The position numbers and the translations under genes were made by a program. Positions 1 through 48,999 of a DNA stretch of 48,999 nt are shown in pieces. Within the stretch, counting starts at the first letter, position 1, and the number at the start of each line of letters is the position of its first letter. A model generated the notes under the pieces. It saw only the letters and a list, made by a program, of their open reading frames with translations, had not been told where the DNA came from and ran no database searches. This DNA comes from Patescibacteria group bacterium (lineage in GTDB: Bacteria > Patescibacteriota > Kazan-3B-28). The DNA is taken from the NCBI GenBank assembly GCA_028717565.1, contig JAQUNP010000001.1:178997-227995 (forward strand), read 5' to 3'.

Positions 1-199
1 ATCCGCTTTCGGCAGCCGACAGAGCGACTATCATTTTCCAGTTGTCGTATTTTGTCAGCTCTTCAGCTGGTATGGGACTATTTTTTGATTCCAAAAATTT
101 CTGCAATTCCAAAGTAGCAGGATCAATTGTCGTCCCACCGGAACCCCCCACAGAAAGATATGCAATGAGGGCAATAGCTGCCCCCCAAAGTATTGGCAA
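1..199 (-). CDS. Partial (runs off window) secreted lysozyme-fold / glucosaminidase-like protein; not in the supplied ORF track
   Basis: Manual translation from TTG at 199: MPILWGAAIALIAYLSVGGSGGTTIDPATLELQKFLESKNSPIPAEELTKYDNWKMIVALSAAESG. Signal-like N-terminus; FLxxxNSP...W...AES pattern recalls CPR lysozyme-like proteins; promoter at 247-275. Confidence 0.6.
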   Translation of the reverse strand, partial: MPILWGAAIALIAYLSVGGSGGTTIDPATLELQKFLESKNSPIPAEELTKYDNWKMIVALSAAESG

Positions 200-246
200 A
201 TCTTTAAGTGAAACAAATAAAAACTACCCCTTGGGGCAGTAGCGTC

Positions 247-275
247 AATATATATCAAAACCGCCACCGTGTCAA
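247..275 (-). promoter_or_regulatory. Sigma70-type promoter TTGACA-N17-TATATT
   Basis: Read directly on the minus strand; points toward the partial CDS starting at 199. Confidence 0.7.
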
Positions 276-284
276 GGGTATTCG

Positions 285-326
285 TGGTGGACCCGGGGGA
301 AGTCAAACCCCTGACTTCACGCATGC
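285..326 (-). pseudogene. Degenerate 3' half of a tRNA-Ala (different isoacceptor from the neighbour)
   Basis: Minus strand GCATGCGTGAAGTCAGGGGTTTGACTTCCCCCGGGTCCACCA: anticodon-stem 3' strand, imperfect T-arm, acceptor strand with U70, A73 and CCA; no 5' half. Confidence 0.65.
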
Positions 327-344
327 GCCCCGAAAAGAAATTTT

Positions 345-418
345 TGGTGGACTCGGCGAGAATCGAACTCGCGTTACCGCAATGCGAATGCGGCGTAATA
401 CCATTATACGACGAGCCC
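345..418 (-). tRNA. tRNA-Ala(CGC)
   Basis: Cloverleaf with anticodon stem CCGCA/TGCGG, loop TT-CGC-AT, G3:U70 pair, TTCGA T-loop, encoded CCA. Confidence 0.9.
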
Positions 419-488
419 ATGCCACCAAAATTTCAACGGGGTAAAAATCTGTGCGTCCCAGCTTACTGGGACTACGAGCCCTTAAAAA

Positions 489-1844
<1,356 letters not shown>

Positions 1845-1848
1845 TCAC

Positions 1849-2328
1849 TTACCGCTCGTTTCTTTGTTTTCTCCATCTGGCGACTCTGGCGTCAATCGCT
1901 CGAGCCACTTCAAGTGCTCGGTGTCTCTCAGCGAGACGCGCAAGAGAGGCGCGATCTTCTTTAAAATCCGCATAGCGACGCGCTGCAACACGGGACATTT
2001 CGCCTGCCGCTGGATACTGGCCAATAGGAGTATCCTTCTCCCACTCATCAACTAATGCGGTAGTCCGACGTTCATCTTCCTGCAACAGCTCGGCAAGCTG
2101 TTGTTCAGCTCCTGCCCTATCATACGCTTCGGATAACGCATAATAACTCGCGTCGGGATTGGCTCTGCCATATGCGTTCTTCTGTTCTGCTGCATAGGCT
2201 TGAGCCTCAGTCATACGTCGGTAAAGCTCCTCTGAACTTAATTCTGTGAAGGGGTTTTCCTCTTGACCAGCTTCACGGTCTTCGGACTCAGGTTGTAAGG
2301 ACTGTTCAAAACGTTCCATATTATTCAC
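1849..2328 (-). CDS. Hypothetical charged helical protein
   Basis: 159-aa ORF filling the gap between the cohesin gene and obg; no recognisable motif. Confidence 0.65.
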   Translation of the reverse strand: MNNMERFEQSLQPESEDREAGQEENPFTELSSEELYRRMTEAQAYAAEQKNAYGRANPDASYYALSEAYDRAGAEQQLAELLQEDERRTTALVDEWEKDTPIGQYPAAGEMSRVAARRYADFKEDRASLARLAERHRALEVARAIDARVARWRKQRNER

Positions 2329-3372
2329 TTAAAAACGATAGATAATATTGCTGTCTTCGGTAGTATCCTGGGGGGATAGATCGTGAAGTTGTTGGGTGCT
2401 AAGAGAAGTTTGGACATTGCCTACGTAACTAAGCTTACGATAGGTCAGGATGCTCAAACCCAACGCAGCTAGTAAAATACCTGCCCAAATAAAATCTTCT
2501 GGGCCGTTGTTAGGTAACGTAGTGGAGACAGTATAAGTATAGCCAGTATAAGTGTCTTCCTCGCCATCAGCTCGGTGAACTTTGACCTGACGAGTGGAGT
2601 TTTGGGTAAGATCTGGTTCGGCCGGCACTTGAATAACAATGGCTGTGTCGTTCCAGTCCACAATCTCCATGAGCTTGGTACCTAAGTAAACCTTGCTGCT
2701 GCCCGAGACAAAGCTGCCGAAGTGCTCACCGTAAATAGTAACTTCTTGGGAAACATCCTTGCTGCCACGACTAGGTGAAATACTATCAATCACTGGGCTA
2801 TCTCCCACTGGATCGTCGGTTGCAGCTGCGACAGTAAGAGTTAAGGAGTTGGGTGTGCCCAGTAAGTCGGTAGACGCACCATCGGCTACGATGTTTGAGT
2901 CCACACTTTCTCCCAGACCGTCGAAAGTAAATTCGAGCTTGGTCGTATCGCCAATCTCGCCCAAGGGCTTGAAGGTCAGAATGGCAAAAGTGCCAGTACC
3001 GTTGGTGGCATCACCACCCGCCTCTTTGTAACGAGCCATCACTAGCTCGGTGGTGTCACCATCTTCATTGATAATCGGACCAGAGGTTTTGCGGAAAATG
3101 CTGGGCAAAAAGGTAGGGTCGGTTTCGGGATATGAAACGGTGACGTATTCTAATTCGGTGGAGTTAAACTTCACTCGTGCGTCCACCACTGACACATCCT
3201 GTCCACCAGTGTTGACCGTGATGCTGACATTAAAATTAGTGTTGACCGCCACCTTGTTATTGGTTGGGCCAACGAAGGCCAAAGTAGCAGGATAGCTTGA
3301 GCTTTGCGCAAAAACACCCATAGGCGAACCTAGGAGCAGCAAAGACATCAGGATAGTGAACAGCTTTTTCAT
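2329..3372 (-). CDS. Secreted cohesin-domain + IPT/TIG-domain protein with C-terminal LPNNG motif and TM anchor
   Basis: Signal peptide; cohesin-like pattern (FNVSITVNTGG...VDARVKF...GTGTFAILTFKP); IPT pattern (PVIDSISP..G...VTIYGEHFG); LPNNG then hydrophobic helix and YRK. Confidence 0.8.
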   Translation of the reverse strand: MKKLFTILMSLLLLGSPMGVFAQSSSYPATLAFVGPTNNKVAVNTNFNVSITVNTGGQDVSVVDARVKFNSTELEYVTVSYPETDPTFLPSIFRKTSGPIINEDGDTTELVMARYKEAGGDATNGTGTFAILTFKPLGEIGDTTKLEFTFDGLGESVDSNIVADGASTDLLGTPNSLTLTVAAATDDPVGDSPVIDSISPSRGSKDVSQEVTIYGEHFGSFVSGSSKVYLGTKLMEIVDWNDTAIVIQVPAEPDLTQNSTRQVKVHRADGEEDTYTGYTYTVSTTLPNNGPEDFIWAGILLAALGLSILTYRKLSYVGNVQTSLSTQQLHDLSPQDTTEDSNIIYRF

Positions 3373-3411
3373 ATTGATTTTTATTTTCGAAGAGTCCTTA
3401 CTCTTACTTTC

Positions 3412-3440
3412 ATTATACTACACTTTTTGGCTTTTGTCAA
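3412..3440 (-). promoter_or_regulatory. Perfect sigma70 promoter TTGACA-N17-TATAAT for the cohesin gene
   Basis: Exact consensus read on the minus strand about 40 bp upstream of the ATG. Confidence 0.85.
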
Positions 3441-3452
3441 GATGTCACCTGA

Positions 3453-6400
3453 TTACCAGCTGAACATCTTGTCCCAGTTTTTTAAGATATAATCCAGATC
3501 CATACCATTGACCACACTGTTGTTGTCTAAATCGGACAGTAGACCCGACTTTTCCTCTCCATAGTCACCCAGCAAGATATCTAGATCCATACCGCTGATT
3601 CGGCTAATGAAGTGCTCACTGGTATCAGCGTCCCTGTGCAAATCACCGGTCAAAAGCGGAGTAGTGAACGTGACGGTATAAGCCGTCTTACCGCTGGTGA
3701 CAGTGAACTCGGGTCCTTTTGCCCATAGATGTCGTGTGCTTCTAACTAATGGAGTATAGGTTTCGCCAATGCTCACCACGCCAGCGTCTATTTCAACTGC
3801 GGCCTGATGACTTTGGTTGGTATAGAATGTATCTTCAAAAATCTTTTGCAAACCGCTGTATAGGCGTAGCAAGAAAGTAGGTGTATTGGCTTTGTAGGTA
3901 GTTTCGCCTTCCACTGGAACGGTAAGATTAATAGTAATAGCCGGACCGTCACCTGGTTCGAGCACGGTTAAGACGGCAGCGACAGTGGCTTCCAGCTCGC
4001 CGGAGGTACCCACCACTTCAAAGTTGATAGTGTCGGGGTCAGTTCCGGCTGGGATGGTGACAGTTAGGGTGGTGCTGTCACCGGTGGTAGCGGCCGGGCT
4101 AAAGTCGGCCCAGTCAGAATCTAGTTCACCGGCAACGGTAAAGGCAATTGAACCACTAAAATCATTTTGTCTGTCGATCTCGACTACGTACTCGACTTCA
4201 CTTTCTGGCAAACCAGATTTTGAGTTAGAAACCAAATCCAAACCAAAAGAGCCGTTCTCTACTGCCCCGGTAATCGCGACCGTACCGGCAGGCGACGGGA
4301 CCACCACCATGTTGGCTTCCCCAGCCGCCACACCGCTAACAACGAATGTATAGGTATTATCTACAGGGGTAAGCACATCGGCTAGGAGAGTTACTTCAAA
4401 TGGCACAGTAGCACCATCACCCAAGAGTTCAACGGTGGCGGGATAGTTCGCGATGATAAATCCGTCATCGGGATCGAGCGCGAGTGACAGCATAATATTT
4501 CTCTGAACCGACTCATGACCCGGAGCCGGTGTGATGGCCATTTGGAAAGCAACCGATTCACCCGCCATCACGGTTTTTTCGTTGTCCTCGCCATTGGCAA
4601 AGTTAATGAGCGCAACTTGTTCACCCACATTAACTTCGTAGGTTAAGCTCATGGCGAAAAGTTTGGGTTTGCTAGAGCTATATGTGAAGGACTGTAAGGT
4701 AGCCCTAAAACGTGCATAGCGAATTTCAGGGAAGAAAGAGGTACTATCAATAAAAGCTAGGGAGTCATTATCTGCCACCAGCCAATAGCCGTTCGCGTCA
4801 GAAGCATATTGAGAGCCGATGCCTAACACCTCTTGATCTTCGTCTAAGAACTGAACTGCATAAAGAATATTGCCGGTTTCAGTATTATATTCATCGTCGG
4901 CTATAAAGTTTCCCAAAGCAGCTAACGGCGCTGGAGCGTCGGCAAAGTCGAAGCCGATCATCGGAGAAAAGTAGGTACCGCTTTGATCAAAAGCGCTGCC
5001 GGTTGGCAGAACGGCAAATGGATAGGTCTTGGCGAAATAGTTCACATTGTCTGGATCAATCGGGCCTTCTGAAGCATAAGCGAACATGAGCGTAGCTTGA
5101 TACGAGACAGTCGTAGCCGGAATCTCCCAGTCAAATTCAATAGTGCCATCGCTGCCCAAAGTGAGCTCTGTCTTTTCAACAATGCGTGTCCAATCACTGC
5201 CATCTTGAGAGATAAATACTCCTAAGTCCATGGCTTGGGCGGTGCCAGTGGCCTGGAAGTGGCTGCTTTGTTTAAGTTCGCCATTTAGAGTTGTGCCCGA
5301 AGTGTATTCAATCGACGGAATACCACCCGGCCATTGGCAAGTACCGTCCAAGGGTTCCTGCCAACCAAACGGTGACTCAATCGCAAACTCACCGCTTTCA
5401 CTAATAGCCGGCAGCTCTGGATCGTCTGACAGGAAAACCTGCAAGGTTAAACGCAAGTCAGTACTGCCTACTGGTCGGCCAAAAGCACAGTGAATTGGCC
5501 CACGTACGATGTCCCATGGCAGGGAAACGCTGGTAGAGTTTTGAGGCAAGTCATAACCTTCCACAAGGCGTATGTCATCCAGTACCGGATGACCAGTTAG
5601 ATAAATATCTATCTTTTTGCCTTGAAAGCCTTCGGCATATTCCAGCTCAATGGCACTAGTATCGCCCCAAATCAGTACATCTCCCTTGGCCGGCTGATTA
5701 ATCTCCATACCGTCTGAAAGTGGTGCGGCTAGGATTTTGAACTCTTCACTATAATATTCTTGGCCCACACCAAGCCGAGCACCGATTTGGCCTACTAACT
5801 TTAAATCCTTACCGGCCTTGTCTGGATAGAGCTTCAAAAGTGAGTTGCCGTTAGGCGATGACCCGACCTCCCAATCAAAACTGTAAATATTGTCCTGATG
5901 ACCGATAGTCGGATCCATAACAAAATCGTTACGTACATACCAAAAATGATCATTACTTTCCGTAACATCAACTAGAGCAAAATTCAAACTGCTGCTAACA
6001 CCGCCTAGCAGTGACATGCCGCCTACTTTTGGTACAACCATGAACTCAATCTTTTTGGTGTCACCACTGATCCATTCCTGATTCTTGGTTTCTGGCGTGA
6101 GCATTTCTAAAGTAAAGAGTGCGTCCTGAACAGTAAATGGATCGCTGGTAATAAAGAAGAAGCTACCAGTCGGATTATTGTAAGCGGGTGTTATCTTTAT
6201 AACCACTTGGACATTCTGCATCGGGAAACCAGTGAAGCCAGAATGTTTATCTTCTTCACCGACAACATATTCAAAAGATTTCACGACACCGATATCGCTA
6301 CTGCTAACCGTGGTGCTAGCCAACAGCCGTTGGCTGGTTTTGTATTTTATATAGAACGCAGCACCGGCGGAGTCGCCTTCAAAGTATGGTACTGTCCAGT

Positions 6401-7436
6401 CAATATTGCGAATCTCACCGATATGCCAAGTGTCACCTGTGACTGGGCTGGTAATGGCGCTACCGATTTCAAACATCCGGCTTTCACCAGCAAAATAGCA
6501 GACCTGATCGGCGTTGTCGCATAGGTTAGACCAGATTTCTACTCGGTCGGAAGGGATGTCGTCAAAAACGGAATGGTTCAGAGCATACCCCACTTGGTCC
6601 CAAGCGATTGTGAAGAATTTGCTTGAGCCGTTACCAGTAATGGGCAGGGCGGCAAAATAATATTCGTCACCCGCAGTTACAGTTTGACCATTTTCTTTCA
6701 ATCCTAAGTTGAGTACATAGGACTTGCCACTGGCCGGTGCAACAGCGAATTTGATGCCCAATGTTTGATGTCCACCTAAGGTTAGCTTAGTGGTTTCGCG
6801 CAACATATTGGCATTGGTTTCTTTGATACTCAAACGACTTAAGGCAAAACTGTTGCCCCAACCGCTGCCCATGATGTTGACGATAACCGCTCCCCCACCT
6901 TCCGGCACGATGGTTTGCATGATGGTAGCTTTAATCACAACTCTAGCTGCAGGGGTGGGGATAACGGGCTGACCAGAGCTGTTGTAGCCCGGCTTCCAGC
7001 GAAAAGTATAGTTCTCGCCTGATTCTAAATCTTCACGGCTATCTGCACCGATACTGTAGCTGTACCAATAGCCGTTAGTACCATAAGTGGGATCAAAAAC
7101 TAGTGCGCTGTAGGAAGCGTCAGTCCAGCCCGGATATTTGGCATCCAACAAATCTTTACGCAGGTTGATTGAAAGTTGGCTGCCGCCTTCTGCAAAGGGC
7201 AACACCGGATCATTTTCGTTAATGGTACTGCCAGAACTTTGCATCCACAAATGTGTAAAATCGCCGCCGGGGAATTCCGGCCCTACCGGATCCGCGGCTT
7301 GCGCAGATTGATACAAACTGTAGCCAGCCCATCCCAACACCAGTACAGTCAGAGCCAAAAAATGAACCGCAATGGGTTTGGATTTAGATTCGGCTGTTTG
7401 CAAAGACCGGCCTAGTTGTTGAAAAAAACGTTTCAT
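3453..7436 (-). CDS. Large secreted multi-Ig-like protein with C-terminal dockerin-like domain
   Basis: 1327 aa; N-terminal TM/signal; repeated W..G....I.W beta-sandwich modules; C-terminal duplicated EF-hand-like segments (GDLHRD...ISGMDLDILL and DLDNNSVVNGMDLDYIL). Confidence 0.8.
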   Translation of the reverse strand: MKRFFQQLGRSLQTAESKSKPIAVHFLALTVLVLGWAGYSLYQSAQAADPVGPEFPGGDFTHLWMQSSGSTINENDPVLPFAEGGSQLSINLRKDLLDAKYPGWTDASYSALVFDPTYGTNGYWYSYSIGADSREDLESGENYTFRWKPGYNSSGQPVIPTPAARVVIKATIMQTIVPEGGGAVIVNIMGSGWGNSFALSRLSIKETNANMLRETTKLTLGGHQTLGIKFAVAPASGKSYVLNLGLKENGQTVTAGDEYYFAALPITGNGSSKFFTIAWDQVGYALNHSVFDDIPSDRVEIWSNLCDNADQVCYFAGESRMFEIGSAITSPVTGDTWHIGEIRNIDWTVPYFEGDSAGAAFYIKYKTSQRLLASTTVSSSDIGVVKSFEYVVGEEDKHSGFTGFPMQNVQVVIKITPAYNNPTGSFFFITSDPFTVQDALFTLEMLTPETKNQEWISGDTKKIEFMVVPKVGGMSLLGGVSSSLNFALVDVTESNDHFWYVRNDFVMDPTIGHQDNIYSFDWEVGSSPNGNSLLKLYPDKAGKDLKLVGQIGARLGVGQEYYSEEFKILAAPLSDGMEINQPAKGDVLIWGDTSAIELEYAEGFQGKKIDIYLTGHPVLDDIRLVEGYDLPQNSTSVSLPWDIVRGPIHCAFGRPVGSTDLRLTLQVFLSDDPELPAISESGEFAIESPFGWQEPLDGTCQWPGGIPSIEYTSGTTLNGELKQSSHFQATGTAQAMDLGVFISQDGSDWTRIVEKTELTLGSDGTIEFDWEIPATTVSYQATLMFAYASEGPIDPDNVNYFAKTYPFAVLPTGSAFDQSGTYFSPMIGFDFADAPAPLAALGNFIADDEYNTETGNILYAVQFLDEDQEVLGIGSQYASDANGYWLVADNDSLAFIDSTSFFPEIRYARFRATLQSFTYSSSKPKLFAMSLTYEVNVGEQVALINFANGEDNEKTVMAGESVAFQMAITPAPGHESVQRNIMLSLALDPDDGFIIANYPATVELLGDGATVPFEVTLLADVLTPVDNTYTFVVSGVAAGEANMVVVPSPAGTVAITGAVENGSFGLDLVSNSKSGLPESEVEYVVEIDRQNDFSGSIAFTVAGELDSDWADFSPAATTGDSTTLTVTIPAGTDPDTINFEVVGTSGELEATVAAVLTVLEPGDGPAITINLTVPVEGETTYKANTPTFLLRLYSGLQKIFEDTFYTNQSHQAAVEIDAGVVSIGETYTPLVRSTRHLWAKGPEFTVTSGKTAYTVTFTTPLLTGDLHRDADTSEHFISRISGMDLDILLGDYGEEKSGLLSDLDNNSVVNGMDLDYILKNWDKMFSW

Positions 7437-7780
7437 TATTGCAAAGTAACGTACCCAGCTTCTGTATCAGTTGGGGCAATGTAGAGGATCTCGTCATCGG
7501 TTAGGTCACCAGCGCCTAAATAACCGTGGCCGTCCACTTGAGACGGGTTGTCGTCAACCGTGAGAACTCGTTCGGTACCAGCTCGGCTGCCAAACAAATC
7601 TAGCAACCGTCCGACCTGATCACCGAAGAAAAATACGACTACCAATGCGAATACTACAAAAACACCAAGGCCAACTTTGAATGCCTTGGTTCTCCACCAA
7701 AATGTTTGAGTTGTACTTTTCATCTTTTGTTTTAGTTTTTGACTTTCTTGTATTTTATCACAAAAATCACCTATTGTCAA
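7436..7780 (-). CDS. Small single-pass membrane protein
   Basis: Overlaps both neighbours (operonic); one TM helix followed by GRLLDLFGSRAG. Confidence 0.7.
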   Translation of the reverse strand: MTIGDFCDKIQESQKLKQKMKSTTQTFWWRTKAFKVGLGVFVVFALVVVFFFGDQVGRLLDLFGSRAGTERVLTVDDNPSQVDGHGYLGAGDLTDDEILYIAPTDTEAGYVTLQ

Positions 7781-8682
7781 TCTGGGGTTTCGCTTTGGTC
7801 ACCCTCAAATTCGTTCCAAAGTTTTAAGAAAAGATCATAATCCAATCCATTGATAACCCCGTCACCGTTAAGATCACCCAAAACACCGGCGGCCCCTGAC
7901 AAAGACGGCAAAAGATCGGGGCTTTCCTCCTCGACTACGGCCTCGCCCTCGGGGCCATAGGAAATGCTGAATTCTGCTACCATGGGTCGGTCGTAAACGT
8001 CAAACTGCCCGAAGCCGATTGAGAATTGGGCATAACGATGTAGGGAGGTGCTGAACAAAATTTGCCGAGTAGTGAAGTCCTCCACGGCTCCGATGTTAGC
8101 TAGGTCTAAGGTTTGGAAGGCAGCGTCCGCCAACTCGCCTAAGGAATCAGCAGCACGATAGCTATACATAATCTCTGATCCCTCTGGCAGATATTCCAAA
8201 ACGTCGATAGAAACCAGTTTGTAATCAGTTGGCTGTTCACCCAAATCAATAATTGGAGAGACGTACCCGCTACCAGTGACGATATCGCTGTCCTGACTAC
8301 CGCTGATAACTAATGGCATAACAAAACCAGCTGCCAGTCCGGGGTCATTGGGCTGGCCAGTAAAATAGTTGAAGGCGGCGGTGTTATTAAACCGTGGAGT
8401 ATTAAAACCAGTATCCAAAACTGCAATCCACTCGGCCTGATTGTTACCAAAGAAATCGCCTTCGCTAGAGATTGATATGGTTTGTAAGCGTGAGGCGCCG
8501 ACACCCAAGAGTTTGAGCAACCCTTCCAAAAAATTTCCCTGCAAAATGATAGCTACAGTCAGAATTAAAGCTACCGCAAACACTGCGGCTCGATTGAGCC
8601 ACGATTTAAAGCGGTTTGGCGTGTTGTTATCTGGTGGGAGTGATTCGTTCATAAGCGTACACAAATGAATTGGCCTCGACAT
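7777..8682 (-). CDS. Membrane-anchored protein with C-terminal dockerin-like EF-hand segment
   Basis: N-terminal TM; C-terminal GDLNGDGVINGLDYDLFLKLW; probable start 8652 (MNESLPP). Confidence 0.8.
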   Translation of the reverse strand: MSRPIHLCTLMNESLPPDNNTPNRFKSWLNRAAVFAVALILTVAIILQGNFLEGLLKLLGVGASRLQTISISSEGDFFGNNQAEWIAVLDTGFNTPRFNNTAAFNYFTGQPNDPGLAAGFVMPLVISGSQDSDIVTGSGYVSPIIDLGEQPTDYKLVSIDVLEYLPEGSEIMYSYRAADSLGELADAAFQTLDLANIGAVEDFTTRQILFSTSLHRYAQFSIGFGQFDVYDRPMVAEFSISYGPEGEAVVEEESPDLLPSLSGAAGVLGDLNGDGVINGLDYDLFLKLWNEFEGDQSETPD

Positions 8683-8845
8683 CAGCTAGTTTCATAGTAT
8701 CTAGGGTGTGCAAACGATCGGCGACCGTGCTAGCTACCAGCCAACCGGATAAAGTCCACATAAAAACCAAAAATAAAACCGTGCCCGACCTGTGAGTCCG
8801 GGCTTGATCGGCTGCGGCTAATTGTTTACCAATTCGCTCGAGCAT
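8627..8845 (-). CDS. Possible small membrane protein, first gene of the surface operon
   Basis: 72 aa with one hydrophobic helix, lying between a perfect promoter and the next gene. Confidence 0.45.
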   Translation of the reverse strand: MLERIGKQLAAADQARTHRSGTVLFLVFMWTLSGWLVASTVADRLHTLDTMKLADVEANSFVYAYERITPTR

Positions 8846-8913
8846 GTTTGTTTTGGTTTTGCCTCCGGCTCTAGATAATGTGAGCCCAGTAGGTTTTTAT
8901 TTTGACTTTTTTA

Positions 8914-8942
8914 ATTATACTAGAAAAGATGCGTTTTGTCAA
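8914..8942 (-). promoter_or_regulatory. Perfect sigma70 promoter TTGACA-N17-TATAAT for the dockerin operon
   Basis: Exact consensus on the minus strand. Confidence 0.85.
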
Positions 8943-9015
8943 GAACGGTATTTGGCTACTATCTCTGAAAGAAAGCCCTTGACCACTAAAAAACTCTCAT
9001 GATATGTTTGAGCTC

Positions 9016-9258
9016 ATGAAGAAAGACATCCACCCACAGTATTTTGAGAAAGCCAAGATCACCTGCGCTTGCGGTAATGTGATTGAGGTTGGCTCCACAT
9101 TGGAAAGCTCCAAGGTGGATATTTGTAGTGCTTGTCACCCCTTCTATACTGGTCGCGAGAAAATGCTGGATAAGGCCGGCCGAGTAGAGAAATTCAAGGC
9201 CAAGGTTGAAAAAGCCAAGGCCGTAGCCAAAACCAAACGCGCCCCAAAAGCTAAGTAA
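9016..9258 (+). CDS. rpmE: 50S ribosomal protein L31 (Zn-binding type)
   Basis: MKKDIHP...CACG...DICSACHPFYTG...GRVEKF. Confidence 0.97.
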   Translation: MKKDIHPQYFEKAKITCACGNVIEVGSTLESSKVDICSACHPFYTGREKMLDKAGRVEKFKAKVEKAKAVAKTKRAPKAK

Positions 9259-9314
9259 CCATCCCCTACCTGAGGTCTTTGATGTATGTCAAAATGATAA
9301 GGTAGGTTTTTATC

Positions 9315-9459
9315 ATGCCCCGTAGAGAATTTTAGAATTGTTTTGAATAATGCGGTAGCCATGATTGTGTTGATGAACAAAAAAATATCAAGGTCGGGCT
9401 TATACTCAAAAGATCTCCAAAACAAAAGCATTATTTTCTAAAATCTTCTACAGGGTATG
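9315..9459. repeat. Small inverted-repeat-bounded element (MITE/REP-like)
   Basis: Ends ATGCCCCGTAGAGAATTTTAGAA and TTCTAAAATCTTCTACAGGGTAT are inverted repeats (19/23), with an inner IR AATAATGC/GCATTATT. Confidence 0.65.
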
Positions 9460-10515
9460 ATTAGTCGAGACAATTTCCAAAAAGAACTGACAGAGATTGA
9501 GAACCAGCTTGGCGCCGCTGGTGATTTAAGCCATGAACAACAAGGCAAGTACATGAAACGCGCCGCTGTCCTCAAGGATATTCTGGCGGCCTACAATCTG
9601 GTACAGGACCTGCAACAAGAAATTAGTGACAATGAAAAAATAAGCGTAGGTGATGACACTGAACTGGCTCAACTAGCTACTAGTGAATTGCCCCAACTCA
9701 CCGCCAAGCTGACTGAGGCTCAAGCTCGGTTAGAGACACTGACCATTCCAAAAGATGAAACCGACGAACGTGATGCGATTGTGGAGATTCGCGCGGGAGC
9801 CGGCGGCGATGAGGCCGCCCTGTTTGCTGGAGACCTGTTTCGAATGTATACCCGCTATGCGGAACGGCGCGGATGGAGAGTAGAGCTGATTGACTCTAGC
9901 TCGGCGGGTGGCGCCGATGGTTTTAAAGAAGTCATCTTCAAAATTGCCGGGCAAGATGTCTTTGGTGCCCTGAAGTATGAAAGCGGAGTGCATCGAGTGC
10001 AACGAGTCCCCACAACCGAAGCCAAGGGCAGAGTTCACACTTCTACCGCTACCGTGGCGGTTTTACCAGTAGCCGAGGAGGTGGATTTAGAGATTAAGCC
10101 GGAAGATCTGCGCATTGACGTCTTCCGTTCATCCGGACACGGTGGACAAAGCGTGAATACCACTGACTCTGCGGTTCGGATTACTCATATCCCCACCGGT
10201 GTCATGGTGACCTGTCAAGACGAAAAAAGTCAGACCCAAAATAAACTCAAAGCCATGTCTGTACTGCGTTCCCGTTTACTGGCAGCCGAAAAGGAGAAAC
10301 AGGCCAGTCAAAGAGCTGATACTAGACGATCTCAAATAGGCACCGGCGACAGAAGCGAAAAGATTCGTACTTACAATTTCCCACAAGACCGTATCACCGA
10401 CCACCGCATCAAAACTAACTGGCACAACTTGGTCAATATTTTAGATGGCGATATCGAACCAATCATCCAAGCGTTAAAAACTGAGGCGCTCAAACAAATT
10501 CAAGGTGAAGGTTAA
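9457..10515 (+). CDS. prfA: Peptide chain release factor 1
   Basis: GVHRVQRVP, PxT motif, GGQ ([10 protein letters not shown]), RTYNFPQDR. Confidence 0.97.
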
Positions 10516-11374
10516 AGACGCTGTAAAAGCGGGAGTAGCAAAACTAAACAACTCTCCTTCGGCTAGATTGGATGTGGAGGTGTTGTTGGCATACGCGCTC
10601 AACAAAACTCGTACCGAACTACTAACCCAGTTGGATTTTGAGTTGAGTGATACTCAGCTCCAGCTTTTTTACCAATTTTTAGACAAACGAGCGCACAATT
10701 GCCCAGTAGCTTACTTAGTGGGCACCAAAAGCTTCAATGGACTAGAGTTAATCGTGAATCCGCATGTATTGATCCCCCGCCCTGAAACCGAAAGCTTGGT
10801 CGATGCCGCTTTGGGTCTAATTCGACAAACTGGTCTGACTGAGGTTTTTGATGTCGGAACGGGCAGCGGAAATATTGCTATCGCTTTGGCGAAACGGGTG
10901 CCCGGTCTCAAAGTGATAGCGAGCGATATTTCACCCCAGGCGCTCCGAGTGGCTCAAGAAAATGCCAAACGACATCAAGTGGAAAAGCAACTGTGCTTCG
11001 TTGAGTCCCACTTGGCAGAGCATATCCAGGCTGCCCAATTAATCATTGCCAATTTGCCTTACGTACCAGATACCTACGCCGTGATGGAGGATATTTTACA
11101 TGAACCGGCCTTGGCTATTTTTGGTCAGCGACTCGAAGACACTTCGGGGTCAGAGAGCGGAAACGACGGTTTGGATTTATATCGTACATTGTTTGAACAA
11201 CCTATTTTCAAAACCTTTCGAGGGGTATGTCTCATCGAGCTGGGCGCAAGACAGTTCGACGCTATGAGCGAATGGCTAAACCACCGATTCGCCAATATAA
11301 AAATCGACCCAATCTGCAATATTGACGGGTCACGAACAGGTATGTGGATTGATTTTAGAGCTCTTGCTCAATGA
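10505..11374 (+). CDS. prmC: Release factor glutamine methyltransferase
   Basis: Follows prfA; [20 protein letters not shown] variant of NPPY. Confidence 0.93.
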
Positions 11375-11918
11375 TTTGTGTAGTTTCGGCTACGGCCTGA
11401 TCGAGCTGATCATCAAAGTTAATTACTTGGTAGTCAAAAGCAGAGGCCAGTTTGAGCTCGTCGTCAGCGATCGCAATGCGTCTTTTAATATCCTTCGGGT
11501 CATCCCCTCGTTCAACCAATCGCTGCTCCAAAACGCTTAAAGATTCTGGTGCAATAAAAATCACTACGCATCCTGGGAAAGTGTCTTTGAAGTATTTTGC
11601 TCCCTGCACATCCACCACCCATAACGGGGTGTGGCCACGAGCCATAATGGCTTCAACATCTGCCTTTTGGCTACCGTAGTAATCGTTGCCGTATTTGGCC
11701 CATTCAAACATTTCATTGTTTTCTATTTTCTTTTCGAAATCTTCATGAGCTATGAAATGATAGTCCACATCCTGGGTTTCACTTTCGCGTTTGGCGCGCG
11801 TAGTGGTGGTGGTTACCTTAGCGATTGGCAGACCCATGTCTAACACTCGGTAAGCCACCGAGGTTTTGCCAACTCCCGATGGACCAGTGATAACAAAAAA
11901 TTTATTGAGCTCGTTCAT
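11355..11918 (-). CDS. gmk: Guanylate kinase
   Basis: GPSGVGKT, TTR.KR..E..DVDYHF, YYGS. Confidence 0.95.
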   Translation of the reverse strand: MNELNKFFVITGPSGVGKTSVAYRVLDMGLPIAKVTTTTTRAKRESETQDVDYHFIAHEDFEKKIENNEMFEWAKYGNDYYGSQKADVEAIMARGHTPLWVVDVQGAKYFKDTFPGCVVIFIAPESLSVLEQRLVERGDDPKDIKRRIAIADDELKLASAFDYQVINFDDQLDQAVAETTQIIEQEL

Positions 11919-12567
11919 GTTCTAAGAATAATTTTAAATCACTAGGCAGTGCTGAGACAAATTGATGGGGATGACCGGCTATATCAATAAAGCTAATTTG
12001 GTGACTATGCAAAAAGAGCCGAGTAGCAGCTGGAGCCCGATTGTACTTTGTATCACCTACCAAAGGATGGCCAATGGCCGAAAAGTGTACTCTAATTTGA
12101 TGCGTACGCCCCGTGTACGGAATGGCCTTCAGATAAGTACGTGAGCCCACGTAGTCGATTACTTCGTATTCGGTTTTAGCGGTTTTGCCAGACACCGAGG
12201 CGACAAATTTGGTCTTTTCCACCAAGTCCCTCTTTAATGGCACATCAATAATCCCCTTGCGCGCCTTAAGCCGACCTTCGACCAGAGCCAGATAGATTTT
12301 TTGAATTTTGCGATCTTTAAATAGCTTTTTTAAATAGTCGTACATAACTTGGGTTTTGGCCACCAGTAAAAGTCCGGTGGTATCTTTGTCCAGCCGATGC
12401 ACTAGCCCCATGCGGCTGGACTTGAGTGGAGAGTTCGGTAAATGCTTGGCCAGTAAATCTACCAAAGTATCACCGAGGTGGCCACTGCCTTCGTGTACCA
12501 CCAAGCCAGCGGGTTTATCCACCACCAAAAAATCCTCATTTTCAAAAACGATTTTAAGCTTTGACAT
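11902..12567 (-). CDS. RluA/RluD-family pseudouridine synthase (no S4 domain)
   Basis: VVDKPAG, HRLDKDTTG, TGRTHQIRVH, LFLHS. Confidence 0.93.
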   Translation of the reverse strand: MSKLKIVFENEDFLVVDKPAGLVVHEGSGHLGDTLVDLLAKHLPNSPLKSSRMGLVHRLDKDTTGLLLVAKTQVMYDYLKKLFKDRKIQKIYLALVEGRLKARKGIIDVPLKRDLVEKTKFVASVSGKTAKTEYEVIDYVGSRTYLKAIPYTGRTHQIRVHFSAIGHPLVGDTKYNRAPAATRLFLHSHQISFIDIAGHPHQFVSALPSDLKLFLEHERAQ

Positions 12568-12952
12568 AAAAAAGACAAATTAATAAGCCCACTATGCCTA
12601 CCGAGATACTGACATCCGCCAAGTTAAAAGTAAAGAGACCGAGCGCCTCCCAGTAATCCGCTACCAAACCGCTGTGGATAATTCTTTCGAAGAGGTTGCT
12701 TAGTCCACCACCTAAGATCAACCCCCAAAAGATGGTCGGTGCCAATTGAACGGGGCGGTTTTGATAAAACCACCAGATGACAACCGCCAAAAAGATAACC
12801 ACTGTGGGAATGATTAAGAAACTTGGCCAGCCAATGCCAAAAGCTAATTGGTGGTTATAGACCACATTGGGAATTAGCCCTCTTAGAACCTGGCTCAGCC
12901 CGAAAACCAATAGGCCAACACCCCAAAAAATAATTTGCGGCTTTTTAAGCAT
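12554..12952 (-). CDS. lspA: Lipoprotein signal peptidase II
   Basis: TM helices; N..AFG, GG.SN..ER, V.DY, FNLAD motifs. Confidence 0.85.
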   Translation of the reverse strand: MLKKPQIIFWGVGLLVFGLSQVLRGLIPNVVYNHQLAFGIGWPSFLIIPTVVIFLAVVIWWFYQNRPVQLAPTIFWGLILGGGLSNLFERIIHSGLVADYWEALGLFTFNLADVSISVGIVGLLICLFYVKA

Positions 12953-12968
12953 CGTCCCGACTATTTAA

Positions 12969-13337
12969 TTACATATCGGCTGAACAGGTTCTGGCAGCAG
13001 GATAAGCCACGAGGCGCTCTTCACTGATCCACTCTCCGCTTTTCTCGCATTTGCCATAAGTACCGTTCTCGATTTTTGCCAGAGCATCGTTCACTTCGTC
13101 CAAAGTTTTATTTAAATCTTGGACTTCTGACACTCTGTCCTGATATTCTTCCGCTTCGGCTCCAGCATCCGCTGGGTCTTCGACATCGCCTACGTCATAA
13201 TCGGGCTGGGTGGCAACATAGCTTCCCGCATCGTCATCATACTTAGCAATATCATTAAGCTCGGATAGAGTGTCAGCTTTCAGTTTTTCCAGAGCGGCTT
13301 TGCAACGGTCGATAAAATCTTGGGAGTAGTGTGTCAT
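12969..13337 (-). CDS. DksA/TraR-family protein with degenerate (two-Cys) zinc finger
   Basis: Coiled coil with D..D.G tip, AL.KIE.GTYG.CEKSG...I..ERL.A.P.AR.C. Confidence 0.85.
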   Translation of the reverse strand: MTHYSQDFIDRCKAALEKLKADTLSELNDIAKYDDDAGSYVATQPDYDVGDVEDPADAGAEAEEYQDRVSEVQDLNKTLDEVNDALAKIENGTYGKCEKSGEWISEERLVAYPAARTCSADM

Positions 13338-13397
13338 AGCTTTCCTTAAAAAAATTAATTGGTTTAGTTTATACCGAGCTGTGTCGAGAAGCCCTCT

Positions 13398-14435
13398 CTA
13401 ATTTTGGGCTCCCAGCAGCTTGAGCACTTCTGTCAGTTTTTCTTTGGTACCGATCAGAATCAAGCGATCACCAGCTTCAACTAGTGTATCACCAATCGGG
13501 TTGATGATGGCTTTGCCATCGGGTTTATTGATAGCCAATACCGTAGCGCCGTACACTTTGTTAGAAAGTTTTTGGGCGATGGTATGCCCGGCTACTGGTG
13601 AGCTCTGGGGCACGATCACGTCGTCGATCTGGATTTCACTGTTGCCCAAATCTTGGATATCGTCAATAAAGTCCGCTACCTCTGGGCTAAGAGCAAAACT
13701 AGCCATTCTAAAACCCCCGATTTGATGTGGGGAGACCACCCGATCAGCACCGACCTGACTAAGTTTACTGGCGGCCGCACCTTGATTAGCTCGAGCTACC
13801 ACAAAGATACTGCTGTTCATGGCTTTGGCTGTAATGATGGCCATAATCGTATCGCTATCTCGACCTAGACAAATCACAATCCCACGTGCATTCATTACGC
13901 CAGCTCGTTTAAGAGTATCCTCTGAAGTGGCATCGCCTTTCACGCACATGTGTCCGCCAGCTTCACATTTTTCTACCAACGCTTCATCTTGCTCCACCAC
14001 CACAAACGGTGTGGTGTCTTTATCAAGTTCGCTTACCACCTGTGTTCCTACTCGACCAAATCCGCAAACAATAATGTGGCCTGACAGATTTTGAATAGTT
14101 TTATCCATACGCTTCGATTTAAACCTCTCTTCTAGTTTATTTTCTAATACATATTCACTCAACATTCTAAGCACATAGTAAAGGGTGACGATACCAAAGA
14201 CTATCAGCAAGATAGTAAAGATTGTACCGGCGGGAGACATCGTATGCACCTCTTTGAAACCAACCGTCGCCAAGGTGATGACCACCATGTACAAAGCATC
14301 CAGGAAGCTCCAACCCTCGATAAACATGTAGCCCAAGGTGCCGATGCCAGCCAGTGCGACAATCATGAGCACCAAGCCCCAGAAGTTTGTGCCTTTGGAA
14401 GATTCGTCATTGATTTGGGGAATATTTTTGCCCAT
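13398..14435 (-). CDS. Potassium channel with RCK (TrkA-N/TrkA-C) domains
   Basis: Two TM helices around the pore motif TLATVGFKE; IVCGFGRVG Rossmann fold; C-terminal TrkA-C. Confidence 0.92.
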   Translation of the reverse strand: MGKNIPQINDESSKGTNFWGLVLMIVALAGIGTLGYMFIEGWSFLDALYMVVITLATVGFKEVHTMSPAGTIFTILLIVFGIVTLYYVLRMLSEYVLENKLEERFKSKRMDKTIQNLSGHIIVCGFGRVGTQVVSELDKDTTPFVVVEQDEALVEKCEAGGHMCVKGDATSEDTLKRAGVMNARGIVICLGRDSDTIMAIITAKAMNSSIFVVARANQGAAASKLSQVGADRVVSPHQIGGFRMASFALSPEVADFIDDIQDLGNSEIQIDDVIVPQSSPVAGHTIAQKLSNKVYGATVLAINKPDGKAIINPIGDTLVEAGDRLILIGTKEKLTEVLKLLGAQN

Positions 14436-14542
14436 ACCCTGTAGAAGATTTTAGAACTATACGACTTTATTTTGATATAAATAATCTTTCAATCGGCGCT
14501 TAAGTAATCTGTTGCCCTGGGTGCTTTTGAGATACGGGGCAT
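14433..14542. repeat. Second element sharing ends with 9315-9459 but with a different interior
   Basis: 24/24 identity of TTCTAAAATCTTCTACAGGGTATG (minus strand) and shared ATGCCCCGTA at the other end. Confidence 0.65.
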
Positions 14543-14574
14543 ATATATATTGTAAATTATTCTTCTTAAAAAAA

Positions 14575-14985
14575 TTATTGCCCGAGCAGGGTCTTAAACG
14601 AGATCAGTGCGGCCACCATGGCGACAAACCAACAGACCCCCAGCCCTACCCAGAGTAGCAACCAAGCTAAATTTACCCGCACCATAATTTGGTTGAGCCG
14701 ATCTCGAGTAAGAAAAATACTAACGCATAACATAAGAGTAATAGCCAGCCCACCCAAAGCTATAATCCACAGGTATATTTCCGGCAGCTGGCTTTTGAGC
14801 TTGGCTATAAACTCTGTCTCGTTGCCAGAAAGAATGGAACCATTGAGGGCCTGGGTCACTCGAAGATAGCGCTGATATAGTACCCAGCTCTCCCACGCCA
14901 AGATGCCACCCAATACAATATCGGCTATTGCGGTTATCGCCCGAACGCCAACTGATGTAATTAAGGCCTTAGTCGTCTTGTCCAT
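14575..14985 (-). CDS. Hypothetical membrane protein (3 TM)
   Basis: Operonic position; three hydrophobic helices. Confidence 0.7.
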   Translation of the reverse strand: MDKTTKALITSVGVRAITAIADIVLGGILAWESWVLYQRYLRVTQALNGSILSGNETEFIAKLKSQLPEIYLWIIALGGLAITLMLCVSIFLTRDRLNQIMVRVNLAWLLLWVGLGVCWFVAMVAALISFKTLLGQ

Positions 14986-15967
14986 TGTCCCCCTTCAAAG
15001 CTGGCACAGTGGTGGCTTGTACACTCAATGTGTCACCTTTGATCTTGCTAATCATTTGTTTGTATTCTGTATAGGCATTTTGAATCATCACATTGCCCTT
15101 AGCTACTTTGTTGTCTAAAATGTCATCCATCTTGGAAAGAGAATGGCCTAAATCGATTAGAAATGCCTTCACTCGCTCTTCGTCTAGATGAGTGGCGTGT
15201 TTACGATGCAAATCTAAAAATGTCAGCAGGTACGGCACGGTCATGCCGTAAGGGATGATGATAACATGATGATCACGATAGGCTCGCATCACAGAATCTT
15301 TCAATAGATAGTGCAGCGGATCCGGCACCGCCATGATCGCCCATTCATAAGTAGTCGGGGGGGAGATATATTCGCTCACCTCTCGCGCTTGGCGCAAAAC
15401 CAAGAGTTCAATCTTTTGAATTATTTTCAGCTTGGCAGCCTCGTCCTGCGATTTTTCTAAACCAGCCAATTCATCGACCGCCAAAATTTTTGAATCAATC
15501 GGGACAATCCGTCCATCTGGCAATTTCAACCCAAACTCCACCATCTTGGAACCGACTTTGGCATCATAAACCATCGTGTCTGGCGGAAAGATCTTCAAAA
15601 TTTCACGGATGATGTTTTCCCCAGCCATGCCTTTGGTCTTGCTGCCGCGCATTACACTTTCGATATTCCGTGAGGCCTCCAATAGGTTCTTGAAGTATAG
15701 CTGGTCTCGTTCTTCGCGTTCGCGACTAGCTATTAATAACCCTTTTAGCTGATCCGAGGTCTGTCTTAATTCGTCTTTAAGCCCACGTTGCACCTCTCGA
15801 GCAACACTTTGTTCAGTTTGAACTTTGCCTACGGCTTGGGATATCAAATCTACTGCCTTGGCCATACCTTCGTCGGTTTGAATTTTTGGCTTACGCCAAA
15901 AAAGCAGTACCACGGCCACTAAGAGCGCCGCGCTTAGAACAGAGATAATGATAAGTTCGGTCGTCAT
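14969..15967 (-). CDS. rmuC: RmuC-family protein
   Basis: N-terminal TM, coiled coil, G..GE...EIL, LPDGR.VPIDSK, WAIMAVP. Confidence 0.88.
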   Translation of the reverse strand: MTTELIIISVLSAALLVAVVLLFWRKPKIQTDEGMAKAVDLISQAVGKVQTEQSVAREVQRGLKDELRQTSDQLKGLLIASREREERDQLYFKNLLEASRNIESVMRGSKTKGMAGENIIREILKIFPPDTMVYDAKVGSKMVEFGLKLPDGRIVPIDSKILAVDELAGLEKSQDEAAKLKIIQKIELLVLRQAREVSEYISPPTTYEWAIMAVPDPLHYLLKDSVMRAYRDHHVIIIPYGMTVPYLLTFLDLHRKHATHLDEERVKAFLIDLGHSLSKMDDILDNKVAKGNVMIQNAYTEYKQMISKIKGDTLSVQATTVPALKGDNGQDD

Positions 15968-16815
15968 ACTGGTTTACGTTGGTTAATTAGTAACCATGCC
16001 CCTACTCCCGCGATAGCCACACTTGCCCATTGGGCAACAGTAAGCACCCCCCACATGTCGCTATCTATCCGCAAAAATTCAATAAAAAAGCGTAAGCCAC
16101 TATATAGTATCAGATACCATCCAAAAAGTACGAAGGGCTGGCGTTGTATCAGCCAAAATAAAATGCCTAAAATTATCAGCAGCCCCAGGGCCTCGTATAA
16201 AAACGTAGGATGGAAAAACGCCACATCCGTAAATTCGGCTGGTCGCATTTCCAAAGTCACAAACATCTTCCAGGGTAAGTTGGTGGGGCCGCCATAGGCC
16301 TCTTGGTTAAAAAAGTTCCCGAATCGGCCAATGGCTTGACCTAATACTACGGCCGGCATAAACAAATTAGCCAATTTCAAAACTGAGATCTTGGCTAAGC
16401 GGCTGTAGATAGCCAGAGCTGCCAGACCTCCCAACACTGCACCATGAATACTTAGCCCACCTGCCGTATAGGCAAATATCTGTGTCCAATCCTCTGTAAA
16501 GAGTGGCCATTTGAGAAGCACAAAAACCAATCTAGCCCCGAGCATGCCACCAACTATCATCCAGATGGCTGCAGTTAAAATGGCGTCAATTGAAACATGA
16601 AAAAAACGATTAGTGTAATAAAGTGTTAAGCCCAGACCAAAAACTATACCTAGGGCAATCAAAAATCCATACCAATGTAGAGTAAGGTCGCCCCACTGAG
16701 CCAAAATTGGCTGTAATAACCGGTCTCCGGCAAAAAAAGGCCGCAGCCAAAATCCTAATCCCACTAAAAACAAAGCTGCCAGAGCAAGTTTTATCCACAT
16801 TGCCATCTTCGCCAT
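15964..16815 (-). CDS. lgt: Prolipoprotein diacylglyceryl transferase
   Basis: HWYG, GARL.FV, GGLSIHGA, GQAIGRFGNFFNQEAYG, HPTFLYE, RFFIEFLR. Confidence 0.95.
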   Translation of the reverse strand: MAKMAMWIKLALAALFLVGLGFWLRPFFAGDRLLQPILAQWGDLTLHWYGFLIALGIVFGLGLTLYYTNRFFHVSIDAILTAAIWMIVGGMLGARLVFVLLKWPLFTEDWTQIFAYTAGGLSIHGAVLGGLAALAIYSRLAKISVLKLANLFMPAVVLGQAIGRFGNFFNQEAYGGPTNLPWKMFVTLEMRPAEFTDVAFFHPTFLYEALGLLIILGILFWLIQRQPFVLFGWYLILYSGLRFFIEFLRIDSDMWGVLTVAQWASVAIAGVGAWLLINQRKPV

Positions 16816-16935
16816 CTTGCGACCTCCTCTAACTCATCTTATCATGAATACGTATGGGGGCCTCGACGTCGCTAAAGAATTGGATTTGACGCGCGGAGGT
16901 CTATATAATAAATCTGAAGTTTAATTTTTTACCCC

Positions 16936-19239
16936 ATGAGTGAAGAGGTCACATCCAAAAGCAGCAAAACAAATCGTCTCGCCACGCGCATCGGTAAACT
17001 CCTATCCCATAATGCACGTAAGGGTGGTTTTTCAACATCCTTAGTATATGAACCAGACGAGGTCAGCGAAAAACGGCATGGTAGTTTGTATTTTGTGATT
17101 GACATCGGCAGCCCCTCAGCTCTCAGCGCTGATATTGCCTACAATCTAATCGATATTATCAAGGAAGAATTTTATAGCGATTTAGAACTGGGCGTTGGTG
17201 AGAGTTTTGAAAATGCGCTTAAAGCTGCCAACGGTGAGTTGGCTGCTATTGCCAAAGAGGGTGAAAAAGATTGGATGGGCAAACTCAATATCATTATCGC
17301 GGCTGTTCGCGATAAGGAGATGCACGTTGTCCAACGTGGTACAGCGGAAGTGCACTTGCTGCGTGAAGGCAATCTGACCAATCTATCCAAAGGCATGTAT
17401 GCTCCCGGCGAAACCTATGCGCCAGAAGAAACTTTAGTAAACATCATCGAAGGAGAGTTGGATGTATCGGACAAAGTAATTATGAGCACATCCGAACTTT
17501 TCTACTACATTTCTGTAGAAAAGCTCAAGCGCTTGATGGAAAATAACACACCAGCTCAGGCGACCAAGAAGTTGGCCACCATGTTAGAGCAAGAAGATGA
17601 CATCAACCGCACCAGCGTACTGATGGTTGAATTCAATTTGCCTGATCTGATTGCTCAGGAAGAAGAAACCGAACCAACCGAGAACTGGATTGGTGAGCCC
17701 GGCCCAGTGGCTAAACCCAAAGCTCGTTCGCCTTTGGCGGTAGCTATGGATAAAGCCCAAAGTTTAGCTGACGCTCTCCAAAAAAACGAAGAGGATACCG
17801 AAGCAGAGATAACTGACGACAGAGCTGAACCGGAGGAGGTGGTACTACGAGAGGAGATTATTATTGATGAGGTTCAAGAAGCGCCTACAAAGCCGGCCAG
17901 ACCGAGCTGGGCTAGTATGAAAACTGTCAACATCAAGGACTACACTGCCAAAGTCGACAGCAAACAGGTTCAGCAAATCGGCCAGGTGGCATGGCGAGTA
18001 GTCAAAGCTATCGGCACCATGCTGTGGGCCTTGCTAGACAGTATCATTACTTTCACTACCAATGTAATTCGTAATATCAAGAAACGCCCCGATGGTAATC
18101 GGATATTGTTGATTGCAACAGCCGTGATCGTGGTAGCAGTGGTAGGCGTTACCTTGGCGTTGTCTAGTGGTTACTCCAATCGTATCGGTCTAAAAAATGC
18201 TCAGGCCGCTCTAGCCGAAGCTCAACAAAAACGTGATGCGGCTCAGGCCGCACTCATCTACGAAGACGGCGTTAGGGCCAGAGAGCTTCTGGCTGAAGCT
18301 TACGCGGCAGCGGTATCTGCTACCAAAAATGTCCGGACCGAGTCAGCAGCTTCTGTCTTGGTAGCCGAGCTACAAGGACAAATCGATGATGTCAGTAATG
18401 TATCTCGTTTTACCGACGTACGACCGCTAGTCAATTTCGATGCCATTGCCCCTCAACTAGCTGGCAATGGTGATGATGTGAGCGTAAATATTGGCGACAT
18501 TGTAGTTTTGGGTGGAAATATCTACACCAATGATTCGGTTAATAACAAAATTTACAAATATAAGGCCTCTAGTTCCGAAGTGGCAATTATCAATTCTTTA
18601 GTCAGTAGCAACAAACGCTTGGCTCTGACCGCTGAAGCAAGCGACTCGGAACTCATCCTTTTTACAACCCCGCCTGGTATTTATAGTTTGAATTTGGTGA
18701 ACAACAGTTTAGAGGGCAAGGCCTTAGATAGTGGCGACTGGAGTAATGCAGAGCAGTTAATTGTCTACGGTGACAAGCTCTATTTCTTAGATTCTGCCAC
18801 TAATCAAATTTACAAATACTCACCGGTGCCAGAGGGCTATACACCGATCGCTCCCTATTTTGAGACTGGCCATACACCAGATATTGCTGGTGCTCTGGAT
18901 TTTGCTATTGATGGCAATGTCTATGTGTTGATGCCGGGCAACGTCATCAAACAGTTTTTGGGTGGCGAAGAAACCGGCTTCCAGTTGAAGAATATCCCAA
19001 GCAGCTATCCGGCGATTTCCAACATTACTCACATATATGCAGATGCTGAGAGTGATTTCTATGTCTTGGATGCGGGCAACAACCGGATTTTAAGATTCGA
19101 TGAGGAAGGTGTGTATTTGGCTCAATATATCTATGACACCATTCAAAACCCCAGCGATATGACTGTGGATCAGGCTGGTGGATTTATTTACTTATCATCC
19201 GGCACCGAGGTCTATCGTCTTCCGCTAAATAAAGAGTAG
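16936..19239 (+). CDS. Membrane protein: degenerate PP2C-like domain, acidic linker, TM helix, extracellular beta-propeller
   Basis: PP2C-like strand/helix order with altered catalytic motifs; TM near residue 390-410; NHL-like repeats (LYFLD...QIYKY, FYVLD..N.RILRF). Confidence 0.7.
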   Translation: MSEEVTSKSSKTNRLATRIGKLLSHNARKGGFSTSLVYEPDEVSEKRHGSLYFVIDIGSPSALSADIAYNLIDIIKEEFYSDLELGVGESFENALKAANGELAAIAKEGEKDWMGKLNIIIAAVRDKEMHVVQRGTAEVHLLREGNLTNLSKGMYAPGETYAPEETLVNIIEGELDVSDKVIMSTSELFYYISVEKLKRLMENNTPAQATKKLATMLEQEDDINRTSVLMVEFNLPDLIAQEEETEPTENWIGEPGPVAKPKARSPLAVAMDKAQSLADALQKNEEDTEAEITDDRAEPEEVVLREEIIIDEVQEAPTKPARPSWASMKTVNIKDYTAKVDSKQVQQIGQVAWRVVKAIGTMLWALLDSIITFTTNVIRNIKKRPDGNRILLIATAVIVVAVVGVTLALSSGYSNRIGLKNAQAALAEAQQKRDAAQAALIYEDGVRARELLAEAYAAAVSATKNVRTESAASVLVAELQGQIDDVSNVSRFTDVRPLVNFDAIAPQLAGNGDDVSVNIGDIVVLGGNIYTNDSVNNKIYKYKASSSEVAIINSLVSSNKRLALTAEASDSELILFTTPPGIYSLNLVNNSLEGKALDSGDWSNAEQLIVYGDKLYFLDSATNQIYKYSPVPEGYTPIAPYFETGHTPDIAGALDFAIDGNVYVLMPGNVIKQFLGGEETGFQLKNIPSSYPAISNITHIYADAESDFYVLDAGNNRILRFDEEGVYLAQYIYDTIQNPSDMTVDQAGGFIYLSSGTEVYRLPLNKE

Positions 19240-19249
19240 TCGGCGACCA

Positions 19250-19690
19250 ATGCCCGATATCTACAATCGACAGGCCAAGTTCAACTACGAACTCCTCGAA
19301 AATTTTGAGGCGGGGGTTGCGTTATTGGGCTGGGAGGTGAAGTCCATTCGCGCAGGACGAGTTTCTCTAATCGAAAGCCACGCCCGAATCAAAGATGGTG
19401 AGATTTGGCTAATGAACACTCATATCTCCCCTTTGCAACAGGCCCCTAATAACGCTGACCCGATTCGTCCACGTAAGCTTTTGCTAAACAAACAAGAGAT
19501 AAACCGACTCGTCGGCAAGATTAAGGAGCAGGGTTTGGCACTCATCCCTATCAAAATGTACTTCAAGAAAAACCGTGTTAAAGTTGGGCTGGCTTTGGGT
19601 AGGGGTAAGAAAAAGTACGACAAAAGAGCCACCATTAAGCAGCGTGAGCTAGAGAGAAAAGAGCGCTCTGTCTTGCGATCAAAAAAGTAA
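19250..19690 (+). CDS. smpB: SsrA-binding protein
   Basis: NRQAKFNYE, GWEVKSIR, R.RKLLL, GKKKYDKR. Confidence 0.97.
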   Translation: MPDIYNRQAKFNYELLENFEAGVALLGWEVKSIRAGRVSLIESHARIKDGEIWLMNTHISPLQQAPNNADPIRPRKLLLNKQEINRLVGKIKEQGLALIPIKMYFKKNRVKVGLALGRGKKKYDKRATIKQRELERKERSVLRSKK

Positions 19691-19706
19691 GACGTTGGCT
19701 AACCAC

Positions 19707-19726
19707 AAAGGAGATTTTCTTGGTGG
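19707..19726. repeat. Direct repeat copy 1 (19/20 identical to 21049-21068, which spans the tmRNA 3' end)
   Basis: AAAGGAGATTTTCTTGGTGG vs AAAGGAGATTTTATTGGTGG. Confidence 0.7.
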
Positions 19727-19749
19727 TGCATTCTGGATGAAGTGGGAAC

Positions 19750-21012
19750 TTATATGAGGGAGAACCGATGGGCTCTAAGCTCGGAGACACCTATGTCTCT
19801 GCGATACTGCATCCCTTGAAAATGAATTAGGGCAACTGCCTTATAGGCAGTATCTAAGGCCCGCTGGAGAGTATCCCCCAAGGCAGTTATGTGTAGAACT
19901 CTTCCTCCTGAAGTTATTAAATCACTTCCCGAAGACTGAGTACCTCCGTGAAAAATTACTACCCCCTTTATATCAGAGGCTTGTTGCACACCTTCAATCG
20001 CATCTCCCCTGCGATATTCTCCAGGATAACCTTCGGCTGCCAAAACCACATCCACGACGAAGCCCGAATGCCATTCGACAGACAGGGTGCTGAGCTTGTT
20101 ATCTACTGCAGCCATTATGAGATCAACTAAATCGGTTTTTAATAACCTCATATAGACTTCTGTCTCGGGGTCGCCAAATCGAGCATTAAACTCAAGTACA
20201 TACGGTCCAGTCTTGGTCATTTTTAGACCCGGATAAAGACAACCAGTGAAGGTAGCTGAGCCCTTTAATGTTGCTAACACTGGAGCAACAATCTGATTAG
20301 CAATAACGCCAAGACCCGTTCCAGGTGTCTCAACTGGAGCGATTACTCCCATCCCGCCAGTATTTGGTCCGGTACTATTCTCGCCAATGGTTTTGTGATC
20401 TCTTGAAGGAGGAAAGAGCACAAAACTTTTTTCATCACAAATAGCGTGAATGGACACTTCATTACCTTCCAAAAACTCTTCTATCACTACGGTTCCTTGA
20501 GGTATAAGTTTCTGCAAGGCATTGCCTGCTTCTTCCAATGTATGGCAAACAAACACCCCCTTCCCCAATGCTAGCCCATCTGCCTTAACTACAATTGGCA
20601 GATTTTGTCTTTGAACGTACAACCACGCAGTTCCATAGTCCGCAAAAGTTTGATATTTAGCTGTCGGCACGGAGGCAGCCTGCATTATCTCTTTCGCAAA
20701 CGACTTTGAGCTTTCAATCTGACCCGCAGCTTTGGTCGGTCCGAAAACTTTGAGCCCCTTCTCTCGAAACGCGTCAATTACTCCTACAGCAATTGCATTA
20801 TCCGGTCCTACTATTGTTAGATCGACCGTTTCTTTAATGGCAAACTCCACAAGGCGGGCTACTTCCGTTGCTCCGATTTGAACATTTGTAGCTACCGCTG
20901 CTGTACCAGCATTGCCCGGAGCTACAAACAATTGAGTCACTTTTGGTGACTGACTTAGTTTCCACAATAAAGCGTGTTCTCGCCCCCCACTACCTATCAC
21001 CAATATCTTCAT
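19750..21012 (-). CDS. purD: Phosphoribosylamine--glycine ligase
   Basis: MKILVIGSGGREHAL, APGNAG, VVKADGLALGKGV, GPNTGGMG, EFNARFGDPE, GGRVL, YRRDIG. Confidence 0.97.
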   Translation of the reverse strand: MKILVIGSGGREHALLWKLSQSPKVTQLFVAPGNAGTAAVATNVQIGATEVARLVEFAIKETVDLTIVGPDNAIAVGVIDAFREKGLKVFGPTKAAGQIESSKSFAKEIMQAASVPTAKYQTFADYGTAWLYVQRQNLPIVVKADGLALGKGVFVCHTLEEAGNALQKLIPQGTVVIEEFLEGNEVSIHAICDEKSFVLFPPSRDHKTIGENSTGPNTGGMGVIAPVETPGTGLGVIANQIVAPVLATLKGSATFTGCLYPGLKMTKTGPYVLEFNARFGDPETEVYMRLLKTDLVDLIMAAVDNKLSTLSVEWHSGFVVDVVLAAEGYPGEYRRGDAIEGVQQASDIKGVVIFHGGTQSSGSDLITSGGRVLHITALGDTLQRALDTAYKAVALIHFQGMQYRRDIGVSELRAHRFSLI

Positions 21013-21062
21013 AGTTATATTTTACCGCACATAAAAAATCAGTCCCGTAAAGGAGATTTTAT

Positions 21063-21414
21063 TGGTGGAGCTGGGGGGATTTGCACCCCCGTCCAGAGAA
21101 CGATTTTTCGTGATATCTACATATGTAGTTGATTTTTAAGTTTCACTTATCGGTAGAAAACCAACAAAATAACGATAAGCTGAGCTAATGAGATCTTAGT
21201 TCAAGCCGATAGCGAGCCTGAAAGCAGTCCGAATAAATTGGCACCGCTTGTCTCCCCCTTCGGACGAGGCGAGCAGCGATGGCATTCACAGCTTAGGCGA
21301 ATGCGGGTTGTAACTTGTTTGCAGTTACGATTTTGGTACGGTTTCGCGCCAAGTACCATCGGCGACATGCAATCAGCAAAAAATCAATGTTCACTGTCGA
21401 AGCTAAACAGCCCC
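21063..21414 (-). ncRNA. ssrA: tmRNA; predicted tag (A)ANKLQPAFA* at 21322-21293
   Basis: 5' GGGGCTG...TTCGAC, 3' T-arm and CTCCACCA with G3:U70; short internal tag frame ending AFA-stop; close to smpB. Confidence 0.95.
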
Positions 21415-21494
21415 GTCGGACTCTACTTTACTATAAAAATCGGCTCTGGTAAAGCATTTATGGCGAAGGTAGTGTTTTTACAGGTTTCACCACC

Positions 21495-21523
21495 TTGACA
21501 GAATAGGAAATTTGGCGTATAAT
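21495..21523 (+). promoter_or_regulatory. Perfect sigma70 promoter TTGACA-N17-TATAAT
   Basis: Exact consensus 46 bp upstream of the 1686-aa gene. Confidence 0.85.
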
Positions 21524-21569
21524 GTAGTCAAGCTCGAGACGGATTGTAAACCTAAAAACAAAAACAAAC

Positions 21570-24500
21570 ATGAGACAAATTTTGGCCAAAAAGCTAAATC
21601 GTGCGCTATACACCTTTGTGGCAATGGCGCTGATTTTGCAGTCCGTTTTGCCTATTTCCTATCTTGGCCTTTCCCCCGCTTTAGCCGATAGCCAGAGCTA
21701 TCCTTTCACGACTGCTGGCAACTATGATGTAGATACGAATGTGGAGGTTGTGGATGACGTAGCCATGTTCCATTTTACTTGGGATACCAGCAATGTCATT
21801 CAGGCCAACGACGCCGTCGTTGATTTGCTGTCGGCAGATGTAGGTGGTGTACTTTTGGCCACTACCAACAAAGGCACTGTACTACGTTCTACTGACTACG
21901 GAGACAACTGGGCGACTAGTGTCCCATCTGCGACTTATCGGGCGACTGAACTTGTTCAAACTACGGCCAATGATGTAGTGGTGGTAGGTGTAGATGTTGG
22001 AGTCACTAATCTTTATTATTCCACCGATAACGGCGCCACCTGGAATGCTAGCACTTCTGTTTTCGCAGGGCACTCTTTTAGTGCGGTAACTTACGATTCT
22101 GTCGGTGCTCGCGTTTGGGCAGCCGATGCGGGGTCTGGGGTTATTTATGAATCATCCGACGGGGGTGACATTTGGGCTCCCTTGGCTCAACCAACGGGAC
22201 TAGACACAACCAATGACATCGTTTGGTATGGTGGTAATGTTATCGTGGCCGTGGGAGAGCGAGGTGGAGCAGGCGCTATTTCCTATACACCCGATGCAGG
22301 TGCCACCTGGTTTGACCTGGTACCACCCGACAACCCCGTGGTAGCACTAACTGTAATAGAAAGATTTGGCAACACACTTCTAGTTGGTGGCAGTGGGTAT
22401 GTAGCAGGCATTAACCTAGGAGCGCCGGGTGGGACACATGATTACACCGACCCAAATGATTGGACAAACTACTCCAGCAATATTAATTCCGGCCGCTTCA
22501 CCACTGTGGGTGGATTTTATCAAACTACCGACGGGATGCTGTTTGTAAGCTTGCTGCAGGACGTAAGTGCTGAAGCTCGGCTTTATACTTCCATCGATGG
22601 TGGCACCGATTGGCATGGACAGGGCGAACCTACAGGGTTTATATCACCAGGCGATGTCGTACGAATGTATACCGACGGCGGCATACTATGGGGAGCTAGC
22701 AATAGCTTAGCGGGTAATAGTGCTGTCGGCCTCATTTCCGAATATTATGATGTGAGTGATTCCTTGGTGACAAACGTTGGTGTGTCTGGTGTGTCTATCG
22801 ATTCAGTTAGCATCACTTACCATGCCACTAGCGAGGTGACGGACATCGGTATTGCTTTGGGCTTTAGCAGCGATGATGCTGGTACGTGGTATTACTACAC
22901 TGGTGGAGCTTGGACATCAACCGTGACGGATGAGGTCAGTAACTCAAACACGGAAACCGTTTTAAATGCTAACCTAGCCACATTTGACACTAGCACGGGC
23001 GATGTTTATTTCAAGCTATACATGCACCGCAGTCCATTCTCACCTGAATCAATCATTAACTCTTATGATTTCGTGGTGATAGAGTCCATGAGCGTGACCT
23101 ATACCACTGGTACACTTGAGCTGACTGTACCAGACGATGGCACCCAGAGCTGGTCAATTGGAACCACCCAAGACATTCAGTGGAATTCTACTGGCTTTTC
23201 TACCGTTGATCTGTACTATTCCATAGATTCAGGCAGCAATTGGACTTTGATTTCTGCTGGAGAAACCACAAATGATGGGAGTAATGTCTATCCATGGTTC
23301 ATCCCGGATGAGGCAGTCACCATACGAGCCCGTATAAAAGTTGCAAATGGTGGAGTAAGTGATTACAGCGCCAAAGATTTTATTATTTACGATCCTGATG
23401 ACGGTGGTGGCGGTGAGGTTATCGACGTTCTCCCGCCTGAATCTTGGGTGGACCCGAATGATTTATTGCCAGAATATTCACCCGGCACATTCACAATTCA
23501 AGTAGAGGCTCACGATGAAGTCGGAGGTAGTGGAGTAGATGAGGTCTATTTGTGGTACTCATTTAACCAAGAACCCGGACCGTTTATCGGTGAGGTTACT
23601 TTGGCTGGCACTCAAAGTAGTGGTGGTCCGGGCGGTATTTTTACATTTGAGTTCACTGCCCCGCAAGACGGCGCCTATTATTTTGTATCTTCTGCTATTG
23701 ACTTTAAAGATAATGACAACGCTCCCACAAAACCCATTAACCTAGATCCTCCCGATGAGGATGGGGGCTATCCCGGATGCAAACCACCACTTTGCTGGCC
23801 AATCATGCCGGCTCCACCAGCTATTGAAGCACAGACCATCGTAGATAGCACCCTGCCTTATATCACGGCTCAACAGCCCGCCTACAATGAAGAAAATGTG
23901 CCATTGGATGGCAATGTCATTGCTAATTTTAGTGAATCCATGGCAACTGATACTTTCACCTACCAGCTACTTCGAGGGCTACCAGGGCAACCAGGGGCTC
24001 AGGACGCTACCGACAAACTAGGTAGCTCGACATGGACTTTGGGCAATAGCAAAGTGACCATTAGCTATAGTGAGCTAGATCAGGACCAGTGGTACACATT
24101 CAAAATTTTGACCCTGACTGATGAAGCTGGCAACAACTTGGCTTATGATGGCAACCCCCTCTCCCCTCCGCTAGCCACCCAGTGGGCTTTTAAAACTACC
24201 ATCATCCAAAACCCAGACCTAACTGGTTCATCAATCTCTGTCACCAACGAGCAACAGTGGGGCTTCAGACCTACACAGGACACCGTCGCATATCGAGTAA
24301 CCCTCACCAACGATAGCAATCTACCCGCTTATGTTGCCTCAGCCGACCTCACGTTCACCAGCGGCTTGCATTCCGATAACACTTTGTCTGCCTCATCCGG
24401 CCAGGCCACTTTTTCTGTAGATGGCAATGGGCAAATTACGGGATGGACATGGCTGGGCAGTGTGTATCAGGGCCAGCCGGTTTATATAAATTTTGGGGCA

Positions 24501-26630
24501 GACATAGATATTCCTGCCAACGAACTTAGCATCACTCAATCCGTCACAATTGATGACGGTGTCAATGGTGCGTTTGAAAAAAGCACTACTATTACTGTAC
24601 GAGAGTGCACTAGTTTTGATACTGCTAGTAAAACAGTTGATAAAAATACAGCTGCACCTTCCGACGTGCTGCACTACACAGTCACGGCTACAAACATTGG
24701 CACAACTGCCGGCTGGGTTGATATTAGTGACAGCATCCCTGCTGGAACCAGCTACGTGACCGATTCCCTAACTGGTACCGGATGGGACTCTTTGGAATAT
24801 TCCAGCTCCCAAAATGCGATCTGGGCTCATAAGGACCTTACGCTAGTGGATGAGTCATTAAGCTTTAGTTTTGCAGTAGTAATCGGTGAAGACACTACCG
24901 GCACTATCACCAACACTGCCGTCATCACCAGCGCAGCTCTCTCTGGTACACCGCTCCCACCAGCTACAAAGTCGGTTTCGGCTCAAACTAGTGTAGAATT
25001 TATTCCTCCGCCTGGCAATCCGCCCGAGTTGATTAGCCAGTCCCCTCTCGACGGAGCTCAAGCCGTTGGATTGACCCAGCCAATTCAAGCTCAGTTTAAC
25101 AAGGTGATGAATCCTTATAGTTTTGAGTACGCAGTGAGCATGTTCGGGCAGGCAATAAATACTAGCTCATGGAATGTAACTTGGGATGCAGGATCCAAAG
25201 CAGTGACCATCACCCCACCTTACGACTGGGATATTGATACCACCTACGAAGTGGAGATTATTACTGCCCAAGATCTAAACGGCAACCAGTTCGTTCCGGG
25301 AAGTTTTTCTAACCCTTGGACATTCACTACCATCTACCCCACAGTTAAGATTGTCACACCAGATACTGACCCGAAAATGTTGGTAAATACTACCAAGGCG
25401 TACAACCAAAGCACTGGCAAATATGAAGATTTGCAGTTTTTTGTGGGGCTGCGTGACTTCTATACCAATGCGGTTTATGTGGCTGAAGAGAATATTAGCG
25501 TGGACTTTGATTTGAGCAGCGCTAGAGGCGCAGTGGGGCTAAGCGCTGGCTTTACTGACCAAGGGGTGGCATCAGTGACCATTCTTGCCGGCCAAAGCGA
25601 AACTGGCTTCTACTATCGTGACGATGCGGTCTCGGCCCCGGACTGGGCTAGTATTACGCCTTTTGAAGATCCATTTAGAGGATGGGCTGACGAAACCAAA
25701 TATGTCCAGGTGGTTAGCGAAGACGAATATCAGCTGGAGCCCCATTTGAATTTCACCATTAGCTCACGGACTGTTACGGCTGGCATACTAAGTGGCCCGA
25801 TTACGATTAGTGCCCAAGATAGTACCCAGTACGCCCCTCTCCCCGCTCGACTATTCTTCCATACCCAATCCACCGCAGGCACCTTCTTTGTCATGCAAAG
25901 TGACGGACAGTTGGCAGAGCTACCCGAGTGGGCTACGATTCAGAGTAATAATCCAACGTCCAATTTGCAATACTACAATGTCGAGGGCGGTTTGCAGCAC
26001 TTTGCCACTTTCTACTACATGGACAATGCCGCCGGCAGTCCCGTTGTGACGGTGGCTGATAATGCACCACTGGCGCCCGACATAGGTTACAACAACGTCA
26101 GCACTGTCCTGTCGGTAGTGGCCCTTACCCCCGAGGAATTGGAACTCGAGGAAGAATTGGAGGAGGTGGAAGATGAAACCGGTCGGATTATCACTTCGGT
26201 GGAGATCGACCCGACCGAGACCACGTTGCTACCTAACGGTGTGCAGAGCTTTTCCGCCAAAGGTTACGACCAAGAAGGCCAGGAAATTGAAGAGTTAAGA
26301 TTCAAATGGTATGTATTGGCTGGTGGTGGTACCGTGCAAAAGAATGGCTTGGGTGGCAACAGCCACGTCAGCGCCTTTGTAGCAGATGATACACCGGGCA
26401 TTTACTACGACACCGTGATGGTCGCCACTTTGTATAACGGTAAAATTGATTACGCTACAGCCAGTGTCTATATTGTAGATATAGCCGGAGTTGGTGGCCC
26501 AACTGCTCTGCCAGTCACCGGTGTATCTGGCCTACAACTCATCTTTATGGGCTTGACTCTGGCCGCAGCTGTGGCTCTGGCCTGGGTAGAATCCTATGAA
26601 AAACAGCACTTTAGCCAAGAGCATAAATAA
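21570..26630 (+). CDS. Large surface protein: BNR/Asp-box propeller, Ig-like (Big_5/SbsA-like, DUF11-like) domains, C-terminal LPVTG plus TM
   Basis: Signal peptide; at least 7 S.D.G.TW Asp boxes; P...SQ.P.DG...V....I...F...M Ig pattern twice; K.VDK..A.PSD.L.YTVT; LPVTG followed by hydrophobic helix. Confidence 0.85.
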   Translation: MRQILAKKLNRALYTFVAMALILQSVLPISYLGLSPALADSQSYPFTTAGNYDVDTNVEVVDDVAMFHFTWDTSNVIQANDAVVDLLSADVGGVLLATTNKGTVLRSTDYGDNWATSVPSATYRATELVQTTANDVVVVGVDVGVTNLYYSTDNGATWNASTSVFAGHSFSAVTYDSVGARVWAADAGSGVIYESSDGGDIWAPLAQPTGLDTTNDIVWYGGNVIVAVGERGGAGAISYTPDAGATWFDLVPPDNPVVALTVIERFGNTLLVGGSGYVAGINLGAPGGTHDYTDPNDWTNYSSNINSGRFTTVGGFYQTTDGMLFVSLLQDVSAEARLYTSIDGGTDWHGQGEPTGFISPGDVVRMYTDGGILWGASNSLAGNSAVGLISEYYDVSDSLVTNVGVSGVSIDSVSITYHATSEVTDIGIALGFSSDDAGTWYYYTGGAWTSTVTDEVSNSNTETVLNANLATFDTSTGDVYFKLYMHRSPFSPESIINSYDFVVIESMSVTYTTGTLELTVPDDGTQSWSIGTTQDIQWNSTGFSTVDLYYSIDSGSNWTLISAGETTNDGSNVYPWFIPDEAVTIRARIKVANGGVSDYSAKDFIIYDPDDGGGGEVIDVLPPESWVDPNDLLPEYSPGTFTIQVEAHDEVGGSGVDEVYLWYSFNQEPGPFIGEVTLAGTQSSGGPGGIFTFEFTAPQDGAYYFVSSAIDFKDNDNAPTKPINLDPPDEDGGYPGCKPPLCWPIMPAPPAIEAQTIVDSTLPYITAQQPAYNEENVPLDGNVIANFSESMATDTFTYQLLRGLPGQPGAQDATDKLGSSTWTLGNSKVTISYSELDQDQWYTFKILTLTDEAGNNLAYDGNPLSPPLATQWAFKTTIIQNPDLTGSSISVTNEQQWGFRPTQDTVAYRVTLTNDSNLPAYVASADLTFTSGLHSDNTLSASSGQATFSVDGNGQITGWTWLGSVYQGQPVYINFGADIDIPANELSITQSVTIDDGVNGAFEKSTTITVRECTSFDTASKTVDKNTAAPSDVLHYTVTATNIGTTAGWVDISDSIPAGTSYVTDSLTGTGWDSLEYSSSQNAIWAHKDLTLVDESLSFSFAVVIGEDTTGTITNTAVITSAALSGTPLPPATKSVSAQTSVEFIPPPGNPPELISQSPLDGAQAVGLTQPIQAQFNKVMNPYSFEYAVSMFGQAINTSSWNVTWDAGSKAVTITPPYDWDIDTTYEVEIITAQDLNGNQFVPGSFSNPWTFTTIYPTVKIVTPDTDPKMLVNTTKAYNQSTGKYEDLQFFVGLRDFYTNAVYVAEENISVDFDLSSARGAVGLSAGFTDQGVASVTILAGQSETGFYYRDDAVSAPDWASITPFEDPFRGWADETKYVQVVSEDEYQLEPHLNFTISSRTVTAGILSGPITISAQDSTQYAPLPARLFFHTQSTAGTFFVMQSDGQLAELPEWATIQSNNPTSNLQYYNVEGGLQHFATFYYMDNAAGSPVVTVADNAPLAPDIGYNNVSTVLSVVALTPEELELEEELEEVEDETGRIITSVEIDPTETTLLPNGVQSFSAKGYDQEGQEIEELRFKWYVLAGGGTVQKNGLGGNSHVSAFVADDTPGIYYDTVMVATLYNGKIDYATASVYIVDIAGVGGPTALPVTGVSGLQLIFMGLTLAAAVALAWVESYEKQHFSQEHK

Positions 26631-26637
26631 ACATCTT

Positions 26638-27147
26638 ATGAAAAAATTTCTTCATCATCTTAGACGCAACCGCCACTACGCACCGCATGAACGATGGTTA
26701 ACATTCGGTGCCATGTTGGCTTTGACAATTGCCATTTCTGGCAGCGGTTGGTTTCTCTTCGGCCGACCAGCTGCCTCTGCTACCTCGTTGGAGGTCAGCG
26801 ATATTGTTTTAGCCCAAACCCACGTTCCCGCCAGTTTGGAAACTGGTACAGAGGTTACTATAACTCTGCGGGACAAAATCACCACTGCACCTGCACGAAA
26901 TATCTGGGTGGGGCTTTACATCGAAAACACTTGGCAAAGAAGCGAAGGTCTCACTTATAACGCCTGGTATAGCCCTGAACCAGCTCGTGCATTTTACCAA
27001 ACCGATGAGCTTGGCCAAATCAGCTTCAATATGAAATCCGAACTGGCTGGCGAGATAGAGTATCAGGTCTATGTGGCCAACCCCGATCTTAAAAACGACA
27101 ACAAATACCAGAAGCTTGAAAAAAGCTTCACCATTAATTTCGAATAA
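26638..27147 (+). CDS. Membrane-anchored Ig-like protein
   Basis: Basic N-terminus, TM, beta-rich domain; start chosen at MKKFL. Confidence 0.7.
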   Translation: MKKFLHHLRRNRHYAPHERWLTFGAMLALTIAISGSGWFLFGRPAASATSLEVSDIVLAQTHVPASLETGTEVTITLRDKITTAPARNIWVGLYIENTWQRSEGLTYNAWYSPEPARAFYQTDELGQISFNMKSELAGEIEYQVYVANPDLKNDNKYQKLEKSFTINFE

Positions 27148-27170
27148 AATCAGTCACAATTTGTCTCGGT

Positions 27171-27197
27171 CTAATGGCCCAGATTCTGGGCCATTAG
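27171..27197. terminator. Bidirectional intrinsic terminator
   Basis: 12-bp perfect stem CTAATGGCCCAG/CTGGGCCATTAG between convergent genes. Confidence 0.8.
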
Positions 27198-27201
27198 ATT
27201 T

Positions 27202-27606
27202 TTAAGTGTGTTTGTCCAGAGTTTGATTTACTAGCGCATCCGCTGCACTATTGCGCAAACGGCGAATATGATGAAATTCGATTTGTGTAAAAACCGAGAT
27301 TAGTTTTTGTGCTCGGCCGTGAAGCACTTTTAAGGTAGTGTCTTTCACCCGATATTCACCCTTCAGCTGCTTCACAATTAGCTCACTGTCTAAGAATGCC
27401 TGGACCTTGGTCGCTCTGAACTCTTGCGCCTCCCTAAGCCCTTGAAGCAGGGCCTCGTATTCGGCCTGGTTGTTTGTAGCCGTGCCTAGAAATTTTGTGG
27501 CGGTTTTCAAAATCTCACCGACTTCATTGGTAATAACTACGCCTGTCGCGGCTGGCCCTGGGTTGCCCCGAGCTCCCCCATCGGTATATAACTTAATAGT
27601 TTTCAT
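27202..27606 (-). CDS. rnhA: Ribonuclease HI-family protein
   Basis: YTDGGARGNPGPAA, TNNQAEY, DSELIVKQ, HIRR..N..AD; true start 27606 because the longer ORF overlaps a tRNA. Confidence 0.92.
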   Translation of the reverse strand: MKTIKLYTDGGARGNPGPAATGVVITNEVGEILKTATKFLGTATNNQAEYEALLQGLREAQEFRATKVQAFLDSELIVKQLKGEYRVKDTTLKVLHGRAQKLISVFTQIEFHHIRRLRNSAADALVNQTLDKHT

Positions 27607-27624
27607 AAGTTGATAAAAATATTT

Positions 27625-27699
27625 TGGTCGGGCCGACTGGATTTGAACCAGCGACCTCACGCACCCCATGCGTGCGCGCTACCCCTGCGCCACGGCCCG
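27625..27699 (-). tRNA. tRNA-Pro(GGG)
   Basis: Cloverleaf with anticodon stem CACGC/GCGTG, loop AT-GGG-GT, CCA. Confidence 0.93.
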
Positions 27700-27702
27700 A
27701 CG

Positions 27703-27777
27703 TGGAGCCGACGGTGGGATTTGAACCCACGACCTTCACTTTACGAAAGTGCTGCTCTACCCCTGAGCTACGTCGGC
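27703..27777 (-). tRNA. tRNA-Thr(CGT)
   Basis: Cloverleaf with loop TT-CGT-AA, CCA. Confidence 0.92.
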
Positions 27778-28136
27778 GCAAACATCTGATAGAATACATT
27801 TCTAATATACCCCAGTCAACGCATCCGACGAATGAATGCTCAAAGAGTAGAGATAGAAGCAGAGCCGCCTGACCTTTTGGGTCAGCTTGTGCTGATGGCT
27901 CGGATGAGGGAGGAATATACCCCTCGGTTTTCCCTCATATGTTAAAACACCACTACTTTGCCGCATCATCTGTGTCCCGGAAACCCAGGTGGGTCTTCGC
28001 AATCTATCCCCCCAAGGATAGAAAATATGAAGTCCCATTAAAACATTGTAGAGCCAAATGATAACGGCAAATTAATGGTGCTAACTTAATTATACCAACG
28101 TTTTTATGTGTCAATTTTTGGATGTGTGGACAAAAA

Positions 28137-28838
28137 TCAAAACGGGATTGTGCTAGAGCCAACAAACCATTGCATTATTGCAATTAGCGGTTCTAGAAGC
28201 GTGAAAATAATGTTTGTCCCAATCAGCCGATCAGCAAAAATCAAGAGTAGAAGCAGCATCGGACCCATTTGTTCTAAACGTATGATCGTGTAGGTGCCAA
28301 CCCCAAAACTACTTAAAATTAAATATAAAATTTTTGAACCATCCAGTGGCGGAATGGGAATCAAGTTAAATGCAGCCAAAAAAATATTTAGCGTCACTAC
28401 TACCGCCAAAAATACGTAGATCTTGCCATCTGGCAGGGTCTGATTGGTGAGTAAGAAAATACGACCAGGTAGGGCTAACAAAAATGCGGTGAGGATGTTG
28501 GCCAGTGGTCCAGCCAAAGCGATCCAGAGCTCTCCCCAACGACCATAGCGAACAAAGTTAGGGTTATAGGGTACTGGCCTCCCCCATCCGAAACCCACCA
28601 GAAACAGCAAGATAGTCCCCATGGGGTCGAGGTGTGCTAGCGGATTTAGCGTTAGACGCCCTCCGGCTCGAGCCGTTGGATCTCCCAGCATTGTAGCCAT
28701 CCAGGCATGGGCAAATTCATGAACCGTAATAGCGACGACCAAGGCGACCACAAAGAAAATGAAGATGTCGAATTGTTGAAAAATCCCCAGGAGCATAAAA
28801 ATATTGGCAAAATAACTGCTTTTTGATATCTTATTCAA
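28137..28838 (-). CDS. Site-2 protease (M50 family)
   Basis: HEFAH, LNPLAHLDP.G, ALAGP, FNLIPIPPLDG; start may be 28796. Confidence 0.93.
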   Translation of the reverse strand: MNKISKSSYFANIFMLLGIFQQFDIFIFFVVALVVAITVHEFAHAWMATMLGDPTARAGGRLTLNPLAHLDPMGTILLFLVGFGWGRPVPYNPNFVRYGRWGELWIALAGPLANILTAFLLALPGRIFLLTNQTLPDGKIYVFLAVVVTLNIFLAAFNLIPIPPLDGSKILYLILSSFGVGTYTIIRLEQMGPMLLLLLIFADRLIGTNIIFTLLEPLIAIMQWFVGSSTIPF

Positions 28839-28859
28839 GGTTATTAGAAGCGAACCACT

Positions 28860-29075
28860 ATGTCTAGAGTATGTAATGTTACAGGTAAAAAGCGGTCATT
28901 CGGCCACAACGTCAGCCACTCAAAAAGGCGGACCAAGCGGTCGTGGTTTCCCAATCTCGTAAAACACACTTTGGTGGATGAGAAGGGCCGTAAAAAGCAG
29001 ATCAAGGTCTCGGCTAGGGGCCTGAAAACCCTGTATAAAACCAGACGTAAAAAAGCTAAATCAACTACAAACTAA
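28860..29075 (+). CDS. rpmB: 50S ribosomal protein L28
   Basis: MSRVC.VTGK...GHNVSHSKRRTKR.W.PNL. Confidence 0.96.
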   Translation: MSRVCNVTGKKRSFGHNVSHSKRRTKRSWFPNLVKHTLVDEKGRKKQIKVSARGLKTLYKTRRKKAKSTTN

Positions 29076-29096
29076 GCCGCCCGAACTGGGCGGCTT
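29074..29096. terminator. Bidirectional terminator
   Basis: AAGCCGCCC/GGGCGGCTT stem between convergent genes. Confidence 0.75.
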
Positions 29097-29116
29097 TGTT
29101 GAAATCTGGGACATAG

Positions 29117-29563
29117 TCATGATGCCGAGATTGAACTTCGAGCCAGTTGACTCACGTGCGATCTTCGCCCGTCCTCCTGGTCGTCATCGCTCGATGAAGT
29201 CGGGAGTTGAAGTTCAGGCACCAGTTCATTGAGCCGTCGGATAACCAACGGCTTGAGACCAGCTCGCTTGAGACGATATTGGACTGCTTCCCACATCCGC
29301 TTAGTATCAGAGATGTGGTATTTGACCACGTCCCGGTTAATTAAAACCAGTACCGGCTGAAAAATCAGCGGGGTGAGGCCATAGTCCTTAATCGTAGTCG
29401 CCATAGCGCACTCCAGACGGCACATGACCATCTGGACGGAAGTCAGTACATTTACCTCTGACGTCTTATCACGACGGTGAGGTCGATAATTGATAAAAGG
29501 TAAGCGGTAAACGGCACTGCTGACTATTGTCCACAGATTCCGAAAAAGGTTCAGGATGCTCAC
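29117..29563 (-). CDS. ORFan with its own promoter and strong SD
   Basis: GTG start preceded by AAGGAGG; promoter TTGACA-N17-TAGGAT at 29598-29626. Confidence 0.6.
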   Translation of the reverse strand: MSILNLFRNLWTIVSSAVYRLPFINYRPHRRDKTSEVNVLTSVQMVMCRLECAMATTIKDYGLTPLIFQPVLVLINRDVVKYHISDTKRMWEAVQYRLKRAGLKPLVIRRLNELVPELQLPTSSSDDDQEDGRRSHVSQLARSSISAS

Positions 29564-29640
29564 GTTGGCACCTCCTTGGTTCACAAGGGTTAGTGCCATC
29601 CTAAACCTTAAGATGCCTCTTGTCAAGGGTATCTTTGTGT

Positions 29641-29811
29641 CAGTCGGGCCGATTCCGGTTAGACCGGAACGACCTCATGAGCGTCTCTGGTTTGAATTGG
29701 TCGGGCCGATTCCGGTTAGACCGGAACGACCTCATGAGCGTCTCTGGTTTGAATTGGTCGGGCCGATTCCGGTTAGACCGGAACGACCTCATGAGCGTCT
29801 CTGGTTTGAAT
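29641..29811 (-). repeat. Three tandem 57-bp units derived from the tRNA-Pro 3' end
   Basis: Units start at 29641, 29698 and 29755 and abut tRNA-Pro at 29812; identical except for the first 3 nt of the outermost unit. Confidence 0.95.
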
Positions 29812-29886
29812 TGGTCGGGCCGACTGGATTTGAACCAGCGACCTCATCGTCCCGAACGATGCGCGCTACCCCTGCGCTACGGCCCG
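29812..29886 (-). tRNA. tRNA-Pro(CGG)
   Basis: Cloverleaf with stem CATCG/CGATG, loop TT-CGG-GA, CCA. Confidence 0.94.
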
Positions 29887-29889
29887 CCA

Positions 29890-29965
29890 TGGTGCCGATG
29901 GAGGGAGTCGAACCCCCAACCTTTCCCTTAGGACGGGACTGCTCTATCCATTGAGCTACATCGGC
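29890..29965 (-). tRNA. tRNA-Arg(CCT)
   Basis: Cloverleaf with loop GT-CCT-AA, CCA. Confidence 0.9.
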
Positions 29966-30091
29966 ACACTTCCTAATAGAACAATGAAACAGTATAAGGT
30001 AATATTAGGCTAATGGCGAGAATAATTGCCACTACCAAGATGATCGTGCGGCTGATTCGTTTGTTTCGGTTGCTCATATACTCTACATTAT

Positions 30092-30604
30092 ATGTCTCAA
30101 GACCAAACTACCAAACCTATCTTTCCTGGGCAACGTGACAATGAGGAAATTGTCATGGTGATTTATAAGCACTGGTATATAGCTGTGGCTCCCATGTTGA
30201 AAGCCCTGCTGATAATTTTGCTATCCTTCTTTTTACCAGTCATTTTGGGAGTGGCCTTTTTTATCTTTAACTACGCCCTAAGCGCAGCCATTTATTACTT
30301 ATGGATTTTGTTTTGGGTGGGTTATATTTTTTATGCCTATAACAACTGGCTGCAAGATAAATTTGTAGTTACCGACCAGCGGATAGTGAAAATTGACCAA
30401 CGAGGTGTCTTTAATCGTACCGTGTTTGAGACCGAGTTAAACAAAATTCAAAATTTGACCCATTCGACTAAAGGCATGTTTGCCACTTTTTTCAACTTTG
30501 GAACCGTGATAGTCCAAACTACGGTTGGCGAACTAACCTTGGACTATGTTCCTAACCCGGTTTATATTAAAGAAGAAATCATTCAACTAACCAAGGAAAA
30601 ATAG
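30092..30604 (+). CDS. Membrane protein with bacterial PH domain
   Basis: Two TM helices then W..D.FVVTDQRIV.IDQ.G.F...V.E..L.KIQ...FNFGTV.VQT. Confidence 0.85.
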   Translation: MSQDQTTKPIFPGQRDNEEIVMVIYKHWYIAVAPMLKALLIILLSFFLPVILGVAFFIFNYALSAAIYYLWILFWVGYIFYAYNNWLQDKFVVTDQRIVKIDQRGVFNRTVFETELNKIQNLTHSTKGMFATFFNFGTVIVQTTVGELTLDYVPNPVYIKEEIIQLTKEK

Positions 30605-31180
30605 ATGATGGGAAGTGTAAAATTTGTTTTCAGAATAATTGGGATTGTGGCTCTGCTAGCGATCTTTGTCGCAGCTTATGCTTTAACCACTAGTTTGCGC
30701 ACCGACCATACAGGAGATTTTAGTGAGCAACCAAAAACTTTGGGGGCATTGGGGGGATTTCATTTATTGACTGGCATCAACTATGACAATCAGGATGATT
30801 TTTGGCGGATAGCTTTGTCCACTACCATGAACCGGGTCAGCCCATTGGGAGACGAGATCAACACACCGTATGTTGAAGCCCAACAAAAACCCACGGATGA
30901 GCTGACCGACTTGGTTACCGAGTTGGATGACATCGCCGAGCTGGGTCCGTATTGCGTGGTAATTGATTTATCAGATACTAGTATTCGAGATGGCGACAAT
31001 TATGTTTTTGTAGGTGACGAAACACAACCCATCAACCTAGATAACCTCAACGAGATACGCCTATATCAACCCGATGACAGCTCTTATCAGATTCTAGTTG
31101 GGGTAGACGGGCCGGTAAAATTTAGGTTGCAAAAAGATACCCAAGATACTGGAATTGTTTGGCTGGATGTATTAAAATAA
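30605..31180 (+). CDS. Membrane-anchored hypothetical protein
   Basis: N-terminal TM; acidic beta-rich body. Confidence 0.7.
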   Translation: MMGSVKFVFRIIGIVALLAIFVAAYALTTSLRTDHTGDFSEQPKTLGALGGFHLLTGINYDNQDDFWRIALSTTMNRVSPLGDEINTPYVEAQQKPTDELTDLVTELDDIAELGPYCVVIDLSDTSIRDGDNYVFVGDETQPINLDNLNEIRLYQPDDSSYQILVGVDGPVKFRLQKDTQDTGIVWLDVLK

Positions 31181-31200
31181 CTCCATCCCCATAGCCCTAC

Positions 31201-31277
31201 GGGGGTGTAGCTCAGCTGGTTAGAGCGTCCGCCTGTCACGCGGAAGGTCGCGGGTTCGAGTCCCGTCACTCCCGCCA
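31201..31277 (+). tRNA. tRNA-Asp(GTC)
   Basis: Cloverleaf with loop CT-GTC-AC, G73 and CCA. Confidence 0.95.
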
Positions 31278-31445
31278 CAACGAAACTGAAGTCGCATGGC
31301 TTCTGTTTTGTTGTGCATAGACACCAAAAGGACGAGACACGAAGTCCCGCCTGCCCGTTCGAAGTGAAATCTAAATCACAAGAGGCAAATGCTCTGTTTG
31401 TGATGAGATTGAACGCAGGAGGGTCACTCCCGCCAGAAGTGAAAT

Positions 31446-31476
31446 AATCAACGGCTCAAAATGTGAGCCGTTGATT
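31446..31476. terminator. Bidirectional terminator
   Basis: 13-bp stem AATCAACGGCTCA/TGAGCCGTTGATT. Confidence 0.8.
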
Positions 31477-31489
31477 TTGGTGAAAAAAT

Positions 31490-32122
31490 TTAAGCTGGTT
31501 TGGGCGGATCAGCGTCTTCCTCAGTTCTCCCCTCCAATTCTTGCCGGTACTTATCAGCAGTAGCTGTATCGCCAATGCCATCGTAATAGTTAATCATGGC
31601 CCGCACAATTAAAACATCTCGATTGGTAGCATCGACGGCCTGTAACAGAAGTGCGGGGATATGTGGTCGTCGGTCAACGTCCTCAACTGGCCAAATGGTA
31701 TAAAGATTAACTAAATTTAAATAGGAGGTTGGTGCGCTGGGAGCTATTTCGATAGATTTTTTGTAGGCACTTTCGGCTTCTTCTAAACGCAGCATCTCTC
31801 GGTAGGTATTACCAAGATTGTTCCAAGCCAAAGCCGAGTTGGGGTTCAGTGCTAAGGCCTTTTGATAATACTCTTCAGCTTGATTTAAGCGCGAGAGGTT
31901 GTAATACCCTAAGCCCGCTTGCATGGCTGCATCGAAATTGTCTGGATTTCTTTTGAGCTCTATCACTGATGCCCAAACTGTGTTATAGGCCTTGAGTGAG
32001 CGCGAATTAAACTCTCCAGGACCGATAAATCTGTACCAGGCCCCGATTAAAATGAGGAGAGCTGCCCCCACCATCAATGGCCAAAACTTCTTTAAAAAAG
32101 GCACGATGCTTTGTCTCCACAT
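31490..32122 (-). CDS. Membrane-anchored TPR protein
   Basis: TM plus TPR consensus (A..YYQKAL.LNP....AWNNLG..Y). Confidence 0.85.
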   Translation of the reverse strand: MWRQSIVPFLKKFWPLMVGAALLILIGAWYRFIGPGEFNSRSLKAYNTVWASVIELKRNPDNFDAAMQAGLGYYNLSRLNQAEEYYQKALALNPNSALAWNNLGNTYREMLRLEEAESAYKKSIEIAPSAPTSYLNLVNLYTIWPVEDVDRRPHIPALLLQAVDATNRDVLIVRAMINYYDGIGDTATADKYRQELEGRTEEDADPPKPA

Positions 32123-32158
32123 AAAATTATTTTACTTGAAGGCGTCCAAAAAAAATAG

Positions 32159-32410
32159 TTGACTTATTAGCAAAATCGTGCTATAGTCAAAATGTTGTTG
32201 ATTCTGTCTTGTATTTTTAACAACAAAAATAAAACTTAGGGCGTTCCTTAGGTGGAAAACGAGGCCTTGGGTCACTGTCGGGTAGAGAAAGTAATTTGTC
32301 TCCCCAAGAGTGATCCACGGCACGGCAAGACGGACAGCAATATGTTCATTGTCCGGGCTACGGAGTCATATATTTTATTAGGGCTCACCAGTAGCCCGGT
32401 CTTTTTTATT
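32159..32410 (+). ncRNA. Candidate stand-alone structured RNA (about 215 nt) with its own promoter and terminator; family not identified
   Basis: TTGACT-N17-TATAGT (32159-32187); several helices; CCGGGCTAC/GTAGCCCGG stem followed by a T-tract; no credible ORF. Confidence 0.5.
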
Positions 32411-32443
32411 TATCCCCTACTTAATTGCGTGTAGGGTAGTTTT

Positions 32444-32971
32444 TTATTCTGCTAACAACTGCTCGCGCAGGGCTTTTAGCTCACTAACTTTACCGGTATT
32501 GCCTTGTTTGCTATAAAGTGTGATAAGGTTTTCGACTAGAATAACGGATTGAGGCCGCTTGTGATACGCTGCCTCTAGTATATCGATCGCATCGGCGATT
32601 TGGTCTGGGTTATTTGTATCCTCGGCAAGATCAATAGCAGTGTAGGTTAAGTTTCTGTAAGCCAGCTCGTATTGACCATCTATTTTAATCGCCTTTTGAT
32701 AGGCCTCTAGGGCCTCCTCTAGCTTGTTTTGATCCCGCAAGGTATTGCCGTAGTTATTCCAGACCTCAGCGGTAATCAGGCCTCCAGAGCCCTCTAGGAG
32801 CTTGGCATAAACTTTGCTGGCCTCCTGCACATTACCTGCTTGGTAGAGTGCTTTTGCATGCTCTAGAGCGTTGGATTGGTGAGATATCCCCTGCCAGGAC
32901 AGAACTGCTGCTGCCACAATGACAGCGCCTATTCCCCACCAAAGTTTTTTGGATTTCAGGTGAAAGCGCAT
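32444..32971 (-). CDS. Membrane-anchored TPR protein
   Basis: TM plus WNNYGN.L...EAL.AYQKAI. Confidence 0.85.
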   Translation of the reverse strand: MRFHLKSKKLWWGIGAVIVAAAVLSWQGISHQSNALEHAKALYQAGNVQEASKVYAKLLEGSGGLITAEVWNNYGNTLRDQNKLEEALEAYQKAIKIDGQYELAYRNLTYTAIDLAEDTNNPDQIADAIDILEAAYHKRPQSVILVENLITLYSKQGNTGKVSELKALREQLLAE

Positions 32972-33693
32972 TATTTGCCTCCTAATTCATTGATCAGCGT
33001 TTTTACATTAACATTGCTAGGGTCATATTTCAAAATGGCTTCGTACTGCGTTCTGGCATCACCGGTCCGTCCGACAGAAGTGTAGTACTGGGCCAACATC
33101 ATTCGGTAGCTAGACCGGGTTTGCGTAGGATCTTGCTGAATTGCGGTCAGTAAAATGTTCTCTATCTTGGGTAATTTGTCCTTGAGGTAGCCGCTATACA
33201 GGTTGTAAAGGCCCTCGTAGGGCTCTGTGTGCATACCCTTGGAGTTTTGTATGGCAATCAGGTAATTGCTTTCGGCCTTTTGATAGTCCCCGATACTGAC
33301 ATAAAGGTTGGCTAAATTGTTAAATCCCTGCAAACCCCCTGGACGATATTTGTTGAGCCACTGGTATGACAAAATAGCTCGACCAGTGTCACCCAAATCT
33401 TTGTAGGCGTTAGCTCTGGCGATACCAGGATCTATAACGGGTAACTCGTAGAGATTGCCGCCCTTGAACCCATCCAATGTTTCATAAGCCGCCTGTAGAC
33501 GTGTATAGGCCGCCTGATTAATGGGGTCGGATAAATTATACTCTGTAGCTGGCGGGATTTTGGCAATTGCAGTAAATTTCAGCGTAGCATTATAAAGCTG
33601 GAATCCCACAACAATGACAACGACGGCCAGGATCACTCCGGTGGCAATAATAAATTTGCCTAAAGCAGTTTGAACAAATTGATTTCTTTTCAT
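32971..33693 (-). CDS. Membrane-anchored TPR protein
   Basis: Start MKRNQF after a purine-rich SD; TM plus NNLANLY...GDY.KAE..YL.AI. Confidence 0.82.
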   Translation of the reverse strand: MKRNQFVQTALGKFIIATGVILAVVVIVVGFQLYNATLKFTAIAKIPPATEYNLSDPINQAAYTRLQAAYETLDGFKGGNLYELPVIDPGIARANAYKDLGDTGRAILSYQWLNKYRPGGLQGFNNLANLYVSIGDYQKAESNYLIAIQNSKGMHTEPYEGLYNLYSGYLKDKLPKIENILLTAIQQDPTQTRSSYRMMLAQYYTSVGRTGDARTQYEAILKYDPSNVNVKTLINELGGK

Positions 33694-33771
33694 GAACTCT
33701 CCCTTAACCACAGTGAGGGGGGACAATGTGTCTCCCCTCACTAGTGAAGTTAAAAGTTAATTTAAGAATCC

Positions 33772-36093
33772 TTAAGCAACCTTGACTCTCCAGAAGATAC
33801 CGTCTGGGCCAAACCACTTGACCCACTCGGCTACTGGACGAACATAGAAGTCGTAATAAGAACCGACTGTAGCGCTAGATGGAATCTGGATCTTGAATCT
33901 GAAGACATATTGACCATTCGGGTCGACCTGAACATTGGCATAAGCCACTCGATTTTCCGACAACCAAGAGCTGTGATAAAGTGGCGAGACGCCATCCTGT
34001 GGTCTCCAAGTGCCTAGCTTTATCCAGTTGGCACCATCAGCTAAATTGGTGAGCCATGGACTGCTGCCCACATTCTTAAGCGTTAATTCTAGATCCAACA
34101 CCTCTCCTGGGGCTCCGCTTACCTCATGAGCATACCCGTCGGCTGATACCACGCCAGTTTGTCCCATCCATTGAGCTCCATAAGAATAATCTTTGGCATT
34201 AATTGGAGTGGCTGGAGGATTAACTGGAATCACAACGGCTGGCGTACCAGTCGAATCATCTGGCGTGGTGGTTGGCGTGGAAGTGTCCGGCGTCGTACTA
34301 GGGGTCGCTGTGCCACCTGCTGTTGTGCCAGATACCTGAACCGGGTTCAAAGAATACATGCCGTTGTTACCAATCGATTGGACAATGTAGTAGTAGGTTG
34401 TCCCTAGTGTTAAACCAGTATCAACATAATTGGTGGCATTAACTACGGCAATCTCCTTGCCGGAATTTTCTGTAGTAGTCGAACGGAAGATCCTAAACAT
34501 ACTCACATTGGTTGGCGCAGTCCAGGAAAGTGTCAGTGAAGTGTTAGTTGCGCCGCCAACCGTGACATTGGTCGGAGCAGCGGGGTTACTAGTACTTGGA
34601 TCGGAATAGACCTTTATAGTTTGGACATTGGCATTAGTCAGCGCGGAATCAACAGGACCGTCATTAGCAGAAGCGAAGTAAACTCCCAAGTCCCCTGCAT
34701 CGAACTCACCATTGCTGTTAACATCACCGCCAGCACCAAGCGGACCATCGTCTAATTCGAAGTGGGCTGTCCGGCCATCAACAGCCGTTTGTGATAACTG
34801 CGCCACTACGAAAAGTTGATTTCTAGGCTCAATCTGGTTAATGGTAGCGGATAGACCACTCCAAGACCAGGCCTTGTCACCAACACGCGTAGCTGTGCCG
34901 AGTGATGTATCCACAGAGGCGTCCAGAGCTTGGTCGCCATCAGCGTCAATATAAGCAATCATGTAGAGAATGTCTTGTACGCCAGAACCTGCCTGCACCA
35001 TAGTACCGGCAGTGTTGTTGACTGTAAAAGCAGTCAACTGGTCACCATCCAGAATGCGACCAGTAGTGTAGCCAGCATCCGGAGCGGTGATTTCACGATA
35101 GATTTCATCAGTGCCGGCGGAGAAACCACCACCAGCAGTTTCATCATAATAAGCCCACACACCACTGTTAGGAGTTGTAGCGGTTAATTCATTAGTATTA
35201 ACACCGTCAGAAATAGTGGCTGCTGTATTGGTGCCAGCTATCGCAATGTCTCCATCTGTCGCTGGGTCAAAGTCGCCATCATCGCCACCACCTTTTTCTA
35301 TCCAGATTAGGTCAGCGCCACTGTCCCACGTACCATTGCCAGCCGCATCGTAAATGAAAATGTTGTCGCCCGTAACAAAGCTGGTCAAAGCGGAGGTGCC
35401 GGAAGTGCCACTGGCCGAACCGGCAGTAGTATCAGCTACAGATGAAACACCATCGCCATCGATAGGAGCCGGATCAACACCACTGTTGTAAGCATTGTTA
35501 TCATTGGAGTCGACAACCAAGTCCTCAAGATTGTCCCAACTAGTATTTGCATTTTGGTCGTGGTAGTGAATCAGACCACTAGCAGCCAGTGAGTCCAGCT
35601 CGACGGTATCAGCGCTGTCCGCAACTACGGCCGAGACGGCCGTGCCAACAATGCCCAAATCACCATCCGTCACTGGATCATAGTCACCATCATCAGCGCC
35701 ACCCATTTCCAGCCAGATAAGCTCACCGGCATCGTAGGTGTCATTACTGTTGGCGTCGTACCAAAAAATGTTGTCATTGGTATCAAATGCCGTCAGAGGG
35801 TTCGCATCCCCCACGGTAGGTGCGATTACAGTATTGTTGAACGTCACACCGAAAACACCGTCGGCATCCACCAAGGTGTCAGTCAAGCTAACGGTTGAAT
35901 CCAACAGCTCAATGCTCAAAACCGTTAGAGCCGTGCCACGATGCACTGCGGCGTTAGTGGCGATATCGGTTTTGGTATACCCGTCCGCATTCGTAGTGGC
36001 GTAAGTAATCTGGCTGAAACCAGAGAATGAGTAACCAACCAGTCCCACTACTATGACCCAGTTGATTAACGAACGAAAGTATCTTTTAAACAT
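33772..36093 (-). CDS. Secreted acidic surface protein with internal repeats, FN3 domain, Pro/Thr linker and C-terminal Ig-like domain
   Basis: Signal peptide; D/N-rich duplicated segments; PTNVTV...SLTLSW.AP...YYY.VQS (FN3); NBR1-type Ig-like C-terminus; start MFKRY with SD GAGGGG. Confidence 0.82.
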   Translation of the reverse strand: MFKRYFRSLINWVIVVGLVGYSFSGFSQITYATTNADGYTKTDIATNAAVHRGTALTVLSIELLDSTVSLTDTLVDADGVFGVTFNNTVIAPTVGDANPLTAFDTNDNIFWYDANSNDTYDAGELIWLEMGGADDGDYDPVTDGDLGIVGTAVSAVVADSADTVELDSLAASGLIHYHDQNANTSWDNLEDLVVDSNDNNAYNSGVDPAPIDGDGVSSVADTTAGSASGTSGTSALTSFVTGDNIFIYDAAGNGTWDSGADLIWIEKGGGDDGDFDPATDGDIAIAGTNTAATISDGVNTNELTATTPNSGVWAYYDETAGGGFSAGTDEIYREITAPDAGYTTGRILDGDQLTAFTVNNTAGTMVQAGSGVQDILYMIAYIDADGDQALDASVDTSLGTATRVGDKAWSWSGLSATINQIEPRNQLFVVAQLSQTAVDGRTAHFELDDGPLGAGGDVNSNGEFDAGDLGVYFASANDGPVDSALTNANVQTIKVYSDPSTSNPAAPTNVTVGGATNTSLTLSWTAPTNVSMFRIFRSTTTENSGKEIAVVNATNYVDTGLTLGTTYYYIVQSIGNNGMYSLNPVQVSGTTAGGTATPSTTPDTSTPTTTPDDSTGTPAVVIPVNPPATPINAKDYSYGAQWMGQTGVVSADGYAHEVSGAPGEVLDLELTLKNVGSSPWLTNLADGANWIKLGTWRPQDGVSPLYHSSWLSENRVAYANVQVDPNGQYVFRFKIQIPSSATVGSYYDFYVRPVAEWVKWFGPDGIFWRVKVA

Positions 36094-36227
36094 AGACCCC
36101 TCAAACCTATTAATTAGTAATAATAACTTGCTCATTATACCACAAAAAAAATTATTTTTTATGCAAGTATTTACAAGTATTTAAATCTTAGTGTTCTCCT
36201 TGAATGAACTCTAAGCCCCCGAGGGGG

Positions 36228-36260
36228 CCCCGCCATCTCCAAGCAAGGAGGATGGCGGGG
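36228..36260. terminator. GC-rich hairpin after the 1219-aa gene
   Basis: CCCCGCCATC/GATGGCGGGG stem. Confidence 0.6.
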
Positions 36261-36319
36261 TGCACTTTTTGGTGGAGGGCACAGTGCTAACCCTTGAATA
36301 TCAGCTTGGTAAAGGTTTT

Positions 36320-39300
36320 TTAGGCCTTGACCAAGGTGCCACCGAACTTGTCGCCACGCAGGACGATAGTACCTACATTGTAACCGTTAGCGGCAGAGTC
36401 AGCGGTGATAGTGGTTCCAAATTGGAAGTTACCATCAGCAGCATCACTCAACCATACCTGCAACGAGTCACCAGTGTCCTCAAAGGCCTGGGTATCGGCG
36501 TAGACAGCTAAGGTCTTGGTCAAACCTGCACCTATGAACATGTCGGCAGTGGAGAAATCGCAGATTTCATCCGCACCTGCCTCTAGGTCAGTAGTCGCAG
36601 AGTCAACAACTGTAGCGGTTGACAAGTCCACGAACGAGTAACCACCGGAGTCAACACCGTCATCGTTCACCACAACGTTCAAGCTGATGACGATACTGGA
36701 GTCAGTAGCATCATGAGAAGCGTCGTCGTTAGTGAAGGCGATGTCAAAGGCGGCATCCGCCGTGATGTTGATCTTAGCGATCAAGCCAGTCACAGAACCA
36801 GCAGCAGTCGGGGTCAACGGGCCAGATGGCGTGTCGGCCGCGAAGCTGACGTATGGACGGGACTTGTAGAGCTCGTGGTCGGCGTTGGTAATGGCATCAG
36901 TACCAGTGCCTGGGACAGTGCTTCCAGACGCTTTACCAGTAAAGTCGATGTCAGTGTCTAGTGTAACACCGTCACCCGCCTCGTTGGTTAAGTCAGCAAT
37001 GTTGGTATCGACTGTATCACCGTTTTGGACAGTAGTGCCGTCAACTGGCAGGATGTCTGTCTTAACAGTCAACAGGGCAACTGAATCGGCTGGGATCTTG
37101 GTCGTGTTATCTGGGACATTGAACGTCATGGTCGCGCCATTGGCAGCAGTAGCTACTACGAATGGAGTAACTAGGTTGCCGGAAGCGTCTCGGTTGGAGT
37201 AGAGATACCAGGTACCAGTATTCTCATCGCCGGTAGAACCGTTGGTTACCTTAAATCGGTCAAGCTCAACAGCTTCGACGCTGGTAGTAACTGCGCGGTA
37301 AACCGCAATAGTTCTGCCAGTAGAGCCACCGACCACAATGTCAGATTGTGGGCTGCTAGAATCAACTGTAATGGTCACGGCACCAGCTGGCTCGATAGTG
37401 CGAGTCTTGGAGGTAACAGTGGCCGGAGTACAAGCTGGGTCGGTGCCAGTATCAACACCGGCAGCTGTGACAGTTGGCGAACCATCTTCGTCGAACTCGA
37501 CGTAGAAGGTGTCGTTGCTGCCAGCTACAGTAAAGATGCCACCGATGATGTCACCGATAAAGGCGATCTCAATGGAGCCATCTTTTGGTACTGTCAACGG
37601 AGTAGTGAATGTCCAAGAGTAGTCAACGGTAGCAGCGGCAGCGGCTGTGCCGGCTGGTTGCTCGGTGTTGGTAATCTTGGTTTCGTACTTGTCACCACGT
37701 GAGCTGTTAGCAGCTGTTAGGTCGGCCCATACTTCCATGTTCACCAAAGCATCTAGGTCAGCCTGGTTAGTTGTAGTCACCTGGAATGGAGCACCGGTAA
37801 TACGGACATCCTCACCGGAACCGGAGGCGCTGAACACACCTGTCATAAAGATGTGGTCTTGAATACCCACAGCAATACTTTGTTGTGGCGGAGTCAGGAG
37901 AGTAGTAGCGGTCAAAGCCACAGCTTTTACGGTCATGGTATTCAAGGTGGCAGCAGCACCGATGATGGTGGTGCCAGCAGCCAAAGCGGTATTTGTACGA
38001 ATAGTCCGCGCAGTAATGTCACCATTGGCCAAAATTCTGGCGTAGATGGTGTCAGTGCCGGCAAAGTCGGTACCGATTCTCACCTTCAGGGTGTAGTTGT
38101 GGATACCAACTGGGATGATAAAGCTGGAAGTAAAGTCAAGCTCACCATCACCAGTACCAGCATCAGTGGTATCACCATCGATTGGGCCAAGGACAATGTT
38201 ACCTGCCTCGTCGTAGAGACGAGCGTTGGTAACGTCAGAGGCATCTGGTGTACCAGCAATCTGACCAATAACAAGGTCGCCATAGAGAGCTGTAACCAAA
38301 ATGTCTTCGCCTCGGGCTTCAAAAGTCCAAGTACCAAGATTCTGGTTGTCAGCAATAGCGATGCTGCCGGTTGGAGCAGTGGAAGAGGCCTTGCTGATTA
38401 CTAAAGCACCGCTGTTGATAGTTTGGGAAGCGGTTGGAGTACCGGCCCATGAACCAGAAACAGTTGGGTTGATGTAGTAACCATACAAAGCACCTTTAGC
38501 CACGATCAATCCATCGGAACCGTCTACAATGTCGGCGTTCACAGTCAGACCAGAGCCGGATACAATGTCGATTCGAACAGTGAATCGAACAGTGTTACCC
38601 TTACCAATGGTCAAAGCTGGGCTGAAGTTGAAGACAGCTTTGTTCTCGGAATTCCATGAAGCCACAGTGGCTACTGAAATACCAGTAGAGTCGTTGACCA
38701 ACTCAATGTTATTGGTGTCGGTGCTGTTAGCAGTACCGGCTTTCATAACAGTGATTTGTTCAACAATCATGTCCTCGGTAGAACCAGCTGTGAGCTGGAA
38801 CGTATTGAGGGTAACATCCGTGTCACCAGCATCAGGAGTGCTATCAGCTACTGCACCGTACTGGGCAAGAGTGATAGTACCAACAGTGATGTTGACAATG
38901 GTCATCTGGTTACCGACAACTGGAGCGCCGCTCACAGATGTGGCATTGCTCATAATGTCAGAGTTCGCAGCAATACCTAAGGCCACAGTGTTTCCAGCTG
39001 GAGCTGTAACTGTACTTGAAACAATACCAGCTCTCAAGTAGAAATCGGTCGGGCTAGAAATTGACATTGCAGGCGAGAAGAAAATCTGCGCCTTGTGATT
39101 GGCATTAAAGCCACCCGCAGTATTACCAACCTGGACACCGTCGGATGCGCGAATCAATTTTACGTTCTGAACCGCAGAGTCGGTCGAAAGACCGGAGCGA
39201 GTCACGTAAAGAGAGGTAACGCTTACCGTAGCTCCGGAGGCCGGAGTTAAGGTGACCTTAGTGAAGTTGGTGTTAGCGTTGTTGGCAATTTGGCCAGCAA

Positions 39301-39979
39301 CTGGAGTACCGGAAGCCATGCTGACGGAAAGTCCGCCAGTGGCTGGAGTGGAAGAACCACTACCGACAACGATGTCCCAGAAAATGGTACCACCGCTACG
39401 GCCACCCAAGTTGTTGTTTGGGCCCCCTGCACCTGGACCTGGTTTGTCACCAAGCCAAGCGTCATATTCCTGAACCATACCTACGCGATAGCGGTAGGTT
39501 CCGTCGGCAATGCCGGCCTTCACCTTGAGCGCCCAATTGAAGGTCAAGTTTTGGCCAGGATAAACCGCGTCACCACTTTGGAAAGTGGCAAATCGGTTGT
39601 TGTTCACAAACGGGCCACCGTATGTGAAGTCGAAGATATTGTCATAGACAGTATCATCGGTTGCACCAATCCTCAGCTCATGAGCGCCCACATAAGGAGC
39701 GACTTCATCGAGCAAAGCATCAGCGCTGTAGAAAACGTCAGTCCGGGAAGTGTTTTGAACAGTCAAAGAAAAGTTCAAAATGTCTCCACCGGCCGCGTTG
39801 ATTACCGTGGCACCACCACTAGCAGCACCTGGGGTTTGTGCAACCCACTTGGCACTGGAAGTGTTACCACGAGACTCAAAAGCCATTACTTGGGTAGGAG
39901 CAGCAAAGGCAACTGCCATCGCCACTGTCATGACCCAAGCCAGAGCTTGAGAAGTTCTTTTCATTACGGAATTACTCAT
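36320..39979 (-). CDS. Large S-layer-like secreted protein
   Basis: 1219 aa, T/A/G/V/D-rich; signal peptide; N-terminal NBR1-type Ig-like domain then repeated beta-sandwich modules (GGLSVSMASGTP, GTITLA, GALVISKASSTAP). Confidence 0.8.
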   Translation of the reverse strand: MSNSVMKRTSQALAWVMTVAMAVAFAAPTQVMAFESRGNTSSAKWVAQTPGAASGGATVINAAGGDILNFSLTVQNTSRTDVFYSADALLDEVAPYVGAHELRIGATDDTVYDNIFDFTYGGPFVNNNRFATFQSGDAVYPGQNLTFNWALKVKAGIADGTYRYRVGMVQEYDAWLGDKPGPGAGGPNNNLGGRSGGTIFWDIVVGSGSSTPATGGLSVSMASGTPVAGQIANNANTNFTKVTLTPASGATVSVTSLYVTRSGLSTDSAVQNVKLIRASDGVQVGNTAGGFNANHKAQIFFSPAMSISSPTDFYLRAGIVSSTVTAPAGNTVALGIAANSDIMSNATSVSGAPVVGNQMTIVNITVGTITLAQYGAVADSTPDAGDTDVTLNTFQLTAGSTEDMIVEQITVMKAGTANSTDTNNIELVNDSTGISVATVASWNSENKAVFNFSPALTIGKGNTVRFTVRIDIVSGSGLTVNADIVDGSDGLIVAKGALYGYYINPTVSGSWAGTPTASQTINSGALVISKASSTAPTGSIAIADNQNLGTWTFEARGEDILVTALYGDLVIGQIAGTPDASDVTNARLYDEAGNIVLGPIDGDTTDAGTGDGELDFTSSFIIPVGIHNYTLKVRIGTDFAGTDTIYARILANGDITARTIRTNTALAAGTTIIGAAATLNTMTVKAVALTATTLLTPPQQSIAVGIQDHIFMTGVFSASGSGEDVRITGAPFQVTTTNQADLDALVNMEVWADLTAANSSRGDKYETKITNTEQPAGTAAAAATVDYSWTFTTPLTVPKDGSIEIAFIGDIIGGIFTVAGSNDTFYVEFDEDGSPTVTAAGVDTGTDPACTPATVTSKTRTIEPAGAVTITVDSSSPQSDIVVGGSTGRTIAVYRAVTTSVEAVELDRFKVTNGSTGDENTGTWYLYSNRDASGNLVTPFVVATAANGATMTFNVPDNTTKIPADSVALLTVKTDILPVDGTTVQNGDTVDTNIADLTNEAGDGVTLDTDIDFTGKASGSTVPGTGTDAITNADHELYKSRPYVSFAADTPSGPLTPTAAGSVTGLIAKINITADAAFDIAFTNDDASHDATDSSIVISLNVVVNDDGVDSGGYSFVDLSTATVVDSATTDLEAGADEICDFSTADMFIGAGLTKTLAVYADTQAFEDTGDSLQVWLSDAADGNFQFGTTITADSAANGYNVGTIVLRGDKFGGTLVKA

Positions 39980-40051
39980 GTAATTATTTATCCTTGATTA
40001 ATAATTGAATTCTGTTGATTTTGGAGTTTAGGTTCAATTCGCCTGACACAG

Positions 40052-41059
40052 CTAATTTTGGCTGTCCTCGACCCGAGGTGAATCGTTAGCAATATAATCC
40101 TGATTTTCGAAAATTAATTTGCTGGCGACGGTAATCTCACGCACAGCTATCCCCCACTGCATGGTGGCAGTCGGGTTTTCTATGATCCGACCATCGACTC
40201 GCACTTTTTCTGGTTGGCCAATGTATTTGTTGATATCAATGGCCTCTGCTCCGCGTAGCAAATAAATTACTCCCCCCGAATTCAGTGCCGGTTGGCCATA
40301 AGCAGTGACTATTGAGCCATAGAAAATAGTTTGCGCCACGGGCTCTGCCGGCTCTTCTTCAGCTGGCTTTCTGATGTCTTCTGGCAAAATCTTGTCTAGC
40401 TCGTCCCGAACGGCTACAACAGATTTCTTGATCTCTTCATTATCAACATTTTCCTTGATAATAGTGCTGACAATGCTCTGCTGGTTGGTTACCAGCTCTT
40501 TCAATTTATTCAAAAGCTCGATTGATGCTGCTCCATCCGCATCTTTCAAAGCGGCTACGGAGGTTTGGGCTGAGGCCAGAGCTTTTTTAGATTCATTTAA
40601 AACAGCTTCGAGTTTGGCTGGATCTACATTCTCCAAGCCCTGGACGCGTTCATTGGCGATAGACAGTTTCAAGGCCGCCTTCTGGGCTGGATCTGAAACC
40701 AGCGCTACCTGTACGGTTTCCAGTGCCTTTCTCACACCAAAGAGCGGATCGCCCGGCTCAGCTGTACGCGCAATCGCACCAGTAGTAAAGGTGGCGATGA
40801 AAACAGTTGCCACTAGCCCTAGAGTGGCTGGCAGGGAAAGCATAACCCGACGTGGGCGGAAGATGTCCTGCAGCTTCTTCAAAGGCATAATCAAGTCCAT
40901 TGATTCGGTCTTGGTTTGCATTGAATCAATCAAATCTAGCTGGCCAATCTTTTTGAAAACCTTGTCACGAATGGCCTGCTTTTGGACAGACGACATATAA
41001 GCATCTTTGCCCAAAATGCTTAAGGTTTGTTCCAGCTGATCAAACGGTTGTTTCGACAT
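40052..41059 (-). CDS. Putative anti-sigma factor (TM plus DUF5667-like helical domain)
   Basis: Short cytoplasmic N-terminus, TM, AEPGDPLFGVRKALE pattern; in operon with an ECF sigma. Confidence 0.75.
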   Translation of the reverse strand: MSKQPFDQLEQTLSILGKDAYMSSVQKQAIRDKVFKKIGQLDLIDSMQTKTESMDLIMPLKKLQDIFRPRRVMLSLPATLGLVATVFIATFTTGAIARTAEPGDPLFGVRKALETVQVALVSDPAQKAALKLSIANERVQGLENVDPAKLEAVLNESKKALASAQTSVAALKDADGAASIELLNKLKELVTNQQSIVSTIIKENVDNEEIKKSVVAVRDELDKILPEDIRKPAEEEPAEPVAQTIFYGSIVTAYGQPALNSGGVIYLLRGAEAIDINKYIGQPEKVRVDGRIIENPTATMQWGIAVREITVASKLIFENQDYIANDSPRVEDSQN

Positions 41060-41667
41060 TAGATTTCGGTTTCATTAACCCATATGCGACTGACTACACA
41101 TTCCCACGTCCCATCCTTAGTGGGTCTCACCAACCCCTCGACTGTTGCTTTTTGTTCGATGTATGGCTGCATGTTTCGTCCTCCTAAATCCGTCAGTGAT
41201 ACTCTAAGATAATTTTTTGACCCAGCGTAAACTTCTGGGGTAACGAAAGATAACGTGACCTGGTCTGGGGTATAAATGTTTTGGGTAAGCAGACCCATAA
41301 TCCTATCAGCAGTATTTTCAATAGGCATTGACAGGGCGTTGTTGGTGTAGAGAACTGTTTCTGCGACAGTACTAACTATACTCGAAATGCGAATTAGATG
41401 ATCGGTGTCAGTAAGAATTCCTTCTAATCGAACCCCCTGTCCCAACTTATCTAGTGCCTGGTCTACAGTGAGACCTTCATCAATAAGCAACAAGCCATTC
41501 GTCTCGGTCACTACAGCCGCCTGGCCCCAACCCAACGTGATATTGCCAACAAAGGTGGCCGCGTCAACTTTCGTAGCCCCCATGAACAGAGCGATTATCG
41601 CCAGACCACTAGTGATGCCAACGTTCAACAAAAATTTCTTGAGGTTTATAGTGTGAGTCATATTCAT
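41059..41667 (-). CDS. Secreted hypothetical protein with OB-like repeats
   Basis: Signal peptide; two GQ/EQ.V..EG.. modules. Confidence 0.7.
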   Translation of the reverse strand: MNMTHTINLKKFLLNVGITSGLAIIALFMGATKVDAATFVGNITLGWGQAAVVTETNGLLLIDEGLTVDQALDKLGQGVRLEGILTDTDHLIRISSIVSTVAETVLYTNNALSMPIENTADRIMGLLTQNIYTPDQVTLSFVTPEVYAGSKNYLRVSLTDLGGRNMQPYIEQKATVEGLVRPTKDGTWECVVSRIWVNETEI

Positions 41668-41742
41668 ATAAAAATTTAGGGATGTAATGTTTTATTTTCC
41701 CCATATGACCCAAAGATCCCCAAGAATCCTTAAGTTCCTAAT

Positions 41743-42303
41743 TTATTTGTTTTTGAGTTCTTCGGCCAAACGCTTCAGGGCCCGATGTGTGAGCGCTCGA
41801 ACGTTGGCCTCTTTTTTCTTCATAATCTGAGCTACACGCGCAATCGGGATCTCTTCCGCGAAACGCAAGCGCAGCACCTTGGCATACTCGGCTGGCATTT
41901 TGTCCAGCACGGCCTCCAGTTCACTCGCCTCTGTGTACGGCTCCTCCCCTTCCAAGTCCGCCATTTCAGGCAGATCTTCGAAAGAGATTTCTCGCCGGCT
42001 ACTCACGCGGTAGTAGTCCACTACGGCGTTGCGAGCAATGGCATAGAGCCAAGATGAAAACTTAGCCCCTTCTTTCGGCTTGAACTGATGAATTTTTTGC
42101 CAAGCTTTTAAGAATATTTCAGAAGTTAGATCTTCGGCTACTGGTACCGATTTGACCTTGATGTAAACAAACCGGTAAACTTTCCCCGCCCAGACCTCAT
42201 AGAGCTGCCCAAAGGCGCGCTCATCGCCCGATTGGGATGCGAGGACTAAGTTGGTTTCCGAAGATTTTGACTTAGCTTGTAAATTAAGCTGCGAAGTAGC
42301 CAT
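41743..42303 (-). CDS. ECF sigma factor
   Basis: AFGQLYE, AEDLTSEIFLKAW, FSSWLY.IARN..VDYYR, region-4 HTH. Confidence 0.93.
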   Translation of the reverse strand: MATSQLNLQAKSKSSETNLVLASQSGDERAFGQLYEVWAGKVYRFVYIKVKSVPVAEDLTSEIFLKAWQKIHQFKPKEGAKFSSWLYAIARNAVVDYYRVSSRREISFEDLPEMADLEGEEPYTEASELEAVLDKMPAEYAKVLRLRFAEEIPIARVAQIMKKKEANVRALTHRALKRLAEELKNK

Positions 42304-42320
42304 ACGGCTATGTACTTCTT

Positions 42321-42349
42321 ACAACGATATAGACCCATTTTTTGTTACA
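42321..42349 (-). promoter_or_regulatory. Candidate ECF-type promoter TGTAAC-N17-CGTTGT
   Basis: AAC...CGT signature about 20 bp upstream of the ECF sigma start. Confidence 0.55.
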
Positions 42350-42438
42350 CAAATAGGCAAAAAGTGTGTCTGGGAGCTTAATATCAGCTTGTGACTTTAT
42401 CCACAAAAAGAGCTCCCTGAATGTCTTCAATGCTTAGA

Positions 42439-42467
42439 ATTATACCCAGTATATGAGATTTTTGCAA
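42439..42467 (-). promoter_or_regulatory. Sigma70-type promoter TTGCAA-N17-TATAAT
   Basis: Read on the minus strand upstream of the ECF sigma at 42303. Confidence 0.65.
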
Positions 42468-42561
42468 CCCCTGGCTCAAAGAAAAGCGCCCCGTGGGAGC
42501 GCCTTTCTGATTGAACGACTAAATTTGAAGCAGAATGGTTCTTGACTGACCCCGGTAGCGC

Positions 42562-43545
42562 TTAGTTGGTAGGTGCTGTCACGGTCGTGGTCATCGGTTG
42601 TGGAGTGGGATATTTTTCCTCCTGCTTCCACTCGACTTCACCGTTTTCGAACTTGGCTCTGATCTGCTTGGCGATCTCTTCGCGCTGCCGAGCCATTTCT
42701 TGCTCCAGTTGACGCCAAGCATCGGGGATCTGTTCGTCGAACTCTGGTTTTATCGGATAGGGATTGGGGGCAATAGCAGGCACCGTGACTCCGAACTGGC
42801 TCTCCACCTCTTGCTGAACCTGCTGGAAAAGCTCGACATTATTCGTCATAAATGTACGGATCTGGTTTCTGACTTCCTGTGACTGAGCCGGCGGAGTTGG
42901 CGGAAAATGTTTGTCGATGTCATCGACTTTTAACTCCCGACGAGTGATGATCTCGTCCATTCTATCAATAACCATCTGATAGACCTTCAGAGTGGCCTCG
43001 TCCGTAGTTTCGCTAAGCTTGGCCTCAAAGTAATCTCGAATCGCTTCAGCTTTTTCGATGCTAATAGCCAATCTCTCGATAGCATGCTCTTTGTGTGCCT
43101 CCCAGTTTTCCCGCATTTTTTCAGATAGCTGATCGGCGTCTAACGCTAAGAGTGCACCTAGTTCGTCGGCCCTTTCTTCGCTAAATAGAGCAAATAGCCC
43201 GGCTTTGGCCTGTTCAGAGAAGGTTAATTTCTCCTGGAGTTGCTCGACCAACTGGTCAATCGGATAGAGCATATCGCCAGGTTTGGCAGCATCTGCTAGA
43301 GCAGCGGTACTACCACCCAAAGCGATGACTAGCGCTAGAATCATTGGAATTATCGGCATAGTTAATCTCCTGTGGTTGAATATATTTACACGACCCTGGT
43401 GATAAGTCCGTGTGGGTGTGGATTTTATTACAGTCATCAGTTCAGCTTTGATTGCGCCTTTATCGGATTCGTCTAAACGAAAAACCTGACCGGCGCGCTC
43501 CAGCCTTTTGATTAGTTCAACATCTGTAAATCGTTTATTGCTCAT
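42562..43545 (-). CDS. Putative anti-sigma factor (TM plus DUF5667-like domain)
   Basis: Overlaps the sigma stop; TM; AKPGDMLYPIDQLVE...EER..EL. Confidence 0.78.
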   Translation of the reverse strand: MSNKRFTDVELIKRLERAGQVFRLDESDKGAIKAELMTVIKSTPTRTYHQGRVNIFNHRRLTMPIIPMILALVIALGGSTAALADAAKPGDMLYPIDQLVEQLQEKLTFSEQAKAGLFALFSEERADELGALLALDADQLSEKMRENWEAHKEHAIERLAISIEKAEAIRDYFEAKLSETTDEATLKVYQMVIDRMDEIITRRELKVDDIDKHFPPTPPAQSQEVRNQIRTFMTNNVELFQQVQQEVESQFGVTVPAIAPNPYPIKPEFDEQIPDAWRQLEQEMARQREEIAKQIRAKFENGEVEWKQEEKYPTPQPMTTTVTAPTN

Positions 43546-44077
43546 CTAATAATGTCTCTCTTAAATGATCTAGTCCCCGTTTAAAAATAACCCTAAGATT
43601 ATTCTCGGTTTTGCCAGTGATGTCGGAAATTTCGCTATACTCCAGCTGCTCTATGAGCTTGAGCTTGAGAACCGTTTGATACATTTCCGGCAAATGGTTG
43701 AGTGCGTCAATGATCGCGTAGCTCTCTAGGGCGTTAGCCGTTTCTACCCCTATGTCCGTATCATCCGGTATATCTGTTACAGCGTCGAGCGATACCTGGG
43801 GCTTAAAACTGCGATAGTGATCAATCAATTTGTATCTGGCGATAGAAAAAATCCAGGTTTTGAAGCTACGATTAGCGTTATAGCGCTTTAAGCTCTGCCA
43901 GGCCTCTAAAAAGGTTTGGCTGGTAAGATCCTTGGCTATCTCTGGATCTTTTACCCGAAAGGCCAGAAATTTGTAAATGTTGTCCGACAACAGGTCAAAA
44001 ATTTGTCCAAAGGCATCCGTATTACCGGACTGGGCTTGTTCCGCCAGTTGATTTAGCTTGGAAACCGATAAAGACAT
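43535..44077 (-). CDS. ECF sigma factor
   Basis: AFGQIFD, AKDLTSQTFLEAW, FKTWIFSIAR..LIDHYR, region-4 HTH. Confidence 0.93.
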   Translation of the reverse strand: MSLSVSKLNQLAEQAQSGNTDAFGQIFDLLSDNIYKFLAFRVKDPEIAKDLTSQTFLEAWQSLKRYNANRSFKTWIFSIARYKLIDHYRSFKPQVSLDAVTDIPDDTDIGVETANALESYAIIDALNHLPEMYQTVLKLKLIEQLEYSEISDITGKTENNLRVIFKRGLDHLRETLLDEQ

Positions 44078-44102
44078 AATCCTAGTGTATCCGAAAAAAG
44101 AG

Positions 44103-45254
44103 CTAATATATTACAGATTTTATCACTCCCCCACCTAAACAGATATCGCGATCGTAGATAACTAATGACTGGCCAGGGGTTAGGGCACGTTGTGGCCGAT
44201 TAAAAATAAACTGCCAGTGGCGATTGGCTTGATGCAGCTCACCAATGTATAGCTCTGGCCCGTAGCGGGGCTTGGCTTTGAGCTTGGTGGGCATGGAGTA
44301 GGTTTTATCGATTAGATGGAATTTCTCTAAGACAACCCCACGGCGGTAGGTGGCCTTGTCTGGCCCGACTATAACTAGATTTTTCTTCACATCTGTATCC
44401 ACCACATACAGTGGCCGTACCTGACCGGCCAATCCGGCCACTCGCCTTTGACCTACCGTGTAAAACCAAGCGCCCTCATGATGGCCCAAGATTTTGCCGT
44501 CCAGATCAATAATCTCCCCTGTCTTTTCTGGCAGACGGGTTTTTAAGAAGCTTTTAACATCGATATTTCCAATAAAACAAATCCCCTGGCTGTCTCTTTT
44601 GCTGGCCGTGGGCAAGCCGGCAGCTTGCGCAATCTCACGAATCTGACTTTTTTTGTATTCACCGATTGGGAAAAGACACTTGGAGAGCTGGTTTTGGGTT
44701 AAATTATAAACAAAATAGGTCTGATCTTTGATCGGGTCTTTGCCTTTGAGCAAGTGGTATTTAGTTTTATCCTTACGCACACGAATATGGTGTCCGGTGG
44801 CCATTAAATCGGCACCCATTGCCAAAGCTTTTTTCAAAAAAAGATCAAACTTTATCTCTGTGTTGCACAAAATATCCGGGTTAGGGGTGCGGTCGGTTTT
44901 GTATTCTGCAAAAAATCGCTCCATGACTCGTTTTTTATATTCTTTTTCAAAATTAAAAACCAGATAAGGCACTTTTAAAAATCGACAAACCTTCACCATA
45001 TCTTGATAATCCTTCAGCAGCTGGCAGTGTTTTAGGGGGATTTCTGGAAAAGACCAGTTTTTCATAAAGACCCCGACTATCTGATAGCCCTGCTGCTTTA
45101 GGAGATAAGCCGTCACAGATGAGTCCACTCCCCCGCTCATGGCCACAAAAACTGTTGGCTGGGGGTGATTTTTATTCAGTTTGAAATTTGGGCTGTCTTT
45201 GAAATGTTTGCGCCAGTCGCGTTTTTTTCTTCTGATTGGAGTTAGAGTGGACAT
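44103..45254 (-). CDS. mnmA: tRNA 2-thiouridylase MnmA
   Basis: AMSGGVDSSV, TPNPDILCN, ATGH, DQTYF, DSQGICF, TPGQS. Confidence 0.96.
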   Translation of the reverse strand: MSTLTPIRRKKRDWRKHFKDSPNFKLNKNHPQPTVFVAMSGGVDSSVTAYLLKQQGYQIVGVFMKNWSFPEIPLKHCQLLKDYQDMVKVCRFLKVPYLVFNFEKEYKKRVMERFFAEYKTDRTPNPDILCNTEIKFDLFLKKALAMGADLMATGHHIRVRKDKTKYHLLKGKDPIKDQTYFVYNLTQNQLSKCLFPIGEYKKSQIREIAQAAGLPTASKRDSQGICFIGNIDVKSFLKTRLPEKTGEIIDLDGKILGHHEGAWFYTVGQRRVAGLAGQVRPLYVVDTDVKKNLVIVGPDKATYRRGVVLEKFHLIDKTYSMPTKLKAKPRYGPELYIGELHQANRHWQFIFNRPQRALTPGQSLVIYDRDICLGGGVIKSVIY

Positions 45255-45325
45255 ATCGTCAATTATAGCTCAAATAAAGGCGCCACCGTAGTGGCGCCTG
45301 CTTCTCCAGTGCTCTCGTAGGATTC

Positions 45326-45895
45326 TTAGGTCTCCTCGGTTTTCTGTTCAGATGACTGCGGCCCGAGGAGCAACCGCCGTCTAATCTCCAAGCCGGGCAT
45401 GCTTGGAAGGAACTCCCTGACCAGATGGATGGCCAGGGTTTCACTCGGTGGCCGATTGACCACCTCGTTGGTCGGGCCAATGAATTGAACCAGGAATTTC
45501 CCGCCTCGCTGGTTCAACTCCTTGATATCAACCCGAACCACCCGGCGGCGGCTAGCATCAGCGGGTCGTTTCGAGATGGGCTCATTGAGCCAACCTCGAC
45601 ACTCGGAGCAGGCACGTACCGCAATGGTGGCCTGCTCCTTGGACCATACGTACGGCTCCTCGAGCCGTCGGACTGGATCTGGGTTTGTGCGCCAGATCTC
45701 GGCGCATACATAAAAGACGTGGATCGCCTCCGGCCCAGAGAGGTTCTCTCCGTCTTTGCCCCGTTCACGCGTAGCGGTAGCGGGGCTCAAGCAGACAATA
45801 CAGACACGTTTGCTGTACCGTCTGCGATACCAGTTAAAGGTCTGAAAGAGCCAGGCCTGTACGGCTGATACCGGAGTCTGTTTGAAACTTTTCAT
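45326..45895 (-). CDS. ORFan with two CxxC motifs
   Basis: SD AAGGAGGTGA; promoter TTGACT-N17-TATGAT at 45959-45987; CIVC and CSEC; hairpin at 45278-45299. Confidence 0.62.
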   Translation of the reverse strand: MKSFKQTPVSAVQAWLFQTFNWYRRRYSKRVCIVCLSPATATRERGKDGENLSGPEAIHVFYVCAEIWRTNPDPVRRLEEPYVWSKEQATIAVRACSECRGWLNEPISKRPADASRRRVVRVDIKELNQRGGKFLVQFIGPTNEVVNRPPSETLAIHLVREFLPSMPGLEIRRRLLLGPQSSEQKTEET

Positions 45896-46080
45896 CTTCT
45901 TCACCTCCTTTGGGTGTGGGTAGATGAGCACATGGATTTGGGGTTCAACACTGCCCGGATCATATACGAATATGCATAAAAAGTCAAGCCCAGAGTGCAT
46001 TTTTATATGTGAAAGGCCGGGGTTACCCGGCCTTTATATCCCTTCAAAGGGCAAATGACACCCGGAGATTTTCCGGGGAG

Positions 46081-46560
46081 CTATGGCGTCATGGTGATGG
46101 TGCCGTCCTTCTCCTGACGCCACTGTTTTGCCCACTTGCCACCAAGCTCCTTCCAGAGGTCGACAAGTGGCACTGGGTTTACCTGTCCGCAGACCCGCGT
46201 CATGACGCGGTTCTGAGTGACTGTAAACTTTTTGCCATCGCTGGGGGCGGAGAAATCCCGCACCACCAGTAGCATCGGCAGGTGGCTCCTGACCAGACGC
46301 CGGATCTTCTCATCCTGGGCTGCCTGGACCTCCTTAATCCAGGCTCGCAGCTTGAGCATGCAGGATGCATCCGCTCGAACTTCCTCCTGAAAGGGAGGAA
46401 CATGCGCCATACTGCGGGGCTCACGATTCTGCACCTCATAGGTGAGGCCTACGACGTAAACCCCTGCCACCTGTTGGCCCCTGATGGAGCCATCGACTCC
46501 GCAGACCTGGCAGAATGATCTTTGCTCCTGCCGTCCTGACTCAGGTTGTTGACCTATCAT
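46081..46560 (-). CDS. ORFan with CxxC motif
   Basis: SD GAGGTGA; promoter TTGCAA-N17-TATATT at 46607-46635; CQVC; hairpin at 46012-46035. Confidence 0.6.
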   Translation of the reverse strand: MIGQQPESGRQEQRSFCQVCGVDGSIRGQQVAGVYVVGLTYEVQNREPRSMAHVPPFQEEVRADASCMLKLRAWIKEVQAAQDEKIRRLVRSHLPMLLVVRDFSAPSDGKKFTVTQNRVMTRVCGQVNPVPLVDLWKELGGKWAKQWRQEKDGTITMTP

Positions 46561-46707
46561 GTTAATCACCTCGAGAAGAAGTATGTACACAAATTATGTC
46601 GGTTGCAATATAGACCATTTTCATGAATATTGCAATTCTAGAGCAAAAAACTAGGGAGCGAGCCAGTGACTCACTCCCTTTCCCATATTGTTTGGGATGC
46701 CCGTCCG

Positions 46708-47001
46708 CTATTTTGCGGGGGTGACGGCCACTTCCGACATTTCCGAATCCGGCTGTAAGTTGTAGCCGTCGGCCAACCGCTTCGGTTTGTCGGGGCCATC
46801 ACTGACCCAGCAGAGCTGATCCCTGGTACGCAAATGTGTAATACACAGTTGCACTGTACGATCCCCACCTTTGATTGTCACTCCGGATACCCAGAAAGCA
46901 TTTGGGCATCCTGCTACCGAGCATCGCTCGGCGGTAGATTTTGCCGGTCTCAGTCCGTAATCATCCCCTTTGACATGAGACCCGTTCCCTGATGTACACA
47001 T
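46708..47001 (-). CDS. Small ORFan with C-x4-C...C-x2-H motif
   Basis: SD GGGAGGGT; promoter TTGACA-N17-CATATT at 47046-47074; CSVAGC...CITH; hairpin at 46653-46679. Confidence 0.58.
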   Translation of the reverse strand: MCTSGNGSHVKGDDYGLRPAKSTAERCSVAGCPNAFWVSGVTIKGGDRTVQLCITHLRTRDQLCWVSDGPDKPKRLADGYNLQPDSEMSEVAVTPAK

Positions 47002-47119
47002 GGTACACCCTCCCTAACTCAAATATGAGTACAATACATATCAAAAATATGCTCCTGCATTGATTTTCTGTCAAGAATTGACTGATGGCCGCTCCTGCTT
47101 AGGAGCGGCCATCTTATGC

Positions 47120-47395
47120 TTACAGGCGGAAAATTGGTTGACGGGACTTATTGTAATCAGTGAAATGTACCCCATTTGGGCTGATGAAGCGCCCCTCTGG
47201 AGTAACCATCCACCCCTGTCGGATAAGGTCACGACATTCACCGCAAACCCCCACTAACCGACAGTGTCCGTTTTTCACAGGAGTGGTCCCTGTCCCTAGC
47301 AACAAAATGTCGCCGACCGGGATTTCCAACTCCTCGAGATGCCGGTATTGATGACAGCAGCCACAATCCCCCATTTGGATTTCTGCACTGCCCAT
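47120..47395 (-). CDS. Small ORFan with two CxxC motifs
   Basis: SD AAGGAGG; CGCC and CGEC; 13-bp hairpin at 47084-47113. Confidence 0.6.
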   Translation of the reverse strand: MGSAEIQMGDCGCCHQYRHLEELEIPVGDILLLGTGTTPVKNGHCRLVGVCGECRDLIRQGWMVTPEGRFISPNGVHFTDYNKSRQPIFRL

Positions 47396-47475
47396 ATGGT
47401 GCCTCCTTTGCGCACACTACCGATACATCTCCGCCTGTTTTTCGCCAAAGAGCACTTCTCCTCTATCCCCAGGTT

Positions 47476-48048
47476 TTACCAGAGTCGCCACCAAGGACGC
47501 TTTTCAACTGGTTTTTCAGGTGGAAATAGGAGTAAAGTTAAATGCTCCAGATCGCGTTTCAATGACCCCTTGAGGTCGTCTCTCATTTCGCGTCTCAGAG
47601 CATGGACTTCTGACCCTAAGCTGTTGAGGGCTAGAAGTAGCTTTTCTTTGTAACTTTCATCCAGAGCGCTAACCTGTTGAGACCTGACGGGGGCGGATTG
47701 GTTCAGATTGATATCACCTTGATTCCCCAACATGTGTTTTACGCCAGCTTGGGTAAAAAGACCCGATTCCATCAAACCTTTGACTCTCTCTAGAACTTTG
47801 ACATCCTTATCTGTAAAAACCCGATGATTGTACTGGTTGCGATAGTTAGACAAAAACTCGGCGAATCGCCTTTCCCAGTTTCTAAGTGTGCTTTCATTAA
47901 TTTCCAAAAAGTCCGCCACTTCAGAAAGTGTGTGAGTTGTATTTGAATTGGACTCCCCTCTTCGATCCTGAGCGCTCTTTGAACCAAAGGCCCCATTTTG
48001 ATTTTTGGTTTGGAAGTTATCCACAATTTTTTGAGCTTCTTGTTCCAT
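47476..48048 (-). CDS. MerR-type HTH protein with coiled coil and aromatic/basic C-terminal tail
   Basis: TLSEVADFLEINESTLRNWERRF...R...NHRVFT.KD; heptad segment; ends KRPWWRLW. Confidence 0.88.
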   Translation of the reverse strand: MEQEAQKIVDNFQTKNQNGAFGSKSAQDRRGESNSNTTHTLSEVADFLEINESTLRNWERRFAEFLSNYRNQYNHRVFTDKDVKVLERVKGLMESGLFTQAGVKHMLGNQGDINLNQSAPVRSQQVSALDESYKEKLLLALNSLGSEVHALRREMRDDLKGSLKRDLEHLTLLLFPPEKPVEKRPWWRLW

Positions 48049-48670
48049 TTTTTATAAAATTTTTTTCATGCGGGGGTTGCAACAGTGTTGCAACCTTCAT
48101 TTCGTTTGTCAGAGCGTAAAAAGACGTTTAGGTTGCAACACTCTGCTAAGTGGATAAACGAAAAAAGATAAATATGGCTAAAATTGTTGCGAGGGTTAGC
48201 ATGGTGTTGTAGGTACTTACAAGACCATTATAACCTTAACTGCAAGAGTGTTGCAACCCTCAATATTTTTGCCTACATTTTTTGATTATACAAAAATGGG
48301 GATATCTATATATATAATATAGTAGCGAGTTTTCAAATGTTGCAGACCTGCAACAATGTTGCAACCCAAATGTTGGTAGGTTGTAACGGTCTTGCAGGTT
48401 AGGTTGCAAGAGTGTTGCAGGTACCTACATTTGATTTGTAGGTCGGTTTTGTGGCGTAATATTTTTTTAAATTTCTACACCTATGAAGATGACTGTGGAT
48501 AACTCCCCTCTTGTCGTGGGTTGCAAGAGTGTTGCAACCTTGTTTGCTAGTATGAAAGGTACTTTTTACGAAGGGTTGTAAGGGTGTTGCAACCTATATT
48601 TAGACGATTGTCTAAATATCTATGCCATAAAAAGTTTATTTGTCAATGTGGAAAAGGGGAGTTATCCACA
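48017..48670. promoter_or_regulatory. Cluster of DnaA boxes with AT-rich stretch (candidate replication origin)
   Basis: TTATCCACA at 48017 (+), 48494 (-) and 48662 (+); one-mismatch boxes at 48149 and 48647; AT-rich 48260-48320. Confidence 0.6.
48075..48594. repeat. Dispersed array of 21-bp motifs, consensus GGTTGCAA(C/G)AGTGTTGCAACC
   Basis: Copies at 48075, 48131 (reverse, 14 bp), 48238, 48346, 48379, 48402, 48519, 48574; degenerate copy at 48194. Confidence 0.9.
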
Positions 48671-48678
48671 TAAAAAGA

Positions 48679-48699
48679 CACCCCGTGCGAGCACGGGGT
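48679..48699 (-). terminator. Hairpin CACCCCGTG/CACGGGGTG with T-tract on the minus strand
   Basis: Stem-loop followed by TCTTTTT on the minus strand. Confidence 0.65.
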
Positions 48700-48999
48700 G
48701 GGTCCTTTGGGACCAATAAGTGACCTCATCTCTGTGAGCAATCGCTGTGGACGTTTGGCTTCACTAGAGAAGAGAAGGACAAGGGAGAAGAAAAGGGGAG
48801 CCGTTGAATCTAGAAAATAGGAGGTGGGATTTCCGGCTCCCCCTCCTGGGCCGTAACCCCAGGGTTAATGACGCTAGACTTTGGACATACAAGGTGAGAG
48901 GGCTGGCCCAAGGCAATGCCTGCTACCGGCCAGCCCCATCCTGCTGTGCATCCCAAGAGCGACCTTTCTGGCGTTCCAATACCTGTTGTCGCTCTAAGG

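What the first reader, a model, noticed from the sequence alone, without database searches (positions are those of the whole stretch)
29641..29886. Three tandem 57-bp tRNA-Pro-derived units with a swapped T-arm
Seen: on the transcribed (minus) strand, tRNA-Pro(CGG) is followed directly by 3 copies of ATTCAAACCAGAGACGCTCATGAGGTCGTTCCGGTCTAACCGGAATCGGCCCGACCA (the last ends ...CGACTG). Each keeps the tRNA flanks ATGAGGTCG and TCGGCCCGACCA exactly. The T-arm (CTGG-TTCAAAT-CCAG) is replaced by a different perfect hairpin, TTCCGG-TCTAA-CCGGAA. A clean substitution by another self-complementary stem suggests selection on structure rather than simple slippage. Known: tRNA-3'-end repeats follow some E. 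coli tRNA genes (e.g. tyrT), and tRNA 3' ends are common integration sites. Inference: processing could release 57-nt CCA-ended tRNA-like RNAs (decoys or nuclease bait), or the units are serial integration scars.
Basis: partly seen in the sequence, partly recalled or inferred. Interest (0 to 1): 0.62.

Follow-up and report, generated by a model that had tools for sequence, protein, structure and literature searches.

The report
Relics of a tRNA-invading nuclease cassette
The three repeats behind the proline tRNA gene are most likely gene-less leftovers of a small selfish DNA cassette that lodges in tRNA genes; each carries the palindromic hairpin that accompanies a tiny GIY-YIG nuclease found next to tRNA genes in many bacterial phyla, an arrangement I could not find described.

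Summary
On the minus strand, tRNA-Arg(CCT) and tRNA-Pro(CGG) are followed by three identical 57-bp units. Each unit is a 19-nt spacer, tRNA-Pro positions 41-49, a 17-nt perfect hairpin replacing T-arm positions 50-64, then positions 65-76.

The units are not tRNA-like RNAs. They have no acceptor stem and no tRNA-model hit at E<=10.

Their anatomy matches the far junction of a small cassette. In a related Kazan-group genome (G016), the same tRNA is followed by an 81-aa GIY-YIG nuclease gene. After that comes a 3' pseudo-copy whose T-arm is replaced at the same two boundaries by TCCGTCAGCTGACGGA.

- About 50 of 80 relatives of that nuclease, across phyla, sit just behind a tRNA gene.
- About 40 of 45 downstream pseudo-copies carry a TCCG...CGGA or TCCC...GGGA palindrome.
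- ORF-less and tandem units recur in at least five lineages.
- The palindrome is a dispersed repeat (67 copies in G016). The same genome-specific version sits at a 23S rRNA helix tip.

Best reading: ORF-less cassette relics amplified by slippage. Three copies is a lower bound, because reads could not be checked. The Ssn nuclease/hairpin-repeat system is the closest known; the tRNA-linked layout seems undescribed.

The parts
29890..29965 (-). tRNA-Arg(CCT), first gene of the tRNA pair
   Evidence: ARAGORN; Rfam RF00005, 62.8 bits
29812..29886 (-). Intact tRNA-Pro(CGG) with encoded CCA. Its last 12 nt (TCGGCCCGACCA) form the first partial repeat of the array.
   Evidence: ARAGORN; Rfam 65.6 bits; TRF array starts at 29823
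29755..29811 (-). Unit 1: 19-nt spacer (29811-29793), tRNA positions 41-49 ATGAGGTCG (29792-29784), palindromic hairpin TTCCGGTCTAACCGGAA (29783-29767), tRNA positions 65-76 TCGGCCCGACCA (29766-29755)
   Evidence: Sequence; TRF; hairpin listing
29698..29754 (-). Unit 2, identical to unit 1 (hairpin at 29726-29710)
29641..29697 (-). Unit 3, identical except that it ends ...GACTG instead of ...GACCA (hairpin at 29669-29653). The odd end fits amplification from one original pseudo-copy.
29598..29626 (-). Promoter-like site TTGACA-17-TAGGAT just after the array, in front of the downstream 148-aa ORF (29562-29117, no family hit). No terminator-like site lies between tRNA-Pro and the array.
   Evidence: ORF list; Pfam and NCBIfam found nothing

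Best explanation
**What it is.** The array is a set of ORF-less relics of a small selfish cassette that lodges at tRNA genes. The full cassette, as seen in relatives, is: intact tRNA, a short leader, a roughly 80-aa single-domain GIY-YIG nuclease gene, then a pseudo-copy of the tRNA's 3' part. In that pseudo-copy one segment is replaced by a 16-18-nt GC-rich palindrome of the TCCG...CGGA family. The host keeps a working tRNA because the cassette sits between a complete copy and a disabled copy.

**What happened here (inferred).**
- The nuclease gene was lost, probably by deletion between two ATGAG microhomologies: the ORF start, and tRNA positions 41-45 of the pseudo-copy.
- That left leader + pseudo-copy as one 57-bp unit.
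- The unit was then amplified by slippage or unequal recombination between the 10-nt direct repeats TCGGCCCGAC.

**The hairpin.** It is not a decayed T-arm. It is this genome's version of a dispersed palindromic repeat that travels with these nucleases. It is most likely their DNA recognition element, as the NTS/SRM hairpins are for Ssn nucleases.

**What is shown and what is inferred.**
- Shown: the anatomy, the ORF-bearing homologue at the same tRNA, the cross-phylum tRNA-nuclease-pseudo-tRNA layout, the palindrome family and its copy numbers.
- Inferred: ORF loss, the amplification route, recognition of the palindrome by the nuclease, and that the units do nothing useful for the cell beyond being co-transcribed with the tRNA.
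For: 1. **Same tRNA, same order (G016, a Kazan-group bacterium).** The locus reads tRNA-Pro(CGG), 21-nt leader, 81-aa ORF, then CGGGTCGGTGAGGTCG-[TCCGTCAGCTGACGGA]-TCGCCCCGACCA. The ORF is GIY-YIG (PF01541, 66 bits against a 22.6-bit cut-off). The swap boundaries, after G49 and before U65, are identical to the window's.
2. **Independent recurrences of the swap.**
   - G381, a distant family of the phylum, has 2 x 50-nt tandem units with CCCCGC-AGAAT-GCGGGG.
   - Metagenome contigs behind tRNA-Pro(CGG/GGG/TGG) carry TCCCGC-CAAG-GCGGGA, CCCCGA-GGAT-TCGGGG, TCCCGCT-TATC-AGCGGGA and others.
   - One lineage has 1 or 2 copies in different assemblies (L117 against L137 and G381).
3. **Cross-phylum layout.** 61 of 80 loci encoding relatives of the G016 nuclease (35-57% identity; Bacteroidota, Ignavibacteriota, Chlorobiota, Synergistota and others) have a same-strand tRNA upstream. 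About 50 of those tRNAs end 0-140 nt before the ORF. About 40 loci have a copy of the tRNA 3' end after the ORF. About 40 of 45 such pseudo-copies carry a TCCG...CGGA or TCCC...GGGA palindrome.
4. **Tandem and ORF-less units are common.** Eight loci have tandem cassettes. L229 and L175 have an ORF-less unit before an ORF-bearing one. G016 has two tandem 85-nt ORF-less 5' units upstream of the same tRNA-Pro.
5. **The same hairpin stem marks other tRNA pseudo-copies in this genome.** These are 3 x 56 bp before tRNA-Val(TAC) with the D-arm replaced, tRNA-Gln(TTG), and just after tRNA-Ala(GGC). Four of the 8 independent TTCCGG...CCGGAA loci lie within 160 nt of a tRNA gene, a zone that makes up about 3% of the genome.
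6. **The palindrome is a dispersed repeat.** There are 67 copies in G016 and 26 in G009, against 0-1 for the reversed-pattern control.
7. **Junction.** The window reads CTC-ATGAG-GTCG and the G016 ORF start reads CTC-ATGAG-TTAC.
8. **Array ends.** Inner units end CCA and the last ends CTG, as expected if one original unit was amplified by crossing over within TCGGCCCGAC.
Against: - There is no nuclease gene at this locus. ORF loss rests on one homologue in another family and on an 8-nt junction match. The similarity of the upstream leader alone is weak (6% of shuffles do as well).
- This genome's two small GIY-YIG genes are not next to tRNAs.
- The window's hairpin shares only the outer TCCG/CGGA with the canonical palindrome. 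Its 5-nt loop makes it a non-perfect palindrome.
- It does not fit the published SRM pattern.
- No cleavage, mobility or transcription data exist.
- How an intact tRNA copy escapes the nuclease is unexplained.
- Copy number could not be verified.
- Earlier agents of this scan proposed a similar idea for other loci in this genome. That is a repeat of the idea, not independent evidence.
Confidence: 0.68

Rival explanations
1. The palindrome inserted on its own. A plain partial duplication of the tRNA-Pro 3' end arose by slippage. The genome's dispersed palindrome then landed in its T-arm hairpin, as it does at rRNA helix tips. No nuclease cassette was ever at this locus.
For: The palindrome occupies helix tips of 23S rRNA and of other hairpin repeats, with no ORF nearby. 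G004 has a 41-nt tRNA-Pro 3' copy with an unswapped T-arm. G016's two 5' units differ only in where the palindrome sits.
Against: The same tRNA in G016 has the ORF between the tRNA and the swapped pseudo-copy. The junction CTCATGAG matches that ORF's start. Across phyla the palindrome-bearing pseudo-copy is tied to the ORF.
Confidence: 0.15
2. Functional small RNAs. The units are co-transcribed with the tRNAs and cut into 57-nt CCA-ended tRNA-like RNAs. These act as decoys for tRNA enzymes or nucleases.
For: No terminator-like site lies between tRNA-Pro and the array. Each inner unit ends in CCA. The hairpin is very stable: -17.7 kcal/mol for the 38-nt core, z = -3.2.
Against: There is no 5' acceptor strand and no T-loop. 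ARAGORN and Rfam give no tRNA hit even at E<=10. Spacer and hairpin sequences are not conserved between lineages, and copy number varies. The hairpin belongs to a DNA palindrome family found in many non-tRNA contexts.
Confidence: 0.07
3. Classical att scars. Repeated integration and imprecise excision of an integrase-bearing element at the tRNA-Pro 3' end left serial attL/attR remnants.
For: tRNA 3' ends are common integration sites (PMC9897764).
Against: No integrase or island lies nearby; the neighbours are a 148-aa ORF, L28 and a site-2 protease. The identity to the tRNA is split into 9 + 12 nt by the hairpin, whereas att repeats are contiguous. Intact relatives carry only a GIY-YIG gene.
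Confidence: 0.04
4. Assembly artefact. The array, or its copy number, was created by the assembler.
For: Both perfect arrays in the genome have exactly 3.2 copies (178 and 181 bp). That is what one pass round a de Bruijn cycle gives for k of about 69-123.
Against: The unit differs from the tRNA it follows, so it cannot be a simple mis-join. Analogous arrays occur in independent assemblies (G381 and L137 with 2 copies, L117 with 1). Only the count is in doubt.
Confidence: 0.04

Closest known systems
Ssn nucleases with NTS/SRM hairpin repeats (Chenal et al. 2025, PMC11893778)
   Same: Both involve a single-domain GIY-YIG protein of roughly 80-100 aa. Both have 20-50-nt hairpin-forming repeats next to the gene and dispersed in many copies. 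Some Patescibacteria versions (TCCCGC...GCGGGA) resemble the NTS/dRS3 core, and one relative (L046) has a near-NTS flanking its GIY-YIG gene.
   Different: That paper never mentions tRNA (0 occurrences). Here the repeat sits inside a disabled tRNA copy and the gene sits directly behind an intact tRNA. The window unit and the G016 copy do not fit the published SRM pattern. I could not test whether these nucleases belong to the Ssn clade (cd10448). No nuclease gene is present at the window's locus.
Free-standing GIY-YIG homing endonucleases in tRNA gene clusters (phage T4 SegB, PMC2330249)
   Same: A GIY-YIG gene lies among tRNA genes and is presumed to spread by break repair that co-converts the flanks.
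   Different: SegB is a larger protein from a phage. As far as I know its locus has no duplicated and disabled tRNA copy and no palindrome. The proteins here are catalytic domain only.
Mobile endonuclease ORFs that create 'gene hybrids', and mobile double-hairpin elements, in fungal mitochondria (cited in PMC3787672: Beaudet 2013, Paquin 2000)
   Same: The logic is the same. The invading ORF brings its own copy of the end of the host gene, and the resident end is displaced as a pseudo-fragment. Small mobile hairpins also land in rRNA variable regions.
   Different: Those targets are protein-coding genes in organelles, and the nuclease families and hairpins differ. This comparison rests partly on my memory of the cited papers.
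Partial tRNA copies left by integrase-mediated integration (attL/attR; PMC9897764)
   Same: A complete tRNA gene plus a 3' fragment of it as direct repeats.
   Different: Those repeats are contiguous, lie kilobases apart, come with an integrase, and have no arm replacement.
Tandem repeats ending in the tRNA 3' end behind E. coli tyrT (rtT; from memory)
   Same: Tandem units, each ending with the 3' end of the preceding tRNA.
   Different: Those units are 178 bp, with no hairpin-for-arm swap and no link to a nuclease cassette.
REP/BIME/REPIN elements with RAYT transposases
   Same: A dispersed short palindrome whose stem is kept and whose loop varies within a genome, linked to one dedicated nuclease gene.
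   Different: The enzyme family differs (HUH/Y1 against GIY-YIG). REPs are intergenic and are not embedded in tRNA pseudo-copies or rRNA helix tips.

Membership tests
tRNA or tRNA-like RNA | Cloverleaf with an acceptor stem and T-loop, recognised by tRNA models | tested here: not met
   ARAGORN finds only the intact tRNAs. Rfam RF00005 gives no hit on 29560-29830 even at E<=10. The unit folds as one extended hairpin with no 5' acceptor strand.
Ssn / SRM system (PMC11893778) | Single-domain GIY-YIG gene next to the repeat | tested here: not met
   No such ORF lies in or beside the array. It is met at the homologous locus in G016 and at about 50 of 80 related loci.
Ssn / SRM system (PMC11893778) | The repeat fits the SRM degenerate motif HGTCWY-N(0-2)-YYVSBRH-N(0-5)-WNVSBRG-N(0-2)-RNCYNB | tested here: not met
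   Neither strand of the window unit nor G016's pseudo-copy matches. Only the copy after tRNA-Ala(GGC) does. The genome has 4 matches against 0-7 in shuffles.
Ssn / SRM system (PMC11893778) | The hairpin repeat is dispersed in many copies in genomes that hold the nuclease | tested here: met
   TCCGYY-N4-RRCGGA: 67 copies in G016 and 26 in G009, controls 0-1. G000 has 12 TTCCGG...CCGGAA and 5 TCCCGG...CCGGGA; the 5-bp version gives 17 against 0-5 in shuffles.
Ssn / SRM system (PMC11893778) | Site-specific cleavage of single-stranded DNA at the repeat | not testable with these tools
   This needs purified protein and oligonucleotides.
Free-standing GIY-YIG homing endonuclease (Seg-type) | GIY-YIG catalytic domain plus a separate DNA-binding domain (about 200 aa or more) | tested here: not met
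   The cassette proteins are 80-95 aa and consist of the catalytic domain only. The closest solved structures are the 96-107-aa UPF0213 proteins 1YWL and 1ZG2.
Free-standing GIY-YIG homing endonuclease (Seg-type) | Cuts the cassette-free allele and spreads by gene conversion | not testable with these tools
   Filled (G016) and empty (G017, G023) sites exist in one genus, but no cleavage or cross data are available.
Integrase att duplication at a tRNA gene | Integrase gene and island between a full tRNA and a contiguous identical 3' fragment | tested here: not met
   There is no integrase among the neighbouring ORFs. The units are 57 bp apart. The identity is split into 9 + 12 nt.
tRNA-linked GIY-YIG cassette with a palindrome-bearing pseudo-tRNA (the layout defined here) | A pseudo-copy of the adjacent tRNA's end, with an internal segment replaced by a TCCG...CGGA-type palindrome | tested here: met
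   The window units carry T-TCCG-G tctaa C-CGGA-A in place of positions 50-64. The boundaries are the same as in G016, G381 and the metagenome contigs.
tRNA-linked GIY-YIG cassette with a palindrome-bearing pseudo-tRNA (the layout defined here) | Nuclease ORF between the intact tRNA and the pseudo-copy | tested here: not met
   Only a 19-nt spacer is present. I interpret this as ORF loss (the junction CTCATGAG). ORF-less units also occur in L229, L175, G381 and G016.

The most novel reading that the evidence does not exclude
The palindrome and the roughly 80-aa GIY-YIG nuclease form a two-part mobile system that aims at hairpin-forming DNA of structured-RNA genes. It would swap native stem-loops (tRNA D- and T-arms, 23S rRNA helix tips, tips of other hairpin repeats) for its own palindrome, exactly at the base of the stem. 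The tRNA-linked form would survive because it carries or creates a spare intact tRNA copy. Palindrome copies within a genome would be kept alike by nuclease-driven gene conversion. That would explain why G016 has the identical 16-mer in its pseudo-tRNA-Pro and in its 23S rRNA, while G000 has its own TTCCGG version in both. This would be a widespread mobile-element type, spanning many phyla, that has not been recognised.
Probability: 0.3. Interest if true: 0.85.

Novelty: new variant of a known kind. Interest (0 to 1): 0.66.

Why it matters
- **A new source of tRNA fragments.** If the reading holds, a very common class of 'hypothetical GIY-YIG/UPF0213' genes is a family of selfish cassettes specialised on tRNA genes across many phyla. 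They would be a source of tRNA gene fragments and tandem pseudo-tRNA arrays distinct from integrases and CRISPR. Such fragments confuse tRNA annotation.
- **A link to Ssn nucleases.** The work ties the recently described Ssn nuclease/hairpin pairs to a concrete genomic target.
- **Palindromes in functional rRNA.** The same palindrome is written into functional rRNA helices. This bears on how ultra-small genomes tolerate and spread repeats.
- **Possible tools.** A roughly 80-aa nuclease with a 16-nt palindromic site could be useful in the laboratory.
- **This locus.** The array is probably neutral baggage. It is also a hotspot for copy-number change next to an essential single-copy tRNA.

Tried and rejected
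- **Relatives with the unit.** I searched 60 relatives. The only partial hits (G007, G009) lie in a recG-like coding sequence (RIVPVYPE) and are chance matches.
- **Exact unit elsewhere.** It was absent from metagenome contigs, phage records and viral contigs.
- **Other assemblies of the strain.** A look-up of the exact L28 protein found none on record.
- **Rfam.** I scanned the window and nine other loci. Nothing matched the units or the roughly 80-nt element near tRNA-Gln and tRNA-Ser.
- **Relic pattern in metagenomes.** It returned 54 hits, about 42 of them chance matches in GC-rich coding DNA. I kept only those with a tRNA-Pro, an AT-rich spacer and a perfect hairpin.
- **Conserved leader.** I tested whether the 19-nt spacer is a conserved cassette leader. 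tRNA-to-ORF spacers are not conserved across phyla, and many hold terminators. The similarity to G016's leader is weak apart from CTCATGAG.
- **SRM membership.** The window unit does not fit the motif.
- **Ribozyme idea.** I compared the element behind tRNA-Gln and tRNA-Ser with the hammerhead core by eye. It did not fit, and Rfam found no family for it.
- **Serial invasion as the source of the three units.** I rejected this. All 57 positions are identical, yet the last unit ends CTG. Two changes there and none elsewhere fit amplification of one unit better.

Full report
**1. The observation**

On the minus strand the window holds tRNA-Arg(CCT) at 29965-29890 and tRNA-Pro(CGG) at 29886-29812. 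Three head-to-tail 57-bp units follow, running down to 29641. Tandem Repeats Finder gives period 57, 3.2 copies, 100% matches, score 362.

Each unit is ATTCAAACCAGAGACGCTC + ATGAGGTCG + TTCCGG-TCTAA-CCGGAA + TCGGCCCGACCA. The last unit ends GACTG. In tRNA numbering the unit keeps positions 41-49 and 65-76 and replaces 50-64. These are the inner four pairs and the loop of the T-arm. The retained G49.U65 pair extends the new 6-bp stem.

The unit is unique in the genome. The genome is only 537 kb in two contigs, which is the size of an ultra-small Patescibacteria (CPR) genome.

**2. The units are not tRNA-like**

- ARAGORN and the Rfam tRNA model see only the two intact genes.
- A permissive Rfam scan of 29560-29830 at E<=10 gives no tRNA hit.
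- The unit has no 5' acceptor strand. It folds as one extended hairpin, GGUCG-UUCCGG...CCGGAA-U-CGGCC.
- There is no terminator-like site between tRNA-Pro and the array.
- A promoter-like TTGACA-17-TAGGAT follows the array and serves the next ORF.
- The array is therefore probably read through from the tRNA promoter, but nothing marks it as a processed RNA.

**3. The pattern is genome-wide**

I scanned all 40 tRNA genes of the genome for nearby copies of their own ends.

- tRNA-Val(TAC) is preceded by three perfect 56-bp units, GGGCGCGTAG + TTCCGG-CGGG-CCGGAA + CAGTC.... This is the tRNA's 5' end with the D-arm replaced by a hairpin of the same stem, again keeping the outer pair (G10-C25).
- tRNA-Gln(TTG) has TGGGGCGTAG + TTCCGG-TGGA-CCGGAA + CAAGGCAAC upstream.
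- tRNA-Ala(GGC) is followed by GTCTTCG + TTCCGG-CTTA-CCGGAA.

The genome has 12 TTCCGG...CCGGAA hairpins. Eight of them, at four independent loci, lie within 160 nt of a tRNA gene.

**4. The intact form of the element**

Small GIY-YIG genes are numerous in this family, with up to 14 in a 700-kb genome. Seven of about 26 lie within 150 nt of a tRNA gene.

Three relatives show a 5' pseudo-piece of a tRNA interrupted by a palindrome, then a GIY-YIG ORF, then the intact tRNA:
- tRNA-Asn in G007;
- tRNA-Ser in G004;
- tRNA-Pro(TGG) in G005.

The decisive case is G016, 'candidate division Kazan bacterium RIFCSPLOWO2_01_FULL_48_13'. Its locus reads:

intact tRNA-Pro(CGG) - ATGCCAAACACGGGGGATCTC - an 81-aa ORF - CGGGTCGGTGAGGTCG-[TCCGTCAGCTGACGGA]-TCGCCCCGACCA.

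The ORF is a GIY-YIG domain (66 bits against a 22.6-bit cut-off). The pseudo-copy has its T-arm replaced at exactly the window's boundaries. Species of the same genus (G017, G023) have the empty site.

**5. The swap recurs**

- A pattern search in 401 genomes of the phylum found true hits only in G000, G016 and G381. G381 has tRNA-Pro(CGG) followed by two 50-nt units with CCCCGC-AGAAT-GCGGGG.
- A stricter pattern in metagenome contigs gave about a dozen genuine cases behind tRNA-Pro(CGG), (GGG) and (TGG). All have the same boundaries but unrelated perfect hairpins.
- One lineage has one copy in one assembly and two copies in two others.

**6. The layout spans phyla**

- Of 80 genome loci encoding relatives of the G016 nuclease (35-57% identity), 61 have a same-strand tRNA upstream. 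These loci come from Bacteroidota, Ignavibacteriota, Chlorobiota, Synergistota, Verrucomicrobiota, Babeliales and others.
- In about 50 of them the tRNA ends 0-140 nt before the ORF.
- About 40 have a copy of the tRNA 3' end after the ORF.
- About 40 of 45 such pseudo-copies carry a palindrome of one family: TCCGCCAGCTGGCGGA, TCCGTCAGCTGACGGA, TCCGTTAGCTAACGGA or TCCCGA...TCGGGA.
- The palindrome replaces different parts in different lineages: the anticodon-stem 3' strand plus variable loop, the T-loop, the T-arm, or (in L185) ten nucleotides of an otherwise full-length tRNA copy.
- Eight loci have tandem cassettes. L229 and L175 have an ORF-less unit in front of an ORF-bearing one.
- The window's hairpin, T-TCCG-G...C-CGGA-A, shares the outer TCCG/CGGA. 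L202 has TCCGGC-AGCT-GCCGGA.

**7. The palindrome is a dispersed repeat that also sits in rRNA**

TCCGYY-N4-RRCGGA occurs 67 times in G016 and 26 times in G009, against 0-1 for the reversed-pattern control.

I aligned three 23S rRNA regions where G000 has the hairpin.
- At one helix tip G016 has TCCGTC-AGCT-GACGGA, the same 16-mer as in its pseudo-tRNA-Pro.
- At that tip G000 has TTCCGG-TTAAA-CCGGAA.
- Other relatives have unrelated short tips there.

In G016 the palindrome also caps NTS-like hairpins (CGTCATTCTGG...CCAGAATC). It also marks two tandem 85-nt ORF-less 5' pseudo-units upstream of the same tRNA-Pro. Those two units differ only in where the palindrome sits.

**8. How the window's array most likely arose**

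- The G016 ORF starts CTC-ATGAG-T. The window's junction reads CTC-ATGAG-GTCG.
- tRNA-Pro of G000 has ATGAG at positions 41-45. A deletion between the two ATGAG copies would therefore remove the ORF and leave exactly the 57-bp unit.
- The rest of the leader is only weakly similar (6% of shuffles do as well).
- The inner units end CCA + spacer and the last ends CTG. This is the signature of amplification by crossing over or slippage within TCGGCCCGAC, starting from tRNA + spacer + one pseudo-copy.
- Serial invasions would not leave 57 of 57 identical positions together with two changes at the very end.
- Both arrays in the genome have exactly three units. That is the minimum an assembler would output for any longer array, so the count is a lower bound.

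**9. Comparison with what is known**

- **Ssn system (closest).** In PMC11893778, single-domain GIY-YIG proteins flanked by dispersed hairpin repeats cut single-stranded DNA at those repeats. That paper never mentions tRNA. The window unit does not fit its SRM pattern. I could not place these nucleases in the Ssn clade; the closest solved structures are the UPF0213 proteins 1YWL and 1ZG2.
- **Phage T4 SegB (PMC2330249).** This is a GIY-YIG homing endonuclease among tRNA genes, but it is a larger protein, and I know of no pseudo-tRNA or palindrome at its locus.
- **Fungal mitochondria.** Endonuclease ORFs there create 'gene hybrids', and mobile double-hairpin elements occur (PMC3787672). These share the logic of rebuilding the invaded gene.
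- **Integrase- and CRISPR-derived tRNA fragments (PMC9897764).** These differ in every structural respect.
- Five further literature searches found no description of the tRNA - GIY-YIG - pseudo-tRNA layout.

**10. Earlier notes of this scan**

Other agents proposed tRNA-invading nuclease cassettes for the tRNA-Gln and tRNA-Ala loci of this genome, and flagged the tRNA-Val array. I treated these as leads. The evidence above was gathered here: G016, G381, the metagenome contigs, the 80 loci, the copy numbers and the 23S comparison.

**11. Verdict**

The 'tRNA-like RNA' half is not supported. The array is best seen as amplified, ORF-less relics of a tRNA-linked GIY-YIG/palindrome cassette (confidence about 0.68). 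The main rival is that the palindrome landed in a plain duplication (0.15).

Three things remain open:
- how the nuclease and the palindrome work together;
- why the swap is so exact;
- how the intact tRNA copy is spared.

Noticed in passing
window 31201-31435 (+): tRNA-Asp(GTC) (31201-31277) has a 13-nt copy of its 3' end (TCACTCCCGCCA...) at about 31423-31435. Before it lies ...GCCCGTTCGAAGTG..., which looks like its T-loop, interrupted by a roughly 60-nt insert. This seems to be a second pseudo-tRNA relic in the same window, of a different insert type.
   Followed up: partly
genome C1:131713-131890 (outside the window): Three perfect 56-bp units lie between tRNA-Leu(AAG) and tRNA-Val(TAC). 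Each is the tRNA-Val 5' end with the D-arm replaced by TTCCGG-CGGG-CCGGAA. This mirrors the finding on the 5' side.
   Followed up: partly
genome C1 about 49700-49870, C2 about 119850-119950, C1 about 334050-334140: A conserved structured module of about 70-130 nt is inserted in the T-loop of 3' pseudo-copies of tRNA-Gln(CTG), tRNA-Gln(TTG) and tRNA-Ser(TGA). It reads GGTTCGTATACGATG...GGGACGAGTGGAGGG-[covarying hairpin CCCGCATC-GTA-GATGTGGG or CCCACC-GGA-GGTGGG]-AAACCT. It has no Rfam family. A similar insert follows tRNA-Pro(CGG) in G013 (L083).
   Followed up: partly
genome C1:166675, 167607, 169043 (23S rRNA); L241 (G016): Three helix tips of this genome's 23S rRNA carry the TTCCGG/TCCCGG hairpin. 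G016 has its own palindrome TCCGTCAGCTGACGGA at one of the same tips. G022 has an insert of about 165 nt there, and G007 has a long TCCCGCC...GGCGGGA hairpin at another tip.
   Followed up: partly
L262 (G016:C1 about 69773-70004): In G016, NTS-like hairpins (CGTCATTCTGG...CCAGAATC) have the 16-nt palindrome at their tip, so there is a hairpin within a hairpin.
   Followed up: no
genome C1:90640-90960: This genome's closest relative of the cassette nuclease (about 87 aa, 39% identical to the G016 protein) is flanked by roughly 20-bp inverted repeats (CCCCGTAGAGAATTTTAGAA ... TTCTAAAATCTTCTACAGGG). It is not next to a tRNA.
   Followed up: no
L185 1424-1518 and 1759-1853: ARAGORN calls palindrome-bearing pseudo-tRNA-Val copies 95-nt 'tRNA-Thr(AGT)' genes. 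This shows how these relics can be mis-annotated as tRNAs.
   Followed up: no
window 29117-29562 (-): The 148-aa ORF just after the array has its own promoter-like site and a strong ribosome-binding site, but no Pfam or NCBIfam match. G004 has a similar small ORF near its tRNA-Ser/tRNA-Pro cluster.
   Followed up: no
genome C2:75705 (-): CGTCATTCCCGTGAAAACCGGAATCTAG is a near-perfect Neisseria-type NTS/SRM motif in this Patescibacteria genome.
   Followed up: no
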